Shown here: one piece after another, positions 1 to 64,000 of the stretch
How positions within the stretch are numbered: the stretch's first letter is position 1
Layout: each line of letters begins with the position of its first letter
Virus record (IMG/VR): IMGVR_UViG_3300046007_013272
Source: an uncultured virus (IMG/VR IMGVR_UViG_3300046007_013272)
Taxonomy: Duplodnaviria > Heunggongvirae > Uroviricota > Caudoviricetes
Reading direction: 5' to 3' (one strand)
Length of the DNA stretch: 64,000 bases
Made by a program: the position numbers and the translations under genes
Notes under the pieces: generated by a model
What the model saw: the letters and a program-made list of their open reading frames with translations, nothing else
What the model was told of the DNA's origin: nothing
Databases searched by the model: none

Positions 1-40
1 GGGATCTTAAATTTAGAACAAATAATTCAGTATACGAACT

Positions 41-334
41 ATGGAAGCTAAACGCAAGCGATTAACCAGAGATCAGAAACGAGAGCAGGCAGTAATTGAC
101 CTGCTTAATCAAATGTTTATTATTGCGGGTCACAATGTTACCTATGAAGATATCAAAGGTCGTAAGGACAATTGGTGGACCGAATGGACTATGACTACAG
201 CTCAAGCTGATGAATGGAAAGTTTGGGGTGTAGATTATCTGCGTAAAAACCTCAAATTGAATAAAACCTTAGCTGAGAAAGAAATGCAATGGGTTAATTT
301 GCAATGGGGGCTTAAATATAGTGATTGGAAATAA
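41..334 (+). CDS. hypothetical phage protein
   Basis: 97-aa ORF with an A-rich upstream region; no recognisable motif. Confidence 0.7.
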   Translation: MEAKRKRLTRDQKREQAVIDLLNQMFIIAGHNVTYEDIKGRKDNWWTEWTMTTAQADEWKVWGVDYLRKNLKLNKTLAEKEMQWVNLQWGLKYSDWK

Positions 335-337
335 AGA

Positions 338-369
338 TTTGGAGACCTGAAGAACGGGTCGTATATTTA
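338..369 (+). promoter_or_regulatory. Bacteroidota-type sigma70 promoter (TTTG-N20-TATATTTA)
   Basis: TTTG at 338-341 and TATATTTA at 362-369, then AAGGTTATG start; the same architecture recurs about 10 times. Confidence 0.65.
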
Positions 370-391
370 GGGGTAATTAAAAATAAAGGTT

Positions 392-955
392 ATGAAAATA
401 GATGATTTAAACAATCCTTCTCCAAAAAAGGTAGCAAAAGCTATTAAGACGGAAACAGGATGGAAGTGGTTGTTTTTGGAAAATAATCCTCTTTATAAAA
501 ATAGAAACTTTTCAGTCTATTTTTATGTTTCAGAAAAAACGGGTAAGATATTAAAAATTGGCTCTACAGATGGTTTGGGGGGTTTAGAATCTAGAGTCAG
601 AGCAACCTCTAATGGTGATAAAGGAACACCAGGCGCACATGATAAAAAAATGCAACCTACTATTTTAGAATTGTTGAATAGTGGATTTACTATTGATCTT
701 TATGCTTTAGTTTCACCTCCAATTTATAGAGAATATTTATTTAACGGCGAACTGGTTAGAGATGAGATAGTCGATTCCGTACCGGAAGAATCACGTTATA
801 TAGAATTATATAAAAGTAAAAACCAAAAAGAACCACCATTTAATTTCAATAATAAAGGAACAAGGCCATCTTCAAAGGGATTATCTGCTAAAGAGTTCGT
901 ACATTTAGATTTACAAGAAAGATTAGAAAGAGCTCGTATATTATGTCAAGATTAG
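392..955 (+). CDS. GIY-YIG-like endonuclease
   Basis: SVYFY...ILKIGST...LESR and a later conserved E (EESRYIELY...PPFN) fit a degenerate GIY-YIG fold. Confidence 0.55.
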   Translation: MKIDDLNNPSPKKVAKAIKTETGWKWLFLENNPLYKNRNFSVYFYVSEKTGKILKIGSTDGLGGLESRVRATSNGDKGTPGAHDKKMQPTILELLNSGFTIDLYALVSPPIYREYLFNGELVRDEIVDSVPEESRYIELYKSKNQKEPPFNFNNKGTRPSSKGLSAKEFVHLDLQERLERARILCQD

Positions 956-1659
956 CAATAATAAATTGTAAAGCCAAAAAACAAAAATATAAATGTACTG
1001 CTGAGGAGATGTATGATATTTCCTTTCAGTTTAGATATCAGGTAAATTTTATTAAAGAATATTATGATGATTATTTAATTTTATCATCTAAATATGGTTT
1101 AATTTCACCTAAGAAAATAATTGAACCCTATGAAACTACATTAGCTAAAGGAGCTCGACTTAAAGTAGTTAATAGGTTAGAGGGAGAACAATTAAAAAAA
1201 TGGGTTGAAAAAGTAAAAAAACAATTTGATTGGTTAAAAGATAACTATGATCAAATTGATCTTCATATTTCAAATGCTTACTTAGATCCTATTAAAGATA
1301 TTTTGGATAATAAAACTATCCATATTAAACAACCTGTTAATCCTGGATTAGTAAAAAATCGCTATATTGAAGCTTTGGAGATTTACCAAGATAAAGGTAA
1401 AGTTGATCTAACCCAAATAGGTGAACGTAAAAAAAGTAAAGACCCAGAATTAGAAAGATGGTGGTATCATAATGATTATGAACCATTTTTTGGATATGCC
1501 CGCCATTTAGTTAAAAAGTATCCTATTGTAGATGAAGGTAATGCTGCGCGTGTTAGTAGAGGATTAAATTTTCAAACTCAGGGTTGGGTAATTAAAGAAG
1601 AATATTTAGATTTACTTGAAAATAAAAATGGAAAGTGGAGAAAAAAAACTAAGTTATGA
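943..1659 (+). CDS. DUF6884-like protein with possible C-terminal NUMOD1-like DNA-binding domain
   Basis: N-terminal IINCKAKK...AEEMY...ILSSKYGLI...IEPYETTL pattern; C-terminal F-G...VSRG...GW pattern. Confidence 0.55.
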   Translation: MSRLAIINCKAKKQKYKCTAEEMYDISFQFRYQVNFIKEYYDDYLILSSKYGLISPKKIIEPYETTLAKGARLKVVNRLEGEQLKKWVEKVKKQFDWLKDNYDQIDLHISNAYLDPIKDILDNKTIHIKQPVNPGLVKNRYIEALEIYQDKGKVDLTQIGERKKSKDPELERWWYHNDYEPFFGYARHLVKKYPIVDEGNAARVSRGLNFQTQGWVIKEEYLDLLENKNGKWRKKTKL

Positions 1660-1856
1660 CCCTACTCGAACTTAAAATGGCAATTGAGGAACTGCCTATT
1701 GAATTTCTTTTAAACGAAATTGAAATTATTAAAGTTAACGAAACAAATAATTTTTCAGAATATAAATTTTGCGGTTTTGTTGAAGGCTTAGATGAATGGG
1801 ACAAACCAGATGGAACACTATTATTTACTTTTGAAGAAACTAAATTTTTTCCTTGA
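1656..1856 (+). CDS. hypothetical protein
   Basis: ATGA overlap with the upstream stop codon. Confidence 0.6.
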   Translation: MTLLELKMAIEELPIEFLLNEIEIIKVNETNNFSEYKFCGFVEGLDEWDKPDGTLLFTFEETKFFP

Positions 1857-1857
1857 A

Positions 1858-2010
1858 ATGAAAATTGAACGTTACGAGCAGTTGTACGAGTTTTTTATAA
1901 CTCCAACTATCAAATACACTTACGATAAATTATTATTTGGTAATTATTGTGTAGACGTAATTTGGGGACGTTGGGGATTTTCCGTATCTTGGGGACATAT
2001 AAAATGTTAA
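1858..2010 (+). CDS. small hypothetical protein
   Basis: ATG immediately after the previous stop; start trimmed from the 1792 ORF. Confidence 0.5.
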   Translation: MKIERYEQLYEFFITPTIKYTYDKLLFGNYCVDVIWGRWGFSVSWGHIKC

Positions 2011-2270
2011 TGATGACTGAGGAAATTTTTGAAAAATTGGGTTTTGAACGTAATGATGTTCCGATAGAAGAATCAGGTCACGATAATGATTTTTATTACT
2101 ATACTTTAGATATTGGTGATATTTGTCTTATCTCAAATGCTAATGATGAGGCTGAAAAAGAAGGATGGTGGTGTTCTATTTTTGACTCGGATACTCTTAA
2201 AATTAAAGGTTCAGGTGATTTAGAAGAATTAGTTAAAATTGTAAAGCTTAACACAGATGAAACAGCTTAA
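2004..2270 (+). CDS. hypothetical protein
   Basis: Start trimmed to ATG 2004; MTEEIFEKLGFE-type phage N-terminus. Confidence 0.6.
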   Translation: MLMMTEEIFEKLGFERNDVPIEESGHDNDFYYYTLDIGDICLISNANDEAEKEGWWCSIFDSDTLKIKGSGDLEELVKIVKLNTDETA

Positions 2271-2688
2271 AATAGCTAAAAACAATTACTTACAAGAATT
2301 AGGTATGGAATTTAAATCACTAAATTCAAGAGAAAGAACTAATGTATTTGTAAGAAATGCTTTTATCTGTGCTAGTCGAGGTTTATCTACAGCTAAAATT
2401 TTAGGTGGAATGTGGGATCGAGATCACTCTACTGTCTGTCATGCAACTAAACATCACCAAGCTAATGTTAATTTTTCTGATGAATATGTTCATTATTTTA
2501 AAGTAGCTAAAAAGCATCTTGAAAAAGTACCTAAATTAACTAATAGAAAATTACCTTTAAGAGATCCTATTATTTTAACTGAAGAAATTAGAAAATTAGA
2601 AGCAAGAGTTAATTTTTTAGAGCAAGAAAACAAACATCTAAAAAGTTTAGTTGAATTTTATTATAATCGTTATGGCAAACAAGATTGA
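2257..2688 (+). CDS. DnaA domain-IV-like HTH protein with C-terminal coiled coil
   Basis: LSTAKILGGMWDRDHSTVCHA resembles the DnaA C-terminal RDHTTV.HA signature. Confidence 0.65.
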   Translation: MKQLKIAKNNYLQELGMEFKSLNSRERTNVFVRNAFICASRGLSTAKILGGMWDRDHSTVCHATKHHQANVNFSDEYVHYFKVAKKHLEKVPKLTNRKLPLRDPIILTEEIRKLEARVNFLEQENKHLKSLVEFYYNRYGKQD

Positions 2689-2836
2689 AAATGAACCTTG
2701 GGTTGTAATTGATGAGTGGGGTAAAATTTATAGATATAAAAATCAAAAACAAGCCCTAAAGCATAAAAATACTTCTCGTATTATGACTGAGAGGTATTTT
2801 ATTGAACATTATAAGCAAAATTTCTTGTCTTTTTAG
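2672..2836 (+). CDS. small hypothetical protein
   Basis: Tightly packed ORF from ATG 2672. Confidence 0.5.
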   Translation: MANKIENEPWVVIDEWGKIYRYKNQKQALKHKNTSRIMTERYFIEHYKQNFLSF

Positions 2837-3468
2837 TGGAAAGAGTTAATTTATTTTCTCCATTTTATTATAAAACAAATATAGCTGAGACTGAATTTTT
2901 AAAACAAATTCATCTTGAAGCTATGCTGATTAATTATAAGGCATTCCCACACCATTCATATGATTGGAATGTTCATACTTCATTTGGTAAAAATGATAAT
3001 GAACAACTACCATATCAAATTAATTGGGAACATTTTTTCTCCATTTATCAATACTATATAGATCAATTTTGCCTTGAATTTTTTGGTGCAGGTAGAAGTT
3101 GGGAAATTATAGATAATATTTGGTATAATGTTTATGGTAAGGGACAAGATGGAATGCAGCATAATCATATAGCTTGTGACTTTTCAGCTGTACATTATTT
3201 TAAATTTAATCCTCAAGTTCATACAGGTACTACCTTTATTAATCCAAGATTAAATGAAGCTAAATATTATAAAAGTTTAAGTGACCCTGTAATTAAAAAT
3301 TTACAGGAAACAAATCCAGAGCATTCTTTATATCAAGAAGTGTTTACACCACAAATTAATGAGGGTGATTTTATTATATTTCCTTCTCATTTAGATCATG
3401 TTATTTATAGGAATAATAGTGATGATCTAAGAGTAACCATTGCTCTAAATTTCAAAATCATTGGTTAA
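2836..3468 (+). CDS. putative 2OG-Fe(II) oxygenase
   Basis: HNH...DFSAVHY, EGDFIIFPSHLDH and RVTIALNF motifs. Confidence 0.8.
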   Translation: MERVNLFSPFYYKTNIAETEFLKQIHLEAMLINYKAFPHHSYDWNVHTSFGKNDNEQLPYQINWEHFFSIYQYYIDQFCLEFFGAGRSWEIIDNIWYNVYGKGQDGMQHNHIACDFSAVHYFKFNPQVHTGTTFINPRLNEAKYYKSLSDPVIKNLQETNPEHSLYQEVFTPQINEGDFIIFPSHLDHVIYRNNSDDLRVTIALNFKIIG

Positions 3469-3576
3469 AAACAGGTAAAAACGGATTAAAAAAGACGTTT
3501 CATATGTGGTTGCGTCAAATTCCTTTTGTACATTTATGGTGTTGGAAATCTAATTAAACCCCCAACAATTAAGGTT

Positions 3577-3867
3577 ATGACTATTACTGATGGTTTAGGT
3601 TTGGAGGAGGAATGCTTTGATGCTATGCTTAAAGTAGCTCGAGAAACCTATGATGAGCAAGAAACAATTTCAGATGCTCTATTAATTATGGCATTTTACA
3701 CTCAACGTGAAGAGTTGAATTCAAGTATTAAATTATCTGCCTATGAGAAAAAACTCGTTTTAGCTGGTTATTTGATTGGTCGTATTCAAAGTGAAGTGGA
3801 TGACAAGATCAAGATGGCTGAATTAGTAGTAAAAATGTTAGGTCAATTTAGTAAAGAAAACGATTAA
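3577..3867 (+). CDS. hypothetical protein
   Basis: Promoter-like 3506-3536, then AAGGTTATG start at 3577. Confidence 0.65.
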   Translation: MTITDGLGLEEECFDAMLKVARETYDEQETISDALLIMAFYTQREELNSSIKLSAYEKKLVLAGYLIGRIQSEVDDKIKMAELVVKMLGQFSKEND

Positions 3868-3889
3868 TAATCTTTAACACTTAAGAGAA

Positions 3890-4105
3890 ATGAAACAGAG
3901 CAGTATTGAATGGGTAGCTAGTCAATTGGAAAAACTAATCCCAAGTGGTAATCAACTTGCCATTGGAGCAATTTTAGAACAAGCCAAAGCAATGCACAAG
4001 GAAGAAATTGAAAATGCCTATTGGGATGGCGGACAGTGGGTTCCAACAGTCGGTTCTCAATGTGAGGAATACTACAACGAAACCTTTAACACCACAGAGA
4101 AATGA
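3890..4105 (+). CDS. small conserved phage protein (KQSSIEW...AKAMHKEEI...EEYYNETF type)
   Basis: Pattern typical of small proteins of Bacteroidota phages. Confidence 0.65.
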   Translation: MKQSSIEWVASQLEKLIPSGNQLAIGAILEQAKAMHKEEIENAYWDGGQWVPTVGSQCEEYYNETFNTTEK

Positions 4106-4314
4106 AAAAAGATGAATTAATTGTAAAGCAACAGCTCGAAATCGAGAAATACAAAGAAATGCTTGAGGAGAACAAAAAACTTAAATCCAAAATAATAGGC
4201 AAGTTTTACGGCTGCGGCCAACCACTTAACGACAATGTTTTGCAGATGAATAAACCCCAAATGAAGTGGTGCTTTGAGGTTGTTGGGTTAGCTGAAGATT
4301 TAAATTACTTATAG
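4102..4314 (+). CDS. hypothetical protein
   Basis: ATGA-coupled ORF. Confidence 0.55.
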   Translation: MKKDELIVKQQLEIEKYKEMLEENKKLKSKIIGKFYGCGQPLNDNVLQMNKPQMKWCFEVVGLAEDLNYL

Positions 4315-4343
4315 ACAAACAGTAACCTTTAACACCAAATAAA

Positions 4344-4604
4344 ATGAATAAAGAACAAGTACAGGAGAAATTCGGTAACACATTACTACGCTTTTCTCAC
4401 TATTACAAATACACGTTCACATTCATTGGTCACACAGAGGATGAATATAAAATTCTATGTTATTTTGGTGGCAGCTCAGACGATATCTATCGCTATGATG
4501 TAAACGCAGACGTTGAATACCGAGTAGGTAGCTTAGATGATTGGAATGCTGTTCGAATAATGGATAAAGCGAACAAAGTAATTTTTGAGCTCTACAACGA
4601 TTGA
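4344..4604 (+). CDS. hypothetical protein
   Basis: ORF with an A-rich leader. Confidence 0.6.
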   Translation: MNKEQVQEKFGNTLLRFSHYYKYTFTFIGHTEDEYKILCYFGGSSDDIYRYDVNADVEYRVGSLDDWNAVRIMDKANKVIFELYND

Positions 4605-4630
4605 TTATTTAATTATTAAAAAAACAAGTT

Positions 4631-4849
4631 ATGGAAAATAAAGGTTCATTGGTATCTAAAAAACTCACTTATGAGTTCATCTATGAAGGTAACTACTACA
4701 CCATTGATGAAACCGAAAACATGATGAATTACGAGATTGAAGTATTCGATAGTGAAGGTCAAGAACCCTCAAATGTGGATGACATTCTTGAGGCGTTTGA
4801 AACAGCCCGCGAGCAAAATGAATTAACAGACTTTTATGAGGGATTCTAA
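4631..4849 (+). CDS. acidic hypothetical protein
   Basis: AAGTTATG start context. Confidence 0.6.
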   Translation: MENKGSLVSKKLTYEFIYEGNYYTIDETENMMNYEIEVFDSEGQEPSNVDDILEAFETAREQNELTDFYEGF

Positions 4850-5144
4850 CATCATGGAACTCATAAACAGCACTTCATGGGGGCAAGAATATAAAGGCGA
4901 TACGGCAATAACTCCAGCTCAAATCACGACGGGAATGCTTCTTAATAAATCGCACGTGCGTCGGTTCATGAAACGGAACGAGTACGAAGGTCTCATCCCG
5001 CGGATGGATCTATGGTGTGAGACGGTCACGATCGAGAACATCCATTACATCAAACTGGAGCAATTGGAGAGAATCACGTGGCCTACGTTCGTATCTCATT
5101 TGAGGGAATACGTGGATGTGGAACTACGTGTCCTGCCCCTGTAA
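4836..5144 (+). CDS. hypothetical protein
   Basis: Overlapping ORF; last gene before the non-coding island. Confidence 0.55.
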   Translation: MRDSNIMELINSTSWGQEYKGDTAITPAQITTGMLLNKSHVRRFMKRNEYEGLIPRMDLWCETVTIENIHYIKLEQLERITWPTFVSHLREYVDVELRVLPL

Positions 5145-5406
5145 ATTGATATTAGGAAACATAACACCATTATACGGGGATAACCCTGATGTGGGTGGTT
5201 GAGTAATGTGACCTGCCCTATCCGTATATTGTGAGATATGGATGTTTGGATATGTGTATGTGTCAAGATATTGATATATGAGATGACACGGGAGTGGAGG
5301 GTAGTCAACCTTTTTACAGGGAGTGCCCCGGATCTTACCTATAGTTAAAAGTATATACAAATCGGGTGAGAATCGCGACCCGCCCCGCAAAAAATTGCAT
5401 GAAAAA

Positions 5407-5438
5407 TTTGGTTGCGCAATGATCCGTTCATACATTTA
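5407..5438 (+). promoter_or_regulatory. Bacteroidota-type promoter
   Basis: TTTG-N20-TACATTTA. Confidence 0.65.
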
Positions 5439-5474
5439 TGGCGTTGAATTAAAAAAACGATTAAAATCAAGGTT

Positions 5475-6062
5475 ATGAACGCATTAAATGAAATCCAGAA
5501 CGAAGCGAAGGTGATTGTTGAGCAATTAGCCGATCGCCAGATCAACACCATGAAGGAACGTTACAATGAATTCCTGGAGTGGATGAGCATTGACGGTAAT
5601 GAGCTTAGAAGTGGTTATGGTAATCAAGTTGATACCTATCAATCCGCCCACAAATACATTTACATGACCCAGTTTAAAACATATAATCGGGAGTTGAATC
5701 AATATGAATTACCCGTTGCCTACCCTAGTGATTACCGCGGACGGACAGAAATGAGTTACTATAAAGACTTGATGTACATGGTGAACGATTTGAGAACCAT
5801 GATGATGGGTAATTGGGAAGCTAAGTACCGCGAAGCATTTATTGGGGCGAACATGGTTAAATTAAACCGTGCCCTAGCTAAAGACATTACCAACGATATG
5901 TCTGCTAATAATATTCAGGTAAGCGTAGGTGGAGACGGAGCTGAAGTAACAGCAATCATAAACGAACAGATGAAATTTAAATCATTCGGAACGTTGTGTG
6001 GGGGTGATGTTCAGTGCTTACACTACCGCTACCGCAGTTCTTTAAAGCCTTTAAAAGCCTAA
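5475..6062 (+). CDS. early hypothetical protein
   Basis: AAGGTTATG start; C-terminal GGDVQCLHYRY motif. Confidence 0.75.
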   Translation: MNALNEIQNEAKVIVEQLADRQINTMKERYNEFLEWMSIDGNELRSGYGNQVDTYQSAHKYIYMTQFKTYNRELNQYELPVAYPSDYRGRTEMSYYKDLMYMVNDLRTMMMGNWEAKYREAFIGANMVKLNRALAKDITNDMSANNIQVSVGGDGAEVTAIINEQMKFKSFGTLCGGDVQCLHYRYRSSLKPLKA

Positions 6063-6070
6063 AGGAGGGG

Positions 6071-6102
6071 TTTGGTTACCCCAAACCCGTTTCGTAATTT
6101 TA
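6071..6102 (+). promoter_or_regulatory. Bacteroidota-type promoter
   Basis: TTTG-N20-TAATTTTA. Confidence 0.6.
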
Positions 6103-6145
6103 CCCCATTGAACGATTTGTTTAATTTTATTTAATTTAATTAGTT

Positions 6146-6367
6146 ATGAGTGAGTTAGTTGTTAAATCCCGTGGTCGTAAGATCAATCCTTCAAGTGCAC
6201 GTCAAGCCCGCTTGACCGCTTGGGAAGCCAAACGTGCAGCCGGAATGGAAGTAAAGCGTGGTCGCCCGTCTAAGACAGCCCCCGTTTTACAAGCCCCAAA
6301 GCAGGTACCGATGGAGGTGTTCGATGCGATGGAAGTATCATCAACCAAGAAATCTAAGAAGAAGTAA
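6146..6367 (+). CDS. small basic AT-hook-like DNA-binding protein
   Basis: SRGRK and KRGRP motifs; K-rich tail. Confidence 0.6.
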   Translation: MSELVVKSRGRKINPSSARQARLTAWEAKRAAGMEVKRGRPSKTAPVLQAPKQVPMEVFDAMEVSSTKKSKKK

Positions 6368-6705
6368 TGGCACACGAGATTTATTGCTCAACTGAGGGTG
6401 TAACCACTCAAGGGCGCTATCAATTCAATGTTGAGGAGGATCGTATCTTCAATAGCGAAACCAAAGGTGGGGAAGTAATCATAAACCTGATTGTGGACGA
6501 CGCAGGCATTATTGCTAAAATCCCTGCCCGAGACTTTGTAGCGTTGAGTGATGTCTCGATTGTGCCTACAACAAAGCGTCTGGCATTTCAATTTAAATGT
6601 TATCCTGAGAATACTCAGGTTGAAATGAGAAGCCAACGCCAAAAAGCACGCCAGGCCCTCTTCACAAATTCAATTGTGTGGAAACGCTGGTTTAAGAGCA
6701 AGTGA
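6367..6705 (+). CDS. hypothetical protein
   Basis: TAATG coupling with the upstream gene. Confidence 0.65.
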   Translation: MAHEIYCSTEGVTTQGRYQFNVEEDRIFNSETKGGEVIINLIVDDAGIIAKIPARDFVALSDVSIVPTTKRLAFQFKCYPENTQVEMRSQRQKARQALFTNSIVWKRWFKSK

Positions 6706-7101
6706 TGACCTAAAGGGGTTACATTTGGTTAGGTGGTGGGGCGGGTACCTTCGGGTGCCCGTCCCTATCCTATCTATACTACCCCGGCAGTACCTACTAG
6801 GGGGGTTGGGCGTACGTACGTACTACTATAGTGGTTGGTACCCACGCGCGCTGATGTCCATACGGGGGCCGGCACTACCTATAGTAAAAGTGGATGTAAA
6901 AATAGATCGAATATAGATAGTAGGCATCGAACGTATATACTTATATATTAAATGTAGATTTACCTATACCCCCTTCACCACATACCCATCCCCGCGCATT
7001 TCGACTCTAATAAAAAAATTTGCGCGTCGACAAAGGATATCCGTATATAATGTGGTTGGGTGAATTCCGTTTCGTATCTTTATATCAAAGAAATAAAGGT
7101 T

Positions 7102-7656
7102 ATGATTACAGAAAAAGTAAAAGTTAGTGTGTTCCGCGAGGTATATCGCGAGCAATTCAAACAAGAATATTTTGTTGATAGTAATTTTCTTGCTCAAAGT
7201 AATAGTGATTTAGCTAAACGCGAAACCAACGATTGTGTGGTTCGTGCTTTCATGTGTGCATTAGATCTTCCATACGAACAAGCTCACGCTTACATTAAAA
7301 AAGAGATGAAGCGCCAAGATCGTCAAGGTACCTATACTTTTTTATACAGTAAAAACGTTATTGGTAAAATCAAAAATGGTAGACGTATTAATTTTATTGG
7401 AGCTCATCCCGATAAAACTTGGATGCAAAAGAATATTGCTAATTCTACAAATAAAAAGATATTGGCTAACCCTAAGTACAAAAAACCAACAGGTTTTACA
7501 GTGAAATCTTTTATTGAAAGTAACCCAGTTGGTCGGTTTGTTTTGGTTGTTGAAGGTCACGCTCTTGCAGTTGTGAATGGTGTGTTGTACGGCAATTCAA
7601 ACGAACAGTACAGTGGATTATATCGTTCAGTTTGGTACGGGTTTCAAATGAAATAA
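7102..7656 (+). CDS. hypothetical protein (NDCVVRA...HALAV), possible Cys-His peptidase-like fold
   Basis: Promoter-like 7051-7082 and AAGGTTATG at 7102; Cys and His motifs present. Confidence 0.6.
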   Translation: MITEKVKVSVFREVYREQFKQEYFVDSNFLAQSNSDLAKRETNDCVVRAFMCALDLPYEQAHAYIKKEMKRQDRQGTYTFLYSKNVIGKIKNGRRINFIGAHPDKTWMQKNIANSTNKKILANPKYKKPTGFTVKSFIESNPVGRFVLVVEGHALAVVNGVLYGNSNEQYSGLYRSVWYGFQMK

Positions 7657-7693
7657 AAAAAGGGTGAAGAACGCGATTTTACGGCAGAGGAAA

Positions 7694-7725
7694 TTTGGCT
7701 GCGCAGGAAATCGTTTATATCTTTA
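7694..7725 (+). promoter_or_regulatory. Bacteroidota-type promoter
   Basis: TTTG-N20-TATCTTTA. Confidence 0.65.
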
Positions 7726-7764
7726 CCGCGTTAAAATTAAAAAATTAATTTAAAAAACCAGGTT

Positions 7765-8556
7765 ATGTTAGACATCAAGATAAACAAATTCATGACGAAA
7801 GAAGAAATTCGTCAAGCCGCAAGTAGTGTTTTCACCAAAGACAAAGGTGGTAAAACAAGTGAGCATTACAAACATATCTCAACAGAGCAGATCATTGACG
7901 ATATGAGTGCTTTAGGTTGGGGAGTAGTTGATGCAAAGCAAGTTCGCGCCCGTAAAGGAATGGGTTACCAAAAGCACTTGGTTGTATTCGGAAATGCGGA
8001 TATCGTGATTGAAGGAACCGACAACGATAAAGTTTTTCCCCGTATCTTATTGACAAATTCACACGACGGAAAGAATGCGTTTACCTTTACAGCAGGTTTG
8101 TTCCGTTTGGTGTGTGAAAATGGGTTAGTTATTAGTGATCAAGATTTCGCAAGCCTAAAAATTCGCCACATGGGTTACGATTTTGAAGAACTTCAAAAGA
8201 CAATCAACGAAATGGTAGAAAAACTTCCATTGACAGTTGAATGCATGAATCGCTTTAAGCAAACCCAGTTGGATAAAGAAAAGAAAGAAAAGTTTGCTCT
8301 TGCTGCTCTTGGTTTGCGTTTCGATACTAAAAATTTAACGTTTAACATGGACGAGCTTTTAGAACCTACCCGCTCCGAAGATAAAGGAAACGATTTGTGG
8401 AGTATCTACAATGTAGTTCAAGAAAAGTTGATTCACGGGATGGTAAATTACCAAAACGGAAAGAAAAACCGCAAAGCTCGCAAAATTAAGAACTTTCAAC
8501 AAGATATCAAGCTTAATAGCGAGTTGTACGAGTTAGCAATGGCTTATGCAGGATAA
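7765..8556 (+). CDS. DUF932/DUF945 family protein
   Basis: ILLTNSHDG...AGLFRLVCENGL...IRH...R.ED.GNDLWSIYNVVQE signature. Confidence 0.85.
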   Translation: MLDIKINKFMTKEEIRQAASSVFTKDKGGKTSEHYKHISTEQIIDDMSALGWGVVDAKQVRARKGMGYQKHLVVFGNADIVIEGTDNDKVFPRILLTNSHDGKNAFTFTAGLFRLVCENGLVISDQDFASLKIRHMGYDFEELQKTINEMVEKLPLTVECMNRFKQTQLDKEKKEKFALAALGLRFDTKNLTFNMDELLEPTRSEDKGNDLWSIYNVVQEKLIHGMVNYQNGKKNRKARKIKNFQQDIKLNSELYELAMAYAG

Positions 8557-8559
8557 AAT

Positions 8560-9243
8560 ATGAAACAAGAAACTAAATCAGACCTTGCAATTTCAGCTAT
8601 TGTAGCTATAATTGCAGCAATCGCGTTTGTTCTTATTACAGCGTGTGAGAAAGAAAAAGTATATGCTTACCCTTGCCCCGACGGGAATTGTAATATGCAC
8701 TTTTTTGTTGATACGATTGTTTCACCCGGTTCTTACACAGACGGAAACGGGTACACGAGAGTAAAATTTCGTGGTCTAAATTATTTCACAATTCAAGGTT
8801 ATTTGGAGGAGTTGAATCCGAATTACGTAGTGAACAAAATTCCCCTAATCGAGACTCAATACGATACGGATTATTGGGTTGTGTTTGATACGTTGCAATG
8901 GACGATTCCAATGTACTCGTATATGAGTTGGTTTTCGGATAGAAGTTTCGAGATCCCTTTTCCCGTCGGCTCTCGCACTTATACCCTTAAAGAAATTTCC
9001 CAGCTTCACCCCCCACTTAATATTGCAGGATATCAAATTCCAAAACGCATGTGCTGGGATTGTCCGTACACCCCGACTTTATTAGGGACTTACAGCAAGT
9101 ATAATTACGCCCCCAGACAGCAGTTTTTCCTTGACAACGAGATGGTAGGCGATACTGCTCAACTATTTATTCGTGTGTTGTTTAATAATGACTCTGGATT
9201 ACGAGTTACAAAAGATACAACCATTAATGTAATTTTTGAATAA
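8560..9243 (+). CDS. putative lipoprotein
   Basis: Hydrophobic signal ending LITAC followed by EKEK. Confidence 0.6.
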   Translation: MKQETKSDLAISAIVAIIAAIAFVLITACEKEKVYAYPCPDGNCNMHFFVDTIVSPGSYTDGNGYTRVKFRGLNYFTIQGYLEELNPNYVVNKIPLIETQYDTDYWVVFDTLQWTIPMYSYMSWFSDRSFEIPFPVGSRTYTLKEISQLHPPLNIAGYQIPKRMCWDCPYTPTLLGTYSKYNYAPRQQFFLDNEMVGDTAQLFIRVLFNNDSGLRVTKDTTINVIFE

Positions 9244-9245
9244 AC

Positions 9246-9374
9246 ATGGAATCTCAACAAGACCAATTTATGCGAATCGCTATGGCGCGTTTAAAGCCAA
9301 CTTATAAGTTTTACCCGCAACGATTTGCTGTAGCCGTTAAAATGTATCGTAACTGGAAAGAACGTCAATCATGA
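9246..9374 (+). CDS. small hypothetical protein (42 aa, MESQQDQFMRIAMARL...)
   Basis: Read by eye; fills the gap and is ATGA-coupled to the next gene. Confidence 0.55.
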   Translation: MESQQDQFMRIAMARLKPTYKFYPQRFAVAVKMYRNWKERQS

Positions 9375-9766
9375 AAAAAATTTGGGTTAATGGAACGTTT
9401 GATGTACTTCATCCCGGACACATTAAACTCCTCGAATTTGCTAAAGCACAAGGAGATCACCTTGCTGTAGGGTTAGATACCGATGATAGGGTTACAAATT
9501 TAAAAGGAGAAGGTCGTCCGTTTCATACCTTAGAAGATCGTATGTTTGCTATACGTTCTATAAAATATGTAGATGAAGTTTTCGCATTCTCGAGCGACGA
9601 CGAACTACGTGAGCTTATGATGGCGTATAATCCCACTATACACGTAATCGGTAGTGACTATATCGAGCAATATGGAAAGATTATTGGAATCGGTATTGCT
9701 GAAGACCTTGTGTTTTTTGATAGAATTGAAGATTATTCTTCTTCGCGAATTATTCAAAATATGTAG
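9371..9766 (+). CDS. cytidylyltransferase-family nucleotidyltransferase (RfaE domain II/TagD-like)
   Basis: GTFDVLHPGH (HxGH), VGLDTD..V..LKG..RP, GSDY and YSSSRII motifs. Confidence 0.9.
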   Translation: MKKIWVNGTFDVLHPGHIKLLEFAKAQGDHLAVGLDTDDRVTNLKGEGRPFHTLEDRMFAIRSIKYVDEVFAFSSDDELRELMMAYNPTIHVIGSDYIEQYGKIIGIGIAEDLVFFDRIEDYSSSRIIQNM

Positions 9767-9817
9767 TATATACGGATGTACGGATGTCCGAAATGTTAAA
9801 GAAAACTTTCGAGGAGA

Positions 9818-9849
9818 CTTGGAAATTTAAAATTCGTTTCGTATCTTTA
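9818..9849 (+). promoter_or_regulatory. Bacteroidota-type promoter
   Basis: CTTG-N20-TATCTTTA. Confidence 0.55.
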
Positions 9850-10022
9850 CCCTGTAATTAAAAAATGAAGGTTATGTTATTGTCTCTAACGATTGTCTCG
9901 GGGTTTCGGTTTTTGAACACCATGTTTGTTAAGGAATTTGATATGAAGAAGGAAGTATCCGGCTTCATTGCTCAAACTATTCTTGTTGCTGCTTGTATTG
10001 CACTTGTTAAAGTATTTTTTTA

Positions 10023-10523
10023 ATGGCTAATTACGGAGTACAACCCGTTCGAGACCGCTTACAAAGGATAACACCTGAGCAAGCAGCCGAATATGTTCCT
10101 TTGAAGGAAGATTTTACGGGTACAACTGTTGATCAATGTCCTTTTTTTACCCTCACCTCTGGAAGTGATGGTTGGGAAAATGTGACTTATTATACTTCTA
10201 GAAAGCGAAATATTTTTGCTGATAGAGGAGATGGAAAGCATTGGGTTTATGTTTTGCAAAACGATTCAATGCCCGGTCTTTATAAGATTGGTTACACTCA
10301 TTTAATGCCTGAGGAAAGAGCACATCAAGTTTCTTCTTCAACAGGTGTTGCTACTCCATTTAAAGTTGTTTTTGCTTTTAAATGTCACGATGGAATGATG
10401 CTTGAAAAAGAAATACATCGTTATTTAGATATTTATCGCGTAAACAACAATAGAGAATTCTTCCAGGTTGAACTAGAAGAAGCTATCAACACTATTGAAT
10501 TTTTAGGAAAAACTTATAAATAA
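10023..10523 (+). CDS. T5orf172/GIY-YIG domain protein
   Basis: WVYVLQNDSMPGLYKIGYT...PEERA...TGVATPF...LEKEIH...NREFF. Confidence 0.9.
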   Translation: MANYGVQPVRDRLQRITPEQAAEYVPLKEDFTGTTVDQCPFFTLTSGSDGWENVTYYTSRKRNIFADRGDGKHWVYVLQNDSMPGLYKIGYTHLMPEERAHQVSSSTGVATPFKVVFAFKCHDGMMLEKEIHRYLDIYRVNNNREFFQVELEEAINTIEFLGKTYK

Positions 10524-10524
10524 A

Positions 10525-10600
10525 CTTGCCCTCGTAAATCTCTTTTCGTAACTTGGAGATACAGGGGTTAAGAAAAAGGAAAGGAAGGAAGGATGAAGGA
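10525..10600 (+). repeat. promoter plus purine-rich leader, copy 1
   Basis: CTTG-N20-TAACTTGG AGATACAGGGGTTAAGAAAAAGGAAAGGAAGGAAGG; similar copy at 15719-15801. Confidence 0.6.
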
Positions 10601-11099
10601 GGAAATGATGGAAACGAGGGGTAGGATATTCTGTGATATGGATGGGGTGCTAACGGATTTCGATGGGAGATTCGAGTATTTCACCGGTTTATCTCCTAAG
10701 GAATACGAGGACACTAAGGGAACAGAAGCGTTTTGGAATGCTATTACTCCCATAGGAAAAGATTTTTGGTCTAAAATGCCTTGGACCCCCGGTGGTCGTA
10801 GACTTTGGAACTTTATTAAAGACCATGAACCTAAACTTTTAACTGCTCCTTCACAAGATGTTTCTTCTAGAATAGGAAAAAATGAATGGGTTATAAACCA
10901 TTTATCTCCTATGCCTAAAGTTATTTTTAAAGGTGCTAAATACAAACATCAAGCTTTAAAATACCCCACTGATATTCTTATTGACGATAGATACGACAAT
11001 ATTACTCGTTGGAGGTCTGCTGGTGGAATTGGTTTACATCATTCTACAAATGGTGATCCTTCTGAAGTTATAGAAAAATTAAAAGAATTGGGTTATTAG
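10593..11099 (+). CDS. HAD-family 5'(3')-deoxyribonucleotidase-like protein
   Basis: IFCDMDGVLTDF, LLTAP, GKNEW, ILIDD and W..AGGIG motifs. Confidence 0.85.
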   Translation: MKEEMMETRGRIFCDMDGVLTDFDGRFEYFTGLSPKEYEDTKGTEAFWNAITPIGKDFWSKMPWTPGGRRLWNFIKDHEPKLLTAPSQDVSSRIGKNEWVINHLSPMPKVIFKGAKYKHQALKYPTDILIDDRYDNITRWRSAGGIGLHHSTNGDPSEVIEKLKELGY

Positions 11100-11100
11100 A

Positions 11101-11132
11101 TTTGGAGATATAGATATTTATTTATATCTTTA
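11101..11132 (+). promoter_or_regulatory. promoter of the tRNA array
   Basis: TTTG-N20-TATCTTTA ending 9 nt before tRNA-Leu. Confidence 0.7.
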
Positions 11133-11141
11133 CAAAAGAAT

Positions 11142-11227
11142 GCCGCCTTGGTGAAATAGGTAGACACAAGGGACTTAAAATCCCTCGGACAGCAATGTTC
11201 GTACCGGTTCGATTCCGGTAGGCGGTA
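11142..11227 (+). tRNA. tRNA-Leu(TAA)
   Basis: Cloverleaf; anticodon loop CTTAAAA; long variable arm; GTTCGA T-loop. Confidence 0.95.
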
Positions 11228-11286
11228 CAAAATATATCTAAGTGTGTAAGCTTTGAGATTTTATATTTTTGTTGTACATTTTGTAC

Positions 11287-11748
11287 ATGAATAGGATCTT
11301 TAAAAGTGGCACTACACATAAACCCATACAACTTATCCCGTATCTTTTAAATTATATAAAAGAATACCCAGAAACTAAGATTTATGTGGGTACTGATTCT
11401 CAAAATCGGGGCCCTGAAACAGTTTATGTTACTGCTATTGTTTTAAGATATAGAAGTCGAGGTTGTCATGTTCTATATCATAAAACTAAAGTCCCTATTA
11501 TCAGAGATTTTTGGGGTCGGTTGTGGAGAGAGACAGAAATGTCAATTGAAACCGCATTATTTGTTATAGAAAACAGTCCTCTAAAAGTCGAGTCAATCGA
11601 TTTAGATTTTAATGAAGACGAATATAAGTTATCTAACAAACTTGTAGCCGCATCTAAAGGTTGGGTTCACGCAGCCGGATTTAAATCTACTACAAAACCT
11701 TCACTCCAGATCGCAACAAGAGCAGCCGATCACGTTATAAGAACTTAA
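11287..11748 (+). CDS. ribonuclease H-like YkuK/DUF458 family protein
   Basis: IYVGTDSQ...YVTAIV...RLWRETEMS...IDLDFN...KP...AADH. Confidence 0.85.
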   Translation: MNRIFKSGTTHKPIQLIPYLLNYIKEYPETKIYVGTDSQNRGPETVYVTAIVLRYRSRGCHVLYHKTKVPIIRDFWGRLWRETEMSIETALFVIENSPLKVESIDLDFNEDEYKLSNKLVAASKGWVHAAGFKSTTKPSLQIATRAADHVIRT

Positions 11749-11756
11749 AGAAAAAA

Positions 11757-11788
11757 TTTGGCGAATATTTATATTATTCGTATCTTTA
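11757..11788 (+). promoter_or_regulatory. promoter upstream of the main tRNA/ncRNA block
   Basis: TTTG-N20-TATCTTTA. Confidence 0.7.
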
Positions 11789-11835
11789 CAAAAGAGTTAG
11801 AAATAACAAACGTTATTTGACATGTGGGTAAACAA

Positions 11836-11915
11836 GCCGAGATGGTGGAATGGTAGACACGCTGGTCTTAGGAACCAGTGCCTAGTGTGTGCGGGTTCGA
11901 GTCCCGCTCTCGGTA
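11836..11915 (+). tRNA. tRNA-Leu(TAG)
   Basis: Cloverleaf; anticodon loop CTTAGGA. Confidence 0.95.
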
Positions 11916-11917
11916 CA

Positions 11918-12118
11918 AATGAAAAATTCCTTACAGAAGACAGATTAGCACTGTTGAAAGGAACCTTGGCTTCAAATGGATCGCAACCATAACGAAGGTT
12001 AAATGCCCCAAGGTACTCTGTGATGGGCCCTGCTCTATGGTGCACTCATAACAGGTGAGCAGTAAACTATGCTCAGTCAAACCCACAACCACGGTGAGCG
12101 TGGAAGGAGTTTTTCATT
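11918..12118 (+). ncRNA. putative structured ncRNA (~200 nt), family unknown
   Basis: Closed by AATGAAAAATTCCTT/AAGGAGTTTTTCATT with several internal stems; fills the space between two tRNAs. Confidence 0.6.
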
Positions 12119-12125
12119 TACTATT

Positions 12126-12199
12126 GGTCCCGTAGCTCAGCTGGATAGAGCATCGCACTTCTAATGCGACGGTCATTGGTTCGAATCCAATCGGGATCA
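12126..12199 (+). tRNA. tRNA-Arg(TCT)
   Basis: Cloverleaf; loop CTTCTAA. Confidence 0.95.
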
Positions 12200-12207
12200 C
12201 ATAAAAT

Positions 12208-12281
12208 TCTCCCTTAGCTCAGTTGGTTAGAGCGAATGACTGTTAATCATTAGGTCCCTGGTTCGAGCCCAGGAGGGAGAG
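12208..12281 (+). tRNA. tRNA-Asn(GTT)
   Basis: Cloverleaf; loop CTGTTAA. Confidence 0.95.
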
Positions 12282-12283
12282 CT

Positions 12284-12578
12284 AAAGTAATGTGGCTGAA
12301 CAAAAGGGTTGAGAGCTCTTAAGGCACTGGCTGAACTGCTGAAAAGTAGGAATGTTGGGTCGAACAGACATGTGAGGTAAAACCACTCAAACTGCGGGGT
12401 AGAATGTACAACCCTTCAGCCTCTGAGGTCCCGCGAAGTTATTCAGACTGATCTCTGCAGCGGGTGCCGGTAGTCAATCCGGCTAGTTATTACAGCAGAA
12501 TTAGCTACTCTGTTGGATTATGGGTGAAAGGGGGCATGTCCAGGACGTGTGGGTAGTCAGGATTCCCACCATTACTTT
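12284..12578 (+). ncRNA. putative structured ncRNA (~295 nt), family unknown
   Basis: Ends pair (AAAGTAATG/CATTACTTT); GC-rich interior with hairpins; no + strand ORF in the track. Confidence 0.6.
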
Positions 12579-12583
12579 TTTAT

Positions 12584-12672
12584 AGTCAGGTGGCGGAATG
12601 GTAGACGCACCGTTGTACTTTATGTCTGCGGAGAAAGGAACATTCGTACAGGTTCGAATCCTGTCCTGACTA
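12584..12672 (+). tRNA. tRNA-like gene with aberrant anticodon arm (undetermined), copy 1
   Basis: AGTCAGG/CCTGACT acceptor, D arm and T arm intact; anticodon arm lacks a 5-bp stem plus 7-nt loop. Confidence 0.7.
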
Positions 12673-12673
12673 C

Positions 12674-12776
12674 AAAGGTGTTAACCACCCGGCCTACTAG
12701 AGTGAAGTATCGAGTACGATATACTTGAATAGAATAGGTAGCTACCATAAGAACGCTTTAAATTCGTTAACACTTT
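12674..12776 (+). ncRNA. hairpin RNA with CCATAAGAAC loop, copy 1
   Basis: AAAGGTGTTAAC/GTTAACACTTT outer stem; AGC-TACCATAAGAAC-GCT inner hairpin. Confidence 0.55.
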
Positions 12777-12783
12777 CCTATAT

Positions 12784-12855
12784 CGCGGGATAGAGCAGAG
12801 GTAGCTCGTTGGGCTCATAACCCAAAGGCCGAAGGTTCGATTCCTTCTCCCGCTA
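12784..12855 (+). tRNA. tRNA-fMet(CAT), initiator
   Basis: C1:T72 mismatch, GGG/CCC in the anticodon stem, loop CTCATAA. Confidence 0.92.
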
Positions 12856-12858
12856 CAA

Positions 12859-13043
12859 TGAGTAAGAGATACTCACAGTCTTTGGTCTAAGACTTAAACA
12901 ATAGACCCGCAGAATGTCTACGGCGCGAGTGGGACATCGTGGGAATAAAGGAGAACGACACAACTCCTCCCAGTAGTGTTGACTGTTTTCAAGGAGTAAG
13001 ATCCTCAGGGTTTTTGAAAGGAAAAACCGGGAATATCTACTCA
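12859..13043 (+). ncRNA. putative structured ncRNA (~185 nt), family unknown
   Basis: TGAGT..AGAT/ATCTACTCA closing stem; ACAGTC/GACTGT; TAGAC/GTCTA; GGAG/CTCC; GGTTTT/AAAACC. Confidence 0.5.
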
Positions 13044-13067
13044 CTGTAATCTCAGGTGGGGAAACAT

Positions 13068-13142
13068 AGTCAGGTGGTGTAATGGTAACTACCGCTCGCG
13101 TAAATTCGGGGGCAGATACAGGTTCAAGTCCTGTCCTGACTA
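13068..13142 (+). tRNA. tRNA-like gene with aberrant anticodon arm (undetermined), copy 2
   Basis: Same AGTCAGG/CCTGACT acceptor and ACAGG/CCTGT T stem as copy 1; irregular anticodon arm. Confidence 0.7.
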
Positions 13143-13143
13143 C

Positions 13144-13195
13144 AAAGAGTACTTATCACGCTACCCATAAGAACAGCGTCCCCGGATAAGTCTTT
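13144..13195 (+). ncRNA. hairpin RNA with CCATAAGAAC loop, copy 2
   Basis: AAAGA(GT)ACTTATC/GATAAGTCTTT outer stem; CGCT-ACCCATAAGAAC-AGCG inner hairpin. Confidence 0.55.
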
Positions 13196-13199
13196 TGTG

Positions 13200-13317
13200 A
13201 GAGAGATAGTGAAGCTGTTAGTTGGTGATGGTGCTAAAAGGATGAAAAAGGGTTTTAGAGTATTCCGAGGCCAAGCAAGTCACCAATCAGTAACCCTGAA
13301 AGACCCGAAGTCTCTCT
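13200..13317 (+). ncRNA. putative structured ncRNA (~120 nt)
   Basis: AGAGAGAT/GTCTCTCT ends; GTTAGTTGGTGAT/GTCACCAATCAGTAAC inner stem. Confidence 0.5.
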
Positions 13318-13322
13318 TTTAA

Positions 13323-13405
13323 TGGAAGGTGGGTGAGTGGTTAAAACCGGCAGACTGTAAATCTGCTCCCTTACGGGTACGGCGGTTCGAATCCGTCCCT
13401 TCCAA
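13323..13405 (+). tRNA. tRNA-Tyr(GTA)
   Basis: Cloverleaf; loop CTGTAAA; long variable arm. Confidence 0.95.
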
Positions 13406-13409
13406 CTAC

Positions 13410-13540
13410 AGAAACAGAGGAAGCGTAGAACAACTAGCCGAGAGAGCGGCGACGCAAGGGTACACACTTAGTAGCTCTCTTATTGGTGTGTTAAGCATTT
13501 GTTAGATTCCTGATAAAGTTGTTCCTGTTTCTTTTTTTTT
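13410..13540 (+). ncRNA. putative structured RNA ending in a U-tract
   Basis: AGAAACAG/CTGTTTCT and GAACAACT/AGTTGTTC stems, AGAGAGC/GCTCTCT, then a T run. Confidence 0.45.
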
Positions 13541-13551
13541 ATACTAAAATT

Positions 13552-14301
13552 ATGCTACAACTATTAAAAGCTTTTAATTTTACACTTCCTATTATTAAAG
13601 AAGGAAAATGGGGGAATGTAGAAATTGTTAAAAATAATAATACTTATATTCTTTTAGTAGATGGAGAACAATGGCTTCTCTATAAGGAAAATAATCACGA
13701 TACCGCTTATCAAGTTTTTTCACATTATGATTTAGCTTATGGACATGTAGTTTGTACTGGAATGGGGTTTGGGATTCGTGAAAATTGGTTGATTAACAAT
13801 CCTAAAGTAACTAAGATTACAGTTATTGAACGTAGCCAAGATCTTATAAATTATCATAAAGAAGTAAATTCACCATTTATTACTAGTCCTAAAGTAGAAA
13901 TATTCAATGGGAATGCTAGTGAGTACAAAGGTAAATGTGATGTTCTATTATTAGACCATTATGAACTTGAATCTTGGGAAGAAATGTTACAGGATGTTTA
14001 TAAGTGTCAACAAAATATTGATTGTGATTTGATGTGGTTTTGGCCTCTAGAAAAAATTATTACAATCTATAGAAAGTATTATACAGATAATATTGCTCCA
14101 TATAATCTTCTTACAAAACATCAAACATATCAGTTAATTAAAGAAAATTATAAGTTAGATAAATTACCTAATATAGATGAATCTACCTTAAATTTATATA
14201 TTATGATGTATTTTTCAAGTTTATTTACAAACACAGAATGGGTACTTAATACATACTTTACTGATAGAGTAGTTAATCATAACATATATTGTATGATTTA
14301 A
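13552..14301 (+). CDS. class I SAM-dependent methyltransferase / spermidine-synthase-like fold protein
   Basis: VVCTGMGFGI, ITVIE, IFNGNA and DVLLLDH motifs. Confidence 0.7.
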   Translation: MLQLLKAFNFTLPIIKEGKWGNVEIVKNNNTYILLVDGEQWLLYKENNHDTAYQVFSHYDLAYGHVVCTGMGFGIRENWLINNPKVTKITVIERSQDLINYHKEVNSPFITSPKVEIFNGNASEYKGKCDVLLLDHYELESWEEMLQDVYKCQQNIDCDLMWFWPLEKIITIYRKYYTDNIAPYNLLTKHQTYQLIKENYKLDKLPNIDESTLNLYIMMYFSSLFTNTEWVLNTYFTDRVVNHNIYCMI

Positions 14302-14308
14302 TATATTT

Positions 14309-14381
<73 letters not shown>

Positions 14382-14387
14382 CTTAAT

Positions 14388-14458
14388 TACCCTCTCGTCT
14401 AATGGCAGGACAAGTGGTTTTGGTCCACTTAATTGGGGTTCGAGTCCCTGGGGGGTAA
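14388..14458 (+). tRNA. tRNA-Gln(TTG)
   Basis: Cloverleaf; loop TTTTGGT. Confidence 0.92.
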
Positions 14459-14464
14459 CTATAT

Positions 14465-14541
14465 TGGAGAATATCCCCTCAAGCTTATACCTTGTAGAAA
14501 GGGTAAGTGGTTACATGTGGGTTCGAGTCCCATTTCTCCAA
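14465..14541 (+). tRNA. atypical D-armless tRNA-like gene (apparent anticodon TAT)
   Basis: TGGAGAA/TTCTCCA acceptor and canonical T arm; CAAG-CTTATAC-CTTG hairpin; no D arm at the normal position. Confidence 0.6.
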
Positions 14542-14545
14542 CAAT

Positions 14546-14619
14546 GCGCCTTTAGCTCAGTCGGTTAGAGCAGGAGACTCATAATTTCTTGGTCGGGGGT
14601 TCGAGCCCCTCAAGGCGCA
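14546..14619 (+). tRNA. tRNA-Met/Ile2(CAT), elongator type
   Basis: Fully paired acceptor stem; loop CTCATAA. Confidence 0.88.
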
Positions 14620-14658
14620 CTTGATTTTTATCGCAATTTCCCATATATTTATGGGAAT

Positions 14659-14745
14659 GGAGGTTTGGCAGAGCGGTCGAATGCGGCAGTCTTGAAAACT
14701 GTTTTAGGTGAGAGCCTAACCGGGGTTCGAATCCCTGAGCCTCCG
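14659..14745 (+). tRNA. tRNA-Ser(TGA)
   Basis: Cloverleaf; loop CTTGAAA; long variable arm; G discriminator. Confidence 0.95.
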
Positions 14746-14772
14746 CTAACTTAATTAATTAAATTCAAAATC

Positions 14773-14937
14773 ATGAAAAACGCAATTTTTGCATTTCTTT
14801 TCGCAGCTGTAGCTGTATCTTGTGCTCAATCTACTGAAGAAGTAGTAGTTGAAGAAGTAGTAGTAGATACTACTGCTACTGTAGACTCTACCTCACTTGA
14901 AGTAGAAGCTGAAGGCGAAGAAGCAGCAGCTGAATAA
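14773..14937 (+). CDS. small acidic lipoprotein (54 aa, MKNAIFAFLFAAVAVSCAQSTEEVVVEE...)
   Basis: Read by eye (below the ORF-track cutoff); signal peptide II with VAVS-C lipobox and E/V-rich tail. Confidence 0.75.
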   Translation: MKNAIFAFLFAAVAVSCAQSTEEVVVEEVVVDTTATVDSTSLEVEAEGEEAAAE

Positions 14938-15044
14938 TACTGAGTCTAGCCTCTAAATCCTCTTCCCAGAGAGGTTGACTTCGGAGAAAAGATTCAAAAG
15001 GGGAGTACGTGAACCGATAGCGTCTTAGAAAAAACCTCCCATAC

Positions 15045-15117
15045 GCTTCCTTAGCTCAGCTGGTAGAGCCACTGATTTGTAATCAGTAGGTCGTTGGTTC
15101 GAATCCGACAGGAAGCT
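15045..15117 (+). tRNA. tRNA-Thr(TGT)
   Basis: Cloverleaf; loop TTTGTAA. Confidence 0.95.
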
Positions 15118-15191
15118 CATCTCGCCTTCCATCTGAAAGGAGTAAGTGGAGAAGGAGTAAAGAAGCCGTTACTTTGTAGCGGTTTCGGTAT

Positions 15192-15264
15192 GCGAAAGTA
15201 GCTCAGTTGGTAGAGCATAACCTTGCCAAGGTTAGGGTCGCCGGTTCGAATCCGGTTTTTCGCT
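15192..15264 (+). tRNA. tRNA-Gly(GCC)
   Basis: Cloverleaf; loop TTGCCAA. Confidence 0.95.
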
Positions 15265-15311
15265 CAAAATTATCCACATTCCCTTTTTTAAAAAGCTATA
15301 TATTTATATCC

Positions 15312-15713
15312 ATGGATATGGATAAGATATTTAGTCTCTTTGACTCTGAATCGGGGCAAGAGTTACTAACTCAAAGTTCCCCCAAGAGATTGGAGGACAC
15401 CGCCTTATTCCATGTTGGGATGTTCCGCAAATTAATTCTTAGTGAAAATACTTATCATAAAGAATTACACAAGGAATTCCCTTTTATGAAAGGCATTGAT
15501 ATTCTTAGTGAAGCTGTTGTCTTTCATAGAGCATATTTTTATATAGACAAAGTTAAATTTGAAGAAGAATTAGGTAAAGAAGCCTTAAAATTTTTCAATG
15601 GAATAGAACTAAAAACTTGTTTTAAATTATCAATACACTTTTTTGAAGAAAAAGAAGCATATGAAAAATGTGCTCATCTAAAAAAACTCCTAGATTTCTG
15701 TGAAGAATCATAA
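15312..15713 (+). CDS. hypothetical protein (C-terminal E.YEKCA.L, UVR-like motif)
   Basis: Start trimmed to lie past tRNA-Gly; preceded by ATATTTAT. Confidence 0.7.
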   Translation: MDMDKIFSLFDSESGQELLTQSSPKRLEDTALFHVGMFRKLILSENTYHKELHKEFPFMKGIDILSEAVVFHRAYFYIDKVKFEEELGKEALKFFNGIELKTCFKLSIHFFEEKEAYEKCAHLKKLLDFCEES

Positions 15714-15718
15714 TTAAA

Positions 15719-15801
15719 CTTGCTACCATGAACCTTTTTTTGTAACTTCGAGATACGGGGTTAGAAAGAAAGGGAAGGAAAGGTAGGAGAGATAAGGGGG
15801 G
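15719..15801 (+). repeat. promoter plus purine-rich leader, copy 2
   Basis: CTTG-N20-TAACTTCG AGATACGGGGTTAGAAAGAAAGGGAAGGAAAGG. Confidence 0.6.
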
Positions 15802-15831
15802 TTATGTACATTCAACCTAAAATATATTATT

Positions 15832-16005
15832 ATGAGAACTCCTGAAGTAGCAATTTCAAAAATTGAAAAAATCGAAGGTAAATTAAAAACTATGAGCGTT
15901 TTACTTACCCGTCAATCAACTGCTCAACAATTTCAAGAACAAATTACATCTGCTGAAGATTTACTTCAAGATATAAAAGATATGATCCAAAGAGATATTC
16001 AATAA
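15832..16005 (+). CDS. small coiled-coil protein (57 aa, MRTPEVAISKIEKIEGKL...)
   Basis: Read by eye; ends 6 nt before the HD gene. Confidence 0.65.
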   Translation: MRTPEVAISKIEKIEGKLKTMSVLLTRQSTAQQFQEQITSAEDLLQDIKDMIQRDIQ

Positions 16006-16011
16006 GTTTTT

Positions 16012-16797
16012 ATGCAAGCAGAACAAATCCAAAAAAATTGGCTTGAATTCTTAGGTTACATTCAAGACCATATCCAATCACCCAGAAAAGAAAAATTATT
16101 TGCTTTTTATGAGAAATACGCAGAACGCATCTCAATGATGCCTGCTTCACATAAAAAAGAGTATCATAATGCTTTTATAGGTGGGTATGTAGATCACGTC
16201 AATCGTGTGGTTAGATGCGCACTAGCCCTTCATAAAACGTGGGCCGATATGGGAGCAGACGTTACCACATATACTAAAGAAGAGTTGGTATTCTCCGCTC
16301 TAAACCATGATTTAGGTAAAATGGGTGACGATCAACACGAAGCCTATCTTCCTAATACTGATCAATGGAGAAGAGAGAAACTGGGAGAAGAATGGATGTT
16401 CAACAAAGAACTATCATTTGCTTCAGTTCCTGATCGTTCACTATTTCTCCTCCAGTCTCACGGGGTTTCTTATAGCTTTAATGAAATGGTAGCCATCCAA
16501 ACACATGATGGTTTATACGATGAAGCTAACAAAAAATACCTTATGGGTTATCTCCCAGAACAAAAACCACGTACAGCTTTACCATTTATCATCCACCAGG
16601 CAGATCTTATGGCAGCTCGTATAGAATTTGAACAGGAATGGTTACCTAAGTTCAAAAATCCCGTGCTTCAGAGTAAAGGTAATAGTACATTCAATTCAAA
16701 CAATCAGAAACCTACACCTAAGCCTGCTCAAGCTAAACAAAAAGCATTAAGTTCAGTAAAAAGTGAAGGATTAAGAAGTATGTTAGACAATTTATGA
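16012..16797 (+). CDS. HD-domain phosphohydrolase
   Basis: PAS..YHNAFIGGYVDH, LNHDLGK, HDG and HQAD motifs. Confidence 0.9.
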   Translation: MQAEQIQKNWLEFLGYIQDHIQSPRKEKLFAFYEKYAERISMMPASHKKEYHNAFIGGYVDHVNRVVRCALALHKTWADMGADVTTYTKEELVFSALNHDLGKMGDDQHEAYLPNTDQWRREKLGEEWMFNKELSFASVPDRSLFLLQSHGVSYSFNEMVAIQTHDGLYDEANKKYLMGYLPEQKPRTALPFIIHQADLMAARIEFEQEWLPKFKNPVLQSKGNSTFNSNNQKPTPKPAQAKQKALSSVKSEGLRSMLDNL

Positions 16798-17066
16798 TAT
16801 TAATTATTATAATACTTTCGGTTCTGGTCGTGGTCTTAGGATTCACGACCTTTAACCTTCTTAAGAAAAATGAGAAGGCAGAAGATGTTGTTGTGTCTTA
16901 CGAGAAGCACATCAATGAAATAGATGAGGTTATACAATTCATAAATAAAAGAGTACAGGAAATAGATACAAAGGGTACTTTTAGTTCTGACGATGAGGTA
17001 GGTTTCTTTTTTGAAAGATTAAAACTATTAAACGAACTACTAAAAGAGTACAGACTTAAAAGATAA
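16794..17066 (+). CDS. single-pass membrane protein
   Basis: N-terminal transmembrane helix, coiled coil, F.SDDEVGFFF. Confidence 0.7.
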   Translation: MILIIIILSVLVVVLGFTTFNLLKKNEKAEDVVVSYEKHINEIDEVIQFINKRVQEIDTKGTFSSDDEVGFFFERLKLLNELLKEYRLKR

Positions 17067-17067
17067 T

Positions 17068-17775
17068 ATGGATGTTAAACCAAAAAAAGGTGTTCAATAC
17101 TTTACACAGGAGACCGAGGATGCAATAGTAGCTTATAATTTAGCATTGGATTTTTCTACAAAAGAAAAAATATACCACGAAAAAATTCACTACGCTTTTT
17201 TCAAGTTAACCGAAAATATAATCCACACATTTAAATTCTACCATACTGAAGTAGATAATATTGAGGATCTTCAACATGAAATTATTGCATTTCTATTAAC
17301 TAAAATGCATTTATTTAATCCTGAAAGAGGAGCAAAGGCATATTCATATTTTGGTACAATTGTAAAGAGATATTTAATTATCTCAAATACCAAAAACTAC
17401 AAACGTAAAATAGAAAAAACTCCTGTTGAGGAATTATATACAAATGAAAATCATTCGTATACTATTGATGAGGAACGCCCCAATATAGAAAAATTATCTT
17501 TCTTTATAGATGAATTCTGTAACTATGCTACAGAAAATCTATTTGAACACTTCCCTAAAGAAACAGACGCCCAAATTGCGGATGCTATTTTAGAACTCTT
17601 TAGAAAAAGAGAAAATTTAGATGTATTTAACAAAAAAGCATTATACATCTACATTAGAGAAATGGTGATTGATGTTAAAACTCCTCAAATTACCAAAATA
17701 GCAAATCGCCTCTATGCAATTTTTCAGAAAGCTTACCTTATTTATTTAGACACGGGTGTTGTAAGGTTTGCTTGA
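17068..17775 (+). CDS. phage sigma factor, T4 gp55-like (putative late sigma)
   Basis: DLQHEI...FNPERGAKAYSYFGTIVKRYL is sigma region-2-like; positioned at the head of the structural block. Confidence 0.65.
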   Translation: MDVKPKKGVQYFTQETEDAIVAYNLALDFSTKEKIYHEKIHYAFFKLTENIIHTFKFYHTEVDNIEDLQHEIIAFLLTKMHLFNPERGAKAYSYFGTIVKRYLIISNTKNYKRKIEKTPVEELYTNENHSYTIDEERPNIEKLSFFIDEFCNYATENLFEHFPKETDAQIADAILELFRKRENLDVFNKKALYIYIREMVIDVKTPQITKIANRLYAIFQKAYLIYLDTGVVRFA

Positions 17776-17798
17776 CTCAATATTTATACACAAAAAGT

Positions 17799-18128
17799 AT
17801 GAGTCAACTCGATAAAATTGTTTTTGGGACCAAGACTTTTTCCAATGTTTTGGAAGAAATCTACAATAACCAAAAGAAAAAAGAAAAACAAGTTTCGACT
17901 CTTGTTAACGAGTTGAAAGAAATGATTGAAGATATTGGAGATGCTACACTTTTAGTACCTCTAATTAAAGAATATCTTGAAATCGGGGTTAAAAATGACG
18001 ACCTTCTTATAAAAATGGCAGCCCTAGCTCAAAGAGCATTAGCAGCCGAAAGTGTAGGTGAATCTTTAACTATTTCTGAAGAAGAAAAACAACAACTATT
18101 AGCTGAAATAGAAAAATTCAATAAATAA
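17799..18128 (+). CDS. conserved hypothetical protein
   Basis: ATATTTAT at 17780, then ATG 17799. Confidence 0.7.
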   Translation: MSQLDKIVFGTKTFSNVLEEIYNNQKKKEKQVSTLVNELKEMIEDIGDATLLVPLIKEYLEIGVKNDDLLIKMAALAQRALAAESVGESLTISEEEKQQLLAEIEKFNK

Positions 18129-19345
18129 TGGGTAGCCCCTTTATAAAAGATAATCAAAAATCCAATTTTTACATTGAAACTCTACTCACCCCAGTTAGAG
18201 TTATAGATATTATCTTAGATGATACTCATCCAAAATTTAAACAATATGGAGGTTGGACTTCAATTGGTACAATAGAATTTGAACTTGTAAGAGATCCTTT
18301 AGGGGTTTCTTTTGGTACATACAACATTGCTAGTCCGTTTTATCCAAATATTAAACAATATCCTTTAAAAAATGAGGTTGTTTTACTTGTTCAAGGCTTA
18401 GATAAAATCACAGGTCAAACAAACGTTTCGGATTTTAAATCTTATTATATTTCTGTTTTTAATCTTTGGAATACACCACATCAAAACGCAACTCCAAATC
18501 CTTTAGATCCTAATCTTCAAACAAAGAAAAATTATCTTACTTCATTTCAAGGTGTAGGCAATGTTATTGAAGATCAAGAACCTGCTTTAGATTTAGGACC
18601 TGGTTTTGAAGAACAAAATAATATTCACCCATCTAGAGCCTATCCTGGAGATATAATTTATGAGGGTAGGTGGGGTCAAGGTATTAGATTTGGAAGTACT
18701 GCTGAAAATCCTCAAGCAAATCCTTGGTCCTCAGTTGGACCCGTAGGTAGTCCTATTACAATTATTAGAAATGGTCAGGTTAATACCAATGATCCTGCAT
18801 GGGTTCCTCAAACTGATATAATAAATGGTGATGATGCTTCAATTTATTTAGCAAGTACACAAAAAATTCCATTACAATCTAAAGCAGTTGAAATTAACCA
18901 ATACTATAGCTATCCAGATAATGCTAAACCTACAGCCCCAGATCAATATGCTGGAAAGCAAATTATTTTAAATTCTGGTCGATTAGTATTCAACACAACA
19001 CAAGATCATTTATTATTTTCTTCTCAAAAATCTATAGGATTTACAGCAGTTGAATCTATAAATTTTGATACAACGGGTCCTATAACTCTACAAGGAAATG
19101 ATGTTTATTTAGGATCTAAAAATGCTACTCAACAAGTTTTATATGGTAATGATACTGTAAATGTACTTAGTGATATTCTTAACGAATTAATCACTTTAAC
19201 CCAAAACTTATCACTTCAGACTACCTTAACCCCAGGTGTTCCTTTAGAACCTACAAGAAGTGCAGCTCAAGTAAGTAATATAGCATTTAGAAGCATACAA
19301 GGACGTTTACAAACATTATTATCTAATTCTGTACGAACTATATAA
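18128..19345 (+). CDS. putative baseplate hub/spike protein (gp5/Vgr-like)
   Basis: N-terminal YPLKNEVV OB-like region, GDIIYEGRWGQGIRFGS and beta-repeat C-terminus; baseplate context. Confidence 0.55.
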   Translation: MGSPFIKDNQKSNFYIETLLTPVRVIDIILDDTHPKFKQYGGWTSIGTIEFELVRDPLGVSFGTYNIASPFYPNIKQYPLKNEVVLLVQGLDKITGQTNVSDFKSYYISVFNLWNTPHQNATPNPLDPNLQTKKNYLTSFQGVGNVIEDQEPALDLGPGFEEQNNIHPSRAYPGDIIYEGRWGQGIRFGSTAENPQANPWSSVGPVGSPITIIRNGQVNTNDPAWVPQTDIINGDDASIYLASTQKIPLQSKAVEINQYYSYPDNAKPTAPDQYAGKQIILNSGRLVFNTTQDHLLFSSQKSIGFTAVESINFDTTGPITLQGNDVYLGSKNATQQVLYGNDTVNVLSDILNELITLTQNLSLQTTLTPGVPLEPTRSAAQVSNIAFRSIQGRLQTLLSNSVRTI

Positions 19346-20292
19346 TGGCAACTCCTTCTCAAATAGAAAATGAAAGACAGCGACGTGCTTCTTTAACTAA
19401 TTCTAATAATGAATTAGCTAAATCGCAAAGTCTGCCCGCTAATTTAATAGAAAATGCTGTACCTAATAATTTAAAACTTAAAGGTCAAGCAGCTTTAGGA
19501 AAACGTGTTTTAGATTTAGGACAAAAAGCTATTACTTTAGTTCTTCCTAAATTACAATCTTTATCCCAAGAACTTAACCTTCCAGAATTTAATACAGCTG
19601 AAGGTGAAGGTTTAGATCCTAATGTTTTAAAAGAAAGATTTTGTCCTACCCCTGCTAGATTAGCTCAATTAGTAGCAACTAGAGATAATATTGTTGGAGT
19701 ATTAACGAGATTAAATACACAATTTGGTACTCTTAATAATTCAATTACTACTTTATCTCAAATTACAAACGGATTAAATACAGCTCTTAGAGTTGCTTCT
19801 GGTGTTGAAACTGCAACTATTGTTTCAACTGCAACTGGACTTTTACCTGCACCTGTTTTAGGACCTGCAGTTTCTACTTTAGATTTAGTTCAAAAGCAAA
19901 TTAGAGTTTTTCAACCTAAAGTTGAAAAGGCACAAAGTACATTAAGTGCTGTAAATATTCCATTAACAATCACTGTTAATGTATTTACTCAAATTATCAA
20001 TTTACTTCAACAATTTGATAAACTTATTTTATTATGTAACCCTAATGTAACTCTTTCAGAATTACCCAATTTACCAGTTGAAACAACCACCCCAGACAAC
20101 ACATATCAAGGTTTTACTTTTCAAATTGAAACTGTAGCATTTAGTCCAACTATTAATCAGTTAAGAGCTTTAGCACTAAATCAATTTGGTATCCCTGTAC
20201 TTGAATCAGAACTTTCATTTACAACAAATCCACAAACTTTAATAAATGAATTAAAATTCATAATTGACAGAGATAATTTAAAAGCTTATTAA
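19345..20292 (+). CDS. putative virion protein
   Basis: Helical ORF in the baseplate block. Confidence 0.6.
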   Translation: MATPSQIENERQRRASLTNSNNELAKSQSLPANLIENAVPNNLKLKGQAALGKRVLDLGQKAITLVLPKLQSLSQELNLPEFNTAEGEGLDPNVLKERFCPTPARLAQLVATRDNIVGVLTRLNTQFGTLNNSITTLSQITNGLNTALRVASGVETATIVSTATGLLPAPVLGPAVSTLDLVQKQIRVFQPKVEKAQSTLSAVNIPLTITVNVFTQIINLLQQFDKLILLCNPNVTLSELPNLPVETTTPDNTYQGFTFQIETVAFSPTINQLRALALNQFGIPVLESELSFTTNPQTLINELKFIIDRDNLKAY

Positions 20293-20309
20293 ATTTAATA
20301 TTTATTATT

Positions 20310-20687
20310 ATGAAGTCGACCGATTTTAAAAAAATAATCAAAGAAGCAGTAAAAGAAGCTATTCAAGAGGAACTAAAAGATATCCTTTTGGAAGCAGTTC
20401 GTGCACCTAAACTAACTCTAGAAGGTACTCCTGTTGGAGTAGGCGGAATGGGGGTAACAAATTCTCCCGTTATCACACAACCTTCAGCTACATCAGCACT
20501 TGAAAAAAGAGCTATGATGGAAAGTATTATTGGAGATATGCGAAGAGGACAAGATACAATTTCTATGACTACTGCTAACCTAAATTCTTTTCAAGTACCT
20601 CAAGGTATAAACACAACTGCTGAAGGTTCATCTTTACCTCAGGGTACTGTAGGATTAGACCAAATTATGGCCTTAATGAATAAATAA
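20310..20687 (+). CDS. hypothetical virion-associated protein
   Basis: MKSTDFKKIIKEAVKEAIQEE leader; ATATTTAT upstream. Confidence 0.65.
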   Translation: MKSTDFKKIIKEAVKEAIQEELKDILLEAVRAPKLTLEGTPVGVGGMGVTNSPVITQPSATSALEKRAMMESIIGDMRRGQDTISMTTANLNSFQVPQGINTTAEGSSLPQGTVGLDQIMALMNK

Positions 20688-21094
20688 TGGCATTCGGAGC
20701 AAGAAATATAGCCCCTATTGATTTAAAACCGAGATATGCGGTAGGGGTTAATCTTCCTCTTTCTGGAAATGCTGTATTTACCTCTAACTATACTACAAGA
20801 GAGGCAACAAAATATAATTTAATTAATTTTTTCTTAACTAATAAAGGAGAAAGACCATTAAATCCTAACTTTGGCTCAAATTTAAGATCAATAATTTTTG
20901 AGCAAATTACTAGTAGAACTTTAGATGGAGTTGAGGAAATGGTATCTGAAGAAATTAGAAGAAATTTTCCTAATGTTGTAATTGACGATCTAATAGTAAG
21001 TCAAAATACGGATTACAATACAATTTTAGTAACTATAACATACAATGTCTCAAATACTGATATAAGAGATACTATTAATCTTGAATTTGCATAA
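20687..21094 (+). CDS. gp25: baseplate wedge protein, gp25/GPW-like
   Basis: NLINFFLTNKGERPLNPNFGSNLRSIIFE signature. Confidence 0.9.
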   Translation: MAFGARNIAPIDLKPRYAVGVNLPLSGNAVFTSNYTTREATKYNLINFFLTNKGERPLNPNFGSNLRSIIFEQITSRTLDGVEEMVSEEIRRNFPNVVIDDLIVSQNTDYNTILVTITYNVSNTDIRDTINLEFA

Positions 21095-22953
21095 TGGCAA
21101 CTAATAGAAACATACAATATATAAACAAAGATTTTGGGCAGATAAGACAAGCTTTAATTAATTACAGCAAAACTTATTTCCCAACCACCTACAACGACTT
21201 TACAGAAGCATCACCAGGAATGATGTTTATGGAAATGGCAGCTTATGTAGGTGATGTAATTTCTTTCTATTTAGATAATCAAATCCAAGAAACTTATCTT
21301 CAATATACAAGAGAACCAGCTAATTTATTTAATTTAGCTTATATGTTAGGATATAAACCTAATGTTACGGGTGTAGCTACTTGTGATATAGATTTTTATC
21401 AACAACTCCCAGCCAATTCTGTTACAGGAAACCCAGATTGGTCTTACACTTTAGTTGTTGAGCAAAATTCAGTTGTCTCAGCTAATAATGATAGTAATAT
21501 TAGCTTTTTAGTTCAAGACAAAGTAGATTTTTCAGTATCAAGTTCAAATAATCCAACAGAAATTAGTGTATTTACATACACAGGTACTCAACCTTCATAC
21601 TATCTTTTAAAGAAAACAGCAAGAGGAATTTCAGCTACAATTAATACAACTACATTCTCTTTTGGCACTCCACAAGAATTTGCAACAGTTGTTATTAATG
21701 ACGAACAACTTATTGGAATTTTAGATATATTTGATAGTGATGGTAACGAGTGGTATGAAGTACCTGCTTTAGCAGAAGATGCTATTTTTGATACTATTCA
21801 AAACACTCCACAAAATGACCCTAACTTTAGTGCTAATAATGCTCAAGTACCTTATCTACTAAGATTAAAAAAGGTTCCTAGAAGATTTAGTACTCGTTTT
21901 ATTAATACTGGATCTCTTGAATTACAATTTGGTGCTGGCACTGCAAACGAAATTACTGAAGTTATAGTTCCTAACCCTGATAACGTAGGTTTAGGTTTAC
22001 CATTTGAACAAAGTAAATTAACAACAGCATACTCTCCTACAAACTTTATGTTTAATAACACATATGGTTTGGCTCCTTCTAATACAACTTTAACTGTTAG
22101 ATACTTAACAGGAGGTGGAGTTATAGCCAATGTCCCTTCAGGAGTATTAACTGTTTTAAATACTTCAAATGTTCAATTCTTAAACAATCTACCTAGCTCA
22201 GCAGCATCTCAAGCAAATATTATCTTTAATAGTGTTGCTGTAAATAATCCAAGAGCAGCTTCAGGTGGTCAAGATGGAGATAGTATTGAAGAAATTAGAC
22301 AAAATACACTTGCAAACTTCTCTACTCAATTAAGAGCGGTAACTCCTGAAGATTATTTAGTTAGAGCTTTATCTTTACCTAGCATTTATGGTAGTATTTC
22401 TAAAGCATTTATTGAAAAAACTAAACTACAAAACATTCTCCCAGGAGAAATACCATCTACTTTAGACTTGTATGTTTTAACAAGTAATAACGATGGTACT
22501 TTAACTGTAGCTAGTGATGCTTTAAAACAAAATTTATCTACTTATTTAGCACAATACAGAATTATTGGAGATTCTGTAAACATTAAAGACGCATTTATTA
22601 TCAACATAGGAGTTGATTTTGAAATACTTGTGTTACCTAATTACAACTCAAATGATGTTATTTTAGCATGTATAAATGCTTTAATTGAGAGATTTGCTAT
22701 TAGAAACTGGCAGATAAATCAACCTATTATTTTAAGTGATCTTTATGTATTAATTAGTAATGTTCCTGGAGTTCAATCTATTAAAGATATAATTATATCT
22801 AATAAAGTAGGTACTTCTAACGGATATTCTCAATACGCATACGACATAAATGGAGCTACTGTAAATGGTGTTATATATCCTTCATTAGATCCAATGATTT
22901 TTGAAGTAAAATACCCAACAACTGATATTAAAGGAAGAATTGTAACATTATAA
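21094..22953 (+). CDS. gp6: baseplate wedge subunit, T4 gp6/baseplate J-like
   Basis: DF..IRQALINY...YNDF..ASPGMMFMEMAAYVGDV; GG.DGDSIEEIR; RAVTPEDY. Confidence 0.88.
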   Translation: MATNRNIQYINKDFGQIRQALINYSKTYFPTTYNDFTEASPGMMFMEMAAYVGDVISFYLDNQIQETYLQYTREPANLFNLAYMLGYKPNVTGVATCDIDFYQQLPANSVTGNPDWSYTLVVEQNSVVSANNDSNISFLVQDKVDFSVSSSNNPTEISVFTYTGTQPSYYLLKKTARGISATINTTTFSFGTPQEFATVVINDEQLIGILDIFDSDGNEWYEVPALAEDAIFDTIQNTPQNDPNFSANNAQVPYLLRLKKVPRRFSTRFINTGSLELQFGAGTANEITEVIVPNPDNVGLGLPFEQSKLTTAYSPTNFMFNNTYGLAPSNTTLTVRYLTGGGVIANVPSGVLTVLNTSNVQFLNNLPSSAASQANIIFNSVAVNNPRAASGGQDGDSIEEIRQNTLANFSTQLRAVTPEDYLVRALSLPSIYGSISKAFIEKTKLQNILPGEIPSTLDLYVLTSNNDGTLTVASDALKQNLSTYLAQYRIIGDSVNIKDAFIINIGVDFEILVLPNYNSNDVILACINALIERFAIRNWQINQPIILSDLYVLISNVPGVQSIKDIIISNKVGTSNGYSQYAYDINGATVNGVIYPSLDPMIFEVKYPTTDIKGRIVTL

Positions 22954-22954
22954 A

Positions 22955-24091
22955 ATGGCAGTATATAAAATTTTCCCCGAAAAAGACGCTACGATTTATT
23001 CCCTATTCCCTAACATGAATACGGGATTAGATGAGATTTTAGATGCTACAAACCTTAATTTTGCTCTTAGTAGTAGTGCTCAAGTAGCTAGACTTTTAGT
23101 AAAATTCAACCAAGACCAAATTACCTCAGTTTTAGATGATTTAGTAGGTAACGCAGATTGGACTGCGAATTTTCAATTATTTATAGCTACTGCTCAAAGC
23201 ATCAATCTAGATTATACTCTAGAAATATACCCAGCTTCAGGATCCTGGGGTATGGGTACAGGAAAATATTTAGATCAGCCTATTTCTACAGATGGTGTTT
23301 CTTGGAGATGGCAAAACTACGCAAATGGTCTTTTATGGCCTACAAGCATAGGTGGTCTTCAACCTTATACAACAGGCTCTTGGCAAACTAGCAACCCTGG
23401 TGGTGCAGTTTGGTATACTGGATCTGCAAATGGAATTCAATTACCTGTAACTCAAACATTTACTTACCATAGTGATAAAGACTTAAATGTTGGTGTTAAA
23501 GATATAGTAAGTGTATGGTATAGTAGTTCAAATTTTGTTAACCAAGGTTTCCTTGTAAAATGGGAAGATTCTATTGAATTTAATTCTGCAAAAGCAGTAC
23601 AACCTGTACTTCAATACTACTCAGTAGATACACATACTATCTACCCACCAGTATTAGAATTTAAGTGGGATGATAGCACATGGAATATATCCGGTTCTAA
23701 TAAGATTATAGTTCCTACAGACAACGTCTATGCATCAATCGCCAACAATGCTGGTACCTTCTATTCTAGCAGTATACAACGTTTTAGAGTGGATTGTAGA
23801 CCTAAGTATCCTGAAATTGTATTCCAAACAGCTTCACTTTACACACAAAATTTCTATTTACCATCAGGATCATCTTTATATGCTATCAAAGATTTAGATA
23901 CAAATGAATACGTAATTCCGTTTGATCCAGATTACACAAAATTAAGCGCAGACCAAGAATCAAGCTATTTCTTCCTTTATATGAACGGCTTGCAACCTGA
24001 AAGATATTACACTATATTACTTCAATATACTATTAGTGGTTCAACTATAGTACAAGATATGGAATATAATTTTAAAGTTGTTAACGGATGA
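22955..24091 (+). CDS. putative virion structural protein
   Basis: Beta-rich ORF in the baseplate block. Confidence 0.65.
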   Translation: MAVYKIFPEKDATIYSLFPNMNTGLDEILDATNLNFALSSSAQVARLLVKFNQDQITSVLDDLVGNADWTANFQLFIATAQSINLDYTLEIYPASGSWGMGTGKYLDQPISTDGVSWRWQNYANGLLWPTSIGGLQPYTTGSWQTSNPGGAVWYTGSANGIQLPVTQTFTYHSDKDLNVGVKDIVSVWYSSSNFVNQGFLVKWEDSIEFNSAKAVQPVLQYYSVDTHTIYPPVLEFKWDDSTWNISGSNKIIVPTDNVYASIANNAGTFYSSSIQRFRVDCRPKYPEIVFQTASLYTQNFYLPSGSSLYAIKDLDTNEYVIPFDPDYTKLSADQESSYFFLYMNGLQPERYYTILLQYTISGSTIVQDMEYNFKVVNG

Positions 24092-24447
24092 GCCAAGAAA
24101 GAGTAAATCTTAATAAGCAGGTTTTTTCTAAAACTCAATATGAAAGAACCATTAACACTAGTTTTACGCAGTTAGTTACAACTACTGCTGAAACTGGTAG
24201 TGTTCTTCCTTCTGTTGATGAATTTTTCACTTATTATCAAGCTTTATTCTTCGATATTCCTAAATTTGGAGTTACAAACTCACACGAATATTTAATAAAA
24301 ACTAGTCAAGAATATATTGGAGCATCAAATATTGTAGACGATCAAATCCAAGCTTTAATTGACGAGATTACAGATCTTAGACAAGAAAACTTAGATATAC
24401 TACAACAATTAACTGATCTTCAAACCACTACATCTCAAAATGGCTGA
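24088..24447 (+). CDS. putative virion protein
   Basis: Coupled ORF with C-terminal coiled coil. Confidence 0.65.
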   Translation: MSQERVNLNKQVFSKTQYERTINTSFTQLVTTTAETGSVLPSVDEFFTYYQALFFDIPKFGVTNSHEYLIKTSQEYIGASNIVDDQIQALIDEITDLRQENLDILQQLTDLQTTTSQNG

Positions 24448-27400
24448 TCAAATAATACAAGTATTACCCGTAGATCCTAGAACCTTAGAGTTACAAACAT
24501 ATACTCTACAGGATGAATCCCTAATCAATAGTTCTCTTATTGATGGTAGATTTGGAGAATCTAATGATTATGTAGAATACTTTGTATTTTCCCTACAAAA
24601 AGATTTACTCTACCCAGTAGACACTCCCGCTATTTCTTTTACAGATTTTACTGTAACTGATGATCCTAATCTTCAAAACAAAGGGTATTATTCTACTATT
24701 AATATTGACCCGGTTGTAGATGCAGCTGAATATGGGTTTGGTGTTGGTGAATTTATAACAGTTTACAATTTTTTAAAGACTCGTTTAAGCTCTTCAATAG
24801 ATAACAATTTTTTTATTTCTGAAATCAGTTCAGATAGAACAGAAATTAGATTAGATTCAAATACTATTCCTGATGTTGTTTTTATTCCTTTAGCAAGAGA
24901 ATTAGAAGCAGAAATTAAAGCAAGTGTAGAATTTTACAAAGATTTTTACTTAGACTTTGGTTCAAATCAGTTAGTAATTGCAAACAATATTACAACAGAT
25001 TTATCTGATCCTACAAATCCAACCATCCTCATTAAACTTTATGAGGCTCTACCTACTCAATTTCAAGTAAAGTCTACATGTTGGGTTGTAGAACAAGCAG
25101 CAGAATCTGTTGCTTACCAAATTTCTATTAGTCAAGTATTTGACTTACCTGATGATTTTATTAAAATCTCAGGCCCCAATACTAACTTAAATGTTAAAAC
25201 TGAAATTAATAATTCAACAGATTATATTAATTTTTCATCTTTAACTCAAACCTCAGTATCAGGAGCATTTAATCAATTAGATAGTTTACTTGAAGAAAAA
25301 GGAATTGAAATAAATGTAGATTATTCAAGCTATAATAATTTTATCTATCTTTCTTCTGCTTACCAAAGACTATCTAATTTTCAGTATAAATTAGGATTAT
25401 TAGAAGAATACCAAACTTCCCAATCTTTATTTACAAATATAACAGGATCAGTAGCAGGTTCAGCACCTGTTTCATCTTCTATAGCTATTTTAGCTTATCA
25501 AATTAATGATATTATTCGCAATTTTGATGGTTACGAATATTATCTATACTACGAATCTTCTTCTACAACATGGCCTAAACAAAATGGAAATCCTCCATAC
25601 ATTTTATACTCTACAACTTCGTCTGTTGGTATAAATTGGTTTAATTCTCAATCAATAGTTGCTCAAGAATACGATAAAAATAACGTTAATAACTTATTTT
25701 ATGTTATTCCTGAGTTTGTTAGAGATGATAGCTTGAACGAGCCTTATGTTTTATTTACAAACATGGTTGGTCAAAGTTTTGACAATACCTGGCTTTATGT
25801 TAAAGATTTAGAAAATAGATACGATAACGATAATAGAATTAACTTTGGTATTTCAAAAGATCTTGTAGCAGATGCTTTAAGGTCATTTGGTATTAAACTT
25901 TACCAAAATAACTTTAGTTCTAACGATCTTTATATTGCTCTTTTAGGATATAATCCTGAAGGAGGATATTTACCTCCTACCGGCTCAGAGCTTATCACAA
26001 ACTATGTTACTTCTTCTGCAGAACCTATTCCTCTAGAAGATGTAAACTATAGAACTTACAAAAGATTATACAACGCTTTACCACTTCTTTTAAAAAGAAA
26101 AGGTACAGTTGATGGTTTGAAAGCTCTTATTACAATTTATGGTATTCCTGATACAATTTTAAGAGTATCTGAATTTGGAGGTAAAGATAAAATTAATACA
26201 AATGATTGGGATCTATGGCAGCAAAAATTTAATTATGCCTATGATTTTTATCAAGATGGTGGTTGGGTAGGAACAGAATTCCAATTAAACAATGCTTGGA
26301 CAACTCCTAACACAAACAAAAGACCTGAAACTGTTGCTTTAAGATTTAAAACAGCAGGTGTTCAATCTGCTAGACTTTATCCAAGCCAATCTATCTTTGT
26401 AACAGATCAAGGATCACTTTTATCCCTAGAATATTCAGGTTCAGTAAATGCTTCAGGTTCTTATAGTGGATCTATAATTAACCCATACAACGAATATGCT
26501 TTCTTAAAATTCTACCCAGATTTTAATGGAGACCCTACAACATTTGCAAGAGTATACTTACCTTTCTTTGATGGAGGTTGGTGGACTACAGCTGTTACTG
26601 TAGATGATAACTCTGGTAGATTTACTTTATATGCTGCTAACAACATCTATAATGGAGATGATGGCAGTCAAATAGGATTTTTACAATCTCATTCTGTAGT
26701 AGGAACTTTAGCTTCTTGGGATACTTCTATCTCAGCATCTTTAGGTAACAATTTTGGCTCTCCATTCTCAACACTTAGTATTTTCTCAGGATCTTTACAA
26801 GAAGTAAAATACTATACTAAAAAAATTGCTCCTGTAAGCTTTGAAAATATAACAATGAATCCTGATTCTATTGAAGCAGCATCTTGGGATGGTGCTCCTT
26901 TAGAACTAGCATTTAGAGCTTCTTTAGGTGGAGAATTATACACTAGCTCAGTTTCAATTCACCCTAAAGTTACAGGATCTTGGGTTGCTACATCCTCATT
27001 TGATAATAATAATAGTAACTTTTATATTGGAACTACTTCAAATTTTGTAGCAAATACAGAAACTATTTATATAGATCAACCAGTTGCTGGTATCAAAAAT
27101 ATAGTTTCTAACAAGATACACAACATAACTGAAATTTTACCTGCAGGGGATACTTTATCTCGCTACATTCAAATTCAACAAAATAGTCAAGAAGAAAATA
27201 ATTATACAAACAATGTAAATTATGTTGAAGTAGCATTTTCTCCTCAAAATGAAATAAATGAGGATATTATGGATCAACTAGGATTCTTCAACATTGGAGA
27301 ATTTATTGGTGACCCAAGACAACGCTTTAGCAGATCAGATACTTACCCAGACTTAGATAAATTAGCAAATAGCTATTTTGAAAAATATATAGGCAATTAC

Positions 27401-29479
27401 AACTTTACAGACTACATAAGACTTATTAAATTCTTTGATAACTCTTTATTCAACATGGTTAAAGATTTTGTTCCTGCTAGAACAAGTCTTGCATCAGGTG
27501 TTGTTGTAAAACAAAACTTACTTGAAAGAAGTAAATACCCACAACCATTAGTTACTTCATCTTTATTTGACTATACCGGTTCTATTGAAATGGTATTTGT
27601 TACTGGTGGTGCCGGAGGTTCAACTAATAATTTAAATGGTTTAAGTACAAATCCATACTATATAGCTAATGGTTTATCCAATGTTTATGGTGTAACTCAA
27701 AGCTGGTCTGAAAGTATAATTAACCCTTATGGGCTAGATATCCAAATTCATTCCTCACAAGATGAATTTTATAATGGAGAATTTAGTGGTTCTTGGATTA
27801 ATACTGATAATGGTGGTGAACTTAATTTACCAAATACTTTTAAACAAGTAGATACAACTCCTACTACTTATAATGTAAGCCTATATGGTGGAGATGGAGC
27901 AGGTGGTACTCCTACCTCTTCAGCTACATTTATTAGCTCAGTAGTACCTATAGCAGGGGAAGCTGCTTTTTGGAGTCAAAATCCAACCCCAAGTGGATTA
28001 CCAGAAAAATTTCCTCCTTATATTCAATATGCTAAAATTAATAGTATTGATTTAGCAAGTGAAAGTAATAATTTAACTTTAGCAAATGTAGAATCTATTA
28101 TTTGGAGAGGATTTACATTCTATCCAATTACAATTTCTCCTAGAGATGGTGGTAACTACTATTTCTTTGAATTTGCCCCTGGAAACTCAGCACAATACCT
28201 ACTTTCAGATCCCCAAACTTTCTTAAACCAGTTACTTGTATTAAGTCCTAAAGTAACAGATGCTACTGGTCCTTTCCAAAACAACGATTATAATGCTACT
28301 TTCAATAATGCTATTGAAAATAGACCAAATACAAAACTTCAAGAAGTTGATTACGCTACTAGCCAAAACATTCCAGTTAATATTTTAGCTATTCTTTCAG
28401 GTTCAGCAGCTCCTGTTTCTGTACCTGATTCAAACTATACTTCTTTATGGTGGAATGAACCAAGATATTTAGGTAGTAAAAATACAACTGACAATCTTAA
28501 TAGTACTTCACTTACTCAGTCATTTGTAGTTCAAAACTACCAAAATGATAACATTGGAGCTACAACTTTAGGTCAACCTTCAATTGATCTATTTAACACA
28601 AACATTTATGAATTTGCTTGGGGTGGTGGAACTTACCCACAAATTGCAACTGGTGGTGCTTTAAAACTTAGCCAAATTCTTAATGTTGACACAACAAGTT
28701 CAGTAGCTACTATATCTCCTCAAGATATATTCTTTTCATTCTCAGTACAGAGTAATTTACCACCAAACTCACAGCCACAAATTACTCAACGCACTACAAC
28801 AGCTAACATACCAAATACAGCTCGCGTTTTAAGTTCTGAATTTGGTGTGCCTTCGGTTTCATCTTATTATATTCCTAGTGGTTCATCTTTATTTGGAGGA
28901 GCAGCTACAACAGGTTCATTTAGTACTTTATCATTATTTGGTGGATTCTTAACTAATCTTATAGCTATACCTGGTATAGACAATAATGGTTATGAATCAG
29001 CAATTGCTGCAGTTACAGGATCTACCCCTGCTACTATAACAAGCACAATTTCAGCTAGCCTATCAGCAGGAGAAAGATGGTTTGTTTCTATCTACTATAA
29101 TTTAGGTACTACTGCTTCAGGAAGTTTAACATCTGTTAATGACACTTATGATGCTATAAATGGAGATGGTAGTTATGCTTATCCTTTAGAGTATAATGGT
29201 GTTTATGAAATTGATAGAGTTTCAGCAACTCATTCAAATGTACTTATACTTACTAAAGCTGTAAATGTAAATCTTGAAATGGGAGCTAATGCTTCTAGTT
29301 TAGCAACAAGCTATGCAGCTGCGGGCTGTCTGATTTGGAAAGCTATTACAGATGGAACTTTTGTAACATTCAATGGAACAACTCTTTCAGGAGTAGGTAA
29401 AGGGAACTTGATTACGCCAAATGCTAGCCCTACCATTAAGAGTGATTTAAATTCTATAGTAACAACTTCTGGTATATAA
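24440..29479 (+). CDS. large baseplate/tail-associated protein (1679 aa)
   Basis: IPEFVRDD...LLKRKGTVDGLKALITIYG (gp7/tail-P2-I-like) and a S/T/G-rich beta C-terminus. Confidence 0.65.
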   Translation: MADQIIQVLPVDPRTLELQTYTLQDESLINSSLIDGRFGESNDYVEYFVFSLQKDLLYPVDTPAISFTDFTVTDDPNLQNKGYYSTINIDPVVDAAEYGFGVGEFITVYNFLKTRLSSSIDNNFFISEISSDRTEIRLDSNTIPDVVFIPLARELEAEIKASVEFYKDFYLDFGSNQLVIANNITTDLSDPTNPTILIKLYEALPTQFQVKSTCWVVEQAAESVAYQISISQVFDLPDDFIKISGPNTNLNVKTEINNSTDYINFSSLTQTSVSGAFNQLDSLLEEKGIEINVDYSSYNNFIYLSSAYQRLSNFQYKLGLLEEYQTSQSLFTNITGSVAGSAPVSSSIAILAYQINDIIRNFDGYEYYLYYESSSTTWPKQNGNPPYILYSTTSSVGINWFNSQSIVAQEYDKNNVNNLFYVIPEFVRDDSLNEPYVLFTNMVGQSFDNTWLYVKDLENRYDNDNRINFGISKDLVADALRSFGIKLYQNNFSSNDLYIALLGYNPEGGYLPPTGSELITNYVTSSAEPIPLEDVNYRTYKRLYNALPLLLKRKGTVDGLKALITIYGIPDTILRVSEFGGKDKINTNDWDLWQQKFNYAYDFYQDGGWVGTEFQLNNAWTTPNTNKRPETVALRFKTAGVQSARLYPSQSIFVTDQGSLLSLEYSGSVNASGSYSGSIINPYNEYAFLKFYPDFNGDPTTFARVYLPFFDGGWWTTAVTVDDNSGRFTLYAANNIYNGDDGSQIGFLQSHSVVGTLASWDTSISASLGNNFGSPFSTLSIFSGSLQEVKYYTKKIAPVSFENITMNPDSIEAASWDGAPLELAFRASLGGELYTSSVSIHPKVTGSWVATSSFDNNNSNFYIGTTSNFVANTETIYIDQPVAGIKNIVSNKIHNITEILPAGDTLSRYIQIQQNSQEENNYTNNVNYVEVAFSPQNEINEDIMDQLGFFNIGEFIGDPRQRFSRSDTYPDLDKLANSYFEKYIGNYNFTDYIRLIKFFDNSLFNMVKDFVPARTSLASGVVVKQNLLERSKYPQPLVTSSLFDYTGSIEMVFVTGGAGGSTNNLNGLSTNPYYIANGLSNVYGVTQSWSESIINPYGLDIQIHSSQDEFYNGEFSGSWINTDNGGELNLPNTFKQVDTTPTTYNVSLYGGDGAGGTPTSSATFISSVVPIAGEAAFWSQNPTPSGLPEKFPPYIQYAKINSIDLASESNNLTLANVESIIWRGFTFYPITISPRDGGNYYFFEFAPGNSAQYLLSDPQTFLNQLLVLSPKVTDATGPFQNNDYNATFNNAIENRPNTKLQEVDYATSQNIPVNILAILSGSAAPVSVPDSNYTSLWWNEPRYLGSKNTTDNLNSTSLTQSFVVQNYQNDNIGATTLGQPSIDLFNTNIYEFAWGGGTYPQIATGGALKLSQILNVDTTSSVATISPQDIFFSFSVQSNLPPNSQPQITQRTTTANIPNTARVLSSEFGVPSVSSYYIPSGSSLFGGAATTGSFSTLSLFGGFLTNLIAIPGIDNNGYESAIAAVTGSTPATITSTISASLSAGERWFVSIYYNLGTTASGSLTSVNDTYDAINGDGSYAYPLEYNGVYEIDRVSATHSNVLILTKAVNVNLEMGANASSLATSYAAAGCLIWKAITDGTFVTFNGTTLSGVGKGNLITPNASPTIKSDLNSIVTTSGI

Positions 29480-29522
29480 AAAACTAAAATTAATATATTT
29501 ATAACAAAATCTAAAATATAAG

Positions 29523-30182
29523 ATGGGATATTTAAATAACTCAGTCGTAACTGTTGATGCTATCCTAACGGACAAGGGTAGAGAGTTACTAGCAAAAAAT
29601 GATGGTACATTCCGTATCACTCAATTTGCTTTATCTGATGACGAAATCGATTATACTCTTTACAACCCTAGCAACCCTTCAGGTTCAGCTTTCTATGGTC
29701 AAGCAATCGAAAACATGCCTCTTTTAGAAGCATTTCCTCTTGTAACTCAAGAAATGAAGTATGTGTTAACTACACTACCTCGTGGAAGTGCTAAGATGCC
29801 GGTACTTGACCTAGGATATTCCGCTATCACATTAAAACAAGGTGCTTCACTTGCTATTACACCTCAAACTCTAAACTATTTAGGTGGCTTAACCACAACC
29901 GAAACCAATGGTTATACCGCTACTATAAGTGATGTACGTGTATTAAGTACATTTAACGGGGTAGGTATTAATACACCAGATGCTATCGCACTAAACAGCA
30001 CTACAACAATTGGAACTAACGTCTCTAAAACAGTGGTTGGTACTACAATCAACATGACAGCCACTACTGTGAATACTTTATTTGGTTCCAACAATATTTT
30101 ACAAGCTACCTTAACTGTAGTAGGTAGAGATTCAGGAGCTCGCATTACAATCCCTGTAACAATTACTAAAACTTCAGCATAA
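29523..30182 (+). CDS. conserved virion structural protein
   Basis: MGYLNNSVVTVDAILTDKGRELLA...ITQFALSDDEIDY resembles tail-collar/fibre-attachment N-termini. Confidence 0.6.
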   Translation: MGYLNNSVVTVDAILTDKGRELLAKNDGTFRITQFALSDDEIDYTLYNPSNPSGSAFYGQAIENMPLLEAFPLVTQEMKYVLTTLPRGSAKMPVLDLGYSAITLKQGASLAITPQTLNYLGGLTTTETNGYTATISDVRVLSTFNGVGINTPDAIALNSTTTIGTNVSKTVVGTTINMTATTVNTLFGSNNILQATLTVVGRDSGARITIPVTITKTSA

Positions 30183-30189
30183 TTAAGAT

Positions 30190-31233
30190 ATGTCATTTAA
30201 AAGATTAAATCCAACAGATTTTTTAGTATCAGCAGATTCTGTAACTGCTCCTTGCTGGTCTAATGATATTAACACATTAACAGCTTTCTTTACTTCTTCT
30301 ACTCAAGAAGCTAGCTCACAGGGAGAATATGTTTTAGCAGTTTACAATACTGTAGCAACCTATGATAGCGCCTCTATCCAATTTTTTATTGGATATTGTG
30401 ATGCAAATGGTTCAGGTTCAACTGCCTATAACTCTGCTATTCCAAATCTAAGCCCTTCAAGAACATTATATGGTCAATATAGAAACCTTATTCTTGAAGA
30501 TGAAAACTCAAGCTTTTTATTTGGATCAGTAACTAGTTCACAATTCTTTGCAGTTTCAGTAGAAAGAGCAAATTATAAACAATCTTTACTCCCAGGATCC
30601 TTAAACTTAGTACTTTCAGGATCAGCAGCAAACACTACTTTATACTTAACAGATAATAGTAATGATCTTTCAGTAGTACCTTACATCAATGGTACTAGAG
30701 TTTATCAGATCGTTTCAGGCTCAAATGGTACTGCTACAACTACTACTGCTTTAGCAGGTGCTTCTGCAGCTGGTTATACAGTCTCTGGTTCTTATGGTTG
30801 GTTTGTTCCTGATATGGGTACAATTTTATTAAACGCAAAAGCTCTTCAATTACCTGTAGCTGCAGGTGGTATTGCTTTAGCTCCTCAAACTGGTAGCTCA
30901 AATATTGCAAATGGTCTTAACAATATGATCATGTATAGAGCTATTAGCACAGGTGATAGTTTTGGTCTTAACTCCCAAGAAAATGTAACATCAGATTATG
31001 TTTACATAAGACCACAAAACTTTGAATTTAACTACACAACTAACCCTTCGTTTATTAGTGCAAGTACAGGTGAAGTTATTTACTCTACATTCATCAACAA
31101 CCCACAAACATATATTACAACTGTAGGTTTATACAATGATTCAAACGAGTTGTTAGCTGTAGCTAAATTATCTAGACCTCTAGTTAAAGATTTTACAAAA
31201 GAAGCATTAATCCGCGTTAAGCTGAACTTCTAA
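30190..31233 (+). CDS. virion structural protein
   Basis: C-terminal YITTVGLYNDSNELLAVAKLSRP. Confidence 0.65.
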   Translation: MSFKRLNPTDFLVSADSVTAPCWSNDINTLTAFFTSSTQEASSQGEYVLAVYNTVATYDSASIQFFIGYCDANGSGSTAYNSAIPNLSPSRTLYGQYRNLILEDENSSFLFGSVTSSQFFAVSVERANYKQSLLPGSLNLVLSGSAANTTLYLTDNSNDLSVVPYINGTRVYQIVSGSNGTATTTTALAGASAAGYTVSGSYGWFVPDMGTILLNAKALQLPVAAGGIALAPQTGSSNIANGLNNMIMYRAISTGDSFGLNSQENVTSDYVYIRPQNFEFNYTTNPSFISASTGEVIYSTFINNPQTYITTVGLYNDSNELLAVAKLSRPLVKDFTKEALIRVKLNF

Positions 31234-31236
31234 TGA

Positions 31237-32292
31237 ATGAGTGCTTGGAAACAATTTTTAGCTTCTGATTTAATTGTTGCACCATTTCTGGTCAACAAAG
31301 GGTTTACTTTTACTACATCAAGTTTTTACACTCAATCCAATGGTGAATATGTTGGTATAGAAAGATTCTTTGGTAAAAATATACCTTGGAATGTTAACTA
31401 TGGCTCAAATATCACTACAGGTGTTAATCAAGTTGAATATCAAGCTTTAATATATGATTCTGTAAAGCAATTATATTATTCAAACTATCAATTTTCAACT
31501 ACAGGAGACCCAGCAAATTTAAGAGTTTTAATACCTGGAGCTGGACCTTCAGGTTCAGGAGATACTTTTACTAGTTCAGGAGTATCAGGTTCAGGTCCTT
31601 TATACGATAATTTTTTACAAAGTACTTTAACTCCTACTAGATTTTTACCAACAGGTTCTGGAGATACAATTGGTGTTATCTCTATTCCTTCAAAAATATT
31701 TGGAGATTATATAGCTCCTAATAGTTTAGTTATTCAATCTGGTAGTTTTATTCTACAAGATGATGGTGAAGGAAACCTTTTGGTTTCTGGTAGTAATGTT
31801 AACTATGGTAATGTTATCTATACTCACGGGCTTATAATTTTAACAAACTCGTCTTCATTCTCTGCAGGTGCAGGTGGTTCTGGAGGTTTCTTATATGCCT
31901 CGGGAATCTATGCTACTGCATCTTATGGTGCTATATTCTTACCAGGCATTAGTGCGCTGATTACAGGTTCAATTACGTGTTCATTCTCGTCTTCTATGAC
32001 GATATATGAAACTCAATACAAATGCACTATACAACCTGCAGAATTTAATGCTACATTAAACCCATCAGCTCAAGCTAGTGGTAGTGTGTTTGAATGGACT
32101 GGAAGTTATTTCTATGAACCTGGAAATGGTCAACTCTTAGATGCTTTAACTGGTTCTTATTTCGCACCTTACGTTACAACTGTTGGTTTATACGATGAAG
32201 CTCAAAATCTAATAGCGGTAGGAAAATTATCTCAACCTGTTCCAACATCGCAAACAACAGATACAACAATTTTAGTAAATTTAGATTTATAA
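31237..32292 (+). CDS. virion structural protein (paralogue of the upstream gene)
   Basis: C-terminal YVTTVGLYDEAQNLIAVGKLSQP. Confidence 0.65.
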   Translation: MSAWKQFLASDLIVAPFLVNKGFTFTTSSFYTQSNGEYVGIERFFGKNIPWNVNYGSNITTGVNQVEYQALIYDSVKQLYYSNYQFSTTGDPANLRVLIPGAGPSGSGDTFTSSGVSGSGPLYDNFLQSTLTPTRFLPTGSGDTIGVISIPSKIFGDYIAPNSLVIQSGSFILQDDGEGNLLVSGSNVNYGNVIYTHGLIILTNSSSFSAGAGGSGGFLYASGIYATASYGAIFLPGISALITGSITCSFSSSMTIYETQYKCTIQPAEFNATLNPSAQASGSVFEWTGSYFYEPGNGQLLDALTGSYFAPYVTTVGLYDEAQNLIAVGKLSQPVPTSQTTDTTILVNLDL

Positions 32293-32327
32293 CGATATTT
32301 ATTACGGCATAACACACTTTTAGATCG

Positions 32328-33677
32328 ATGGCTAATACACTAAGTACTTCTGGTATTGTTGATGGACAAATTATTTTTGCCTCACAAGTAAATCAAATGG
32401 TTCAGGCCTTTACGGGTACTAGTGATTATGACATTACAGTTAGTGGTAGTTTAGATGTTACTGGATCTCTTAGTCTTGTTGGAACTACAGAAGTTGCTGG
32501 AGCAGGTTATAGTACAGTTGTCATAAGTAACTCAACTGGACAACTTCACTACACAACCTCAGGAAATGGTACATCAGGTACTTCAGGTACATCTGGTAGT
32601 TCAGGATCAAGTGGAATTAATGGTACCTCAGGTACTTCTGGCTTAGGTAGTTCAGGTACTTCAGGTACGTCAGGTACAGATGGTTCATCAGGTTCATCCG
32701 GTTCATCCGGCTCAAGTGGAAGTTCGGGTTCTTCAGGTCTTTCAGGTATAAACGGAACTTCAGGCACATCTGGTTCTTCAGGCTCATCTGGTCTAGGTAG
32801 CTCAGGTACTTCAGGTAGTTCTGGTTCTTCAGGCTCCTCTGGTACTTCAGGCAGTTCAGGATCTTCTGGCAGTTCAGGCTCATCTGGTCTATCTGGAATA
32901 AATGGTACTTCTGGAACAAGTGGTTCAAATGGTACTTCAGGTACTTCAGGCATTGGTACCTCAGGTAGTTCAGGTTCATCAGGTTCTTCAGGAACTTCTG
33001 GTACCGGAACTTCAGGTACTTCTGGTTCTTCAGGCTTATCTGGTATAAATGGTACTTCTGGAACTTCTGGCTCATCAGGTTCATCTGGCTTAGGCACATC
33101 AGGTACCTCTGGTAGTTCTGGCTCCTCTGGCTCATCAGGAACTTCAGGTGTAGGTACTTCAGGTACATCTGGCACATCTGGTTTAAGTGGCGTGAATGGG
33201 ACTTCAGGAACAAGTGGTGTAAGTGGTACTTCAGGAACATCTGGATTAGGTACTAGTGGTACTTCTGGTTCATCAGGAACTTCAGGTGTAGGTACTAGCG
33301 GCACTTCGGGTACCTCAGGTTCTTCAGGCCTTTCAGGAAATAATGGTACTTCAGGAACGTCTGGGGTTTCAGGTACTAGTGGCACTTCAGGAAGTAGTGG
33401 TACTTCTGGTTTAGGTACTTCAGGCACATCAGGTACTTCAGGTGTTGGTACATCAGGCACTTCAGGTCTTTCAGGTGTAAATGGTACTTCAGGTACATCA
33501 GGTACATCAGGTTCAAACGGAACTGGTTTTGGTACTATTACTCTTGTAAGTAATGCTCCTGCCTCTTTTGGATTTGAATCAGCACAAGTACCAGATAATA
33601 CAGGATACACAGCAGCAGGCTGGATTAGAGTTACTATTGGTGGAAATCCTTACTATGTTCCTGCATGGACGTTATAA
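32328..33677 (+). CDS. Gly-Thr/Ser-Ser repeat fibre protein
   Basis: About 320 aa of G-X-Y triplets (GTS/GSS/GLS/GIN) between short globular ends. Confidence 0.75.
   Translation: MANTLSTSGIVDGQIIFASQVNQMVQAFTGTSDYDITVSGSLDVTGSLSLVGTTEVAGAGYSTVVISNSTGQLHYTTSGNGTSGTSGTSGSSGSSGINGTSGTSGLGSSGTSGTSGTDGSSGSSGSSGSSGSSGSSGLSGINGTSGTSGSSGSSGLGSSGTSGSSGSSGSSGTSGSSGSSGSSGSSGLSGINGTSGTSGSNGTSGTSGIGTSGSSGSSGSSGTSGTGTSGTSGSSGLSGINGTSGTSGSSGSSGLGTSGTSGSSGSSGSSGTSGVGTSGTSGTSGLSGVNGTSGTSGVSGTSGTSGLGTSGTSGSSGTSGVGTSGTSGTSGSSGLSGNNGTSGTSGVSGTSGTSGSSGTSGLGTSGTSGTSGVGTSGTSGLSGVNGTSGTSGTSGSNGTGFGTITLVSNAPASFGFESAQVPDNTGYTAAGWIRVTIGGNPYYVPAWTL
32562..33530 (+). repeat. coding 9-nt-period repeat (GGTACTTCA-like)
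   Basis: Degenerate tandem GGN-ACN/TCN-TCN units. Confidence 0.9.
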
Positions 33678-33692
33678 TATAAAAAATAAATT

Positions 33693-34133
33693 ATGTGGAA
33701 ATATAATGGTGAAGAAATCACTGACATTGATCAGTTCCCATACGGCACCTTTGGTTTTGTTTATAGGGTCCTCAATAAAAAAACTGGCAAAGCTTATATT
33801 GGTAAAAAAGTGCTGTACCACAGCGTAAAGAAAAAACTTACCAAAAAAGAACTAGCAGAAATAGAGGGACAAGGACGCCGTCCTTCATATCGTCTTACAG
33901 TAAAAGAATCAGATTGGAAAACCTATTGGGGTTCAAATAAAATTCTCATTGAAGAATTAAAAACCAACTCAGACGACTTTGAACGTTCTATTATTCAACT
34001 GGCAAAAGACAAAAAACAACTTACGTATTTTGAAACAAAATATTTGTTTGTTTATTCTGTACTTGAAAAACCAGAAGAATTCTACAACGACAATATTTTA
34101 GGAAAATTTTATACTAAAGATTTTGCAGGGTAA
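33693..34133 (+). CDS. GIY-YIG (Seg-like) family protein
   Basis: FGFVYRV...AYIGKK...SDWKTYWGS...YNDNI. Confidence 0.75.
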   Translation: MWKYNGEEITDIDQFPYGTFGFVYRVLNKKTGKAYIGKKVLYHSVKKKLTKKELAEIEGQGRRPSYRLTVKESDWKTYWGSNKILIEELKTNSDDFERSIIQLAKDKKQLTYFETKYLFVYSVLEKPEEFYNDNILGKFYTKDFAG

Positions 34134-34156
34134 AGGGTTTTTCGTACATTAAATGT

Positions 34157-35089
34157 ATGGTAAATCAACTCCTTGTAGCGCTGGTCAATTCTGTCTTAGG
34201 ACCTGGAAAACCAACTGCTAGAGGAAACCAAGCCCACACCTGTCCATTCTGCCATCACCACAAACCTAAACTAGAGGTAAACTTTAGTGAAGGGAATGGG
34301 GATAAAAACCCGTGGCATTGTTGGGTGTGCGGAAAGAAAGGAGTAAAACTTATAACTCTTTTTAAACAAATCGGTGCGTCTGAAGATAAACTAAACGAAT
34401 TACGTAGTTTAGTAAAATCCTCATACAAAGACGAACAAATTCAAACCCTAGAGGAAGTTAAACTTCCTGAAGAGTTTAAACCCTTATCTGAAATTACCGA
34501 AAACGATATTATAGGAAGGCACGCCCTTACTTATCTTAAAAAACGAGGTATTACCAAAGCAGATATTCTTCGATACAATATAGGTTATTGTGAAGGAGGA
34601 AAATACGATAAAATGATTATCGTACCCTCATACAACGAATTCGGGAAACTAAACTATTTTGTTGCTCGAAACTTTAACCCAAACTCCCCAGTAAAATACA
34701 AGAATCCGCCTATTGGCAAGAATATTGTGCCATTTGAACTGTTTATAAATTGGTCTTCACCGCTTATATTGTGCGAAGGACCATTTGACGCAATCTCTAT
34801 CAAACGCAATGCGATCCCGCTGTTAGGAAAACATATACAAGCAAACTTGATGAAGCGTATTGTAACTTCTCAAGTAGAAAAAGTGTATATTGCGTTAGAT
34901 AAAGACGCTCAAAAAGATGCTTTAAAATTTGCTGAACTACTCTTGGCGGAGGGAAAAGAAGTTTATATCGTTGACCTGGATGAAAAAGATCCGAATGAAA
35001 TGGGGTTTGAACACTTTACAAAACTTATTCAAGAAACATATCCAATTAATACCTTTGACCTAATGTCAAGGAAGATAGAACTATTATGA
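34157..35089 (+). CDS. DNA primase (zinc finger + TOPRIM)
   Basis: CPFC...WHCWVC; YLKKRGI; LCEGPFDA; IALDKDA; KDPNE. Confidence 0.9.
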   Translation: MVNQLLVALVNSVLGPGKPTARGNQAHTCPFCHHHKPKLEVNFSEGNGDKNPWHCWVCGKKGVKLITLFKQIGASEDKLNELRSLVKSSYKDEQIQTLEEVKLPEEFKPLSEITENDIIGRHALTYLKKRGITKADILRYNIGYCEGGKYDKMIIVPSYNEFGKLNYFVARNFNPNSPVKYKNPPIGKNIVPFELFINWSSPLILCEGPFDAISIKRNAIPLLGKHIQANLMKRIVTSQVEKVYIALDKDAQKDALKFAELLLAEGKEVYIVDLDEKDPNEMGFEHFTKLIQETYPINTFDLMSRKIELL

Positions 35090-35874
35090 TAGAACAAGGA
35101 GCTAAAATCTATAAAAAAAGCGTTACAAGAGTATTAGAAATTGACCAAGACGCAAAGCAGGTAAACTTTTTAGACACACGTTTTTACAAAAAGGGAGAAA
35201 AATACTACCCTTCAATCACCTCAGTCTTACAATATTTTCCTAAAAACAAGTTTTTTGAAAATTGGTTGAAAGATGTTGGGCACAACTCCGATATTATTGT
35301 TAGAAAAGCAGCAAATGAAGGTACTCAAGTACACGAAGCGATTGAAGATTACCTACTTGGTAAAGAACTTACCTGGTTAAACGAGTACGGCGAAGCAAAA
35401 TACTCAATGGATGTTTGGAAAAATATCCTTAAATTTGATGAGTTTTGGAAGCAAGTTAAACCTACCCTTATCGAAAGTGAAATTCACTTATTCTCAGATG
35501 AAGCTGAAATTGCAGGAACGTGTGATTTGGTTCTAGAGATAAATGACGAGATTTGGATTTTGGATATCAAAACCTCAAACAGCCTCCACACTAGCCAAGA
35601 CCTTCAAATTGCAGCTTACGCTAAAATGTGGAACGAAACATTTGAGGAAAAAGTTACACGTACTGGTATCTTATGGCTTAAATCAGCCAAAAGAGGACCA
35701 GACAAATCAGGAAAGAAAATTCAAGGTAAAGGTTGGGAAGTTTACGAATCATCTCGTTCAATAGAAGAGAATTGGGGTTTCTTCCAAAAAATTCTAGACC
35801 TATACCACCTTGAAAATCCAGACGCTAAACCAGCATTTGAAAGTTTTCCTTTATCAGTTAAATTAGAAGCTTGA
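35086..35874 (+). CDS. PD-(D/E)XK exonuclease
   Basis: YPSITSVL, GTQVHEAIE, AGTCDLV, ILDIKTS and QIAAYA motifs. Confidence 0.88.
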   Translation: MIEQGAKIYKKSVTRVLEIDQDAKQVNFLDTRFYKKGEKYYPSITSVLQYFPKNKFFENWLKDVGHNSDIIVRKAANEGTQVHEAIEDYLLGKELTWLNEYGEAKYSMDVWKNILKFDEFWKQVKPTLIESEIHLFSDEAEIAGTCDLVLEINDEIWILDIKTSNSLHTSQDLQIAAYAKMWNETFEEKVTRTGILWLKSAKRGPDKSGKKIQGKGWEVYESSRSIEENWGFFQKILDLYHLENPDAKPAFESFPLSVKLEA

Positions 35875-35897
35875 TATTTATACGCAAACGCGTTTGA

Positions 35898-36701
35898 ATG
35901 ATCAGTCTTGTTCAATTACTGGAAGAACTCTCCTCTAGACCCAAAGCCATCATACTTGCTGGTGCTCCGGGTGCAGGGAAGAGTTCTTTAGTTGACGATT
36001 ATATAAAAGATTTCAACTTAAAAGTATTAAACATAGACGATTACTATAAAGAAAATCTAAAAAATGCAGGAGTTTCTTTCGATTTAAAGAATGCAGGTAA
36101 AGAGTCTAGAAGCAAAGCCGCAACAGGTATGCAACAGGCTATCAAAACCTACAATGAAGCTTTAAATCAAGCTATAGATAATAAAGAAAACATTGTATTA
36201 GACAATGCTTCTGGTTCACTTAAAAATGTAGCTGAACTTAGAAATAGACTCATGTTAGCTGGTTACGATGTTTTAATGGTGTACGTTCACGCTTCACTTA
36301 AAAAAGCACTTAAAAGAAATGAAAAACGTTTTGACAAATCTAAAGGCCTTGAAAGAAGCCTTCCACCAGACATTGTCCTTAAAACTTGGGCAAATGTCAC
36401 AAAAAATTACGCCAAGTATAGAGATATTTTTGGCGACAATTTTATCTCGGTTGTAAACGATGATAAACCTTTTACATTATCATCTTACGAAGACATAAAA
36501 AAATTATACGTAGACCAGTTTGCACCTAAAGACTCAACACCCAAATCAGCAAAGGATCAAGCGTATGAAGATAAAATAGATGCTGAAAATAAGGCATTTA
36601 TAGAGGATTGGAACGCAAACATGAAAAGTCAAGATATTTTAGATAATTCTGTATCTAAAGAAGAAGTAAAGACTAAAATAAAAGATTTCCTTCAATCATG
36701 A
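35898..36701 (+). CDS. zeta-toxin/AAA_33-like P-loop kinase
   Basis: ILAGAPGAGKS, LNIDD, IVLDN and ALKRNEKR...R motifs. Confidence 0.8.
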   Translation: MISLVQLLEELSSRPKAIILAGAPGAGKSSLVDDYIKDFNLKVLNIDDYYKENLKNAGVSFDLKNAGKESRSKAATGMQQAIKTYNEALNQAIDNKENIVLDNASGSLKNVAELRNRLMLAGYDVLMVYVHASLKKALKRNEKRFDKSKGLERSLPPDIVLKTWANVTKNYAKYRDIFGDNFISVVNDDKPFTLSSYEDIKKLYVDQFAPKDSTPKSAKDQAYEDKIDAENKAFIEDWNANMKSQDILDNSVSKEEVKTKIKDFLQS

Positions 36702-37942
36702 TAGTAAATGTTACTTGTTTTAATTGTGGTCATCCTTGGCAAACAGATACTTTAACAGATCCTGATCCTTATTTATGTCATAATTGTGGTTTAGACAATC
36801 AAACCATGAAATATGAACCCGCAAAATTAGAAGCTTGGAAAAAAAGTCAAATGAAAGAAGAAAAAATACCCGGTGGAAAAGCTAAAGGTTTAACTTTACA
36901 AGATTTAGCAAAATATCATAAAATGCCCCTTCAATCTATAAAGAAAAAATTAGATCAGGGTATCAAAACAGAAATGGAGCATACTACAGACAAAAGTATA
37001 GCTCGCGAAATTGCTATGGATCACATTTATGAAGATCCTAACTACTATTCTAAATTAAAGAAGATTGAGACTAAAGAATTAGAAGAAGATGGCCAAAAAA
37101 CATCCGATAAAAATATGGATGATTACAAAAAGCAAAATAACCCAAGTGGTAAAGTAAAAGATCCATTTGGTTTAAGTCAATTTGCTCGTGAGTTAGCTAT
37201 GGGTTTAGAAGAAGCAGATCCTAAAACTGGTACAGGCAAAAAACCAAAAGGATCAGGTCGTAGACTCTATACAGATGAAGACCCATCAGACACTGTCTCT
37301 ATAAAATTTAAAACAAAAGAAGATATTGTAGATACACTTAACTCAGCTTCTTTTAAAGCCAAATCACACGCTCGCCAGTCTCAGGTTATTAACTTGATTC
37401 ACCAGCGTGTTAGAGCGGCTTACCAAAACGCTAAAGACCCTGAGACTAAAGCCCGTTTAAAGCGTGGTTTAGATTATATAGAAACACGTAAAGAAGCATC
37501 TAAGGAAAAAACACAGCGCCTTCAAAAACTTAAAGAAGCTGAAGGATCAGCAGTACCTTATGGATCAGGATATAAAAAATTTATCCCAGAACTCTCACAA
37601 TACATGTACGAGAATGGGATGAATATTAAACCTTTCCCTAGTGTAAAATTTATAGAAGATGATGAAGTAAATGCAAAAGATCCTTTAGGCATGACTGCCT
37701 TCTATGATCCTGCAAATGCTACAATTGTTTTATATACAATGGGGAGACACCCAAAAGATATATTACGTTCATTCGCCCACGAGATGGTGCATCACGAACA
37801 AAATTTAAATGGTGAAGTTGGAACTGGTAAAATAAAAACTACAAATACTCACGAAGATGATTATTTAGAGCAAATCGAAAGAGATGCTTACGAAAAAGGA
37901 AACATCATGCTTCGTAAATGGACAGATAGCATAAAAAAATAG
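36698..37942 (+). CDS. multidomain protein: Zn ribbon, DUF5661-like module, C-terminal HExxH metallopeptidase-like domain
   Basis: CFNC..CHNC; GIKTEMEHT..AREIAMDH..EDPNYYSKL; LRSFAHEMVHHEQ...ERDAY. Confidence 0.7.
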   Translation: MIVNVTCFNCGHPWQTDTLTDPDPYLCHNCGLDNQTMKYEPAKLEAWKKSQMKEEKIPGGKAKGLTLQDLAKYHKMPLQSIKKKLDQGIKTEMEHTTDKSIAREIAMDHIYEDPNYYSKLKKIETKELEEDGQKTSDKNMDDYKKQNNPSGKVKDPFGLSQFARELAMGLEEADPKTGTGKKPKGSGRRLYTDEDPSDTVSIKFKTKEDIVDTLNSASFKAKSHARQSQVINLIHQRVRAAYQNAKDPETKARLKRGLDYIETRKEASKEKTQRLQKLKEAEGSAVPYGSGYKKFIPELSQYMYENGMNIKPFPSVKFIEDDEVNAKDPLGMTAFYDPANATIVLYTMGRHPKDILRSFAHEMVHHEQNLNGEVGTGKIKTTNTHEDDYLEQIERDAYEKGNIMLRKWTDSIKK

Positions 37943-37946
37943 TTAT

Positions 37947-38525
37947 ATGAAAGATAATGTTTTAAAAAAAGAATTTAAAGAAAAAGATGTACAACGTCTC
38001 CGAAATCTTGTTACTAAAAAATATGGTGATAAAGTAAGTACATCTGTTGGTTTTACTAAAGAAAATTCTGAGGTACACAAAGAGGGTGATATTTGGGAAT
38101 TAGACGGGAAAACCTGGACTATTAAAGATGGTATTAAACAAAATGTTACAAAACTGGATAAAGCACGTGAAGCTGTCAACTTTCCTCTTTTTTGCCCTTC
38201 ATGTAAAAAGAAAATGAAACCCCATTTAGACAAAAAATGGTTTCAACTATACCAACACTGCTTTGATTGCCAAATAGACTTTGAAACCCACCTCAGAACT
38301 TCAGGGCAATGGGAAGCTTATCAAAAGAAAGTTAACAACCAGGGCTTAGATGGTGTTATGAAGGAATTTGAAGAATGGATAAACGAAGAAATCCAAAACC
38401 AAGATAATCAATCCTTTATTACAGAAGCGGGTGACGTTGAAAAATGGGTTGGTTCAAGTAAAAATTTACTCTTAAAACAGAAGGAAGACACTATTAAATT
38501 CCTGCAAAGTTTAAAGAAAGACTAA
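37947..38525 (+). CDS. conserved hypothetical Zn-finger protein
   Basis: EGDIWE..GKTW, CPSC and CFDC motifs. Confidence 0.75.
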   Translation: MKDNVLKKEFKEKDVQRLRNLVTKKYGDKVSTSVGFTKENSEVHKEGDIWELDGKTWTIKDGIKQNVTKLDKAREAVNFPLFCPSCKKKMKPHLDKKWFQLYQHCFDCQIDFETHLRTSGQWEAYQKKVNNQGLDGVMKEFEEWINEEIQNQDNQSFITEAGDVEKWVGSSKNLLLKQKEDTIKFLQSLKKD

Positions 38526-38543
38526 TATTTATAAGAAAACTAC

Positions 38544-38777
38544 ATGAAGTCTAATCCGGGAGACATCTTTAGAAACATTAACCGAAACGTTGGAGTAGGT
38601 CGATTTTCTAAAGACACTTACGTAAAGCAACATGTTCCACCTCCTCCACCCCAAGAAGAGGTAAAAGAAGAAATTATAGAAGAAACTAAACAAGAAGAAA
38701 ATGAACAATTTCGACGTAGCGAAGTGGAACAAACAAAGATACCTAGCAGAGGCAAATCTACTAGAAAGCACAGCTGA
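38544..38777 (+). CDS. small hypothetical protein
   Basis: Follows ATATTTAT at 38525; overlaps the next gene by 77 nt. Confidence 0.5.
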   Translation: MKSNPGDIFRNINRNVGVGRFSKDTYVKQHVPPPPPQEEVKEEIIEETKQEENEQFRRSEVEQTKIPSRGKSTRKHS

Positions 38778-39276
38778 TCAAGTAGCCACAGAAATCAATA
38801 AAGCAATCGATGTAGTAGATAAAAATCTATCTTACATGGATTTTGCTTTAGCCGTAGCTAAAATTTTAAAAGAAGAATACGGCTCTCAAAATTTTGGAGC
38901 ATTTATGAATGTTTTAAATGCTGAGTTAGGTATGAATGAGACTTTAAATGAAGCTGAATATACTTGGAAAAATGATAGAGAATTACCTAACCAAGAAGGT
39001 AGAGCTATAGGTGAACTCTCAGATCTCATATATGATTTAGAAAATTATATAAGTCCTAATATTAGAGGTTTAAGAAAAACTAAAACACTTCAAGGATTAG
39101 CAACAAGTTTAGCAGCTGATGAAATTAGAGGATTTGTATCTGTGTATAGAGATGATTTAGCTGGAATTAAAGTTTTTCAACAAGGTAATAATGCTACTTG
39201 GGAACCAATTTGGAAAGATAAAGAACCAACAAGCATATCAGGACCAGACCCAAGAGGAGCAGGCTCACTTGATTAA
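38701..39276 (+). CDS. putative internal head protein
   Basis: MNNFDVAKW..RYLAE leader; LLES and MNETLNEA motifs. Confidence 0.6.
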   Translation: MNNFDVAKWNKQRYLAEANLLESTADQVATEINKAIDVVDKNLSYMDFALAVAKILKEEYGSQNFGAFMNVLNAELGMNETLNEAEYTWKNDRELPNQEGRAIGELSDLIYDLENYISPNIRGLRKTKTLQGLATSLAADEIRGFVSVYRDDLAGIKVFQQGNNATWEPIWKDKEPTSISGPDPRGAGSLD

Positions 39277-39285
39277 AAATATTAT

Positions 39286-41325
39286 ATGGAACCTTTAGGA
39301 CTTAAAATAAAAAAAGCTTTATCCCGTTTAAAACAAACAGACAACTATCTCTTCAGAAAACCTGAAAGAGAATGGGATTACGATGACTTAAGCTTAGTTA
39401 AATCATTTTTAAAGACTGCAAGAGTAGAAGAAGATTATACAATGGAAAATTTAAATAAAATACAAGAATTTTTTTCTAAACCTTTAGAAGAAATGATGTC
39501 TTTAGATGATCAAGCTAAAGCATATTATCTTGAAAAATTTAAAAAAGGTGAAATTAGTTCTCTACCTGAAGACCCTAAAGCAGCATTTTTAAATCAAATG
39601 ACGAAAGACGAAATGGAAAAAGACGCAGCTCAATATCGTAGAGAAACAGGTTTAGAAGAAGTTAGTGCTGAATACTCAAGAAAAAATAAAAGACCTATTA
39701 AAGTAGGTGATATTGTAGGTAATACAGTTCAAGGCTTCGATTTCAAAGTATTAGCTATTCAAGATGATAAGATGAAAGTTAAAAATACTATAACCGGTAA
39801 AGAATCTATTACCGATATAGATAATATGCGTCTTTTATCTACAGATAACTCAGTAAAAGAAGGTGGAAAATGGGGTTATCAAGAAGCAGCAAAAAATATG
39901 ATCAAATTCCTCCAAAGCCAATTAGATAATATGGGTGTGGAATATGATATGGATCCTAAAAGTCTATCTCAACCATTTACAGCAATTTATAAACCTGAAA
40001 ATCAATCAGAGGAATTGAATGCTAAATTTGAAGATTTCATCGAAAAAGCTAATCTTAAAAGTGTTGTAAAAACATCAATGAAAGAAGGTGAATTAAATGA
40101 AGCTTATGTTCCTTCAAATATTGCTGAATTTGCTAAAAGAAAAGGTGTTTCATCTTTAGTTAAAACTGTAGCGGGTTGGGCTGAAAAAGTAGGTAAAAGA
40201 ATTGTCGGTGGAACCGCAATTGGTAAAAACTACGACACTCTTATTTTAGATATGACCTTCCAAGGTTCAGAAATTCGTATTAATACAGAATACGAAACTG
40301 TAGAATTATACGATGAACCAGTTCGCACATTTGCTCAGTTTAAGAGTGTATACGAAGAAAATCAAGAAGAAAATTTAGACGAAGCTACCAACGATCCAAG
40401 AATAAGTAATCCTAAATTTGGTCCCGCTCCTAAACAATTTGCAGATTTAAGAGCAAAATTAGGTGACGAATCACTTTTGGATAAAATCCAAATGATTAAT
40501 GTTAATACTTTAAGAGAACTTTTAGACGAATTAGATTCATATAATCTTGAAGAGGATAAAAACAGCACCTACAACGAATATTCAGAAGTAGGATATAAAA
40601 AAGTAGGTGAAGCAATGGGTGGTCAATTAGACGAAAGATACTTTATTGAAGTATCAGTTCGTGATGCTCGTAAAGCATTAGATATATTTAGAGATCAATA
40701 TAGTGATTTTCCTATTGAACTATATGGTTCAAATGTTTACGCCTCTAACAACTTAAATGGTATTTACGATTTTTACTACGATTTAATGTCTCAAGATATT
40801 GAAGTCCTCGACAGTAGTGATTTTGATGAAGACGATTTTGAAGAAGAAGATTACGAAGAAACCGACTACATGAAAAGACGTTCTGGTGATTATAGTGAGG
40901 ATGAATTTGAACAATCTGACTATATGAGACGTAGAATGGATGAGGTAACTAAAGGATTTGGAGATAGAATTTCGGCTGAAACTTTCTCTAAATTAAAAGG
41001 TAAAATGGTAAATTATTATGGTAACAGATATAAAGTATTAGATTCTGACGAATATACCATAACCATTCAAGATGAAGATGGAGAAACTAGAACTATAAAT
41101 CTCAATCAATTCATCCAGAAAGGACTTATCCCAGAATTAAAGAAAAAACTTCAAGAAACTATTAAATTAGGTGAAGGAATGATATATGAGGAACTTTGCC
41201 CTGCTGGTAAAGCATATATTAAAAGAAGAAAAGCAGCTGGTGAAAAATCATCCGCTTATCTCTCAGGTCGCGCTGTTAAAGTATGTAAAGGGCAAATGTC
41301 TGGTAGATCTAAAAAGAAAAAATAA
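39286..41325 (+). CDS. acidic modular protein, putative processed internal head polyprotein
   Basis: Segments delimited by LEE/LNE/LDE motifs; basic Cys-containing C-terminal module. Confidence 0.65.
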   Translation: MEPLGLKIKKALSRLKQTDNYLFRKPEREWDYDDLSLVKSFLKTARVEEDYTMENLNKIQEFFSKPLEEMMSLDDQAKAYYLEKFKKGEISSLPEDPKAAFLNQMTKDEMEKDAAQYRRETGLEEVSAEYSRKNKRPIKVGDIVGNTVQGFDFKVLAIQDDKMKVKNTITGKESITDIDNMRLLSTDNSVKEGGKWGYQEAAKNMIKFLQSQLDNMGVEYDMDPKSLSQPFTAIYKPENQSEELNAKFEDFIEKANLKSVVKTSMKEGELNEAYVPSNIAEFAKRKGVSSLVKTVAGWAEKVGKRIVGGTAIGKNYDTLILDMTFQGSEIRINTEYETVELYDEPVRTFAQFKSVYEENQEENLDEATNDPRISNPKFGPAPKQFADLRAKLGDESLLDKIQMINVNTLRELLDELDSYNLEEDKNSTYNEYSEVGYKKVGEAMGGQLDERYFIEVSVRDARKALDIFRDQYSDFPIELYGSNVYASNNLNGIYDFYYDLMSQDIEVLDSSDFDEDDFEEEDYEETDYMKRRSGDYSEDEFEQSDYMRRRMDEVTKGFGDRISAETFSKLKGKMVNYYGNRYKVLDSDEYTITIQDEDGETRTINLNQFIQKGLIPELKKKLQETIKLGEGMIYEELCPAGKAYIKRRKAAGEKSSAYLSGRAVKVCKGQMSGRSKKKK

Positions 41326-41765
41326 TGGATAATTTTGATATAAAAAGATACTTACAAGAAGGTAAGCTTTATGAAGCTTTAATGGCTTGTCCTCTCCCAA
41401 CTCAAGACCTTGAGTTAAATACTCAAAACAGGGACTCAGCTATTAAAGCAGATTATATCAAATATGGTCCTTTAAATGTTGACGAACCTGGAGATTTCTG
41501 GGACGAGTTAGCTGAACATTGGGATACAACAGTTGAAGCAGCTAAACAATCACTTTGTGGTAATTGTGCTGCTTTTGATATTTCTCCTAGAATGGAAGAT
41601 TGTATGCCTGGTCCTCTATCAGATGATGATGGAAGATTAGGATATTGCTGGATGCATAGTTTTAAATGCCATTCAGCTCGTACTTGTAGAACATGGGCTA
41701 AAGGTGGTCCTATTGTAAAAGATACTATCTCTTACGAATGGCAAGAACGTAAAGGAGAAAAATAA
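41325..41765 (+). CDS. Cys-rich hypothetical protein
   Basis: CGNCAAF...GYC...FKCHSARTC; MDNFDIKRYLQE leader. Confidence 0.7.
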   Translation: MDNFDIKRYLQEGKLYEALMACPLPTQDLELNTQNRDSAIKADYIKYGPLNVDEPGDFWDELAEHWDTTVEAAKQSLCGNCAAFDISPRMEDCMPGPLSDDDGRLGYCWMHSFKCHSARTCRTWAKGGPIVKDTISYEWQERKGEK

Positions 41766-42058
41766 TGACCCACGAACGTCTACAAGAGCTAATTTCAGAG
41801 TCACTACGCGACTGGTTCAAAAAAGAGGACTGGGTGCGTATTGATACTCAAGGTAATATTACAGGCCCTTGTGGTACTATGAAAAAAGGTGATGCAACTA
41901 CACGTTGCTTACCTCGTAAAAAAGCTCAATCGTTATCTAAAGCCGAACGTGCTAAAACATCTCGTAAAAAAGCAGCAGCATCACGTAAAGGTAAACAATT
42001 TGTTTCTAACACAGAAAAAGCAAAATACAAAAAAGGAACATATCAGTCCAAAAAATAA
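41765..42058 (+). CDS. small basic phage protein (LRDWFKKEDWV...CG...CLP)
   Basis: Motif recurrent in large phages; LISE leader. Confidence 0.65.
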   Translation: MTHERLQELISESLRDWFKKEDWVRIDTQGNITGPCGTMKKGDATTRCLPRKKAQSLSKAERAKTSRKKAAASRKGKQFVSNTEKAKYKKGTYQSKK

Positions 42059-42072
42059 CATATTTATCACAT

Positions 42073-42465
42073 ATGAAACTATCAGACTTTAAACAACTCA
42101 TCAAAGAAGCCATCGAAGAGGAAGCAGGGCAAATTGCCGAAGTGCAAAGTATTCCTGTAGACGAGATTGGTAAATTCTTTATCGTTGAAAAACCAGACCA
42201 AAACTCAGAAATGGAAGACGTAGTATACGAATTAACTCTTCCAGAATTTGCTCTTCAAATTAAAGGTGGCTTAGAAATTAAAAACATCTTAGGTGTTTAT
42301 AAGCAAAAGTCTGATGCACGTAGAGCGGGAACTGAGGCGTTAAAAGCTTATCAAGATTCTATTAAAGAAATGAAGGATGCTATGGAAGCTTTCCGTACTG
42401 CTAAAAACGAAGTTGCTGATAAGAAAAAAACAGCTGCTGAACTTATTAAAAAATTAAAGCAATGA
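42073..42465 (+). CDS. putative internal head protein
   Basis: MKLSDFKQLIKEAIEE leader; ATATTTAT upstream. Confidence 0.65.
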   Translation: MKLSDFKQLIKEAIEEEAGQIAEVQSIPVDEIGKFFIVEKPDQNSEMEDVVYELTLPEFALQIKGGLEIKNILGVYKQKSDARRAGTEALKAYQDSIKEMKDAMEAFRTAKNEVADKKKTAAELIKKLKQ

Positions 42466-43862
42466 ACAACTTTAATCTAACAAATTATTTGTCTAAAAAT
42501 AGACTTACTGAAGCAATTGAGCTTATCTCATTATACCCTAAAAACCCGGATAAAGTTGCTCAAAAAGTAGCTGATCATTTTACTGAAACAGACGATTTAG
42601 GTCTTATATATTCGGTTCAACCTGGATCATTACAAATGGACTCTAGAGGAGCTTACTTTGATCTTGATACAAAAGCAGGACCTAATACTCCAGGTGAAGA
42701 TTGGAAAGATATTAACGGATTTGGTATTGAAAATTACTTAGGTGATTACGCTGGTGGCTCTTTTATTATCAAGTCAGAAGAAGGTCTTGATGAAGACTTT
42801 TTTGTAATTCGCAATTTAGCTAATAAAAGTGCTAAAGTGGGTTCAGTAACTCCTGAAGGTGAAGTAATATTCTCAACACAAGAAGATAATCTAGAAGAAG
42901 CTATTTCAGGTATGGATGTAGAAAAAATGATCAAAACCTATAATATTGGTAAAGACACTAGATTAGTGTTTGTAGGTGATAATAAAACTTATTACGTTAA
43001 AAACATAGCACCTGACAGAGAATCTGTTTTTGTTACTATCGACGGCTCAACAACATTTAAAAAGCCTTTAAGTAAAGTAACTAAAGTAGATGGCAAGATG
43101 ATTAAAGAAATGAAATCAAATAAAATGACAAAAGAAGAATTAAAAGAAATGATTCGTCAAAATATCTTAAACGAATTAGCAGAAGAAATTACTGAAGATT
43201 CAGATATGGAATTTGGCGATCCTGATGTAGGTTTATCTAAATTATACTCTGATTTCTATGAGGGTTTAGAAGAAGCAGAAGAAGAAGTAACAGACGTAGA
43301 AAAAGTTGACGTTAATGTTGACGAACCAGCAGCACCTGCAGCTGAAGAACCTACTCTTACAGATACAGAAAAAGAAATTCAAGGTCACCTTGACCAAGCT
43401 CTACAAGCTGCTCAAGAAATAGGCAACGAAAAACTCATCCAGCAGATTGGTAACACAATTACCTTCTTTACTCGTGATTTCGTAGTTAAAGAAGCTGAAG
43501 GTGATTTAGTAAAAAATATTGGTAAGGGGTTAGAATATGAAGCAACCGAAGAAATGATTCGTGATTATGCTCAACACCTAATGGATGAAGGATCTTATGA
43601 TGTTGAGGAATTAGCACAATCATACTTAGATATGCCCAGATCATTCCCTAGACAATTAGACTACACTTTCTTTAAAAATAACTATGATGATATCTTATCA
43701 GTAGCTATGACTGGATTAGGTGAAGGTAAAAAAGAATACTACAAAGATGCTGAAGCTGATGATGCTGAACATATTGACGCTTTAGAAAAAGACATGAAAG
43801 ATGATAAAAAATCTTCAATGAATGAATCAATGTTTCCATTATTCAAAAAAATAATTAAATAA
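42462..43862 (+). CDS. acidic modular protein, putative processed internal head polyprotein
   Basis: MNNFNLTNYL..RLTEA leader; LEEA, IKE, LNE, GLEEA and MNES boundaries. Confidence 0.65.
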   Translation: MNNFNLTNYLSKNRLTEAIELISLYPKNPDKVAQKVADHFTETDDLGLIYSVQPGSLQMDSRGAYFDLDTKAGPNTPGEDWKDINGFGIENYLGDYAGGSFIIKSEEGLDEDFFVIRNLANKSAKVGSVTPEGEVIFSTQEDNLEEAISGMDVEKMIKTYNIGKDTRLVFVGDNKTYYVKNIAPDRESVFVTIDGSTTFKKPLSKVTKVDGKMIKEMKSNKMTKEELKEMIRQNILNELAEEITEDSDMEFGDPDVGLSKLYSDFYEGLEEAEEEVTDVEKVDVNVDEPAAPAAEEPTLTDTEKEIQGHLDQALQAAQEIGNEKLIQQIGNTITFFTRDFVVKEAEGDLVKNIGKGLEYEATEEMIRDYAQHLMDEGSYDVEELAQSYLDMPRSFPRQLDYTFFKNNYDDILSVAMTGLGEGKKEYYKDAEADDAEHIDALEKDMKDDKKSSMNESMFPLFKKIIK

Positions 43863-43881
43863 TCTATAAATAATCAAAATT

Positions 43882-44055
43882 ATGAACACAACTGAAATTT
43901 TCGAAAAAATTGAAGCTTTATACGAAACTTTTAAAGCAGAACACGCAGGTAAATCTAAAGCAGCACACGGACGTGCACGTAAAGTTTTAGGTGAAATTAA
44001 AAAACTTGTAACTGAATATCGTCAAGCTTCTGTAGCTGAAGATAAAGCAAAATAA
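43882..44055 (+). CDS. histone H1-like (Hc1-family) small protein
   Basis: Read by eye: GKSKAAHGRARKVLGEIKKLVTEYRQAS matches the Bacteroidota Hc1-like pattern. Confidence 0.7.
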   Translation: MNTTEIFEKIEALYETFKAEHAGKSKAAHGRARKVLGEIKKLVTEYRQASVAEDKAK

Positions 44056-44058
44056 ACT

Positions 44059-45798
44059 ATGCTCAACGAACGCAGTCTTACCAAAGCTGAAGAAAAGCGT
44101 AAGGAAGAGATCGTAAAAGATCTTAAATCCAATAAACGCGAATTTGTCAAGCGTTATGGTAAGGATGCTGAAAGCGTTATGTACGGAACAGCTGTAAAAC
44201 GTGCTAAAAAACAAGTCAAAGAAATGAACGAAAATAGAATTAAAGAAGCTGTTAAAGCAGCTTTAATGAAAAAAGAAGGAGTCAAAGAAGAAAGAATGGA
44301 ATACTTTGAACCTGAAGATTACGAAGCAATGAGAGATCTCCAGGACGCTTCTGCTATGATGGACGCTATCGAAGACTTGTATAAAAAAGCTAAGGCGTTA
44401 GGGTATGGTCCTGACGTTAAAAAGTTAGTAGCTGATTTAGACGAAGAGCTAAAAAACCCTAAAAAAGCCGACTTAAATAAAGACGGCGAACTTTCTTCTT
44501 ATGAAGAAAAACGTGGTGAAGCTATTGAAAAAGCAATAGCTAAAAAAGGCGTTAAAGAAACTAAAGGACTTAGAAAAATCACTGGTCCTACTGGTGATTC
44601 TGAAGTGCAAGCTTTAACCCCACAAGAAGAAGAAGAATTAAAAAGAGTAGGAGCTAAAGTAACACCTATGGAAGGAAAATACGACCCAGACCAAGCTCAA
44701 TTAGATGACGAAGATGAAATTTTTATGTCATATGATGACGAAGGAAGACCTTTAGAAGAAAAAAATATGTCTAAATATAAAGTAGGAGATAAAATCAAAT
44801 GGAGTTCTCCCAAAGGTGAAGTTGAAGATGAAATAGCCGGAATTGATGGTATATATCTTAAATTAAAATCAGGAGGTTCTATTCCTTATCAATCCGTAGT
44901 TTCTGAAGATCTTGACTTAGGCCACGAAGACGACGAACCACACATGATCAAGGGCGAACTATATCGTATTGGAAAATATGCTATGGAGCTTTACCAGATG
45001 GTAGATCAATTTGAAGGTATGGGTGAAGTAGACTTCCCAGCATGGTGGCAAGCTATGATCACAGATGCTGCTTCTAAAATGAGTAAAGCTAAACACTATC
45101 TTGATTTCGAACTAAAAGAACCAGAAATCGATGCTATGGTAGGTGTTGCTTCTGCCGAAGACGTTATTGATGAAGAAAAAATTAGTGGCGAAGAAAAACT
45201 AGCAGCTGCTATTCAAAAAGCATTAAACAAAAACAAATCAGCCGACGACCAAAACAACATCAAACAAGCTAGAAAAGCTATGAATGATGGTAATATGGAA
45301 GCTGCTAAAAAAATCTTAAAACCATACTTAGAAGAAGGTTTACCTAAAGGCTACTGGTCTAAAAAGATTCCTGGAGGTAAAATGGAAGAATCTAACGTAA
45401 ATGAAAGTTTTTTAGCTGTAAGTACAAAAGGTGCTATTAAAGATGAAAATTTAGATTCATTTATCTCAAAAATGGAAGCTGCTGGTTATAAGTTAGCTAA
45501 AATATTAGGTCCTGAAGATAATCTTTATAAAGACCACCCAATCATTGACCACACTTGGACATATGGTTTACCTAAATTTAATGATATTATAGGTCCTATG
45601 AAAGATGGAGATCGTTTTAGATACGAAGATCAAGAAACTTATAATAGAATGTCTTTGGAAGAATCATACGAGAAATTAGTTAAAAAAATCAAAGGTCAAG
45701 GTAAATCTGAAAAAGCAGCCAAAGCAATTGCCGGTGCTGTAGCAGCATACAAAGCAAAAGGTGGAGGTAAAGGCCCAACTGCTAAACAGAAAAAATAA
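44059..45798 (+). CDS. acidic modular protein, putative processed internal head polyprotein
   Basis: Many x-x-E boundaries; EF-hand-like DLNKDGELSSYE; basic C-terminal module. Confidence 0.65.
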   Translation: MLNERSLTKAEEKRKEEIVKDLKSNKREFVKRYGKDAESVMYGTAVKRAKKQVKEMNENRIKEAVKAALMKKEGVKEERMEYFEPEDYEAMRDLQDASAMMDAIEDLYKKAKALGYGPDVKKLVADLDEELKNPKKADLNKDGELSSYEEKRGEAIEKAIAKKGVKETKGLRKITGPTGDSEVQALTPQEEEELKRVGAKVTPMEGKYDPDQAQLDDEDEIFMSYDDEGRPLEEKNMSKYKVGDKIKWSSPKGEVEDEIAGIDGIYLKLKSGGSIPYQSVVSEDLDLGHEDDEPHMIKGELYRIGKYAMELYQMVDQFEGMGEVDFPAWWQAMITDAASKMSKAKHYLDFELKEPEIDAMVGVASAEDVIDEEKISGEEKLAAAIQKALNKNKSADDQNNIKQARKAMNDGNMEAAKKILKPYLEEGLPKGYWSKKIPGGKMEESNVNESFLAVSTKGAIKDENLDSFISKMEAAGYKLAKILGPEDNLYKDHPIIDHTWTYGLPKFNDIIGPMKDGDRFRYEDQETYNRMSLEESYEKLVKKIKGQGKSEKAAKAIAGAVAAYKAKGGGKGPTAKQKK

Positions 45799-46262
45799 TG
45801 ACAGCTGAAGAACTTAAAGAAAAAATTAAAGTAGTTGCTCGCCAAGTCTACGGAAAGCCCAAAGGAGCTATCTCAGACTATGGCGAAACAGCTTCTGACG
45901 AGCTGACTAAATTTCCTGAATTAAAGGACATTTTAGTAAAGCTTATGACAGCAGACTTTAAAGTTTTTGTCGATAGCATCGATTGGGTTGCTCCTAAGCC
46001 TACTACGTTTCGTATAAACCTTAAAAACGGGCAAACATTCTATCTTATATACACTACTAAGAGTTGGATTGCTCAAATTGAAGGTAAAAAATATTACTTG
46101 TTAAACATTAACGAGTTACAAAATGGAACAAATGCTATTTCTCGTATTTTAAGATACGGAACTAAAGAAGAAGCAACTGAAACTAAAACCGAAACTACTA
46201 CAACTGCTACTGAAAAATCTATAGAAACTCCGGCAGCCGGTGAAGAAACAGCAGCTGCATAA
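45798..46262 (+). CDS. conserved hypothetical protein
   Basis: WVAPKPTTFRINLKNG motif. Confidence 0.7.
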   Translation: MTAEELKEKIKVVARQVYGKPKGAISDYGETASDELTKFPELKDILVKLMTADFKVFVDSIDWVAPKPTTFRINLKNGQTFYLIYTTKSWIAQIEGKKYYLLNINELQNGTNAISRILRYGTKEEATETKTETTTTATEKSIETPAAGEETAAA

Positions 46263-46273
46263 TATTTATTATC

Positions 46274-46798
46274 ATGAATTTAACAGATATTTACAAAAAT
46301 ATTCAAGAGGTTAAAGTTGACGACCCTGAATTAACAGCTCAAATTAAAGAATTTGCAGAATTATCTGACGAGATCGATCAGATAACTGCTAAACTTAAAT
46401 TATTAGAGAAAAGATATAAGGGTCTAGAAGAAGTTATTCGTCCTGTTTTAGACGAACTCGACGAGACTAAAGACAAAGCTCTTGAAGTTGAAAATATTCT
46501 TGTTACTATCAAGAGAAAAGGCTATGAAAGAACTTCATTCGCTTATAAAGAAGCTTTAGATTGGGTTAAAGAAAGAATTAACCCAGCCATGAGAAAAATT
46601 GTTGACGATTCAATTGAAGCGACAGCAAAAACATCTCGTATTGCTTCTACAATCGGTGTTCAGAAAATTGAAGAACAAAGTGTTTTAGACAGAATCGTTA
46701 ATACTCTAAAAGGATATTGGTCTAAAATTACTCAAAGATTGAGCGCGGCCAATAATAAACTAAGTAGAGATATAGATGCACTTAAAGCAAAGGTTTAA
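46274..46798 (+). CDS. coiled-coil hypothetical protein
   Basis: MNLTDIYKNIQE leader; ATATTTAT upstream. Confidence 0.7.
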   Translation: MNLTDIYKNIQEVKVDDPELTAQIKEFAELSDEIDQITAKLKLLEKRYKGLEEVIRPVLDELDETKDKALEVENILVTIKRKGYERTSFAYKEALDWVKERINPAMRKIVDDSIEATAKTSRIASTIGVQKIEEQSVLDRIVNTLKGYWSKITQRLSAANNKLSRDIDALKAKV

Positions 46799-46994
46799 TA
46801 AATTTGAAAACGAAGTTTACGCTAGAATTTTAGATTACTGGTTAGAACTTAGTTTGGGTTATATTGATTTTAATAAGGAAGCCGATAAAAATCTTATCAA
46901 GCATTTAGGGCTTCTAGAATCAGATTACTTTATACTAGAAAAATTCTACAACAATAGGTTGGCATCTTAAAGATGCCTTCTTATTTTCAAGTAG

Positions 46995-48101
46995 ATGAAT
47001 AATACTATGGCTAATAAAGAATTATCAAGTCAGATTACTGACAGAATAGTTACTGTAGATCAGTTACTGAACGCACACGATATCTCATTAGAGTATTGGG
47101 AAATAGAAAAACAAATTGTTAACTCTTGGGAAGTTGGAGCTAAAACACCAGATGGTGTAATTGCTACAACCCCTCTCTTCCAAGTAAAAATTTGGCTTAG
47201 AAGCAAAATTGAATCTAAAAGATTAGATGAAATTAAAGCCGAGTTTATTGAAGATTTACAAGCTCTATCTCCGGTTGTTAAAAAAATTGAATATAAAAAT
47301 GTAAGTAGTAAACCTAAAAAAATGGTTGAAATTAACATTTTTGACCTTCACTTGGGTAAATTTGCTTGGAGAGAAGAAACTAATCAGGATTACGATTTAA
47401 AAATTGCAATGGGTATTTTTAACGATTGCATTGATCATTTTGTTGAGTCTGTTAAAAATGTAAACGTTGATAGATTTGTAGTTCCAATTGGCAACGATTT
47501 TTTTAACTCGGATTATTCTTACCCTTACAACCGTACTACAAAAGGTACACCACAGGAAAACGATACTCGTTGGCAACACATTTTTAGAAAAGGCCGTCAA
47601 TTATTAATTGAGAATATCAACAAGCTTACTCAAATCGCTCCAGTTGATATTATTATGATCCCGGGTAACCACGATTACGAGAAAATTTTCTATTTAGGTG
47701 ACTCATTACAGGGTTGGTTTCACAACAACGAGAATGTAAACGTGAATAACCTTGCAGCTCCTAGAAAATACTACAAATACGAAGATATTTTATTAGGTTT
47801 TACTCACGGAGATAAAGAAAAAGTAAATGACCTTCCTCTTATTATGGCTCAAGAAAACCCATTAGAATGGGGAGCTACAAAATATAGAGAATTTCATTTA
47901 GGACATATCCACCATAAACAGGAAATCAAATACAAATCAGCCCACGAATATAGTGGTGTTATAATTCGTTATATGAGCTCACTTTCAGGAAACGACGCTT
48001 GGCATTACAGCCATGGCTACGTTGGTTCAAAGCGCTCAGCTGAATGTCTTGTTTGGGATGGTAAAAAGGGTCTAGATCAGCAAATTTACTTCACTTTATA
48101 A
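46995..48101 (+). CDS. calcineurin-like metallophosphoesterase
   Basis: DLHLGK, GND, GNHD, HGD and GHIHH motifs. Confidence 0.9.
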   Translation: MNNTMANKELSSQITDRIVTVDQLLNAHDISLEYWEIEKQIVNSWEVGAKTPDGVIATTPLFQVKIWLRSKIESKRLDEIKAEFIEDLQALSPVVKKIEYKNVSSKPKKMVEINIFDLHLGKFAWREETNQDYDLKIAMGIFNDCIDHFVESVKNVNVDRFVVPIGNDFFNSDYSYPYNRTTKGTPQENDTRWQHIFRKGRQLLIENINKLTQIAPVDIIMIPGNHDYEKIFYLGDSLQGWFHNNENVNVNNLAAPRKYYKYEDILLGFTHGDKEKVNDLPLIMAQENPLEWGATKYREFHLGHIHHKQEIKYKSAHEYSGVIIRYMSSLSGNDAWHYSHGYVGSKRSAECLVWDGKKGLDQQIYFTL

Positions 48102-48113
48102 TATTTATGGCAT

Positions 48114-48761
48114 ATGAGTGCCATGGATAAACAAAAAATCTCAGAACAGAAAAGCTGCAGTTGTGGTTGTGGGGGTTGCTCTAAAGCTCCTATGTTAAAT
48201 GAACAACTCGTAGCACGCACTGGGCTGTCTGAAGGTATACTTTACCATATAGACAATAAAAAACCGCTTACAGAACATCTATTTCGTGCCGGGTCCGAGA
48301 AATATTTTAAATTGTGGGAAGAAGCAAGAATGCTTTACTCTCGTGATCTTTTAGAAGTAAAAGGTGATGATTTAGATATTCTTATAGAAACAGACTTAGG
48401 ACATTTTGGAGAATATAATGGTCAAAGAGTTCCTTTAGATTTTATCTTTGAAGAAATAGAAGAAATAAACGAGGCTGATAAGAAAAAGAAAAACCCTCCA
48501 ATTGGTAAACCAAAACGTGGTGGCTCTAAAAAATTCTACGTTTATGTAAGAAAACCAGGTGGCGGAATTAAAAAAGTATCATTTGGTGATACAACAGGTT
48601 TATCAGCTAAGATAAATAACCCACAAGCACGTAAAGCGTTTTCTGCTCGACACGATTGCCCCAATAAAAAAGATAGAACAAAAGCCTCATATTGGAGCTG
48701 CCGTTTACCACGTTATGCTAAACTTTTAGGACTCAAATCAAACTTCTCAGGATTCTGGTAA
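48114..48761 (+). CDS. two-module phage protein (C-terminal KKVSFGD...ARHDC...YWSC basic module)
   Basis: Modules separated by IEEINEA; recurrent phage motif. Confidence 0.65.
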   Translation: MSAMDKQKISEQKSCSCGCGGCSKAPMLNEQLVARTGLSEGILYHIDNKKPLTEHLFRAGSEKYFKLWEEARMLYSRDLLEVKGDDLDILIETDLGHFGEYNGQRVPLDFIFEEIEEINEADKKKKNPPIGKPKRGGSKKFYVYVRKPGGGIKKVSFGDTTGLSAKINNPQARKAFSARHDCPNKKDRTKASYWSCRLPRYAKLLGLKSNFSGFW

Positions 48762-48762
48762 T

Positions 48763-49119
48763 ATGGAAAAATTAATCTCTTACTTATTTCACTCTCAAAC
48801 TCAAGTGCATATTTTTCACTTGCAAACTACTTCATTTGCTGAACATAAAGCATTACAAGGTTATTATGAGGGTATTGACGATTTAGTTGATGGTTTAGTA
48901 GAAACTTATCAAGGTAAATATGGTATTATAAACGGGTATACTACTTTTCAAATGTTAGGTTATACTAATAAACAACAAATAATTACTTATTTTGAAGCTT
49001 TAGCTAAAACAGTTGGTATTTTAAGACAACCTGTAGAAGATTCATACTTACAAAATCAGATCGATGAAATCATGACTTTGATTGAGTCTACTCTTTATAA
49101 ATTAAAATATTTGAATTGA
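48763..49119 (+). CDS. ferritin/Dps-like four-helix protein (DUF5856-like)
   Basis: HIFHLQT..FAEHKAL..YYE...D.LVETYQG...TLYKL. Confidence 0.75.
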   Translation: MEKLISYLFHSQTQVHIFHLQTTSFAEHKALQGYYEGIDDLVDGLVETYQGKYGIINGYTTFQMLGYTNKQQIITYFEALAKTVGILRQPVEDSYLQNQIDEIMTLIESTLYKLKYLN

Positions 49120-49391
49120 GGCCTTACAAAGATTTAGAGGTAACAGACCAAAACATTATAAGAGAGTTCGATGAGAATATAGATCCCATCGAACTCCTTT
49201 GGCATCGTGATGATGAAGGACGTCTTATTACAATTTTAGAAGTAGGTAAAGGTTGGGCTTTTCAATTAGATGATAACTTACCTACTGAACTAGAACTAGG
49301 GATGCGAATATTTATCCCAAGACACCAATGGCACAGAGCTATAAAAGGTGAAGGTAAGTTACTAATATCAATTGAAAAAATAGATGGCTAA
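49116..49391 (+). CDS. small cupin-fold protein
   Basis: LLWHRDDE...W.FQLD..LP...IP..QWHR.IKG. Confidence 0.7.
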   Translation: MRPYKDLEVTDQNIIREFDENIDPIELLWHRDDEGRLITILEVGKGWAFQLDDNLPTELELGMRIFIPRHQWHRAIKGEGKLLISIEKIDG

Positions 49392-49527
49392 AATTAAGGC
49401 ACAAACCGCCAACACGTTCCAAGAAAAACCCGAAGTCAACAGACCAGGTGTTCATGCTAAAACTAAGACATCAAATCTTAAATCAAGTAAACTTTACAAA
49501 AAAGCTTACAGAGGACAAGGAAAATAA
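49384..49527 (+). CDS. small basic protein ending YRGQGK
   Basis: Read by eye, 47 aa; recurrent phage C-terminal motif. Confidence 0.65.
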   Translation: MAKIKAQTANTFQEKPEVNRPGVHAKTKTSNLKSSKLYKKAYRGQGK

Positions 49528-49785
49528 ATGAATGAGCAGGTAATTATAATATCTTTTTTTATAATTTATCTTACTTTTCACTTCGGAGCAGGTGTGTATT
49601 ATACAATCAGGAAAAATGGCAAAATCAGAAGCAAAAAGAATAAAAGGCAAAAAGCCGGTTAATAAAAAAACACAACTTAAATTTGCAAAAAGAATAGCCG
49701 AAAATCAGGCAATCTTAAGTAAATTAAGTAAATAAACTTACAGACGGATTCATAGCCCGTCGAAAATTTTTTAAAATTTTTTTAG

Positions 49786-49823
49786 AGAGCTGTGGCCTCA
49801 ATTTTGAGGCTACGGCTTTTTTT
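49786..49823 (+). terminator. intrinsic terminator
   Basis: AGAGCTGTGGCCTCA/TGAGGCTACGGCTTT hairpin plus T tract. Confidence 0.7.
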
Positions 49824-49851
49824 ATTATCTTAATGTGTAATAAGTAAAAAT

Positions 49852-51216
49852 ATGGAAAAACAAATTGTAATCGTAGGTGCAGGTGTAGCAGGAGTGAATG
49901 CTGCTACTAAGCTTGTAGACAAAGGTTATCCTGGTGAACTAATCACAATCATTGATATGGGTAAAGACCCATACAATCGCAAACCAGAAGAAGTAATGAC
50001 TGGTTTCTTGGGTGCAGGTGGTTGGTCTGATGGTAAACTAACTTATCACACAGCAATTGGAGGTCAATTGTCTAAGTATTGTGGTGAGGAAAAAGCAATG
50101 GAATTGATGGATCAAGTCATCACCAATTTTAAGCGTTTCCATCCTAAACCAGAGGAAGTACAGTGTTCAAACCCAGAATCAGAACCAGAATTTATTAAAC
50201 CATATTTCGGTTTACGATTGTTTCCCGTTTGGCACGTAGGTACAGATTATCTATCTGAAATCGCTAAAAACTGGTACGATTATTTAGTGTCTAAAGGAGT
50301 AGAGTTTAAATGGGAAACTAAAGTAACCAGTATCAATTTTAGACACAACGAGGTTGTAATGCATTCGGTTAAACCTGAATTTGCAACTATGGATAATGAT
50401 TCCATTTTTTACGATGAACTTATTTTTGCAGTAGGTAAATCAGGTATTGACTTTGCTCAAGAGCTAGCCCACCAATACGAATTACCAGACGAACCCAAAT
50501 CAGTCCAGATTGGAGTTCGATTTGAAGCACCACAAAAACACTTCCAAAAACTAATCGACATTTCATACGACTTTAAGTTGTATCGCAAATTTGAAGATAA
50601 AGGTGTTTCGCTTCGCTCATTCTGTACAAACAATAACGCAGCTTATGTTGCTGTAGAAGAAACATATGGTGATCACAGCTACAATGGTCACGCTAAAAAA
50701 GACATGCGTTACCGAAACGATATGACCAATTTTGGTATCTTGATGGAAATTAATGGTATTGAAGATCCATTTGCTTGGTCGCGTGATGTTGTAAACAAGC
50801 TCCAGTTTAATGGTACTGGTTTGTATTATTCACCTACTCGAGTTCCTTCAACTACCTCAGAAGGTAATGGAGTATCTGCTTATCAAATTGAATTTTTAAG
50901 TGGAGTAGAACATGTAATGGGTGAGTATTGGACTTACATTATGGACTTTATCGAGGATATGAAAAAAGTATTCCCAACATTAGAAGATGATTGGGGTATT
51001 TACATTCCTGAAGTAAAATATCTATCTCCTGAACCACTTGTAAACTACCGCAACTTGTCTCTTACCAAGTTCTCAAATGTACACTTTGTAGGTGATGCAT
51101 TAAGTGCTCGTGGTATTACAGTATCAGGAGCTCAAGCAATTTATGTTGCCGAAGACATTCTCTCTTATTATCTTAGAGACAAAGAATACCCAGAATTTAT
51201 TAGCCATTACGTATGA
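49852..51216 (+). CDS. FAD-dependent oxidoreductase (uncharacterised NAD(FAD) dehydrogenase family)
   Basis: IVGAGVAG, GAGGWSDGKL, HVGTD, GVRFE and FVGD...RGI motifs. Confidence 0.88.
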   Translation: MEKQIVIVGAGVAGVNAATKLVDKGYPGELITIIDMGKDPYNRKPEEVMTGFLGAGGWSDGKLTYHTAIGGQLSKYCGEEKAMELMDQVITNFKRFHPKPEEVQCSNPESEPEFIKPYFGLRLFPVWHVGTDYLSEIAKNWYDYLVSKGVEFKWETKVTSINFRHNEVVMHSVKPEFATMDNDSIFYDELIFAVGKSGIDFAQELAHQYELPDEPKSVQIGVRFEAPQKHFQKLIDISYDFKLYRKFEDKGVSLRSFCTNNNAAYVAVEETYGDHSYNGHAKKDMRYRNDMTNFGILMEINGIEDPFAWSRDVVNKLQFNGTGLYYSPTRVPSTTSEGNGVSAYQIEFLSGVEHVMGEYWTYIMDFIEDMKKVFPTLEDDWGIYIPEVKYLSPEPLVNYRNLSLTKFSNVHFVGDALSARGITVSGAQAIYVAEDILSYYLRDKEYPEFISHYV

Positions 51217-51485
51217 AAAAAGAAACAATTTACGAAGAAAAAAGAATGAAATCTAAAGGAGCACATCACTACTTCTTTAGAGAAAGCGGAAGCGAAGCTT
51301 GGAAATATCATAACTGGGAAGGGCCTGCAGTTCAACCTATTGAAGGAGAAGAAAGTGAGCTTAAGAAAGAATATTATTTATACGGGAAACAATTAACCCT
51401 TGAAGAATGGAGCCAAGCACGCAAAGATAGAGAAGGCTTACCTTGGTATAAAAATGCTTCAATGAAAGGAACTACAAGATTTTAA
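51213..51485 (+). CDS. hypothetical protein
   Basis: HNWEGPA...EYYLYG motif. Confidence 0.7.
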   Translation: MKKETIYEEKRMKSKGAHHYFFRESGSEAWKYHNWEGPAVQPIEGEESELKKEYYLYGKQLTLEEWSQARKDREGLPWYKNASMKGTTRF

Positions 51486-51865
51486 TGGGTCACAAATATC
51501 AACCAATTCCACGTAAAGGAGATATTCACAAGAAAGCTTGGGGACACGAGCTTTGGATTGTTAATCACGAAGCATATTGTGGTAAGCTACTTGTATTTGA
51601 AAAAGGTAAAAAATTTTCAATGCACTACCATTTGATTAAAGAAGAATCATGGTACGTAGCTGAAGGAGAATTTGAATATAGCTGGATTGACACTGAAAAA
51701 GCCTCAGTACAATCAACTATTATCTCTCAAGGAGATGTTGTAGATTTAGAGATTGGACAACCTCACCAATTAAAAGCACTTACTCAAGGTGCGACAATTT
51801 TTGAGGTATCCACTAAACATTACGAAGAAGATAGTTATAGAGTATTTAAAGGAGATAGTCAATGA
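51485..51865 (+). CDS. cupin-domain protein (sugar-isomerase-like)
   Basis: KAWGHE.W...YCGKLL...SMHYH..KEESW...H...EVST...DSYR. Confidence 0.85.
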   Translation: MGHKYQPIPRKGDIHKKAWGHELWIVNHEAYCGKLLVFEKGKKFSMHYHLIKEESWYVAEGEFEYSWIDTEKASVQSTIISQGDVVDLEIGQPHQLKALTQGATIFEVSTKHYEEDSYRVFKGDSQ

Positions 51866-52392
51866 AAATAGGTTTTTGTGGTACTATGAGTGTAGGTAAA
51901 ACTACACTTGTAAATGCATTAAAAGAGTTACCGGAATTTAAGGATTATATGTTTAGAACTGAACGTTCTAAATACTTAATGGAGATGGGAATCCCTTTAA
52001 ATACAGATTCCACATTAAAGGGTCAATGTGTGTTCCTAGCAGAACGTGCTAGTGAATTAATGCACGATAACATTATTACAGATCGTACTATTATTGATAT
52101 TATCTCATTTGCACGAGCAGCTAAATCAATAAATTATAATGATGCTGAAGATTTTGCTAATCTAGCTGCTAATTTACTCCCAGAATACGATTATATATTT
52201 TATGTATCACCCGAAGGAGTAGAAATGGAGGATAATGGTGTTCGAGAAACTGATCTTGAATATAGAAACTTAATTAATTTTATTATTCAAAGTACTATAT
52301 CTAAGTATAAACACAGAATAAAAAATTATTGTGAAATTAAAGGTGATACTGAAGAACGAATAAAGCAGGTGAAGAAGGCGCTTTCTTTGTAA
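51862..52392 (+). CDS. AAA_28/NadR-like nucleotide kinase
   Basis: GTMSVGKTT, ITDRTIID and EDNGVR motifs. Confidence 0.82.
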   Translation: MKIGFCGTMSVGKTTLVNALKELPEFKDYMFRTERSKYLMEMGIPLNTDSTLKGQCVFLAERASELMHDNIITDRTIIDIISFARAAKSINYNDAEDFANLAANLLPEYDYIFYVSPEGVEMEDNGVRETDLEYRNLINFIIQSTISKYKHRIKNYCEIKGDTEERIKQVKKALSL

Positions 52393-52414
52393 TATTTATA
52401 AAGAAAACACACTA

Positions 52415-52765
52415 ATGAATTGGATAAAAAATAATCCACAATTTGTAGTTATTATTATTTTAGTATTAACTATGATTTTTCAACATTTATTTTTAAGTAA
52501 TTCGTATAAAAAAGAATACGAAAGACTACTTAAAGAGCAGGAAAAAAAATACGAACAACAAATAGACGAATTACATAGTTCAAACGACTCTATTTTAGCA
52601 TTAAATGATCGTATAAAAGATAGAATAGCTCAAATAAATAAAGATATTACAAAAAAAGAAGCCGAATTAATTAAATTAAAGAAACAAAATGCTAAGAACA
52701 CTGCTAAGCTTAATGCTATGTCTGATACTGAGCTTTCCAGCACTTTCACAGAACTCTTCAACTGA
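52415..52765 (+). CDS. membrane-anchored coiled-coil protein (i-spanin-like)
   Basis: N-terminal transmembrane helix plus long coiled coil. Confidence 0.5.
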   Translation: MNWIKNNPQFVVIIILVLTMIFQHLFLSNSYKKEYERLLKEQEKKYEQQIDELHSSNDSILALNDRIKDRIAQINKDITKKEAELIKLKKQNAKNTAKLNAMSDTELSSTFTELFN

Positions 52766-53081
52766 CCTAATCTCAGTTCCTCGCTCAACAATTGTTAATG
52801 CTATTACAAAATATAACGATTGTAAACTTGAACTCCAATATAGTCAAGAAAAATTATTTGCTACTGAAACTAAAGTAAAGTTACAAATAGAACAAATAGA
52901 AAATTTAAGTAATCTTATTCAAAATAAAGAAGTTGAAATAACTACTTTAGGTGAGATTATAAAATTAAAAGAAAGCGAAATCAAAGCTTTAAAACAAGCT
53001 AAAAAAGCAAAGTTTTGGAATGGGACTATGATAGGATTTGGAAGTGGAGTTGTAACAATGTTCTCTATACTTCAACTATAA
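52689..53081 (+). CDS. secreted/membrane coiled-coil protein (spanin-partner-like)
   Basis: Signal peptide, coiled coil and C-terminal hydrophobic segment; overlaps the upstream gene. Confidence 0.45.
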   Translation: MLRTLLSLMLCLILSFPALSQNSSTDLISVPRSTIVNAITKYNDCKLELQYSQEKLFATETKVKLQIEQIENLSNLIQNKEVEITTLGEIIKLKESEIKALKQAKKAKFWNGTMIGFGSGVVTMFSILQL

Positions 53082-53085
53082 TACT

Positions 53086-54654
53086 ATGAGTGATAGTAAT
53101 TTAAGACAAATAATCCAACAAGAATATATTAAGTGTGCTACTGACCCAGCACACTTTATGCGTAAATATTGTTATATTCAACACCCACAAAGAGGTAGGG
53201 TGTATTTTAATTTATATCCTTTCCAAGAAAAGGCATTACACCTTTGGAGAGATAACCCATACTCAGTTGTACTTAAATCTCGTCAGTTAGGCATTTCAAC
53301 CTTAGCCGCAGGTTATTCTTTATGGTTAATGTTATTCCATAAAGATAAAAACGTACTCTGTATCGCAACTAAACAGGAAACTGCTCGTAACATGGTTACG
53401 AAAGTAAAATTCATGTTTGATAATCTACCTTCATGGTTAAAAATAACAGCAGACGAAAACAATAAATTATCCCTTCGATTAAGTAACGGATCTCAAATTA
53501 AAGCAACTTCAGCATCAAGTGATGCAGGTCGATCAGAAGCAGTATCTCTTCTGTTGATTGACGAGGCTGCGTTTATTGAAGGAATTGGAGAAATATGGGC
53601 ATCAGCACAACAAACACTAGCAACGGGTGGTGGAGCAATAGTACTTTCTACCCCTTATGGAACTGGAAACTGGTTCCACCAGACATGGGTGAGAGCGGAA
53701 TCGGGAGAGAACGACTTCTTACCTATCAAATTACCTTGGTTTGTACACCCTGAACGAGATGAAGCTTGGCGAAAACGACAAGACGAATTACTTGGTGACC
53801 CTAGATTAGCAGCACAAGAATGTGACTGTGACTTTAGCACTTCAGGTGATGTAGTATTCTACCCAGAGTGGTTAGAATTTATTAAAGAAACTACTATTAA
53901 AGATCCAGTTGAAAGACGAGGTGTAGACCAAAATTTATGGGTTTGGGAACCTGCTGATTATTCTAGAGATTATATGGTATTAGCAGACGTTGCTCGTGGT
54001 GATGGTAAAGACTTTTCTACATTCCACGTAATTGATATTGAAACTAATATACAAGTAGCAGAATATAAGGGTCAATTACCTACTAGAGAATTTGGTTTTC
54101 TTTTAGTAGCAATTGCTACTGAATACAATAACGCACTTCTTGTTATTGAAAACGCTTCAATTGGTTGGGCAACTATTGAAGCCGTAATAGAAAGAGGATA
54201 TAGAAACCTCTATCACTCACCTAAGAGTGATCAATTAACAGCTGAGTCGTATCTTAAATCATATGAAAATGACTCAAATATGGTTCCTGGTTTTACAATG
54301 TCAATGAGAACCCGACCATTAGTAGTTAATAAATTTAGAGAGTTCGTGGGAGATAAAAGTGTAACTATTCGTTCAAAGCGTTTACTTGAAGAAATGAAAG
54401 TATTTGTTTGGAAGAATGGTCGTCCCGAAGCTCAAACAGGGTATAATGATGACTTAGTAATGCCATTTGGCATTGGTATGTTCTTAAGAGATACCTCACT
54501 TAAATTCCAACAACAAAACTTAGATCTAACTCGAAGTGCTTTAAATAACATTCAAAGAAGAGATCAACCACAATTCGCATACGGCCGTCAAATTGAAAAT
54601 CCTTATAACCATAAAGTAAATGGGCAAAATGAGGATTTAAGATGGTTGTTATAA
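53086..54654 (+). CDS. terL: terminase large subunit (T4 gp17-like)
   Basis: LKSRQLGIST, LLIDEAAF, STPYG, DVARG and DDLVM motifs. Confidence 0.95.
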   Translation: MSDSNLRQIIQQEYIKCATDPAHFMRKYCYIQHPQRGRVYFNLYPFQEKALHLWRDNPYSVVLKSRQLGISTLAAGYSLWLMLFHKDKNVLCIATKQETARNMVTKVKFMFDNLPSWLKITADENNKLSLRLSNGSQIKATSASSDAGRSEAVSLLLIDEAAFIEGIGEIWASAQQTLATGGGAIVLSTPYGTGNWFHQTWVRAESGENDFLPIKLPWFVHPERDEAWRKRQDELLGDPRLAAQECDCDFSTSGDVVFYPEWLEFIKETTIKDPVERRGVDQNLWVWEPADYSRDYMVLADVARGDGKDFSTFHVIDIETNIQVAEYKGQLPTREFGFLLVAIATEYNNALLVIENASIGWATIEAVIERGYRNLYHSPKSDQLTAESYLKSYENDSNMVPGFTMSMRTRPLVVNKFREFVGDKSVTIRSKRLLEEMKVFVWKNGRPEAQTGYNDDLVMPFGIGMFLRDTSLKFQQQNLDLTRSALNNIQRRDQPQFAYGRQIENPYNHKVNGQNEDLRWLL

Positions 54655-54666
54655 TATTTATTAGAT

Positions 54667-56559
54667 ATGGCACAAACTGATATATTTTCAAGGTTAAGAA
54701 GACTCTTCTCTACGGACGTTATTATTCGTAGTGAAGGAGATGGTCAATTAAAAGTTATTGACCCAGATAGAATTCAAACCACAGGTGAATTCCAAACCAA
54801 CTCAGTTGTAGATAGATTTGGTAAAATTTATACCAACCCCGCAGCTACATCTCTTTTAGCACAACAATTTAACCTTAACTATCAATATTATAGAACTTAT
54901 CTATATGGTGATTACGATCAGATGGATACAGATGCAATTATTGCTTCTGCTCTTGATATTGTAGCGGACGAATGTACCCTAAAAAATGATATGGGTGAGG
55001 TACTTCAAATTAGAAGTAGTGATGAAGATATTCAAAAAACTTTATACAATTTATTCTATGATGTTTTAAATATCGAATTCAACCTATGGTCTTGGATTCG
55101 TCAAATGTGTAAGTATGGTGATTTCTTTATCAAATTAGAAATTGCAGAAAAATTCGGAGTATACAATGTTATTCCTTATACTGCTTACCACATTCAAAGA
55201 AAAGAAAATTTTGACCCTAAAAACCCATCTAAAGTAGAATTCCTCTACAACCCAGATGGTTACTTTACTGGAGGTTCTGGTTACTATGCTACTCCAAATG
55301 AAAAAATAGATACGGCTAATCAAATTAAATTTGACAATTATGAGATTGCTCACTTTCGTTTAATTACGGATGTAAATTATCTTCCTTATGGTCGTTCTTA
55401 CTTAGAACCAGCACGTCGTTTATTTAAGCAATATGTGTTAATGGAAGATGCGATGCTTATTCACAGAATTGCTCGCGCCCCAGAAAAACGTGTTTTCTAT
55501 ATTAACGTAGGTAACATCCCACCACAAGAAGTTGATGCTTTCATGCAGAAGACAATCAACAATATGAAGAAAACTCCGTTAATGGATCCCAATACTGGTG
55601 AATATAACTTAAAATATAACATGCAGAATATCCTTGAGGATTTCTTCATTCCAGTAAGAGGTAATGACACGGCAACTAAAATCGATACTACAAAAGGTCT
55701 AGAATACAATGGTATTGAAGACGTTGCTTACTTAAGAGACAAATTATTTGCTGCTCTTAAGGTACCTAAAGCGTTTATGGGTTACGAGAAAGATTTGACA
55801 GGTAAAGCTACATTAGCTGCTGAAGATATTCGATTTGCTCGTACAATTGAACGTATCCAAAAGATTGTATTATCTGAATTGTATAAAATTGGTTTAGTAC
55901 ACTTATACACACAAGGATATGATGGAGAACAATTAACTAATTTCGAGTTAAGTTTAACTACTCCTTCAATTATTTACGATCAGGAAAAAATTGCATTATT
56001 AAAAGAAAAAGTAGCATTAGCTAAAGATATTTTAGATAGTAAAATCCTTCCAACAGATTGGATTTACGATAATGTGTTCCACTTCAGTGAAGATCAATTC
56101 GATGAATATAGAGATCTTATTATTGAAGACCAAAAACGTGCTTTCCGTAATCAACAAATTGCTGATGAAGGTAATGACCCATTAGAAACAGGTAAATCTT
56201 ATGGTACCCCACACGATTTAGCTTCTTTATATGGTAAAGGAAGATATGAAGCTAACTCAGTACCTGATGGATATGATGAAAAAGTACCATTAGGCCGCCC
56301 TGAAGAAAAATCATCAGATAGAAATACTCAAGATGATAATTTTGGTAAGGATAGATTAGGTGTTAAGTCAATGAAAGTTGACGACCAAGAAGAATTTGGT
56401 AGAACTAATTTTAAAGGTGGATCACCTTTAGCCTTAGAAAATGCTAAATCAGTATTCGCTAAAAACAGAACGTTAATTGAAAGTTTATCTAAACAATTAG
56501 TGTTTGAAAGTGACAAAAATAAAGAGTCATTATTAGATGAATCTAATTTAACTGAGTAA
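54667..56559 (+). CDS. gp20: portal protein (T4 gp20-like)
   Basis: LMEDAMLIHRIARAPEKRVFYINVGN...EDFFIPVRG...LFAALKVP. Confidence 0.95.
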   Translation: MAQTDIFSRLRRLFSTDVIIRSEGDGQLKVIDPDRIQTTGEFQTNSVVDRFGKIYTNPAATSLLAQQFNLNYQYYRTYLYGDYDQMDTDAIIASALDIVADECTLKNDMGEVLQIRSSDEDIQKTLYNLFYDVLNIEFNLWSWIRQMCKYGDFFIKLEIAEKFGVYNVIPYTAYHIQRKENFDPKNPSKVEFLYNPDGYFTGGSGYYATPNEKIDTANQIKFDNYEIAHFRLITDVNYLPYGRSYLEPARRLFKQYVLMEDAMLIHRIARAPEKRVFYINVGNIPPQEVDAFMQKTINNMKKTPLMDPNTGEYNLKYNMQNILEDFFIPVRGNDTATKIDTTKGLEYNGIEDVAYLRDKLFAALKVPKAFMGYEKDLTGKATLAAEDIRFARTIERIQKIVLSELYKIGLVHLYTQGYDGEQLTNFELSLTTPSIIYDQEKIALLKEKVALAKDILDSKILPTDWIYDNVFHFSEDQFDEYRDLIIEDQKRAFRNQQIADEGNDPLETGKSYGTPHDLASLYGKGRYEANSVPDGYDEKVPLGRPEEKSSDRNTQDDNFGKDRLGVKSMKVDDQEEFGRTNFKGGSPLALENAKSVFAKNRTLIESLSKQLVFESDKNKESLLDESNLTE

Positions 56560-56596
56560 GAATCCTGATATATTTATAAGAAATCCTGATTTAGGA

Positions 56597-57466
56597 ATGA
56601 ATATTAAACATTCAAAATATAAGAATACCGGTATCCTATTTGAGTTACTTGTAAGACAAGTAACAGCAGATACCCTAAATGGTGCAAATTCTCAAGCGCT
56701 TAATATCATTAAGACTTTTTTTGCTAAAAGTGAATTAGGTAAAGAATTAAAATTATACGAAGCTTTAAATAAAAACACTCAATTACATGAGTCTCAAGCT
56801 AATATGTTAGTTAACACTTTACTTGAAAGTTCAGTTAAATTAAATAGAAGTATTCTTAGAAGAGAAAAATATAATCTTATTAATGAGATTAAAAAACATT
56901 ATAACTTAGAAGAATTTTTTAAATATAAAATTCCTAATTACAAAGCATTTGCCTCTTTCTATAATCTATTAGAAATTACCAATTCCTCAGAATTCATAAA
57001 TCCTGAGTTAATTGTAAACAATAAAATAACTCTTTTAGAATATCTTAGTTCTTCACCTATTTCAGAAGAAAAAGTAACAAATGATATCCTAGAGGAATTT
57101 AAAAATCAGGATCAAGACGTTAGAATTTTAGCATACAAATTAATGCTTGAAAAATTCAATGGTAAATACGCCAACCTCTATCCCAGCCAAAAAGAAATTC
57201 TAAAAGAATTTATCACTTCAGTTGAGTCTACGTCTAAATTAAAAACTTTCTATAACGAAAGAGTAAATTTAATTAAAGAAGAACTCAATACTATCTTAAA
57301 AGGAGTTGATAATAAAGTTGTCGCTATTAAACTTGAAGAAGTTTTATCTTTAATTAAGGAGATTGAAAAACCTACTCCTATTACTAATGAAGATATAACT
57401 AACCTTCTAATGTATGCTGAACTCTTAGAAGAATTTAGAAGTATAAATGGCAAATCAACACTATAA
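56597..57466 (+). CDS. conserved hypothetical head-cluster protein
   Basis: KHSKYKNTGILFELLVRQ N-terminus; located between portal and protease. Confidence 0.75.
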   Translation: MNIKHSKYKNTGILFELLVRQVTADTLNGANSQALNIIKTFFAKSELGKELKLYEALNKNTQLHESQANMLVNTLLESSVKLNRSILRREKYNLINEIKKHYNLEEFFKYKIPNYKAFASFYNLLEITNSSEFINPELIVNNKITLLEYLSSSPISEEKVTNDILEEFKNQDQDVRILAYKLMLEKFNGKYANLYPSQKEILKEFITSVESTSKLKTFYNERVNLIKEELNTILKGVDNKVVAIKLEEVLSLIKEIEKPTPITNEDITNLLMYAELLEEFRSINGKSTL

Positions 57467-57764
57467 ATACAAATTAGCTAAGAAAGTAGACGAGACCTCA
57501 GGAACAATGGGGTCTGCTTCTTTTACACCTGGTACAGGTGCTCAATATGCTACTCCATTTGCATTTAAGAAAACTAAAAAACAACCCCTTCCAGAAGCTG
57601 ATCCAGGTGCAACATTAGGACCTGGTCCTAAAGCAGGACCCAAAGGAGTTACAGACAATTATTACGTTAAAGCTTGGAAATACAAATTAGTAAATCCTAA
57701 AAAATTAGCAGCTCAATCAAAAGCCATAGACACTAAGTATCTTTGGGGAACCAAATATGTATAA
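57447..57764 (+). CDS. hypothetical protein
   Basis: YATPFAF motif. Confidence 0.65.
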   Translation: MANQHYKYKLAKKVDETSGTMGSASFTPGTGAQYATPFAFKKTKKQPLPEADPGATLGPGPKAGPKGVTDNYYVKAWKYKLVNPKKLAAQSKAIDTKYLWGTKYV

Positions 57765-57766
57765 TT

Positions 57767-58027
57767 ATGGAAGGTGTTAATTCTTTAGATAAGTATTTAA
57801 ATGGTCTTAATGCCGACCAAGGTAAAAAAGACTTTATTAAAAAAAGAATTTTAGCGTTTCAAGAAATTGAAAAGCAAATGAGTGAATTAAAACCTATGTT
57901 ACGCGATGCTCAAAAAAAGACTTTAGCTTATTATAAAAAAAGTCCCAATTATAGCATTATTACCCCAACAGACTTAGTCTTAGACTATTTGAAAGATATT
58001 AAGGACATATTAAAGCCAGAAGAATGA
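57767..58027 (+). CDS. hypothetical protein
   Basis: Start trimmed to the ATG after the upstream stop. Confidence 0.6.
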   Translation: MEGVNSLDKYLNGLNADQGKKDFIKKRILAFQEIEKQMSELKPMLRDAQKKTLAYYKKSPNYSIITPTDLVLDYLKDIKDILKPEE

Positions 58028-58698
58028 AAAGTTTACAAAATCAATATAATTTGATCAAAGAAGGCAAAGGGCACAAAGATGTGTTCTTAAAAAACGCCAA
58101 AAAATTATTCCCAAATCTAATTCCTAATCATTATGGATTTGGTGAGACTACTCTTATCCTAAAACAAAGAGGCATTATTACAGAAGCTACTATGATTGGT
58201 GGTCTTGTATCTAAACCTGCAATCGACCCATTTAATACATTTAACAACTTCTTAAGTGAAGAATTTTCTGTAGCTGAAAATCCTGTAGATGCTCCTAAAC
58301 CTAAAGATGAACAAACTACTAAAGCTGAGAATAAAAAAGTTTCTAAAGAAGTAGAAGATTTAGATAAAGAAACAGGATACGATTATACTGATTATAAAAA
58401 TATTGATAACATTTACGGCGAAGCCTTCTTAGAAGGATACTATGCTGAAATGAAAGATCCTAAAAATAAAGATAAGACAGTTGACGAGTTAAAAGGAATA
58501 GTAGCAAAAAACATGGCAAAAGATAGTCTTTATTATATGAAAAATGCTGCATTCGGTGTTAAAGGTATTGGATATCAAACCGAAGCTCCTGGTTTAGGCA
58601 CTCCTAAAGAAGCAACTGGAAAATACAAATCTTCAGGATATGGTGATTTAAAAGAATCTATCTTAGAAATCGCTAAAGAAATTAATGAAGAAAAATGA
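58024..58698 (+). CDS. hypothetical head-associated protein
   Basis: LIKE, ITEA, LSEE and LKES motifs; adjacent to the protease. Confidence 0.65.
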   Translation: MKSLQNQYNLIKEGKGHKDVFLKNAKKLFPNLIPNHYGFGETTLILKQRGIITEATMIGGLVSKPAIDPFNTFNNFLSEEFSVAENPVDAPKPKDEQTTKAENKKVSKEVEDLDKETGYDYTDYKNIDNIYGEAFLEGYYAEMKDPKNKDKTVDELKGIVAKNMAKDSLYYMKNAAFGVKGIGYQTEAPGLGTPKEATGKYKSSGYGDLKESILEIAKEINEEK

Positions 58699-59303
58699 AA
58701 CAGGTTTTAATTGAAACCCAATTATTTAAAGTTAACCCAGTTCAGTTAACTGAAGGTCTTAAAACACCTGCTGGAAATCCTCTTGTTGAGGGTATTTTAG
58801 CTACTGCTGGTGTTAAAAATGGTAACTCTAGATACTATGCTCCTGAAATTTGGAAAAGAGAAATCGACAAATATCAAGATATAGTCAAAGAAAATAGAGC
58901 AACTGGTGAATTAGACCACCCAGATTCTTCAATTATCAACCTTAAAAATGTATCACACATTATTAGAGAAGTTTGGTGGGATGGGGATGAAGTTATGGGT
59001 AAAATTGAAATCCTACCTACAGCAACAGGAAATATCCTTAAAGCTCTTATTGAAAATGGTGTAGTAGTAGGTGTTTCTTCACGTGGTGAGGGTTCACTAA
59101 AACCTATGTCAGGTGGTATGATGGAAGTACAAGATGACTTTAATCTTATTTGTTGGGACTTTGTTTCAACACCATCTAACCCAGGCTCATACATGCACTT
59201 AGTTAAAGAAGGAATTGAAGAAGTAAAGTTTAACAAATATCAAAAAGTTAATTCATTACTTACTGAAATCCTTTGTGCGAACGGGACCTGTCCCGTTTTA
59301 TAA
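58695..59303 (+). CDS. gp21: prohead core protease (T4 gp21-like)
   Basis: KNGNSRYY, GELDHP, VSH, GVSSRGEGS and DFVSTPS motifs. Confidence 0.95.
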   Translation: MKQVLIETQLFKVNPVQLTEGLKTPAGNPLVEGILATAGVKNGNSRYYAPEIWKREIDKYQDIVKENRATGELDHPDSSIINLKNVSHIIREVWWDGDEVMGKIEILPTATGNILKALIENGVVVGVSSRGEGSLKPMSGGMMEVQDDFNLICWDFVSTPSNPGSYMHLVKEGIEEVKFNKYQKVNSLLTEILCANGTCPVL

Positions 59304-59328
59304 ATCTCCCTCGGGCGCTACCTTGGGC

Positions 59329-59356
59329 GGCCTTCCTTCGGGAAGGCCATTTTTTT
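59329..59356 (+). terminator. intrinsic terminator
   Basis: GGCCTTCC-TTCG-GGAAGGCC plus T7. Confidence 0.85.
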
Positions 59357-59487
59357 CATATGATGCGATTTTTAGAGATCTTGATATACGTATCATCGTA
59401 ATATGTCATGAATTTATATGACATCCGTGATTATAACCCTTATTACGTTTCTTAATAAACGTATCCCCCAAACAAATTTTGTGGACA

Positions 59488-60741
59488 ATGAGTAATAGTA
59501 GAGAACTACTTAACGAGGCCATTGCCGATGCTAAAGCTGTAAAAGAAGCCGCCATCGCAAATGCCAAGGCAGCTCTTGAGGAAACATTTGCTCCCTATCT
59601 TGCGGAAAAGTTAAAGGCAAAAATTGCCGAACTTGACGAAGATGAAGCTTATGAAGGTCAAGAGATGTACAACGAAGAAGAGGAGCTCAAAGAGAAAATG
59701 TCTAATCCAGTGATGCGTAAAGATCTTAAAGGCGATGATAAACCTGAAAAGGAAACCGAAAAGATGAGAGAAGCAGATATGGAAGAAGAGATGGATCTTG
59801 AAGAACTCCTTGCAGAACTCGAGGAAGAATCTCAACTTAACGAAGCTGAAGACCAAGAAGAAAAGTATGTCGGTGACGACGAAAAATACGAATTCGAAAA
59901 AGGTAAAGAAGCTGGCGAAGAAGAAGAAATCGACCTAGAGGATATGAGCGAAGAAGATTTAAAAGCTCTTATTGAAGACGTAATCGAAGATATGGTTAAA
60001 GCTGGTGAAATTGAAGCCGGTGAAAACTTTGAAGCTGAAGATGACATGGAAATGGATATGGACATTGAAGTGGATGCTGAAGAAGAAACTATGAATGAGA
60101 TGTACGGCGGAGGTAAAGGTGATATTCCTTCTAGAAAGCGTGGTAAAATTAAAAAAGACACCGCTGAAGAAGAAGGTATCGCTGATTATGAAAAATCTAA
60201 GAAAAAGATGGAAGAAGCAATGGATGAGAATGTAATGGATAAAGTAAATATGTTCATTAAAAGAGTAAAGGATAATGCTGCGGCAGGTCGTCCTTTAATC
60301 GATGATGAAATGTTTAAATTTATTGACAAAACTGATGTATTCCCTGCTAATTTTACTTCTAATGTTAGAAAAGAAGAAAAAGATTTAGAAGAAATGGAAT
60401 CTAACATTAAAGAATTAACTTCAACTTTAAATGAAGTTAAACTCTTAAATGCTAAACTTCTTTACACTAACAAGATTTTCAGAGCAAAGAATCTTACAGA
60501 AAACCAAAAGATAAAAGTATTGCAAGCTTTTGATAAAGCAGCAACAGTTAAAGAAACTAAACTTGTATTTGAAACATTATCTACCGAGCTTAAAGAAAAG
60601 AAAGCTCCTGTTAATGAATCAATCAGAGGTTTAGCTTCAAAAGCAGCTGGTGTTGCCCCAACAACCAATAAGCAACCAATACTTGAATCAACAGAACAAG
60701 TTATGAGATGGCAGAAACTTGCCGGTATCATTAAATCTTAA
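59488..60741 (+). CDS. prohead scaffolding protein (gp22-like)
   Basis: Very acidic coiled coil between protease and major capsid gene; EAIADAKAVK and LNEVKLLNAKLLY. Confidence 0.85.
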   Translation: MSNSRELLNEAIADAKAVKEAAIANAKAALEETFAPYLAEKLKAKIAELDEDEAYEGQEMYNEEEELKEKMSNPVMRKDLKGDDKPEKETEKMREADMEEEMDLEELLAELEEESQLNEAEDQEEKYVGDDEKYEFEKGKEAGEEEEIDLEDMSEEDLKALIEDVIEDMVKAGEIEAGENFEAEDDMEMDMDIEVDAEEETMNEMYGGGKGDIPSRKRGKIKKDTAEEEGIADYEKSKKKMEEAMDENVMDKVNMFIKRVKDNAAAGRPLIDDEMFKFIDKTDVFPANFTSNVRKEEKDLEEMESNIKELTSTLNEVKLLNAKLLYTNKIFRAKNLTENQKIKVLQAFDKAATVKETKLVFETLSTELKEKKAPVNESIRGLASKAAGVAPTTNKQPILESTEQVMRWQKLAGIIKS

Positions 60742-60762
60742 TTTTAAAAAACAATAAACAAA

Positions 60763-62502
60763 ATGTCACAACTTCAATCTCTTTTAGAGTCATCAGCTGC
60801 TGGTTGGAAAAACCTTCAGTCTGACGCAGCTAAATTAGCTGCAAAGTGGGAGAAGACAGGTTTACTTGAAGGTCTCGGTAGTGAGACTGACAAGAACAAC
60901 ATGTCAATGATCCTTGAAAACCAAGCTAAGCAGCTTGTAGTAGAAACCTCAACTAACCCTGGTGGTGGTTCAGGTAACGGTGCTGGTGCCTTCACAGTAG
61001 GTACAGGTGCTGAATGGGCTGGTGTAGCTCTTCCATTGGTACGTAAGGTATTTGGTCAAATCGCTGCTAAAGAATTCGTTTCTGTACAGCCAATGAACCT
61101 TCCTTCAGGCCTTGTGTTCTTCCTTGATTTCCAGTATGGTAATACTAAAACTCCATTTACTGCTGGTGAGTCACTTTACGGAAACACTGGATCTGCACAA
61201 TATCCATTCTCTACTGGTGTTAGCAACTTAGCTGAAAACAACACTGGTGGTCTTTATGGTGCTGGTAAGTTTACTTACTCAACCAACCAGTTCTCTGAAT
61301 CAGTAGGTACAGGTTCATTATCTATGGCCTCTGCTTCTTTATGGTCTCAGTTAAACTTTGATTCTGAATTATCAGCTTCAGCAGCTGCTAATCAAATCTT
61401 AAAAGTAACTGTTGCTACTGCTACTACAGAGCTTCCTAACTTTGATCCAGATGCCGTAAGAGGTTTCGTTCCTGTTTCAGGTTCGTTTACTGCTGATAAC
61501 TTATTACCAGCATTTACTACTTACAACTACACTGCTAACACTATTAGTTTCTACTTCACAACTTCAGCTGCTTTAGCAAACCTTGCAGTTAATGCTTTAA
61601 ATGCTGGTACTCTTACTGGTAATTTCCAAGTATTCTACCAGAAGGCAACTACAATGTCTCCATACCAAATCGGTGACTTTGAAGCTGATAACACATACGC
61701 CATTCCTAACTCTCTTGACGCAACTCAAATCGCGATCCCACAGATCAACATCCAGATGCAGTCACAAGCAATTGTTGCTAAGACCAAGAAGTTAAAAGCA
61801 GTATGGACTCCAGAATTCGCACAAGACCTTAATGCTTACCAAGCTCTTGACGCCGAAGCTGAATTAACTAACATCATGAGCGAGTACATTTCTCTTGAAA
61901 TCGACCTTGAAATCCTTGACATGTTAATTGAAGACGCAGGTGCAGGTACAGAGTACTGGTCAGCAGTTTCTAACGAATTCTACAATCCAGGTACTAATAA
62001 CTTTAGCCAGTTAACTGCTACTAACGGTGGTTACTACAACACTCAAGGCCAGTGGTTCCAAACCCTTGGTACTAAGATGCAGAAGTTATCTAACAAGATT
62101 CACCAGTTAACTCTTCGTGGTGGTGCAAACTTCTTAGTATGTTCTCCAACTGTAGCTACAGTTCTTGAATCTATCCCTGGATATGCTTCAAATTCTGACG
62201 GTGATGTATCTAAAATGACTTACGCCTTTGGTGTACAGAAAGCAGGTGCTATCAACAACAGATACACTGTATACAAGAACCCATACATGAATGAAAACAC
62301 AATTCTTATGGGCTTCCGTGGTACTCAATTCTTGGAAGCTGGTGCTGTATTCGCTCCTTACATTCCATTAATCATGACTCCTCTTATCTACGATCCAGAA
62401 ACCTTCACTCCAAGAAAAGGTCTCTTGACTCGCTACGCTAAGAAGATGTTACGTCCTGAATTCTATGGTAAGATCTACGTTTCTGGTTTAACCAGCTTCT
62501 AA
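60763..62502 (+). CDS. gp23: major capsid protein (T4 gp23-like)
   Basis: LPLVRKVF...VSVQPMNLPSGLVFFL; KLKAVWTPEFAQDL; APYIPL; FTPRKGLLTRYA. Confidence 0.96.
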   Translation: MSQLQSLLESSAAGWKNLQSDAAKLAAKWEKTGLLEGLGSETDKNNMSMILENQAKQLVVETSTNPGGGSGNGAGAFTVGTGAEWAGVALPLVRKVFGQIAAKEFVSVQPMNLPSGLVFFLDFQYGNTKTPFTAGESLYGNTGSAQYPFSTGVSNLAENNTGGLYGAGKFTYSTNQFSESVGTGSLSMASASLWSQLNFDSELSASAAANQILKVTVATATTELPNFDPDAVRGFVPVSGSFTADNLLPAFTTYNYTANTISFYFTTSAALANLAVNALNAGTLTGNFQVFYQKATTMSPYQIGDFEADNTYAIPNSLDATQIAIPQINIQMQSQAIVAKTKKLKAVWTPEFAQDLNAYQALDAEAELTNIMSEYISLEIDLEILDMLIEDAGAGTEYWSAVSNEFYNPGTNNFSQLTATNGGYYNTQGQWFQTLGTKMQKLSNKIHQLTLRGGANFLVCSPTVATVLESIPGYASNSDGDVSKMTYAFGVQKAGAINNRYTVYKNPYMNENTILMGFRGTQFLEAGAVFAPYIPLIMTPLIYDPETFTPRKGLLTRYAKKMLRPEFYGKIYVSGLTSF

Positions 62503-62523
62503 TCTAACCTAGAATAGAAATGG

Positions 62524-62550
62524 AGAGCCCCGCGAAAGCGGGGCTTTCTT
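62524..62550 (+). terminator. intrinsic terminator after the major capsid gene
   Basis: AGAGCCCCGC-GAAA-GCGGGGCTTT. Confidence 0.85.
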
Positions 62551-62576
62551 ATTTCATTTTACAATATTTATATTAT

Positions 62577-62822
62577 ATGAATATTTTTGAAGAAATATTA
62601 TGGCCACAATTTGTTCAATTTGAACATATAAAAAAATTACCTTTAAATGAACAGGTAAAATATTATAATCAATATTTATATGAATTAACTATTGCTCGAC
62701 AAAATTGGATTACGTATCAAAATAAAGGAGATGTTGATTTAACCGAAGATGAAAATTTCTTGCTTCAAGAAAATTTATTTTATATTTTACAAGAAGATAA
62801 TTCCAAAATAATAATAACTTAA
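62577..62822 (+). CDS. small virion-associated protein (LLQE..ILQED tail)
   Basis: ATATTTAT at 62564, then ATG 62577. Confidence 0.6.
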   Translation: MNIFEEILWPQFVQFEHIKKLPLNEQVKYYNQYLYELTIARQNWITYQNKGDVDLTEDENFLLQENLFYILQEDNSKIIIT

Positions 62823-62824
62823 TT

Positions 62825-63640
62825 ATGCCTAATTTACCTATATCTCAATTACCTGTAGCTGGTCCTTTAGTAGGAGATGAATTATTTGTTGTAGTTCAAG
62901 ATAGTGTCACAAAACAAGTAGAATATTCACAATTTCTTTCCGGAACATCAGGTACTAGTGGAACCTCAGGTACATCAGGTAGTGGTACTTCTGGTTCTTC
63001 GGGTACTTCAGGAGTTGCAGGCACTTCAGGTACATCAGGTATAAATGGTACTTCAGGAACATCGGGTATTTCAGGGACGTCCGGTTCAAGTGGTACTAGT
63101 GGAACTTCAGGAAGTGGAACATCTGGTTCTTCAGGTTCTTCAGGAACATCAGGTTCTAGTGGAACTTCAGGTGGTAGTGGGGTTACTAATTATTATCTAT
63201 CAGCGTATCATACAGCATCTATATCTTTATCAGTAACTAATACAGTTTATTCAATGTCTTATAGTACCACAGACTTTGCTAGTGGTATTAGTATTAGTGG
63301 CTCAGATAAAACCCAAATTAAAATAGCTAATACTGGAATCTATGATCTTCAATTTTCAGCTCAATTAAGTAAAACTAATAATAGTAATAATACAGTTTAT
63401 ATTTGGTTAGCAAAAAATGGAAATAATGTTGATGATAGTAATACAGGAGTTACTTTAGGAGGTGGATCTAATGATTCCTCTGTAGCTGCATGGAATTTTT
63501 ATCTCTCAGCTTCAGCAGGAGATTATTATGAATTAAGAATGGCAGGCACTGATAATAATGCTGTTGTTCTATATAATGGAACCCCTACTTTAGGACCTGC
63601 TGTTCCTTCAGTTATATTAACTGTTGGTAGAATAGGATAA
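62825..63640 (+). CDS. GTS-repeat fibre/decoration protein with C-terminal beta (C1q/BclA-like) domain
   Basis: ISQLP N-terminus, about 80 aa of GTS repeat, then TGIYDLQFSAQ...WLAKNG. Confidence 0.7.
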   Translation: MPNLPISQLPVAGPLVGDELFVVVQDSVTKQVEYSQFLSGTSGTSGTSGTSGSGTSGSSGTSGVAGTSGTSGINGTSGTSGISGTSGSSGTSGTSGSGTSGSSGSSGTSGSSGTSGGSGVTNYYLSAYHTASISLSVTNTVYSMSYSTTDFASGISISGSDKTQIKIANTGIYDLQFSAQLSKTNNSNNTVYIWLAKNGNNVDDSNTGVTLGGGSNDSSVAAWNFYLSASAGDYYELRMAGTDNNAVVLYNGTPTLGPAVPSVILTVGRIG

Positions 63641-63659
63641 AAATTTAATATTTGTAAAG

Positions 63660-63687
63660 AAGGGCCTAGAATTTTCTAGGCCTTTTT
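63660..63687 (+). terminator. intrinsic terminator
   Basis: AAGGGCCTAGA/TCTAGGCCTTT plus T tract. Confidence 0.75.
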
Positions 63688-63751
63688 CTACTCTAAGTAC
63701 CCTTACTATATTTATAGGGGAACTAAGTAAGTATAACTTAAAAGTATTATA

Positions 63752-64000
63752 ATGAAAGAAACTCCCTCGCAATTGCAGGTACCAAGTTATGTAATGAATT
63801 TCCCGTTTACGCTCGATACCTCGAATCCAAACAATGTTTGGATGCAAGAACTAGAAGCTGAAGATTTAAAAATCAATAGAGGTAAAGCTTACAAGCAATT
63901 TTTAGACTTGTATAATTTTATGTCCGGTGCTTCTTTAACCTATCTTTTACCAAGCGCTGGTAACTTCCAGGATCAAGTATATGTAGCTAATTTAGGCATT
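63752..64000 (+). CDS. amidinotransferase/dimethylarginase-family protein (runs off the window end)
   Basis: Read by eye: MNFPF...NNVWM...KAYKQF..LY...LLP...QDQVYVANLG matches the pentein N-terminus. Confidence 0.65.
   Translation, partial: MKETPSQLQVPSYVMNFPFTLDTSNPNNVWMQELEAEDLKINRGKAYKQFLDLYNFMSGASLTYLLPSAGNFQDQVYVANLGI

Follow-up and report, generated by a model that had tools for sequence, protein, structure and literature searches.

A conserved structured RNA between the tRNA genes of an uncultured tailed phage, probably an enlarged relative of manA

Introduction

What is encoded in the ~295 nt that separate a tRNA-Asn gene (12208–12282) from a tRNA-like gene (12584–12673) in the tRNA array of an uncultured tailed phage? 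The window, by which we mean the whole analysed stretch of 64,000 nt, stems from a phage genome of ~170 kb: its open reading frames match the baseplate wedge, terminase, portal and major head families, and all of its sampled words recur in the IMG/VR record G001 (170,105 bp, rated complete). Near-identical DNA is found in lake-water metagenome runs. According to ARAGORN, the window contains 14 tRNA genes at 11142–15265, all of them on the + strand, and no tmRNA. The G+C content of this array is ~47%, compared to ~33% in the flanking coding DNA.

The element in question, at 12284–12578 on the + strand, is present in a single copy within the window and fills its spacer almost to the base: it begins 1 nt past tRNA-Asn, and UUUUA separates its end from the tRNA-like gene at 12584. 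A coding reading was rejected, since the element is devoid of open reading frames of at least 40 amino acids (none lies inside 12284–12548). A first-pass annotation of this DNA had proposed a large, multi-domain non-coding RNA at this place, which might pair with or mimic the RNAs of the two tRNA-like genes in the window (12584–12673 and 13068–13143). In the following, we describe the homologs of this element, its conserved fold and its relationship to known RNAs, and discuss how it may be made and what it may do.

Collection of homologs

When the element of the window was searched by blastn in 50,697 phage records, only three matches emerged, of at most 40 nt and with E ≥ 1. We therefore draw on scans of IMG/VR for exact patterns from four stretches of the element, whose loci were then screened with an nhmmer profile. 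By this profile, 53 of the 96 loci from the pattern scans carry the element, in 24 distinct sequences. The patterns differ in their yield: all 33 loci with the P9-loop pattern carry it, as compared to just 5 of the 48 loci with the 15-mer ACTGATCTCTGCAGC.

One distant member, L072, led by blastn to 15 Lak megaphage genomes and to a 735-kb uncultured phage (two records), with 69–77% identity over 30–91% of the query. A scan of prokaryotes, with one genome for each of 185,579 species, gave 11 pattern matches but only one full-length member (L111), which sits next to tRNA genes on a 15.8-kb contig assigned to a Muribaculaceae bin; of the remaining matches, six resemble the profile just in the vicinity of the pattern, and four show no match to it. 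Relatives are thus known from lake phages, from the animal and human gut (Lak megaphages) and from the 735-kb phage. A synteny search with the protein of the downstream open reading frame was also tried and discarded, as its sole match was a fragment of the same phage.

The comparisons below are based on the nhmmer profile and on MAFFT/RNAalifold alignments, and the pair counts on alignment A3, which comprises 25 sequences.

A fold conserved through compensatory changes

Folding energy does not distinguish the element. On the + strand it amounts to –89.5 kcal/mol (z = –0.57), and 52 of 200 shuffled sequences fold as well; on the – strand, z is –0.22. As these values are no better than chance, the case for structure rests on the comparison of homologs, and here it is strong. 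RNAalifold returned the same architecture for a set of five sequences and, separately, for the close and the distant group: a terminal helix P1, a hairpin P2 whose internal loop is asymmetric, the arm P3 with its GNRA cap, the long-range helices P4 and P4b around P5–P8, a purine-rich strand, and a last hairpin P9 (Table 1).

Table 1. Parts of the element, with their positions in the window and their support in alignment A3
Part	Position	Strand	Sequence and partner	Support in A3
P1, 5' strand	12284–12292	+	AAAGUAAUG; pairs with 12570–12578	
P2	12295–12325	+	GCU...GGC outer helix; internal loop GAACAAA/UAA; inner helix AAGGG/CUCUU; 7-nt loop UUGAGAG	Helices 1 and 2: 97.1% and 93.0% paired; compensatory change in 7/8 pairs
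Pseudoknot, strand X	12311–12314	+	GAGA in the P2 loop; partner 12452–12455	Helix 3: 100% paired
P3 arm	12327–12359	+	GNRA-capped hairpin CUGCU-GAAA-AGUAG at 12336–12349	Helix 5: 89.3% paired; 6/7 pairs compensatory; outer pairs weak in the window
P4, 5' strand	12367–12373	+	GACAUGU; long-range, closes the central domain; pairs with 12534–12540	Helix 6: 79.9% paired; 6/6 pairs compensatory
P4b, 5' strand	12383–12385	+	CCA; pairs with UGG at 12521–12523	Helix 7: 98.6% paired; little variation
P5 hairpin arm	12386–12427	+	Apical loop with self-complementary UGUACA at 12405–12410	Helices 8 and 9; outer P5 64.6% paired, holds in the close group only
P6	12430–12464	+	CCCGC/GCGGG; interior carries pseudoknot strand Y	Helix 10: 91.0% paired; 5/5 pairs compensatory
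Pseudoknot, strand Y	12452–12455	+	UCUC inside P6	Helix 3
P7 hairpin	12466–12483	+	GCCGG-UAGUCAAU-CCGGC	Helix 11: 100% paired; 3 pairs compensatory
P8	12484–12520	+	Base UAGUU/GAUUA; upper stem CAGCAGA/UCUGUUG; 9-nt loop AUUAGCUAC with palindrome UAGCUA at 12502–12507	Helices 12 and 13: 100% and 94.2% paired; 12/12 pairs compensatory
P4b, 3' strand	12521–12523	+	UGG	Helix 7
Purine-rich joining strand	12524–12533	+	GUGAAAGGGG	Conserved
P4, 3' strand	12534–12540	+	GCAUGUC	Helix 6
P9 hairpin	12549–12569	+	GUGGG-UAGUCAGGAUU-CCCAC; manA-type terminal hairpin	Helix 14: 100% paired
P1, 3' strand	12570–12578	+	CAUUACUUU; then UUUUA, then the tRNA-like gene at 12584	

Across the 66 pairs in 14 helices that we counted, 91.6% of the alignment cells form a standard pair, as compared to 67.2% in shuffled alignments (none of 500 reaches the observed value) and 36.5–46.5% with slid partners. 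Likewise, 54 of the 66 pairs have changed on both sides (41.2 when shuffled, 22–27 with slid partners), and the covariation score is 0.621 (0.206 and 0.077–0.168, respectively), counts that are inflated by kinship among the sequences. The weakest helices are outer P5 and P4. Since G-U pairs are frequent, the + strand can be fixed as the RNA strand. When all other column pairs were scanned for further tertiary pairs, only stacks of two pairs with little variety emerged, none of them credible; no partner could be assigned to the bases that vary in the P7 loop.

Because the P1 strands do not line up in the alignment, this helix was scored sequence by sequence. A terminal duplex of 9–16 bp, flush with the core, is found in 18 of 23 cases, even though the strands of different phages are unrelated in sequence, and the mean ΔG of a strand with its own partner is –8.7 kcal/mol, as compared to –3.2 kcal/mol with foreign partners. 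It is weak in the remaining five sequences (L089, L090, L069, L072 and L095). The loop of P3, in turn, is a GNRA tetraloop in 24 of 24 sequences.

The P2 loop is further tied to the inside of P6 by a pseudoknot. In 24 of 24 sequences, all four of its pairs are Watson-Crick pairs, and they are realized in seven combinations: GAGA/UCUC, AAGA/UCUU, GAAG/CUUC, GCCA/UGGC, GAUA/UAUC, GACA/UGUC and AGCA/UGCU. The switch between the last two has taken place among closely related Lak phages. Such covariation would be expected of an intramolecular pairing and of an intermolecular contact alike.

The element thus folds into nine helices closed by P1, plus a 4-bp pseudoknot, which are maintained through compensatory changes, and we regard it as practically certain that 12284–12578 (+) is the gene of a real structured non-coding RNA. 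Most of what the first-pass annotation had seen here has thereby gained comparative support from 25 homologs: the large RNA itself and its multi-domain character, with covariation in all nine helices and the pseudoknot. The strings that it named all occur where it had placed them. Compensatory changes support the terminal helix AAAGTAATG/CATTACTTT, the pairing of GACATG(T) with (G)CATGTC, that of CAGCAGA (12493–12499) with TCTGTTG (12509–12515), and the hairpins GCCGG-TAGTCAAT-CCGGC and GTGGG-TAGTCAGGATT-CCCAC. A further long-range helix, AAGGGTTG (12304–12311) with CAACCCTT (12409–12416), had to be given up: both strings are present, but AGGG finds its local partner CUCU in P2, ACCC serves to close the P5 hairpin, and CAACCCTT is deleted in L004-type relatives. 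The two hairpins with related loops, P7 and P9, are both real; the P7 loop has the consensus UA-NNN-AAU, and its TAGTCA part varies (e.g. UAGAUAAU and UAACCAUU).

Kinship with manA

At gathering scores, Rfam 15 identifies only the tRNAs and nothing over the element. With relaxed thresholds, the sole match over it is manA (RF01745), at 12263–12579 and model positions 1–192; its score of 27.8 bits (E = 8.5e-5 to 2.5e-4) falls well short of the gathering score, 55.2. The covariance model alignment covers P1, GUG, P2 and the last hairpin, and leaves central gaps of 122 and 45 nt. In its first part, UAAUG-UG-GC-UGAACAAA...UAAGGC of the element falls on the P1/GUG/P2 positions of the model, so that the manA succession of P1, a GUG linker and a P2 with the internal loop UGAAUAA/UAAGG is present; in general terms, P2 is the manA-type motif GUG-RC-UGAAYAA...UAAGG. 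In its last part, GUGGG-UAGUCAGGAUU-CCCAC-CAUUAC aligns to GugGG-UAuacAguAAU-CCcaC-CuCCC of the model, and P9 hence shares with the last hairpin of manA an 11-nt loop of the form UAnnCAGnAAU and a position abutting the 3' strand of P1. In the canonical marine manA rows of supplement file 5 of PMC2864571, this last loop reads UAUACAGGAAU, as compared to UAGUCAGGAUU in the element.

The same match below threshold, with 25.1–33.4 bits, is found in 9 of 18 diverged homolog loci, none of which reaches 55.2 bits. The copy of the element in G001 scores only 14.4 bits with the manA model, and the Lak and LR756501 loci have no manA match at E ≤ 0.01. For comparison, the canonical manA RNAs of P-SSM2 and P-SSM7, which served as controls, score 181.6 and 175.6 bits, and the common frame is visible in them.

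Given this frame, the element is very probably homologous to manA. The shared features are P1 followed by GUG, P2 with UGAAYAA/UAAGG, a GNRA-capped hairpin, a last hairpin with the loop UA..CAGGAAU, and the occurrence in phages. The differences lie mainly between these landmarks. Canonical manA is ~190 nt long, whereas the element measures ~295 nt. In canonical manA, P2 is followed by a P3 junction with GUGGUG, GNRA and UUACCA hairpins and then by a P7/P8 arm, of which only the GNRA hairpin can be recognized in the element; its place is taken by the long-range P4, which encloses P5–P8. The element further adds the P2-loop pseudoknot, a second hairpin of the UA...AAU type and two self-complementary loops. 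Lastly, its relatives reach beyond marine cyanophages to freshwater phages and gut megaphages. We conclude that it represents a distinct, enlarged form of manA that is absent from Rfam 15. In the literature, we found no description of this form or of its setting in tRNA arrays.

The genomic position also differs. Canonical manA has been found mostly in 5' UTRs (Weinberg et al., 2010; PMC2864571), and in P-SSM2 and P-SSM7 it precedes purL and a carbamoyltransferase gene, whereas the element sits between tRNA-Asn and a tRNA-like gene, and the enlarged form is not placed before an open reading frame. However, a canonical manA is reported for cyanophage S-CREM1 at 10215–10429 (100.6 bits), flush between tRNA-Leu (10132–10213) and tRNA-Asn (10429–10501) (PMC9964418). 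A position in 5' UTRs is therefore not universal even for canonical manA.

Other known RNAs gave no comparable signal. The first-pass annotation would have given up its proposal upon a match to a known family such as RNase P RNA, tmRNA or an intron. This holds by half: manA matches below its threshold, but models of RNase P RNA, tmRNA and group I/II introns have no match at E ≤ 10 within 12284–12578. The models of GOLLD and ROOL likewise have no match at E ≤ 10, neither in 10800–15600 nor in 11900–13560.

Setting in tRNA arrays and biogenesis

Relatives of the element are nearly always flush neighbors of tRNA or tmRNA genes. In 21 of 27 representative loci, a tRNA or tmRNA on the same strand directly adjoins the element, and in two further loci Rfam places a tmRNA just upstream. 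Among the five closest relatives, the distance from the end of the tRNA to the core is 8–11 nt, a stretch that is the P1 strand itself, and the next tRNA begins 11–16 nt past P9. By contrast, the identity of the flanking genes is not constant among phages (Asn/Ile-like, Gly/Asn, Thr/Gly, Gly/Ala, Thr/Ser and tRNA-like/tmRNA), and in Lak phages the element lies between tRNA-Thr and tRNA-Met. Since the flanking genes vary in this way, the element does not serve a particular downstream gene.

In the array, promoter-like sites are at chance level (12 versus 11.6 expected), as are terminator-like sites (4 versus 3.2 expected). In RNA libraries, contigs from one of four runs cover 12292–12385 and 12356–12434 with one mismatch each and with no RNA ends visible, which is a weak sign that the element is transcribed and no proof of it. 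The other three runs (X20, X21 and X22) have no cover on 12313–12540; tRNA bins are swamped by the tRNAs of other organisms.

RNase P and the enzymes of tRNA 3'-end processing have established roles in the trimming of tRNAs, and from these roles we infer that the RNA is cut from a tRNA precursor. The element would be transcribed as part of this precursor and released by the trimming of the flanking tRNAs, i.e. by RNase P at the 5' end of the downstream tRNA and by 3'-end processing of the upstream one, and P1 would then protect both ends of the RNA. That it is released from the tRNA transcript as a separate RNA appears probable to us. A similar setting is known from phage T4, whose tRNA cluster encodes species 1 and 2, small stable non-tRNA RNAs cut from a common precursor.

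Predicted self-assembly and alternative explanations

Canonical manA RNAs have been described by cryo-EM in vitro as RNA-only octamers, decamers and a 60-subunit icosahedral cage, in which pentamers are held together by kissing loops and a GNRA-receptor contact (10.64898/2026.07.01.735769). Two loops of the enlarged form are of interest in this respect. The 9-nt loop of P8 contains a 6-nt palindrome in 22 of 25 sequences (five of eight distinct loops), as compared to a chance of 6.3% for a random 9-mer of the same composition, and this palindrome takes the forms UAGCUA, UGAUCA, UAAUUA and UCAUGA. The apex of P5, which reads UGUACA in the window, is self-complementary as well; most other homologs have UGCGCA, GGCC or GCGC at this place, and the L058-type group has no palindrome there. 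A two-fold RNA-RNA contact would be expected to preserve self-complementarity even as the loop sequence itself drifts, which is the pattern seen here, and we judge self-assembly the most likely reading for this reason. Copies of the element may assemble with each other as canonical manA RNAs do, with the P8 (UAGCUA) and P5 (UGUACA) loops acting as two-fold contacts. By analogy to canonical manA and from the pattern of these loops, we tentatively propose that the element forms a homo-oligomer; it is a possibility that we would take seriously without counting on it. The setting in tRNA arrays would point to translation or tRNA biology as the role of such a particle.

The main rival to self-assembly is that the element acts in trans as a monomer or in a ribonucleoprotein with a phage or host protein, for instance of the translation or tRNA-processing machinery, and that its palindromic loops are recognition sites for protein or RNA rather than contacts with itself. 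This explanation shares the structural and contextual evidence given above, and the invariant loop UAGUCAGGA and the conserved GUGAAARGGG strand do resemble binding surfaces. In the same direction, the P8 palindrome is missing in 3 of 25 sequences (three of eight distinct loops), and the assembly of the enlarged variant is a prediction. However, four different 6-nt palindromes at one loop position are hard to reconcile with a fixed partner, and the nearest known family is reported to form its oligomers from RNA, without protein (10.64898/2026.07.01.735769). We therefore consider a monomer or a ribonucleoprotein unlikely, albeit worth keeping in mind.

The invariance of the P9 loop deserves a qualification. 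All 25 homologs share its first nine bases, UAGUCAGGA, but as 33 of the IMG/VR loci were fetched by the pattern of this very loop, which biases the set, the invariance is attested chiefly by the Lak and LR756501 sequences, found by blastn, and by the loci from two other patterns.

Alternatively, the element could act in cis on the tRNA operon, as a riboswitch-like sensor or as a scaffold for processing or anti-termination that sets the yield of the downstream tRNAs. It would then resemble the role first proposed for manA, which was thought to be riboswitch-like and is filed by Rfam as cis-regulatory, in keeping with the 5' UTR positions and the purL and carbamoyltransferase neighbors of canonical copies; moreover, the element is on the same strand as the following gene in all loci. 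Yet the genes that follow (tRNA-Ile-like, Asn, Gly, Ala, Ser, Arg, Thr, Met, tmRNA) have no regulated gene in common, P1 seals the element from both flanks, and no terminator or expression platform overlaps its 3' end, while terminator-like sites in the array are at chance level. A cis-acting element is accordingly improbable in our view.

The least convincing explanation, to which we give hardly any credence, is the one first suggested for this locus, namely that the P9 loop UAGUCAGG pairs with the CCUGACUA 3' acceptor strands of the tRNA-like RNAs (12584–12673 and 13068–13143) or mimics their 5' ends: the shared 8-mer TAGTCAGG is indeed found at the 5' ends of both genes (12583 and 13067), with five matches on both strands of the window versus 1.25 expected (1 of 100 shuffles reaches five), the loop is invariant, and the close relative G002 has one AGTCAGG-type tRNA-like gene ~0.8 kb from its element, but the two genes are paralogues, so that their match amounts to one event, CCUGACU is already paired inside the acceptor stem, TAGTCA is not maintained in the related P7 loop, and only two of the five whole phage records searched contain tRNA-like genes whose acceptor stem is AGTCAGG...CCTGACT. 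As records rated 99% and 100% complete keep the loop without possessing tRNA-like genes, pairing or mimicry via TAGTCAGG is not supported. The motif UA..CAGGAAU also persists in Lak phages and canonical manA, where such neighbors are lacking, and the 8-mer is for the most part a family trait, given that the loop of canonical manA, UAUACAGGAAU, is almost identical.

Taken together, the explanation that we favor, with some confidence, is that of a stand-alone, ~295-nt enlarged relative of manA, which derives from a tRNA precursor and may self-assemble.

Implications for phage RNAs

For 16 years, manA has been filed as a cis-regulatory riboswitch candidate. The enlarged form lies between tRNA genes and is sealed by its own P1, and on these grounds we argue that the manA superfamily consists of stand-alone phage RNAs that are made together with tRNAs. 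As the family is absent from Rfam 15, the spacers that harbor it are at present annotated as empty. Its conserved frame, covarying pseudoknot and switching palindromes provide handles for direct study in vitro.

Comparable RNAs have been found in phages before. ROOL RNAs are ~580 nt long. GOLLD RNAs exceed 800 nt (PMC12286853), as compared to ~295 nt for the element. Both are phage RNAs "often near tRNA islands" and form RNA-only homo-oligomeric nanocages (Kretsch et al., 2025; PMC12286853). Like them, the element is phage-encoded, ornate and near tRNA genes, and its assembly is a proposal by analogy. If the enlarged form self-assembles like the canonical one, RNA-only particles from tRNA islands would be a recurrent phage device, to be placed beside GOLLD and ROOL and extending from lake phages to the largest gut phages.

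One may go a step further and envisage a third class after GOLLD and ROOL, in which enlarged manA-like RNAs from tRNA operons build protein-free closed particles via P8/P5 kissing loops, common to lake phages, marine phages and Lak megaphages. We regard this as conceivable but doubtful. Were it true, it would point to a general, cage-based function in the phage takeover of tRNA or translation. In its bolder form, the invariant UAGUCAGGA loop would serve to dock a cargo or partner shared by all these hosts.

As a side observation, some relatives have a tmRNA or a group I intron beside the element, not inside it.

Uncatalogued spacers and tRNA-like genes of the array

Apart from the enlarged manA-like element, the tRNA array in which it lies contains four long G+C-rich spacers (see table), none of which has an Rfam match. 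RNA-library contigs, which do not in themselves prove transcription, cover window 12647-12854 in two runs, and contig pieces from all four runs compared cover 12855-13087, in both cases with a few differences. These spacers may represent additional uncatalogued RNAs.

The spacer between tRNA-Leu and tRNA-Arg holds a near-threshold match to freshwater-1 RNA (RF02979), which is likewise matched in a related locus, L074; contigs of the four RNA-library runs compared do not cover the match in the window. The two tRNA-like genes of the array are paralogous, sharing the acceptor stem AGUCAGG/CCUGACU as well as the T arm, and the anticodon arm is abnormal in both. A single counterpart is found in a closely related phage (G002), where ARAGORN makes no call. 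In the interval between tRNA-Gln and tRNA-Met, a further tRNA match falls marginally below the threshold, and ARAGORN calls no tRNA at this position.

Features of the tRNA array and of related loci
Feature	Location	Strand	Score or call
Freshwater-1 RNA match	window 12019-12081	+	68.3 bits (gathering score 72), E 3e-15
Freshwater-1 RNA match	L074:1187-1249		68.6 bits
tRNA-like gene	window 12584-12673	+	ARAGORN Ile(tat), 90 nt; Rfam tRNA 43.0 bits
Long spacer	window 12674-12783	+	
Long spacer	window 12857-13067	+	
tRNA-like gene	window 13068-13143	+	ARAGORN '???', 4-base anticodon aaat; Rfam tRNA 37.3 bits
Long spacer	window 13144-13322	+	
Long spacer	window 13407-13520	+	
tRNA match	window 14465-14541	+	28.9 bits (threshold 29)
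tRNA-like counterpart	G002:C1:46130-46205		
tmRNA	L093:498-876	-	94.5 bits
tmRNA	L088:499-876	-	88.5 bits
tmRNA	L090:53-435	+	63.8 bits
tmRNA	L089:1-425	+	37.6 bits; gene cut by contig end
Group I intron match	L069:1062-1273	+	54.6 bits (gathering score 50)
Suppressor-type tRNA	L111:958-1032	+	ARAGORN 'tRNA-Stop', anticodon tta

Neighbors of the element in related loci

In several relatives, the element is directly adjoined by phage-encoded tmRNA genes. The group I intron match in L069 immediately follows a tRNA match (985-1056), in an array shared with a distant member of the family. In L111, a full-length family member is followed about 220 nt downstream by the suppressor-type tRNA; this 15.8 kb contig is binned as Muribaculaceae and is probably of phage origin.

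Variants and unusual joins of the element

The family member at L094:1-167 (+) carries a longer and different insert in place of the P8 hairpin, while retaining P7, P9 and the joining strand. Finally, a contig from the RNA-library run X19 (depth 20.7) takes a backward step of 173, linking the 3' end of P6 (position 12464) to the point where the P1 5' strand ends (12292). Such a join could stem from an artefact of the assembly, from a relative with a rearranged sequence or from a permuted molecule.

What the first reader, a model, noticed from the sequence alone, without database searches (positions are those of the whole stretch)
12584..13195. Duplicated cassette: non-decoding tRNA-like gene followed by a hairpin with a conserved CCAUAAGAAC loop
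Seen: two tRNA-like genes (12584-12672 and 13068-13142) share the acceptor AGTCAGG/CCTGACT, the T stem ACAGG/CCTGT and the 3' flank ACAAAG. Their anticodon arms are different from each other and both non-canonical. Each is followed immediately by a stem-loop whose outer stems are unrelated in sequence but whose 12-nt inner loop is nearly identical (TACCATAAGAAC at 12743-12754; ACCCATAAGAAC at 13163-13174). Inference: a conserved loop on variable stems suggests a protein-binding RNA motif. The tRNA-like half may act as an RNase P/Z processing handle, a decoy for host anticodon nucleases, or a synthetase sponge rather than a decoder. I recognise no named family for this unit.
Basis: partly seen in the sequence, partly recalled or inferred. 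Interest (0 to 1): 0.85.

Follow-up and report, generated by a model that had tools for sequence, protein, structure and literature searches.

The report
Anticodon-less phage tRNA look-alikes plus hairpin
A lake phage carries two tRNA-shaped RNAs that cannot read codons, each followed by a hairpin with a fixed 12-letter loop; both belong to widespread phage RNA families that no catalogue lists and whose job is unknown.

Summary
12584-12672 and 13068-13142 are tRNA-shaped genes that share one acceptor stem, D arm and T arm but lack a usable anticodon arm. Each is followed by a structure that shows the loop (U/A)(A/C)CCAUAAGAAC.

They are not a private duplicated cassette. They are members of two separate families of uncultured phages.
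- Family 1 keeps a nearly invariant leucine-tRNA-like upper half (AGUCAGG acceptor). A hypervariable insert replaces the anticodon and variable arms. I found 160 distinct elements of 65-191 nt; only 2 have a canonical anticodon arm. This scan has met the family before on other DNA.
- Family 2 is a hairpin with a 12-nt loop, not noted before in this scan and matching no Rfam family. It lies between phage genes, directly behind tRNA 3' ends, or inside family-1 scaffolds.

Most likely reading (inferred): the tRNA/RNA array is one transcript. Host RNase P and RNase Z cut at the tRNA shapes. This releases the hairpin RNAs and leaves the tRNA-shaped RNAs as stable carriers of their inserts. The loop is probably a binding site for an unknown factor.

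Closest known are the unexplained stable RNAs of the T4 and T5 tRNA clusters. Expression evidence is weak. Function is untested.

The parts
12584..12672 (+). tRNA-like RNA 1 (89 nt). It has the AGUCAGG acceptor, a Leu-type D arm (GGCGGAAUGGUAGACGC), the T arm ACAGG-UUCGAAU-CCUGU and discriminator A. A 39-nt insert stands in place of the anticodon and variable arms.
   Evidence: Model R1 scores it 72.6 bits, but its own copy was in the seed alignment.
12673..12783 (+). Spacer RNA 1. The outer stem pairs 12675-12685 with 12766-12776. It encloses a long hairpin and the small hairpin AGC[UACCAUAAGAAC]GCU (stem 12740-12742 with 12755-12757, loop 12743-12754). It ends 7 nt before tRNA-Met (12784).
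   Evidence: Folds. Contigs from RNA libraries lie on 12681-12776 (X19) and 12673-12776 (X20).
13068..13142 (+). tRNA-like RNA 2 (75 nt). It has the same acceptor and T arm as RNA 1. The D arm is GGUGUAAUGGUAACUACC. A 4-bp stem with an 8-nt loop lacking U33 stands where the anticodon arm should be.
   Evidence: Model R1 scores it 66.2 bits, but its own copy was in the seed alignment.
13143..13200 (+). Hairpin RNA 2. The helix spans 13145-13196. The inner stem pairs 13158-13162 with 13175-13179. The loop ACCCAUAAGAAC is 13163-13174. The 3' bulge CCCCG is 13180-13184. The flanks are AGUAC and GUCUUUUGU.
   Evidence: Fold (z -2.7). It matches the family consensus.
11142..15265 (+). Co-oriented array of 12 canonical tRNAs, the two tRNA-like RNAs, a weak third tRNA-like stretch (14465-14541), structured G+C-rich spacers and two ORFs. 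This is the presumed common precursor.
   Evidence: G+C is 0.45-0.49 in 11850-13499 against 0.24-0.42 in the flanking coding DNA.

Best explanation
Shown:
- The two genes belong to a large, phage-restricted family of tRNA-Leu-shaped RNAs. Acceptor stem, D arm, T arm and discriminator are almost invariant.
- A hypervariable insert replaces the anticodon and variable arms, so they cannot decode.
- The two hairpins are copies of a second, independent phage RNA motif. A 3-5-bp stem closes a 12-nt loop, (U/A)(C/A)CC(A/G)(U/C)(A/U)AGA(A/U)C. It usually sits in an outer helix with a 3' bulge and is followed by a U-rich run.

Inferred:
- The whole array is transcribed as one precursor.
- Host RNase P cuts at the 5' end of every tRNA shape. 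RNase Z or 3' trimming cuts behind the discriminator.
- The tRNA-like RNAs therefore act as punctuation that frees the neighbouring spacer and hairpin RNAs with defined ends.
- They also act as stable, tRNA-shaped carriers of their own inserts.
- The hairpin is one such cargo. It can be delivered beside a scaffold (as here) or inside one (loci L089 and L113).
- Its exposed loop is a recognition site for a factor acting in trans, most probably a protein. That factor is unknown.
For: Family of tRNA-like RNAs:
- 160 distinct elements are 65-191 nt long.
- Only 2 of 160 have a 5-bp stem with a Y32-U33-R37 loop (0.2 expected on shuffled middles). ARAGORN of 160.
- Core tRNA positions are kept in 150 elements: U8 in 145, A14 in 131, A15 in 133, U before the T stem in 122, and T loop UUCGAAU in 99.
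- Inserts fall into recurring classes with compensating stem changes.
- Members not selected by my pattern keep the same arms.
- The 170-kb phage genome has just these two.

Hairpin:
- 39 of 120 exact loop matches have 3 or more pairs closing the loop. I estimate about 7 by chance.
- The 4th pair, which I did not select for, is paired in 24 of 33 sequences with 5 pair types.
- In loci chosen only for the tRNA-like RNA there are 9 hairpins on its strand and 0 on the other.
- In L089 and L113 the hairpin is the insert of a scaffold.
- In 5 cases the loop starts 18-20 nt behind a tRNA or tRNA-like 3' end.

Processing:
- 49 of 191 tRNA-like RNAs have an ORF start within 40 nt downstream, with a mode of 15 nt. 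The random control gave 136 of 1909.
- Contigs from RNA libraries of two studies lie on 12681-12776 and 12673-12776. Other family members with other inserts also appear in these runs.

Precedent:
- T5 annotates stable RNAs that abut tRNAs, including 'tRNA-like stable RNA' RNA1.
- T4 rnaC ends in a T arm and an acceptor-like stem.
Against: - No cleavage, no RNA ends and no single transcript are shown. The RNA evidence is assembled contigs from RNA libraries, which can hold DNA and cannot show ends.
- Ordinary tRNAs could punctuate just as well. Punctuation alone therefore explains neither the near-invariant sequence of the scaffold nor the variable inserts.
- Insert folding energy is only modestly better than shuffled (mean z -0.71).
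- Most hairpins lie away from tRNAs, so excision by tRNA enzymes cannot be their general route.
- 31 of 47 hairpins have a T-run within 30 nt downstream of the inner stem. This fits a terminator as well.
- The outer helix exceeds the controls only slightly (6.3 against 5.67).
- No partner for the loop was found.
Confidence: 0.5

Rival explanations
1. The tRNA-like RNAs are substrates or sponges of leucyl-tRNA synthetase. Once CCA is added they are charged with leucine whatever their insert. They then either titrate the enzyme or donate leucine to a reaction outside the ribosome. This does not exclude the main reading.
For: - The D arm is GGCGGAAU(U)GGUAGACGC.
- Of 150 elements, 131 have A14, 133 have A15 and 122 have a U before the T stem (an A15:U48-type pair).
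- The discriminator is A in both window copies.
- From established knowledge (recalled, not from a call): E. coli LeuRS reads A73 and the D/T-loop tertiary core, not the anticodon.
Against: - The discriminator A was fixed by my search patterns.
- Among the AGUCAGG-acceptor members not caught by the pattern it is A, G or U.
- The same scaffold also carries a canonical Lys (UUU) anticodon arm (L064:2992-3062), so the scaffold is not tied to leucine.
- CCA is not encoded.
- No charging data exist.
Confidence: 0.2
2. The constant ends matter at the DNA level. The two invariant halves are landing sites for homologous or site-specific exchange, so inserts and neighbouring spacers or genes are shuffled between phages as cassettes.
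For: - The acceptor and T stems are conserved as sequence, not through compensating changes, even in members that my pattern did not select.
- There are many copies per contig.
- ORF starts sit at a fixed distance of about 15 nt.
Against: - The conserved positions are exactly those a folded tRNA needs: U8, A14, G18/G19 and the T loop.
- D stems do vary with compensation (GGCGG/CGC, GGUGU/ACAC, GGCUAC/GUAG).
- I did not test exchange at the ends here.
Confidence: 0.2
3. The hairpin is chiefly an intrinsic transcription terminator or attenuator, or a 3'-end stabiliser, with an unusual loop. The loop has no partner of its own.
For: - 31 of 47 hairpins have a T-run within 30 nt downstream of the inner stem.
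- Five copies are perfect 8-11-bp hairpins followed by a T-run just before an ORF.
- L308 and L311, in Bacteroidota genomes, end in long T-runs.
Against: - A terminator does not need an almost invariant 12-nt loop.
- The copies inside scaffolds (L089, L113) have no outer helix and no T-run.
- The copies between tRNAs (L207, L261, window 13143-13200) would cut off the downstream tRNAs.
- The consensus terminator scan did not call them, but it allows only loops of 3-8 nt.
Confidence: 0.2
4. The loop is an antisense ('kissing') site for an RNA target. Its complement, GUUCUUAUGGGA, contains AUG.
For: The loop is exposed and 12 nt long. It varies at adjacent positions (AU, GU, GC), as a pairing site might.
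Against: - No complementary site of 8 nt or more was found in the 9 loci searched. The few 7-nt matches in 4 of the 9 loci lie in no common context.
- Complementary sites in the window are scattered inside ORFs and are not at starts.
- Only one exact reverse match exists in the 170-kb genome.
- The host genome is unknown.
Confidence: 0.08
5. These are decaying tRNA pseudogenes next to chance hairpins.
For: They have the lowest Rfam tRNA scores in the array. The insert folds are not strongly stable.
Against: - More than 160 distinct members keep a near-perfect upper half, and only the middle varies.
- Insert classes recur with compensating changes.
- The hairpin statistics speak against chance.
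Confidence: 0.02

Closest known systems
Phage T4 species 1 RNA (rnaC, NC_000866 70908-71046, 139 nt) and species 2 RNA (rnaD)
   Same: - They are small stable RNAs inside a T4-type phage's tRNA cluster.
- rnaC ends in CCGGG-UUCGAAU-CCCGG plus an acceptor-like stem, with about 100 nt in between.
- Their biological role is unknown (passage read in PMC3014915).
   Different: - There is no sequence relationship. Model R1 gives only 16.1 bits on the 3' part of rnaC.
- T4 has one copy of each, not a multi-copy family with one constant scaffold and interchangeable inserts.
Phage T5 RNA1 ('tRNA-like stable RNA with unknown functions', NC_005859 30501-30644) with RNAI, RNAIII and RNA2H
   Same: The record annotates stable RNAs lying end to end with each other and with tRNA-His. 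This is a tRNA-like RNA plus spacer RNAs in one tRNA region.
   Different: I took this from the annotation only and did not compare T5 RNA1 with model R1. The loop-motif regex found no match in the T5 or T4 stretch.
Plant mitochondrial t-elements (PMC1920247; search listing and abstract start only), mascRNA-type tRNA-like 3'-end signals, and the tRNA-miRNA units (TMERs) of murine gammaherpesvirus 68 (the last two recalled)
   Same: In these systems tRNA-shaped, non-decoding structures serve as RNase P/RNase Z cutting marks. The cuts define the ends of neighbouring RNAs. TMERs are a tRNA-like element followed by hairpins.
   Different: They are eukaryotic or organellar systems, unrelated in sequence and without hypervariable inserts. 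Processing is not shown for the phage RNAs.
Engineered 'tRNA scaffold' for recombinant RNA (PMC3401473 and PMC3753655; search listing and abstract starts only)
   Same: The design is the same: a cargo RNA replaces the anticodon region of a tRNA, so that the cell processes and stabilises it.
   Different: That scaffold is man-made. The phage family would be a natural counterpart, which is untested.
tmRNA
   Same: The topology is the same: a tRNA-like acceptor and T-arm domain with a foreign insert where the anticodon arm would be.
   Different: - The phage RNAs have a full D arm and U3:A70 in place of the G3:U70 alanine mark.
- Their inserts are 15-140 nt.
- ARAGORN finds no tmRNA in the window.

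Membership tests
Decoding tRNA (Rfam RF00005) | Cloverleaf with a 7-bp acceptor stem, a D arm with GG, and a T arm with a UUCRANU loop; score above the gathering cut-off | tested here: met
   Scores are 43.0 and 37.3 bits against a cut-off of 29. The arms can be read directly.
Decoding tRNA (Rfam RF00005) | 5-bp anticodon stem with a 7-nt loop carrying U33 and a purine at 37 | tested here: not met
   - Copy 1 has an extended imperfect stem with a 5-nt apical loop.
- Copy 2 has a 4-bp stem with the 8-nt loop CGUAAAUU.
- ARAGORN gives an anticodon at position 38 and a 4-base 'aaat'.
- In the family, 2 of 160 pass this test.
AGUCAGG-type tRNA-Leu-like scaffold RNAs of phages (uncatalogued; defined here) | 5' half AGUCAGG-UG-GYGK-AAU(U)GGUA..., 3' half U-ACAGG-UUCRANU-CCUGU-CCUGACU-A, with a non-canonical insert between them | tested here: met
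   - Both window copies carry both halves.
- Model R1 scores them 72.6 and 66.2 bits, against 38.5 or less for the 7 other R1 matches in the window, all at canonical tRNA genes.
- Caveat: the seed alignment A1 contained the window's own copies (L093), so these two scores are inflated by construction.
CCAUAAGAAC-loop hairpin of phages (uncatalogued; defined here) | 12-nt loop within 2 mismatches of UCCCAUAAGAAC, closed directly by 3 or more pairs | tested here: met
   Window copy 2 has 1 mismatch and 5 pairs. Window copy 1 has 1 mismatch and 3 pairs.
CCAUAAGAAC-loop hairpin of phages (uncatalogued; defined here) | Outer helix with flanks (A/U)GUAC ... GUCUU and a 3' bulge | tested here: inconclusive
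   Copy 2 has all of these. Copy 1 has a different outer architecture. The flank motifs occur in only 15 and 17 of 47 instances.
Any Rfam 15 family, for the hairpin | A cmscan match on the hairpin | tested here: not met
   There is no match on 12673-12783 or 13143-13200 at E up to 5. There is none at the hairpin position in 20 other loci at E up to 1.
T4 rnaC / T5 RNA1 stable RNAs | Sequence or profile similarity | tested here: not met
   Model R1 gives 16.1 bits on the 3' part of rnaC. BLAST of the cassette against 50,697 phage records finds only tRNA-Met and short T-arm matches. T5 RNA1 was not scored.
Intrinsic terminator (hairpin 2) | G+C-rich stem followed by a U-tract | tested here: inconclusive
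   UCUUUUGU follows the helix. The scan tool did not report it, but it allows only loops of 3-8 nt.
tmRNA / YrlA | ARAGORN tmRNA call; Rfam RF00023 or RF02553 match | tested here: not met
   No tmRNA was called. The YrlA matches of 26 and 19 bits (cut-off 69) lie on canonical tRNAs only.
RNase P / RNase Z substrate | Cleavage at the 5' end and behind the discriminator | not testable with these tools
   Only the structural prerequisites are seen: a 7-bp acceptor stem plus a 5-bp T stem, the elbow nucleotides, and no encoded CCA.

The most novel reading that the evidence does not exclude
The AGUCAGG scaffold is a natural plug-in 'tRNA scaffold'. Phages of Bacteroidota would use one constant, host-processed tRNA-Leu-shaped frame to express, stabilise and exchange a library of small RNA effectors. 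The CCAUAAGAAC loop would be one such effector: an RNA decoy or aptamer for a conserved host protein, for example an RNA-processing or defence factor. It would be delivered either on the scaffold or cut out beside it.
Probability: 0.2. Interest if true: 0.85.

Novelty: new variant of a known kind. Interest (0 to 1): 0.66.

Why it matters
Stable tRNA-like RNAs in phage tRNA clusters have been known in T4 and T5 for a long time, and they remain unexplained. This family offers hundreds of natural variants built on one constant frame. That makes the question open to comparative and biochemical tests, such as which parts are read by RNase P, RNase Z, the CCA-adding enzyme or LeuRS, and what the inserts bind.

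The finding also matters for annotation. Standard tools label these genes as tRNA-Ile (UAU) or 'undetermined' tRNAs. This inflates the apparent decoding repertoire of phages.

The hairpin is a compact motif found in many phages, with a nearly fixed 12-nt loop. It is a ready bait for finding an RNA-binding factor of Bacteroidota or of their phages.

Tried and rejected
- Cultured relatives. BLAST of the cassette against GenBank phages gave only tRNA-Met and short T-arm matches. The nearest cultured relative by portal protein is Flavobacterium phage immuto (59.2% identity). Its best R1 match is only 29.3 bits.
- Diverged orthologous arrays. A search through the ORF 13519-14301 found one near-identical strain (L294, same 14 ARAGORN calls) and one relative that is not in a tRNA array. 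No covariation test on the window's own inserts was therefore possible.
- A complement of the loop encoded nearby. Nothing convincing was found.
- A loop-to-bulge pseudoknot (UAAG with CUUA). It fits the CGCUUA bulges but not the CGCUCA or CCCAG bulges, nor the window's copies. I dropped it.
- BoxA-like reading of the CGCUYA bulges. This rests on a recalled resemblance only, the bulge is seen in a minority of instances, and the window's copies lack it.
- Association of the hairpin with one downstream gene. The downstream ORFs differ: small proteins of about 65 aa, a protein whose start looks lysozyme-like by eye (no domain search was run), and others.
- Enrichment in Bacteroidota genomes. 5 of 401 genomes match the pattern, and the reversed control also gives 5 matches. 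Four of the five matches do carry 4-bp closing stems.
- Fremin et al. 2023 (PMC10690425). The two zip archives of supplementary files could not be unpacked and searched, and one spreadsheet was not reached. I cannot say whether either family is among their 10,006 candidates.
- Parts of the stretch without RNA-contig cover (11974-12089 in all four runs; 13250-13307 in three of the four runs). No conclusion drawn.
- Odd 'goes back' joints at 12776 in run X19. I take them for assembly fold-backs at the near-palindromic outer stem and did not pursue them.
- The promoter and terminator scan of 10500-16000 found no more sites than in shuffles.

Full report
**Setting**

The window comes from a 170,105-bp uncultured virus record (G001).
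- It encodes a T4-type portal, major capsid protein and terminase.
- Lake-water metagenomes hold it.
- Its portal is 59.2% identical to that of Flavobacterium phage immuto.
- Contigs with the same tRNA-like RNA are often binned with Bacteroidota genomes. A Bacteroidota host is therefore likely, but this is inferred.
- On the + strand, 11142-15265 holds 14 ARAGORN/Rfam tRNA calls, two ORFs and long G+C-rich spacers.

**Observation**

- The two odd genes score lowest of the 14 on the Rfam tRNA model, at 43.0 and 37.3 bits.
- ARAGORN reads them as 'Ile tat', with the anticodon at position 38, and as '??? aaat'.
- Neither has a 5-bp stem with a 7-nt U33/R37 loop.
- The shared 18-mer at their 3' ends occurs exactly twice; 0 of 100 shuffles reach two.
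- The second hairpin (13145-13196) folds as described, with z -2.7.
- The first loop hairpin has only a 3-bp stem. It lies inside a branched 104-nt structure whose outer stem starts 3 nt after the tRNA-like gene.

**The tRNA-like genes belong to a large family**

- Extending each hit to the nearest upstream AGUCAGG gave 165 distinct elements. Of these, 160 are 65-191 nt long, and the lengths form a continuous range.
- The first 26 nt and the last 25 nt are nearly constant. The middle differs in sequence and length.
- Only 2 of 160 middles have a canonical anticodon arm, against 0.2 expected on shuffled middles. One of the two is a true Lys (UUU) arm on the same frame. ARAGORN calls only 41 of 160.
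- Positions needed for the tRNA L-shape are kept in 150 elements: U8 in 145, A14 in 131, A15 in 133, U before the T stem in 122, and T loop UUCGAAU in 99.
- D stems vary with compensation.
- Acceptor and T stems are conserved as sequence, even in members that my pattern did not select.
- Inserts form recurring classes with compensating stem changes. An example is L017 and L066 against L071.
- I built model R1 from 41 members. In the window it separates the two genes (72.6 and 66.2 bits) from real tRNAs (38.5 bits or less). The same model finds only these two in the phage genome. The window's own copies were in the seed alignment, so those two scores are inflated.
- The family is rare in 185,579 prokaryote species genomes. 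There were 31 loci, nearly all short contigs of metagenome-assembled genomes.
- It was not found in GenBank phages by BLAST, and phage immuto has no R1 match above 29.3 bits.
- Earlier notes of this scan describe the same family on other DNA.

**The hairpin is a second, independent motif**

- Of these, 39 have 3 or more pairs closing the 12-nt loop and 27 have 4 or more. I estimate about 7 and 2.5 by chance. The remaining matches look like coding or chance hits.
- In an alignment of 33 instances, three closing pairs were fixed by my selection. The fourth pair was not, and it is paired in 24 of 33 sequences with five pair types. The fifth pair is at chance level (13 of 33). Slid controls pair in 21-51% of cells.
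- Many instances share an outer helix, a 3' bulge (CGCUYA or CCCAG types), the flanks (A/U)GUAC and GUCUU, and a T-run. The excess of the outer helix over controls is small (6.3 against 5.67).
- In 290,555 nt of loci chosen only for the tRNA-like RNA, 9 hairpins lie on its strand and 0 on the other. Their loops vary only at a few positions.
- No Rfam family matches the hairpin.

**How the two relate**

- Of 43 distinct hairpins, 5 begin directly behind a tRNA or tRNA-like 3' end, with the loop 18-20 nt after it. The window's second copy is one of these.
- Two more (L089, L113) are themselves the insert of an AGUCAGG scaffold.
- Most have no tRNA T arm within the roughly 400 nt held upstream.
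- The 'cassette' is therefore a recurrent juxtaposition of two modules and not an obligatory unit.
- The scaffold-embedded copies lack the outer helix and the T-run. This places the function in the loop and its closing stem.

**Mechanism (inferred)**

The array looks like one precursor.
- The tRNA shapes carry what RNase P, RNase Z and the CCA-adding enzyme read: an acceptor plus T-arm helix, the elbow, and no encoded CCA. C follows the discriminator in 30 of 32 family members from prokaryote genome contigs, a set not selected for that base.
- Cutting there would free spacer RNA 1 (12673 to about 12776) and hairpin 2. It would leave the tRNA-like RNAs as stable carriers.

Evidence that fits, all of it weak:
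- A quarter of family members (49 of 191) sit a fixed distance of about 15 nt before an ORF start. The random control gave 7% (136 of 1909).
- RNA-library contigs of two studies lie on 12681-12776 and 12673-12776. Contigs that match the two constant halves with other middles are also present. Such contigs prove neither transcription nor ends.

What the loop binds is unknown. No complementary site encoded nearby was found.

**Comparison with what is known**

- T4 rnaC ends in a T arm and an acceptor-like stem around about 100 nt of other sequence. Its role is unknown (PMC3014915, passage read).
- The T5 record annotates RNA1 as a 'tRNA-like stable RNA with unknown functions', next to RNAI, RNAIII and tRNA-His.
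- These work alike but are not relatives.
- Plant mitochondrial t-elements (PMC1920247, listing only) and engineered tRNA scaffolds (PMC3401473, listing only) are mechanistic parallels.
- Four full-text searches returned no paper describing either family.
- The alignments of Fremin et al. 2023 could not be searched.

**Verdict**

The feature is real. Within the long-known but unexplained class of phage tRNA-like stable RNAs it is a new variant, and it comes with a hairpin motif that has not been catalogued.

Noticed in passing
window 12019-12081 (+): This is a near-threshold match to Rfam freshwater-1 RNA (RF02979): 68.3 bits against a cut-off of 72, E 8e-15. It lies in the 209-nt gap between tRNA-Leu (tag) and tRNA-Arg.
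   Followed up: no
window 12263-12579 (+): This is a weak full-length match to the manA RNA motif (RF01745): 27.8 bits against a cut-off of 55.2, E 2.4e-4. It almost exactly fills the 301-nt gap between tRNA-Asn and the first tRNA-like gene.
   Followed up: no
window 12857-13067 (+): This 211-nt G+C-rich spacer is exactly bracketed by tRNA-Met and the second tRNA-like gene. RNA-library contigs cover it (for example 12856-13087 in X20). Its fold z-score is only -1.25. Earlier scan notes describe conserved knotted RNAs of about 210 nt in such gaps in other phages.
   Followed up: partly
window 14465-14541 (+): A third weak tRNA-like stretch scores 28.9 bits on the Rfam tRNA model, just under the cut-off. 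Its acceptor is UGGAGAA/UUCUCCA. ARAGORN does not call it, and its middle is non-canonical.
   Followed up: partly
window 10023-10523, 11269-11748, 13519-14301 (+): ORFs are interleaved with the array: a T5orf172 domain protein, an RNaseH_like (PF04308) protein between the two tRNA-Leu genes, and a 260-aa ORF with no Pfam match inside the array. The layout resembles segB in the T4 tRNA region.
   Followed up: no
L064:2992-3062 (-): This is a canonical tRNA-Lys (UUU) built on the same AGUCAGG acceptor and ACAGG T arm. It shows that the constant frame can also carry a working anticodon arm.
   Followed up: partly
L025, L037, L092, L123, L131; L001, L031, L101; L014, L015, L032, L106, L132: Further conserved spacer sequences recur just downstream of tRNA-like genes in unrelated contigs. 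They start ACAUUCCAGCACGGGGGACAUUUACCC..., run UGACACGCACGGCA...GCAAUGCGAACGA, or contain CUCGGAAAGACGAG.
   Followed up: no
L276 (Hymenobacter montanus contig, 142461-143281): A tRNA-Arg (CCU)-like gene has a 3' end that reads like the scaffold's CCUGUCCUGACUA but does not pair with its own 5' end. It may be a hybrid left by integration at a tRNA gene.
   Followed up: no
L201:1-174 (+): A partial match to tmRNA (RF00023, model positions 186-374, 23.6 bits, E 3e-6) lies next to a tRNA and a CCAUAAGAAC hairpin in a viral contig.
   Followed up: no
L308, L311 (Bacteroidota genome contigs): Two clear copies of the hairpin, each with a CGCUCA bulge and a long T-run, lie in prokaryote genome assemblies. 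I did not check whether they sit in prophages.
   Followed up: no
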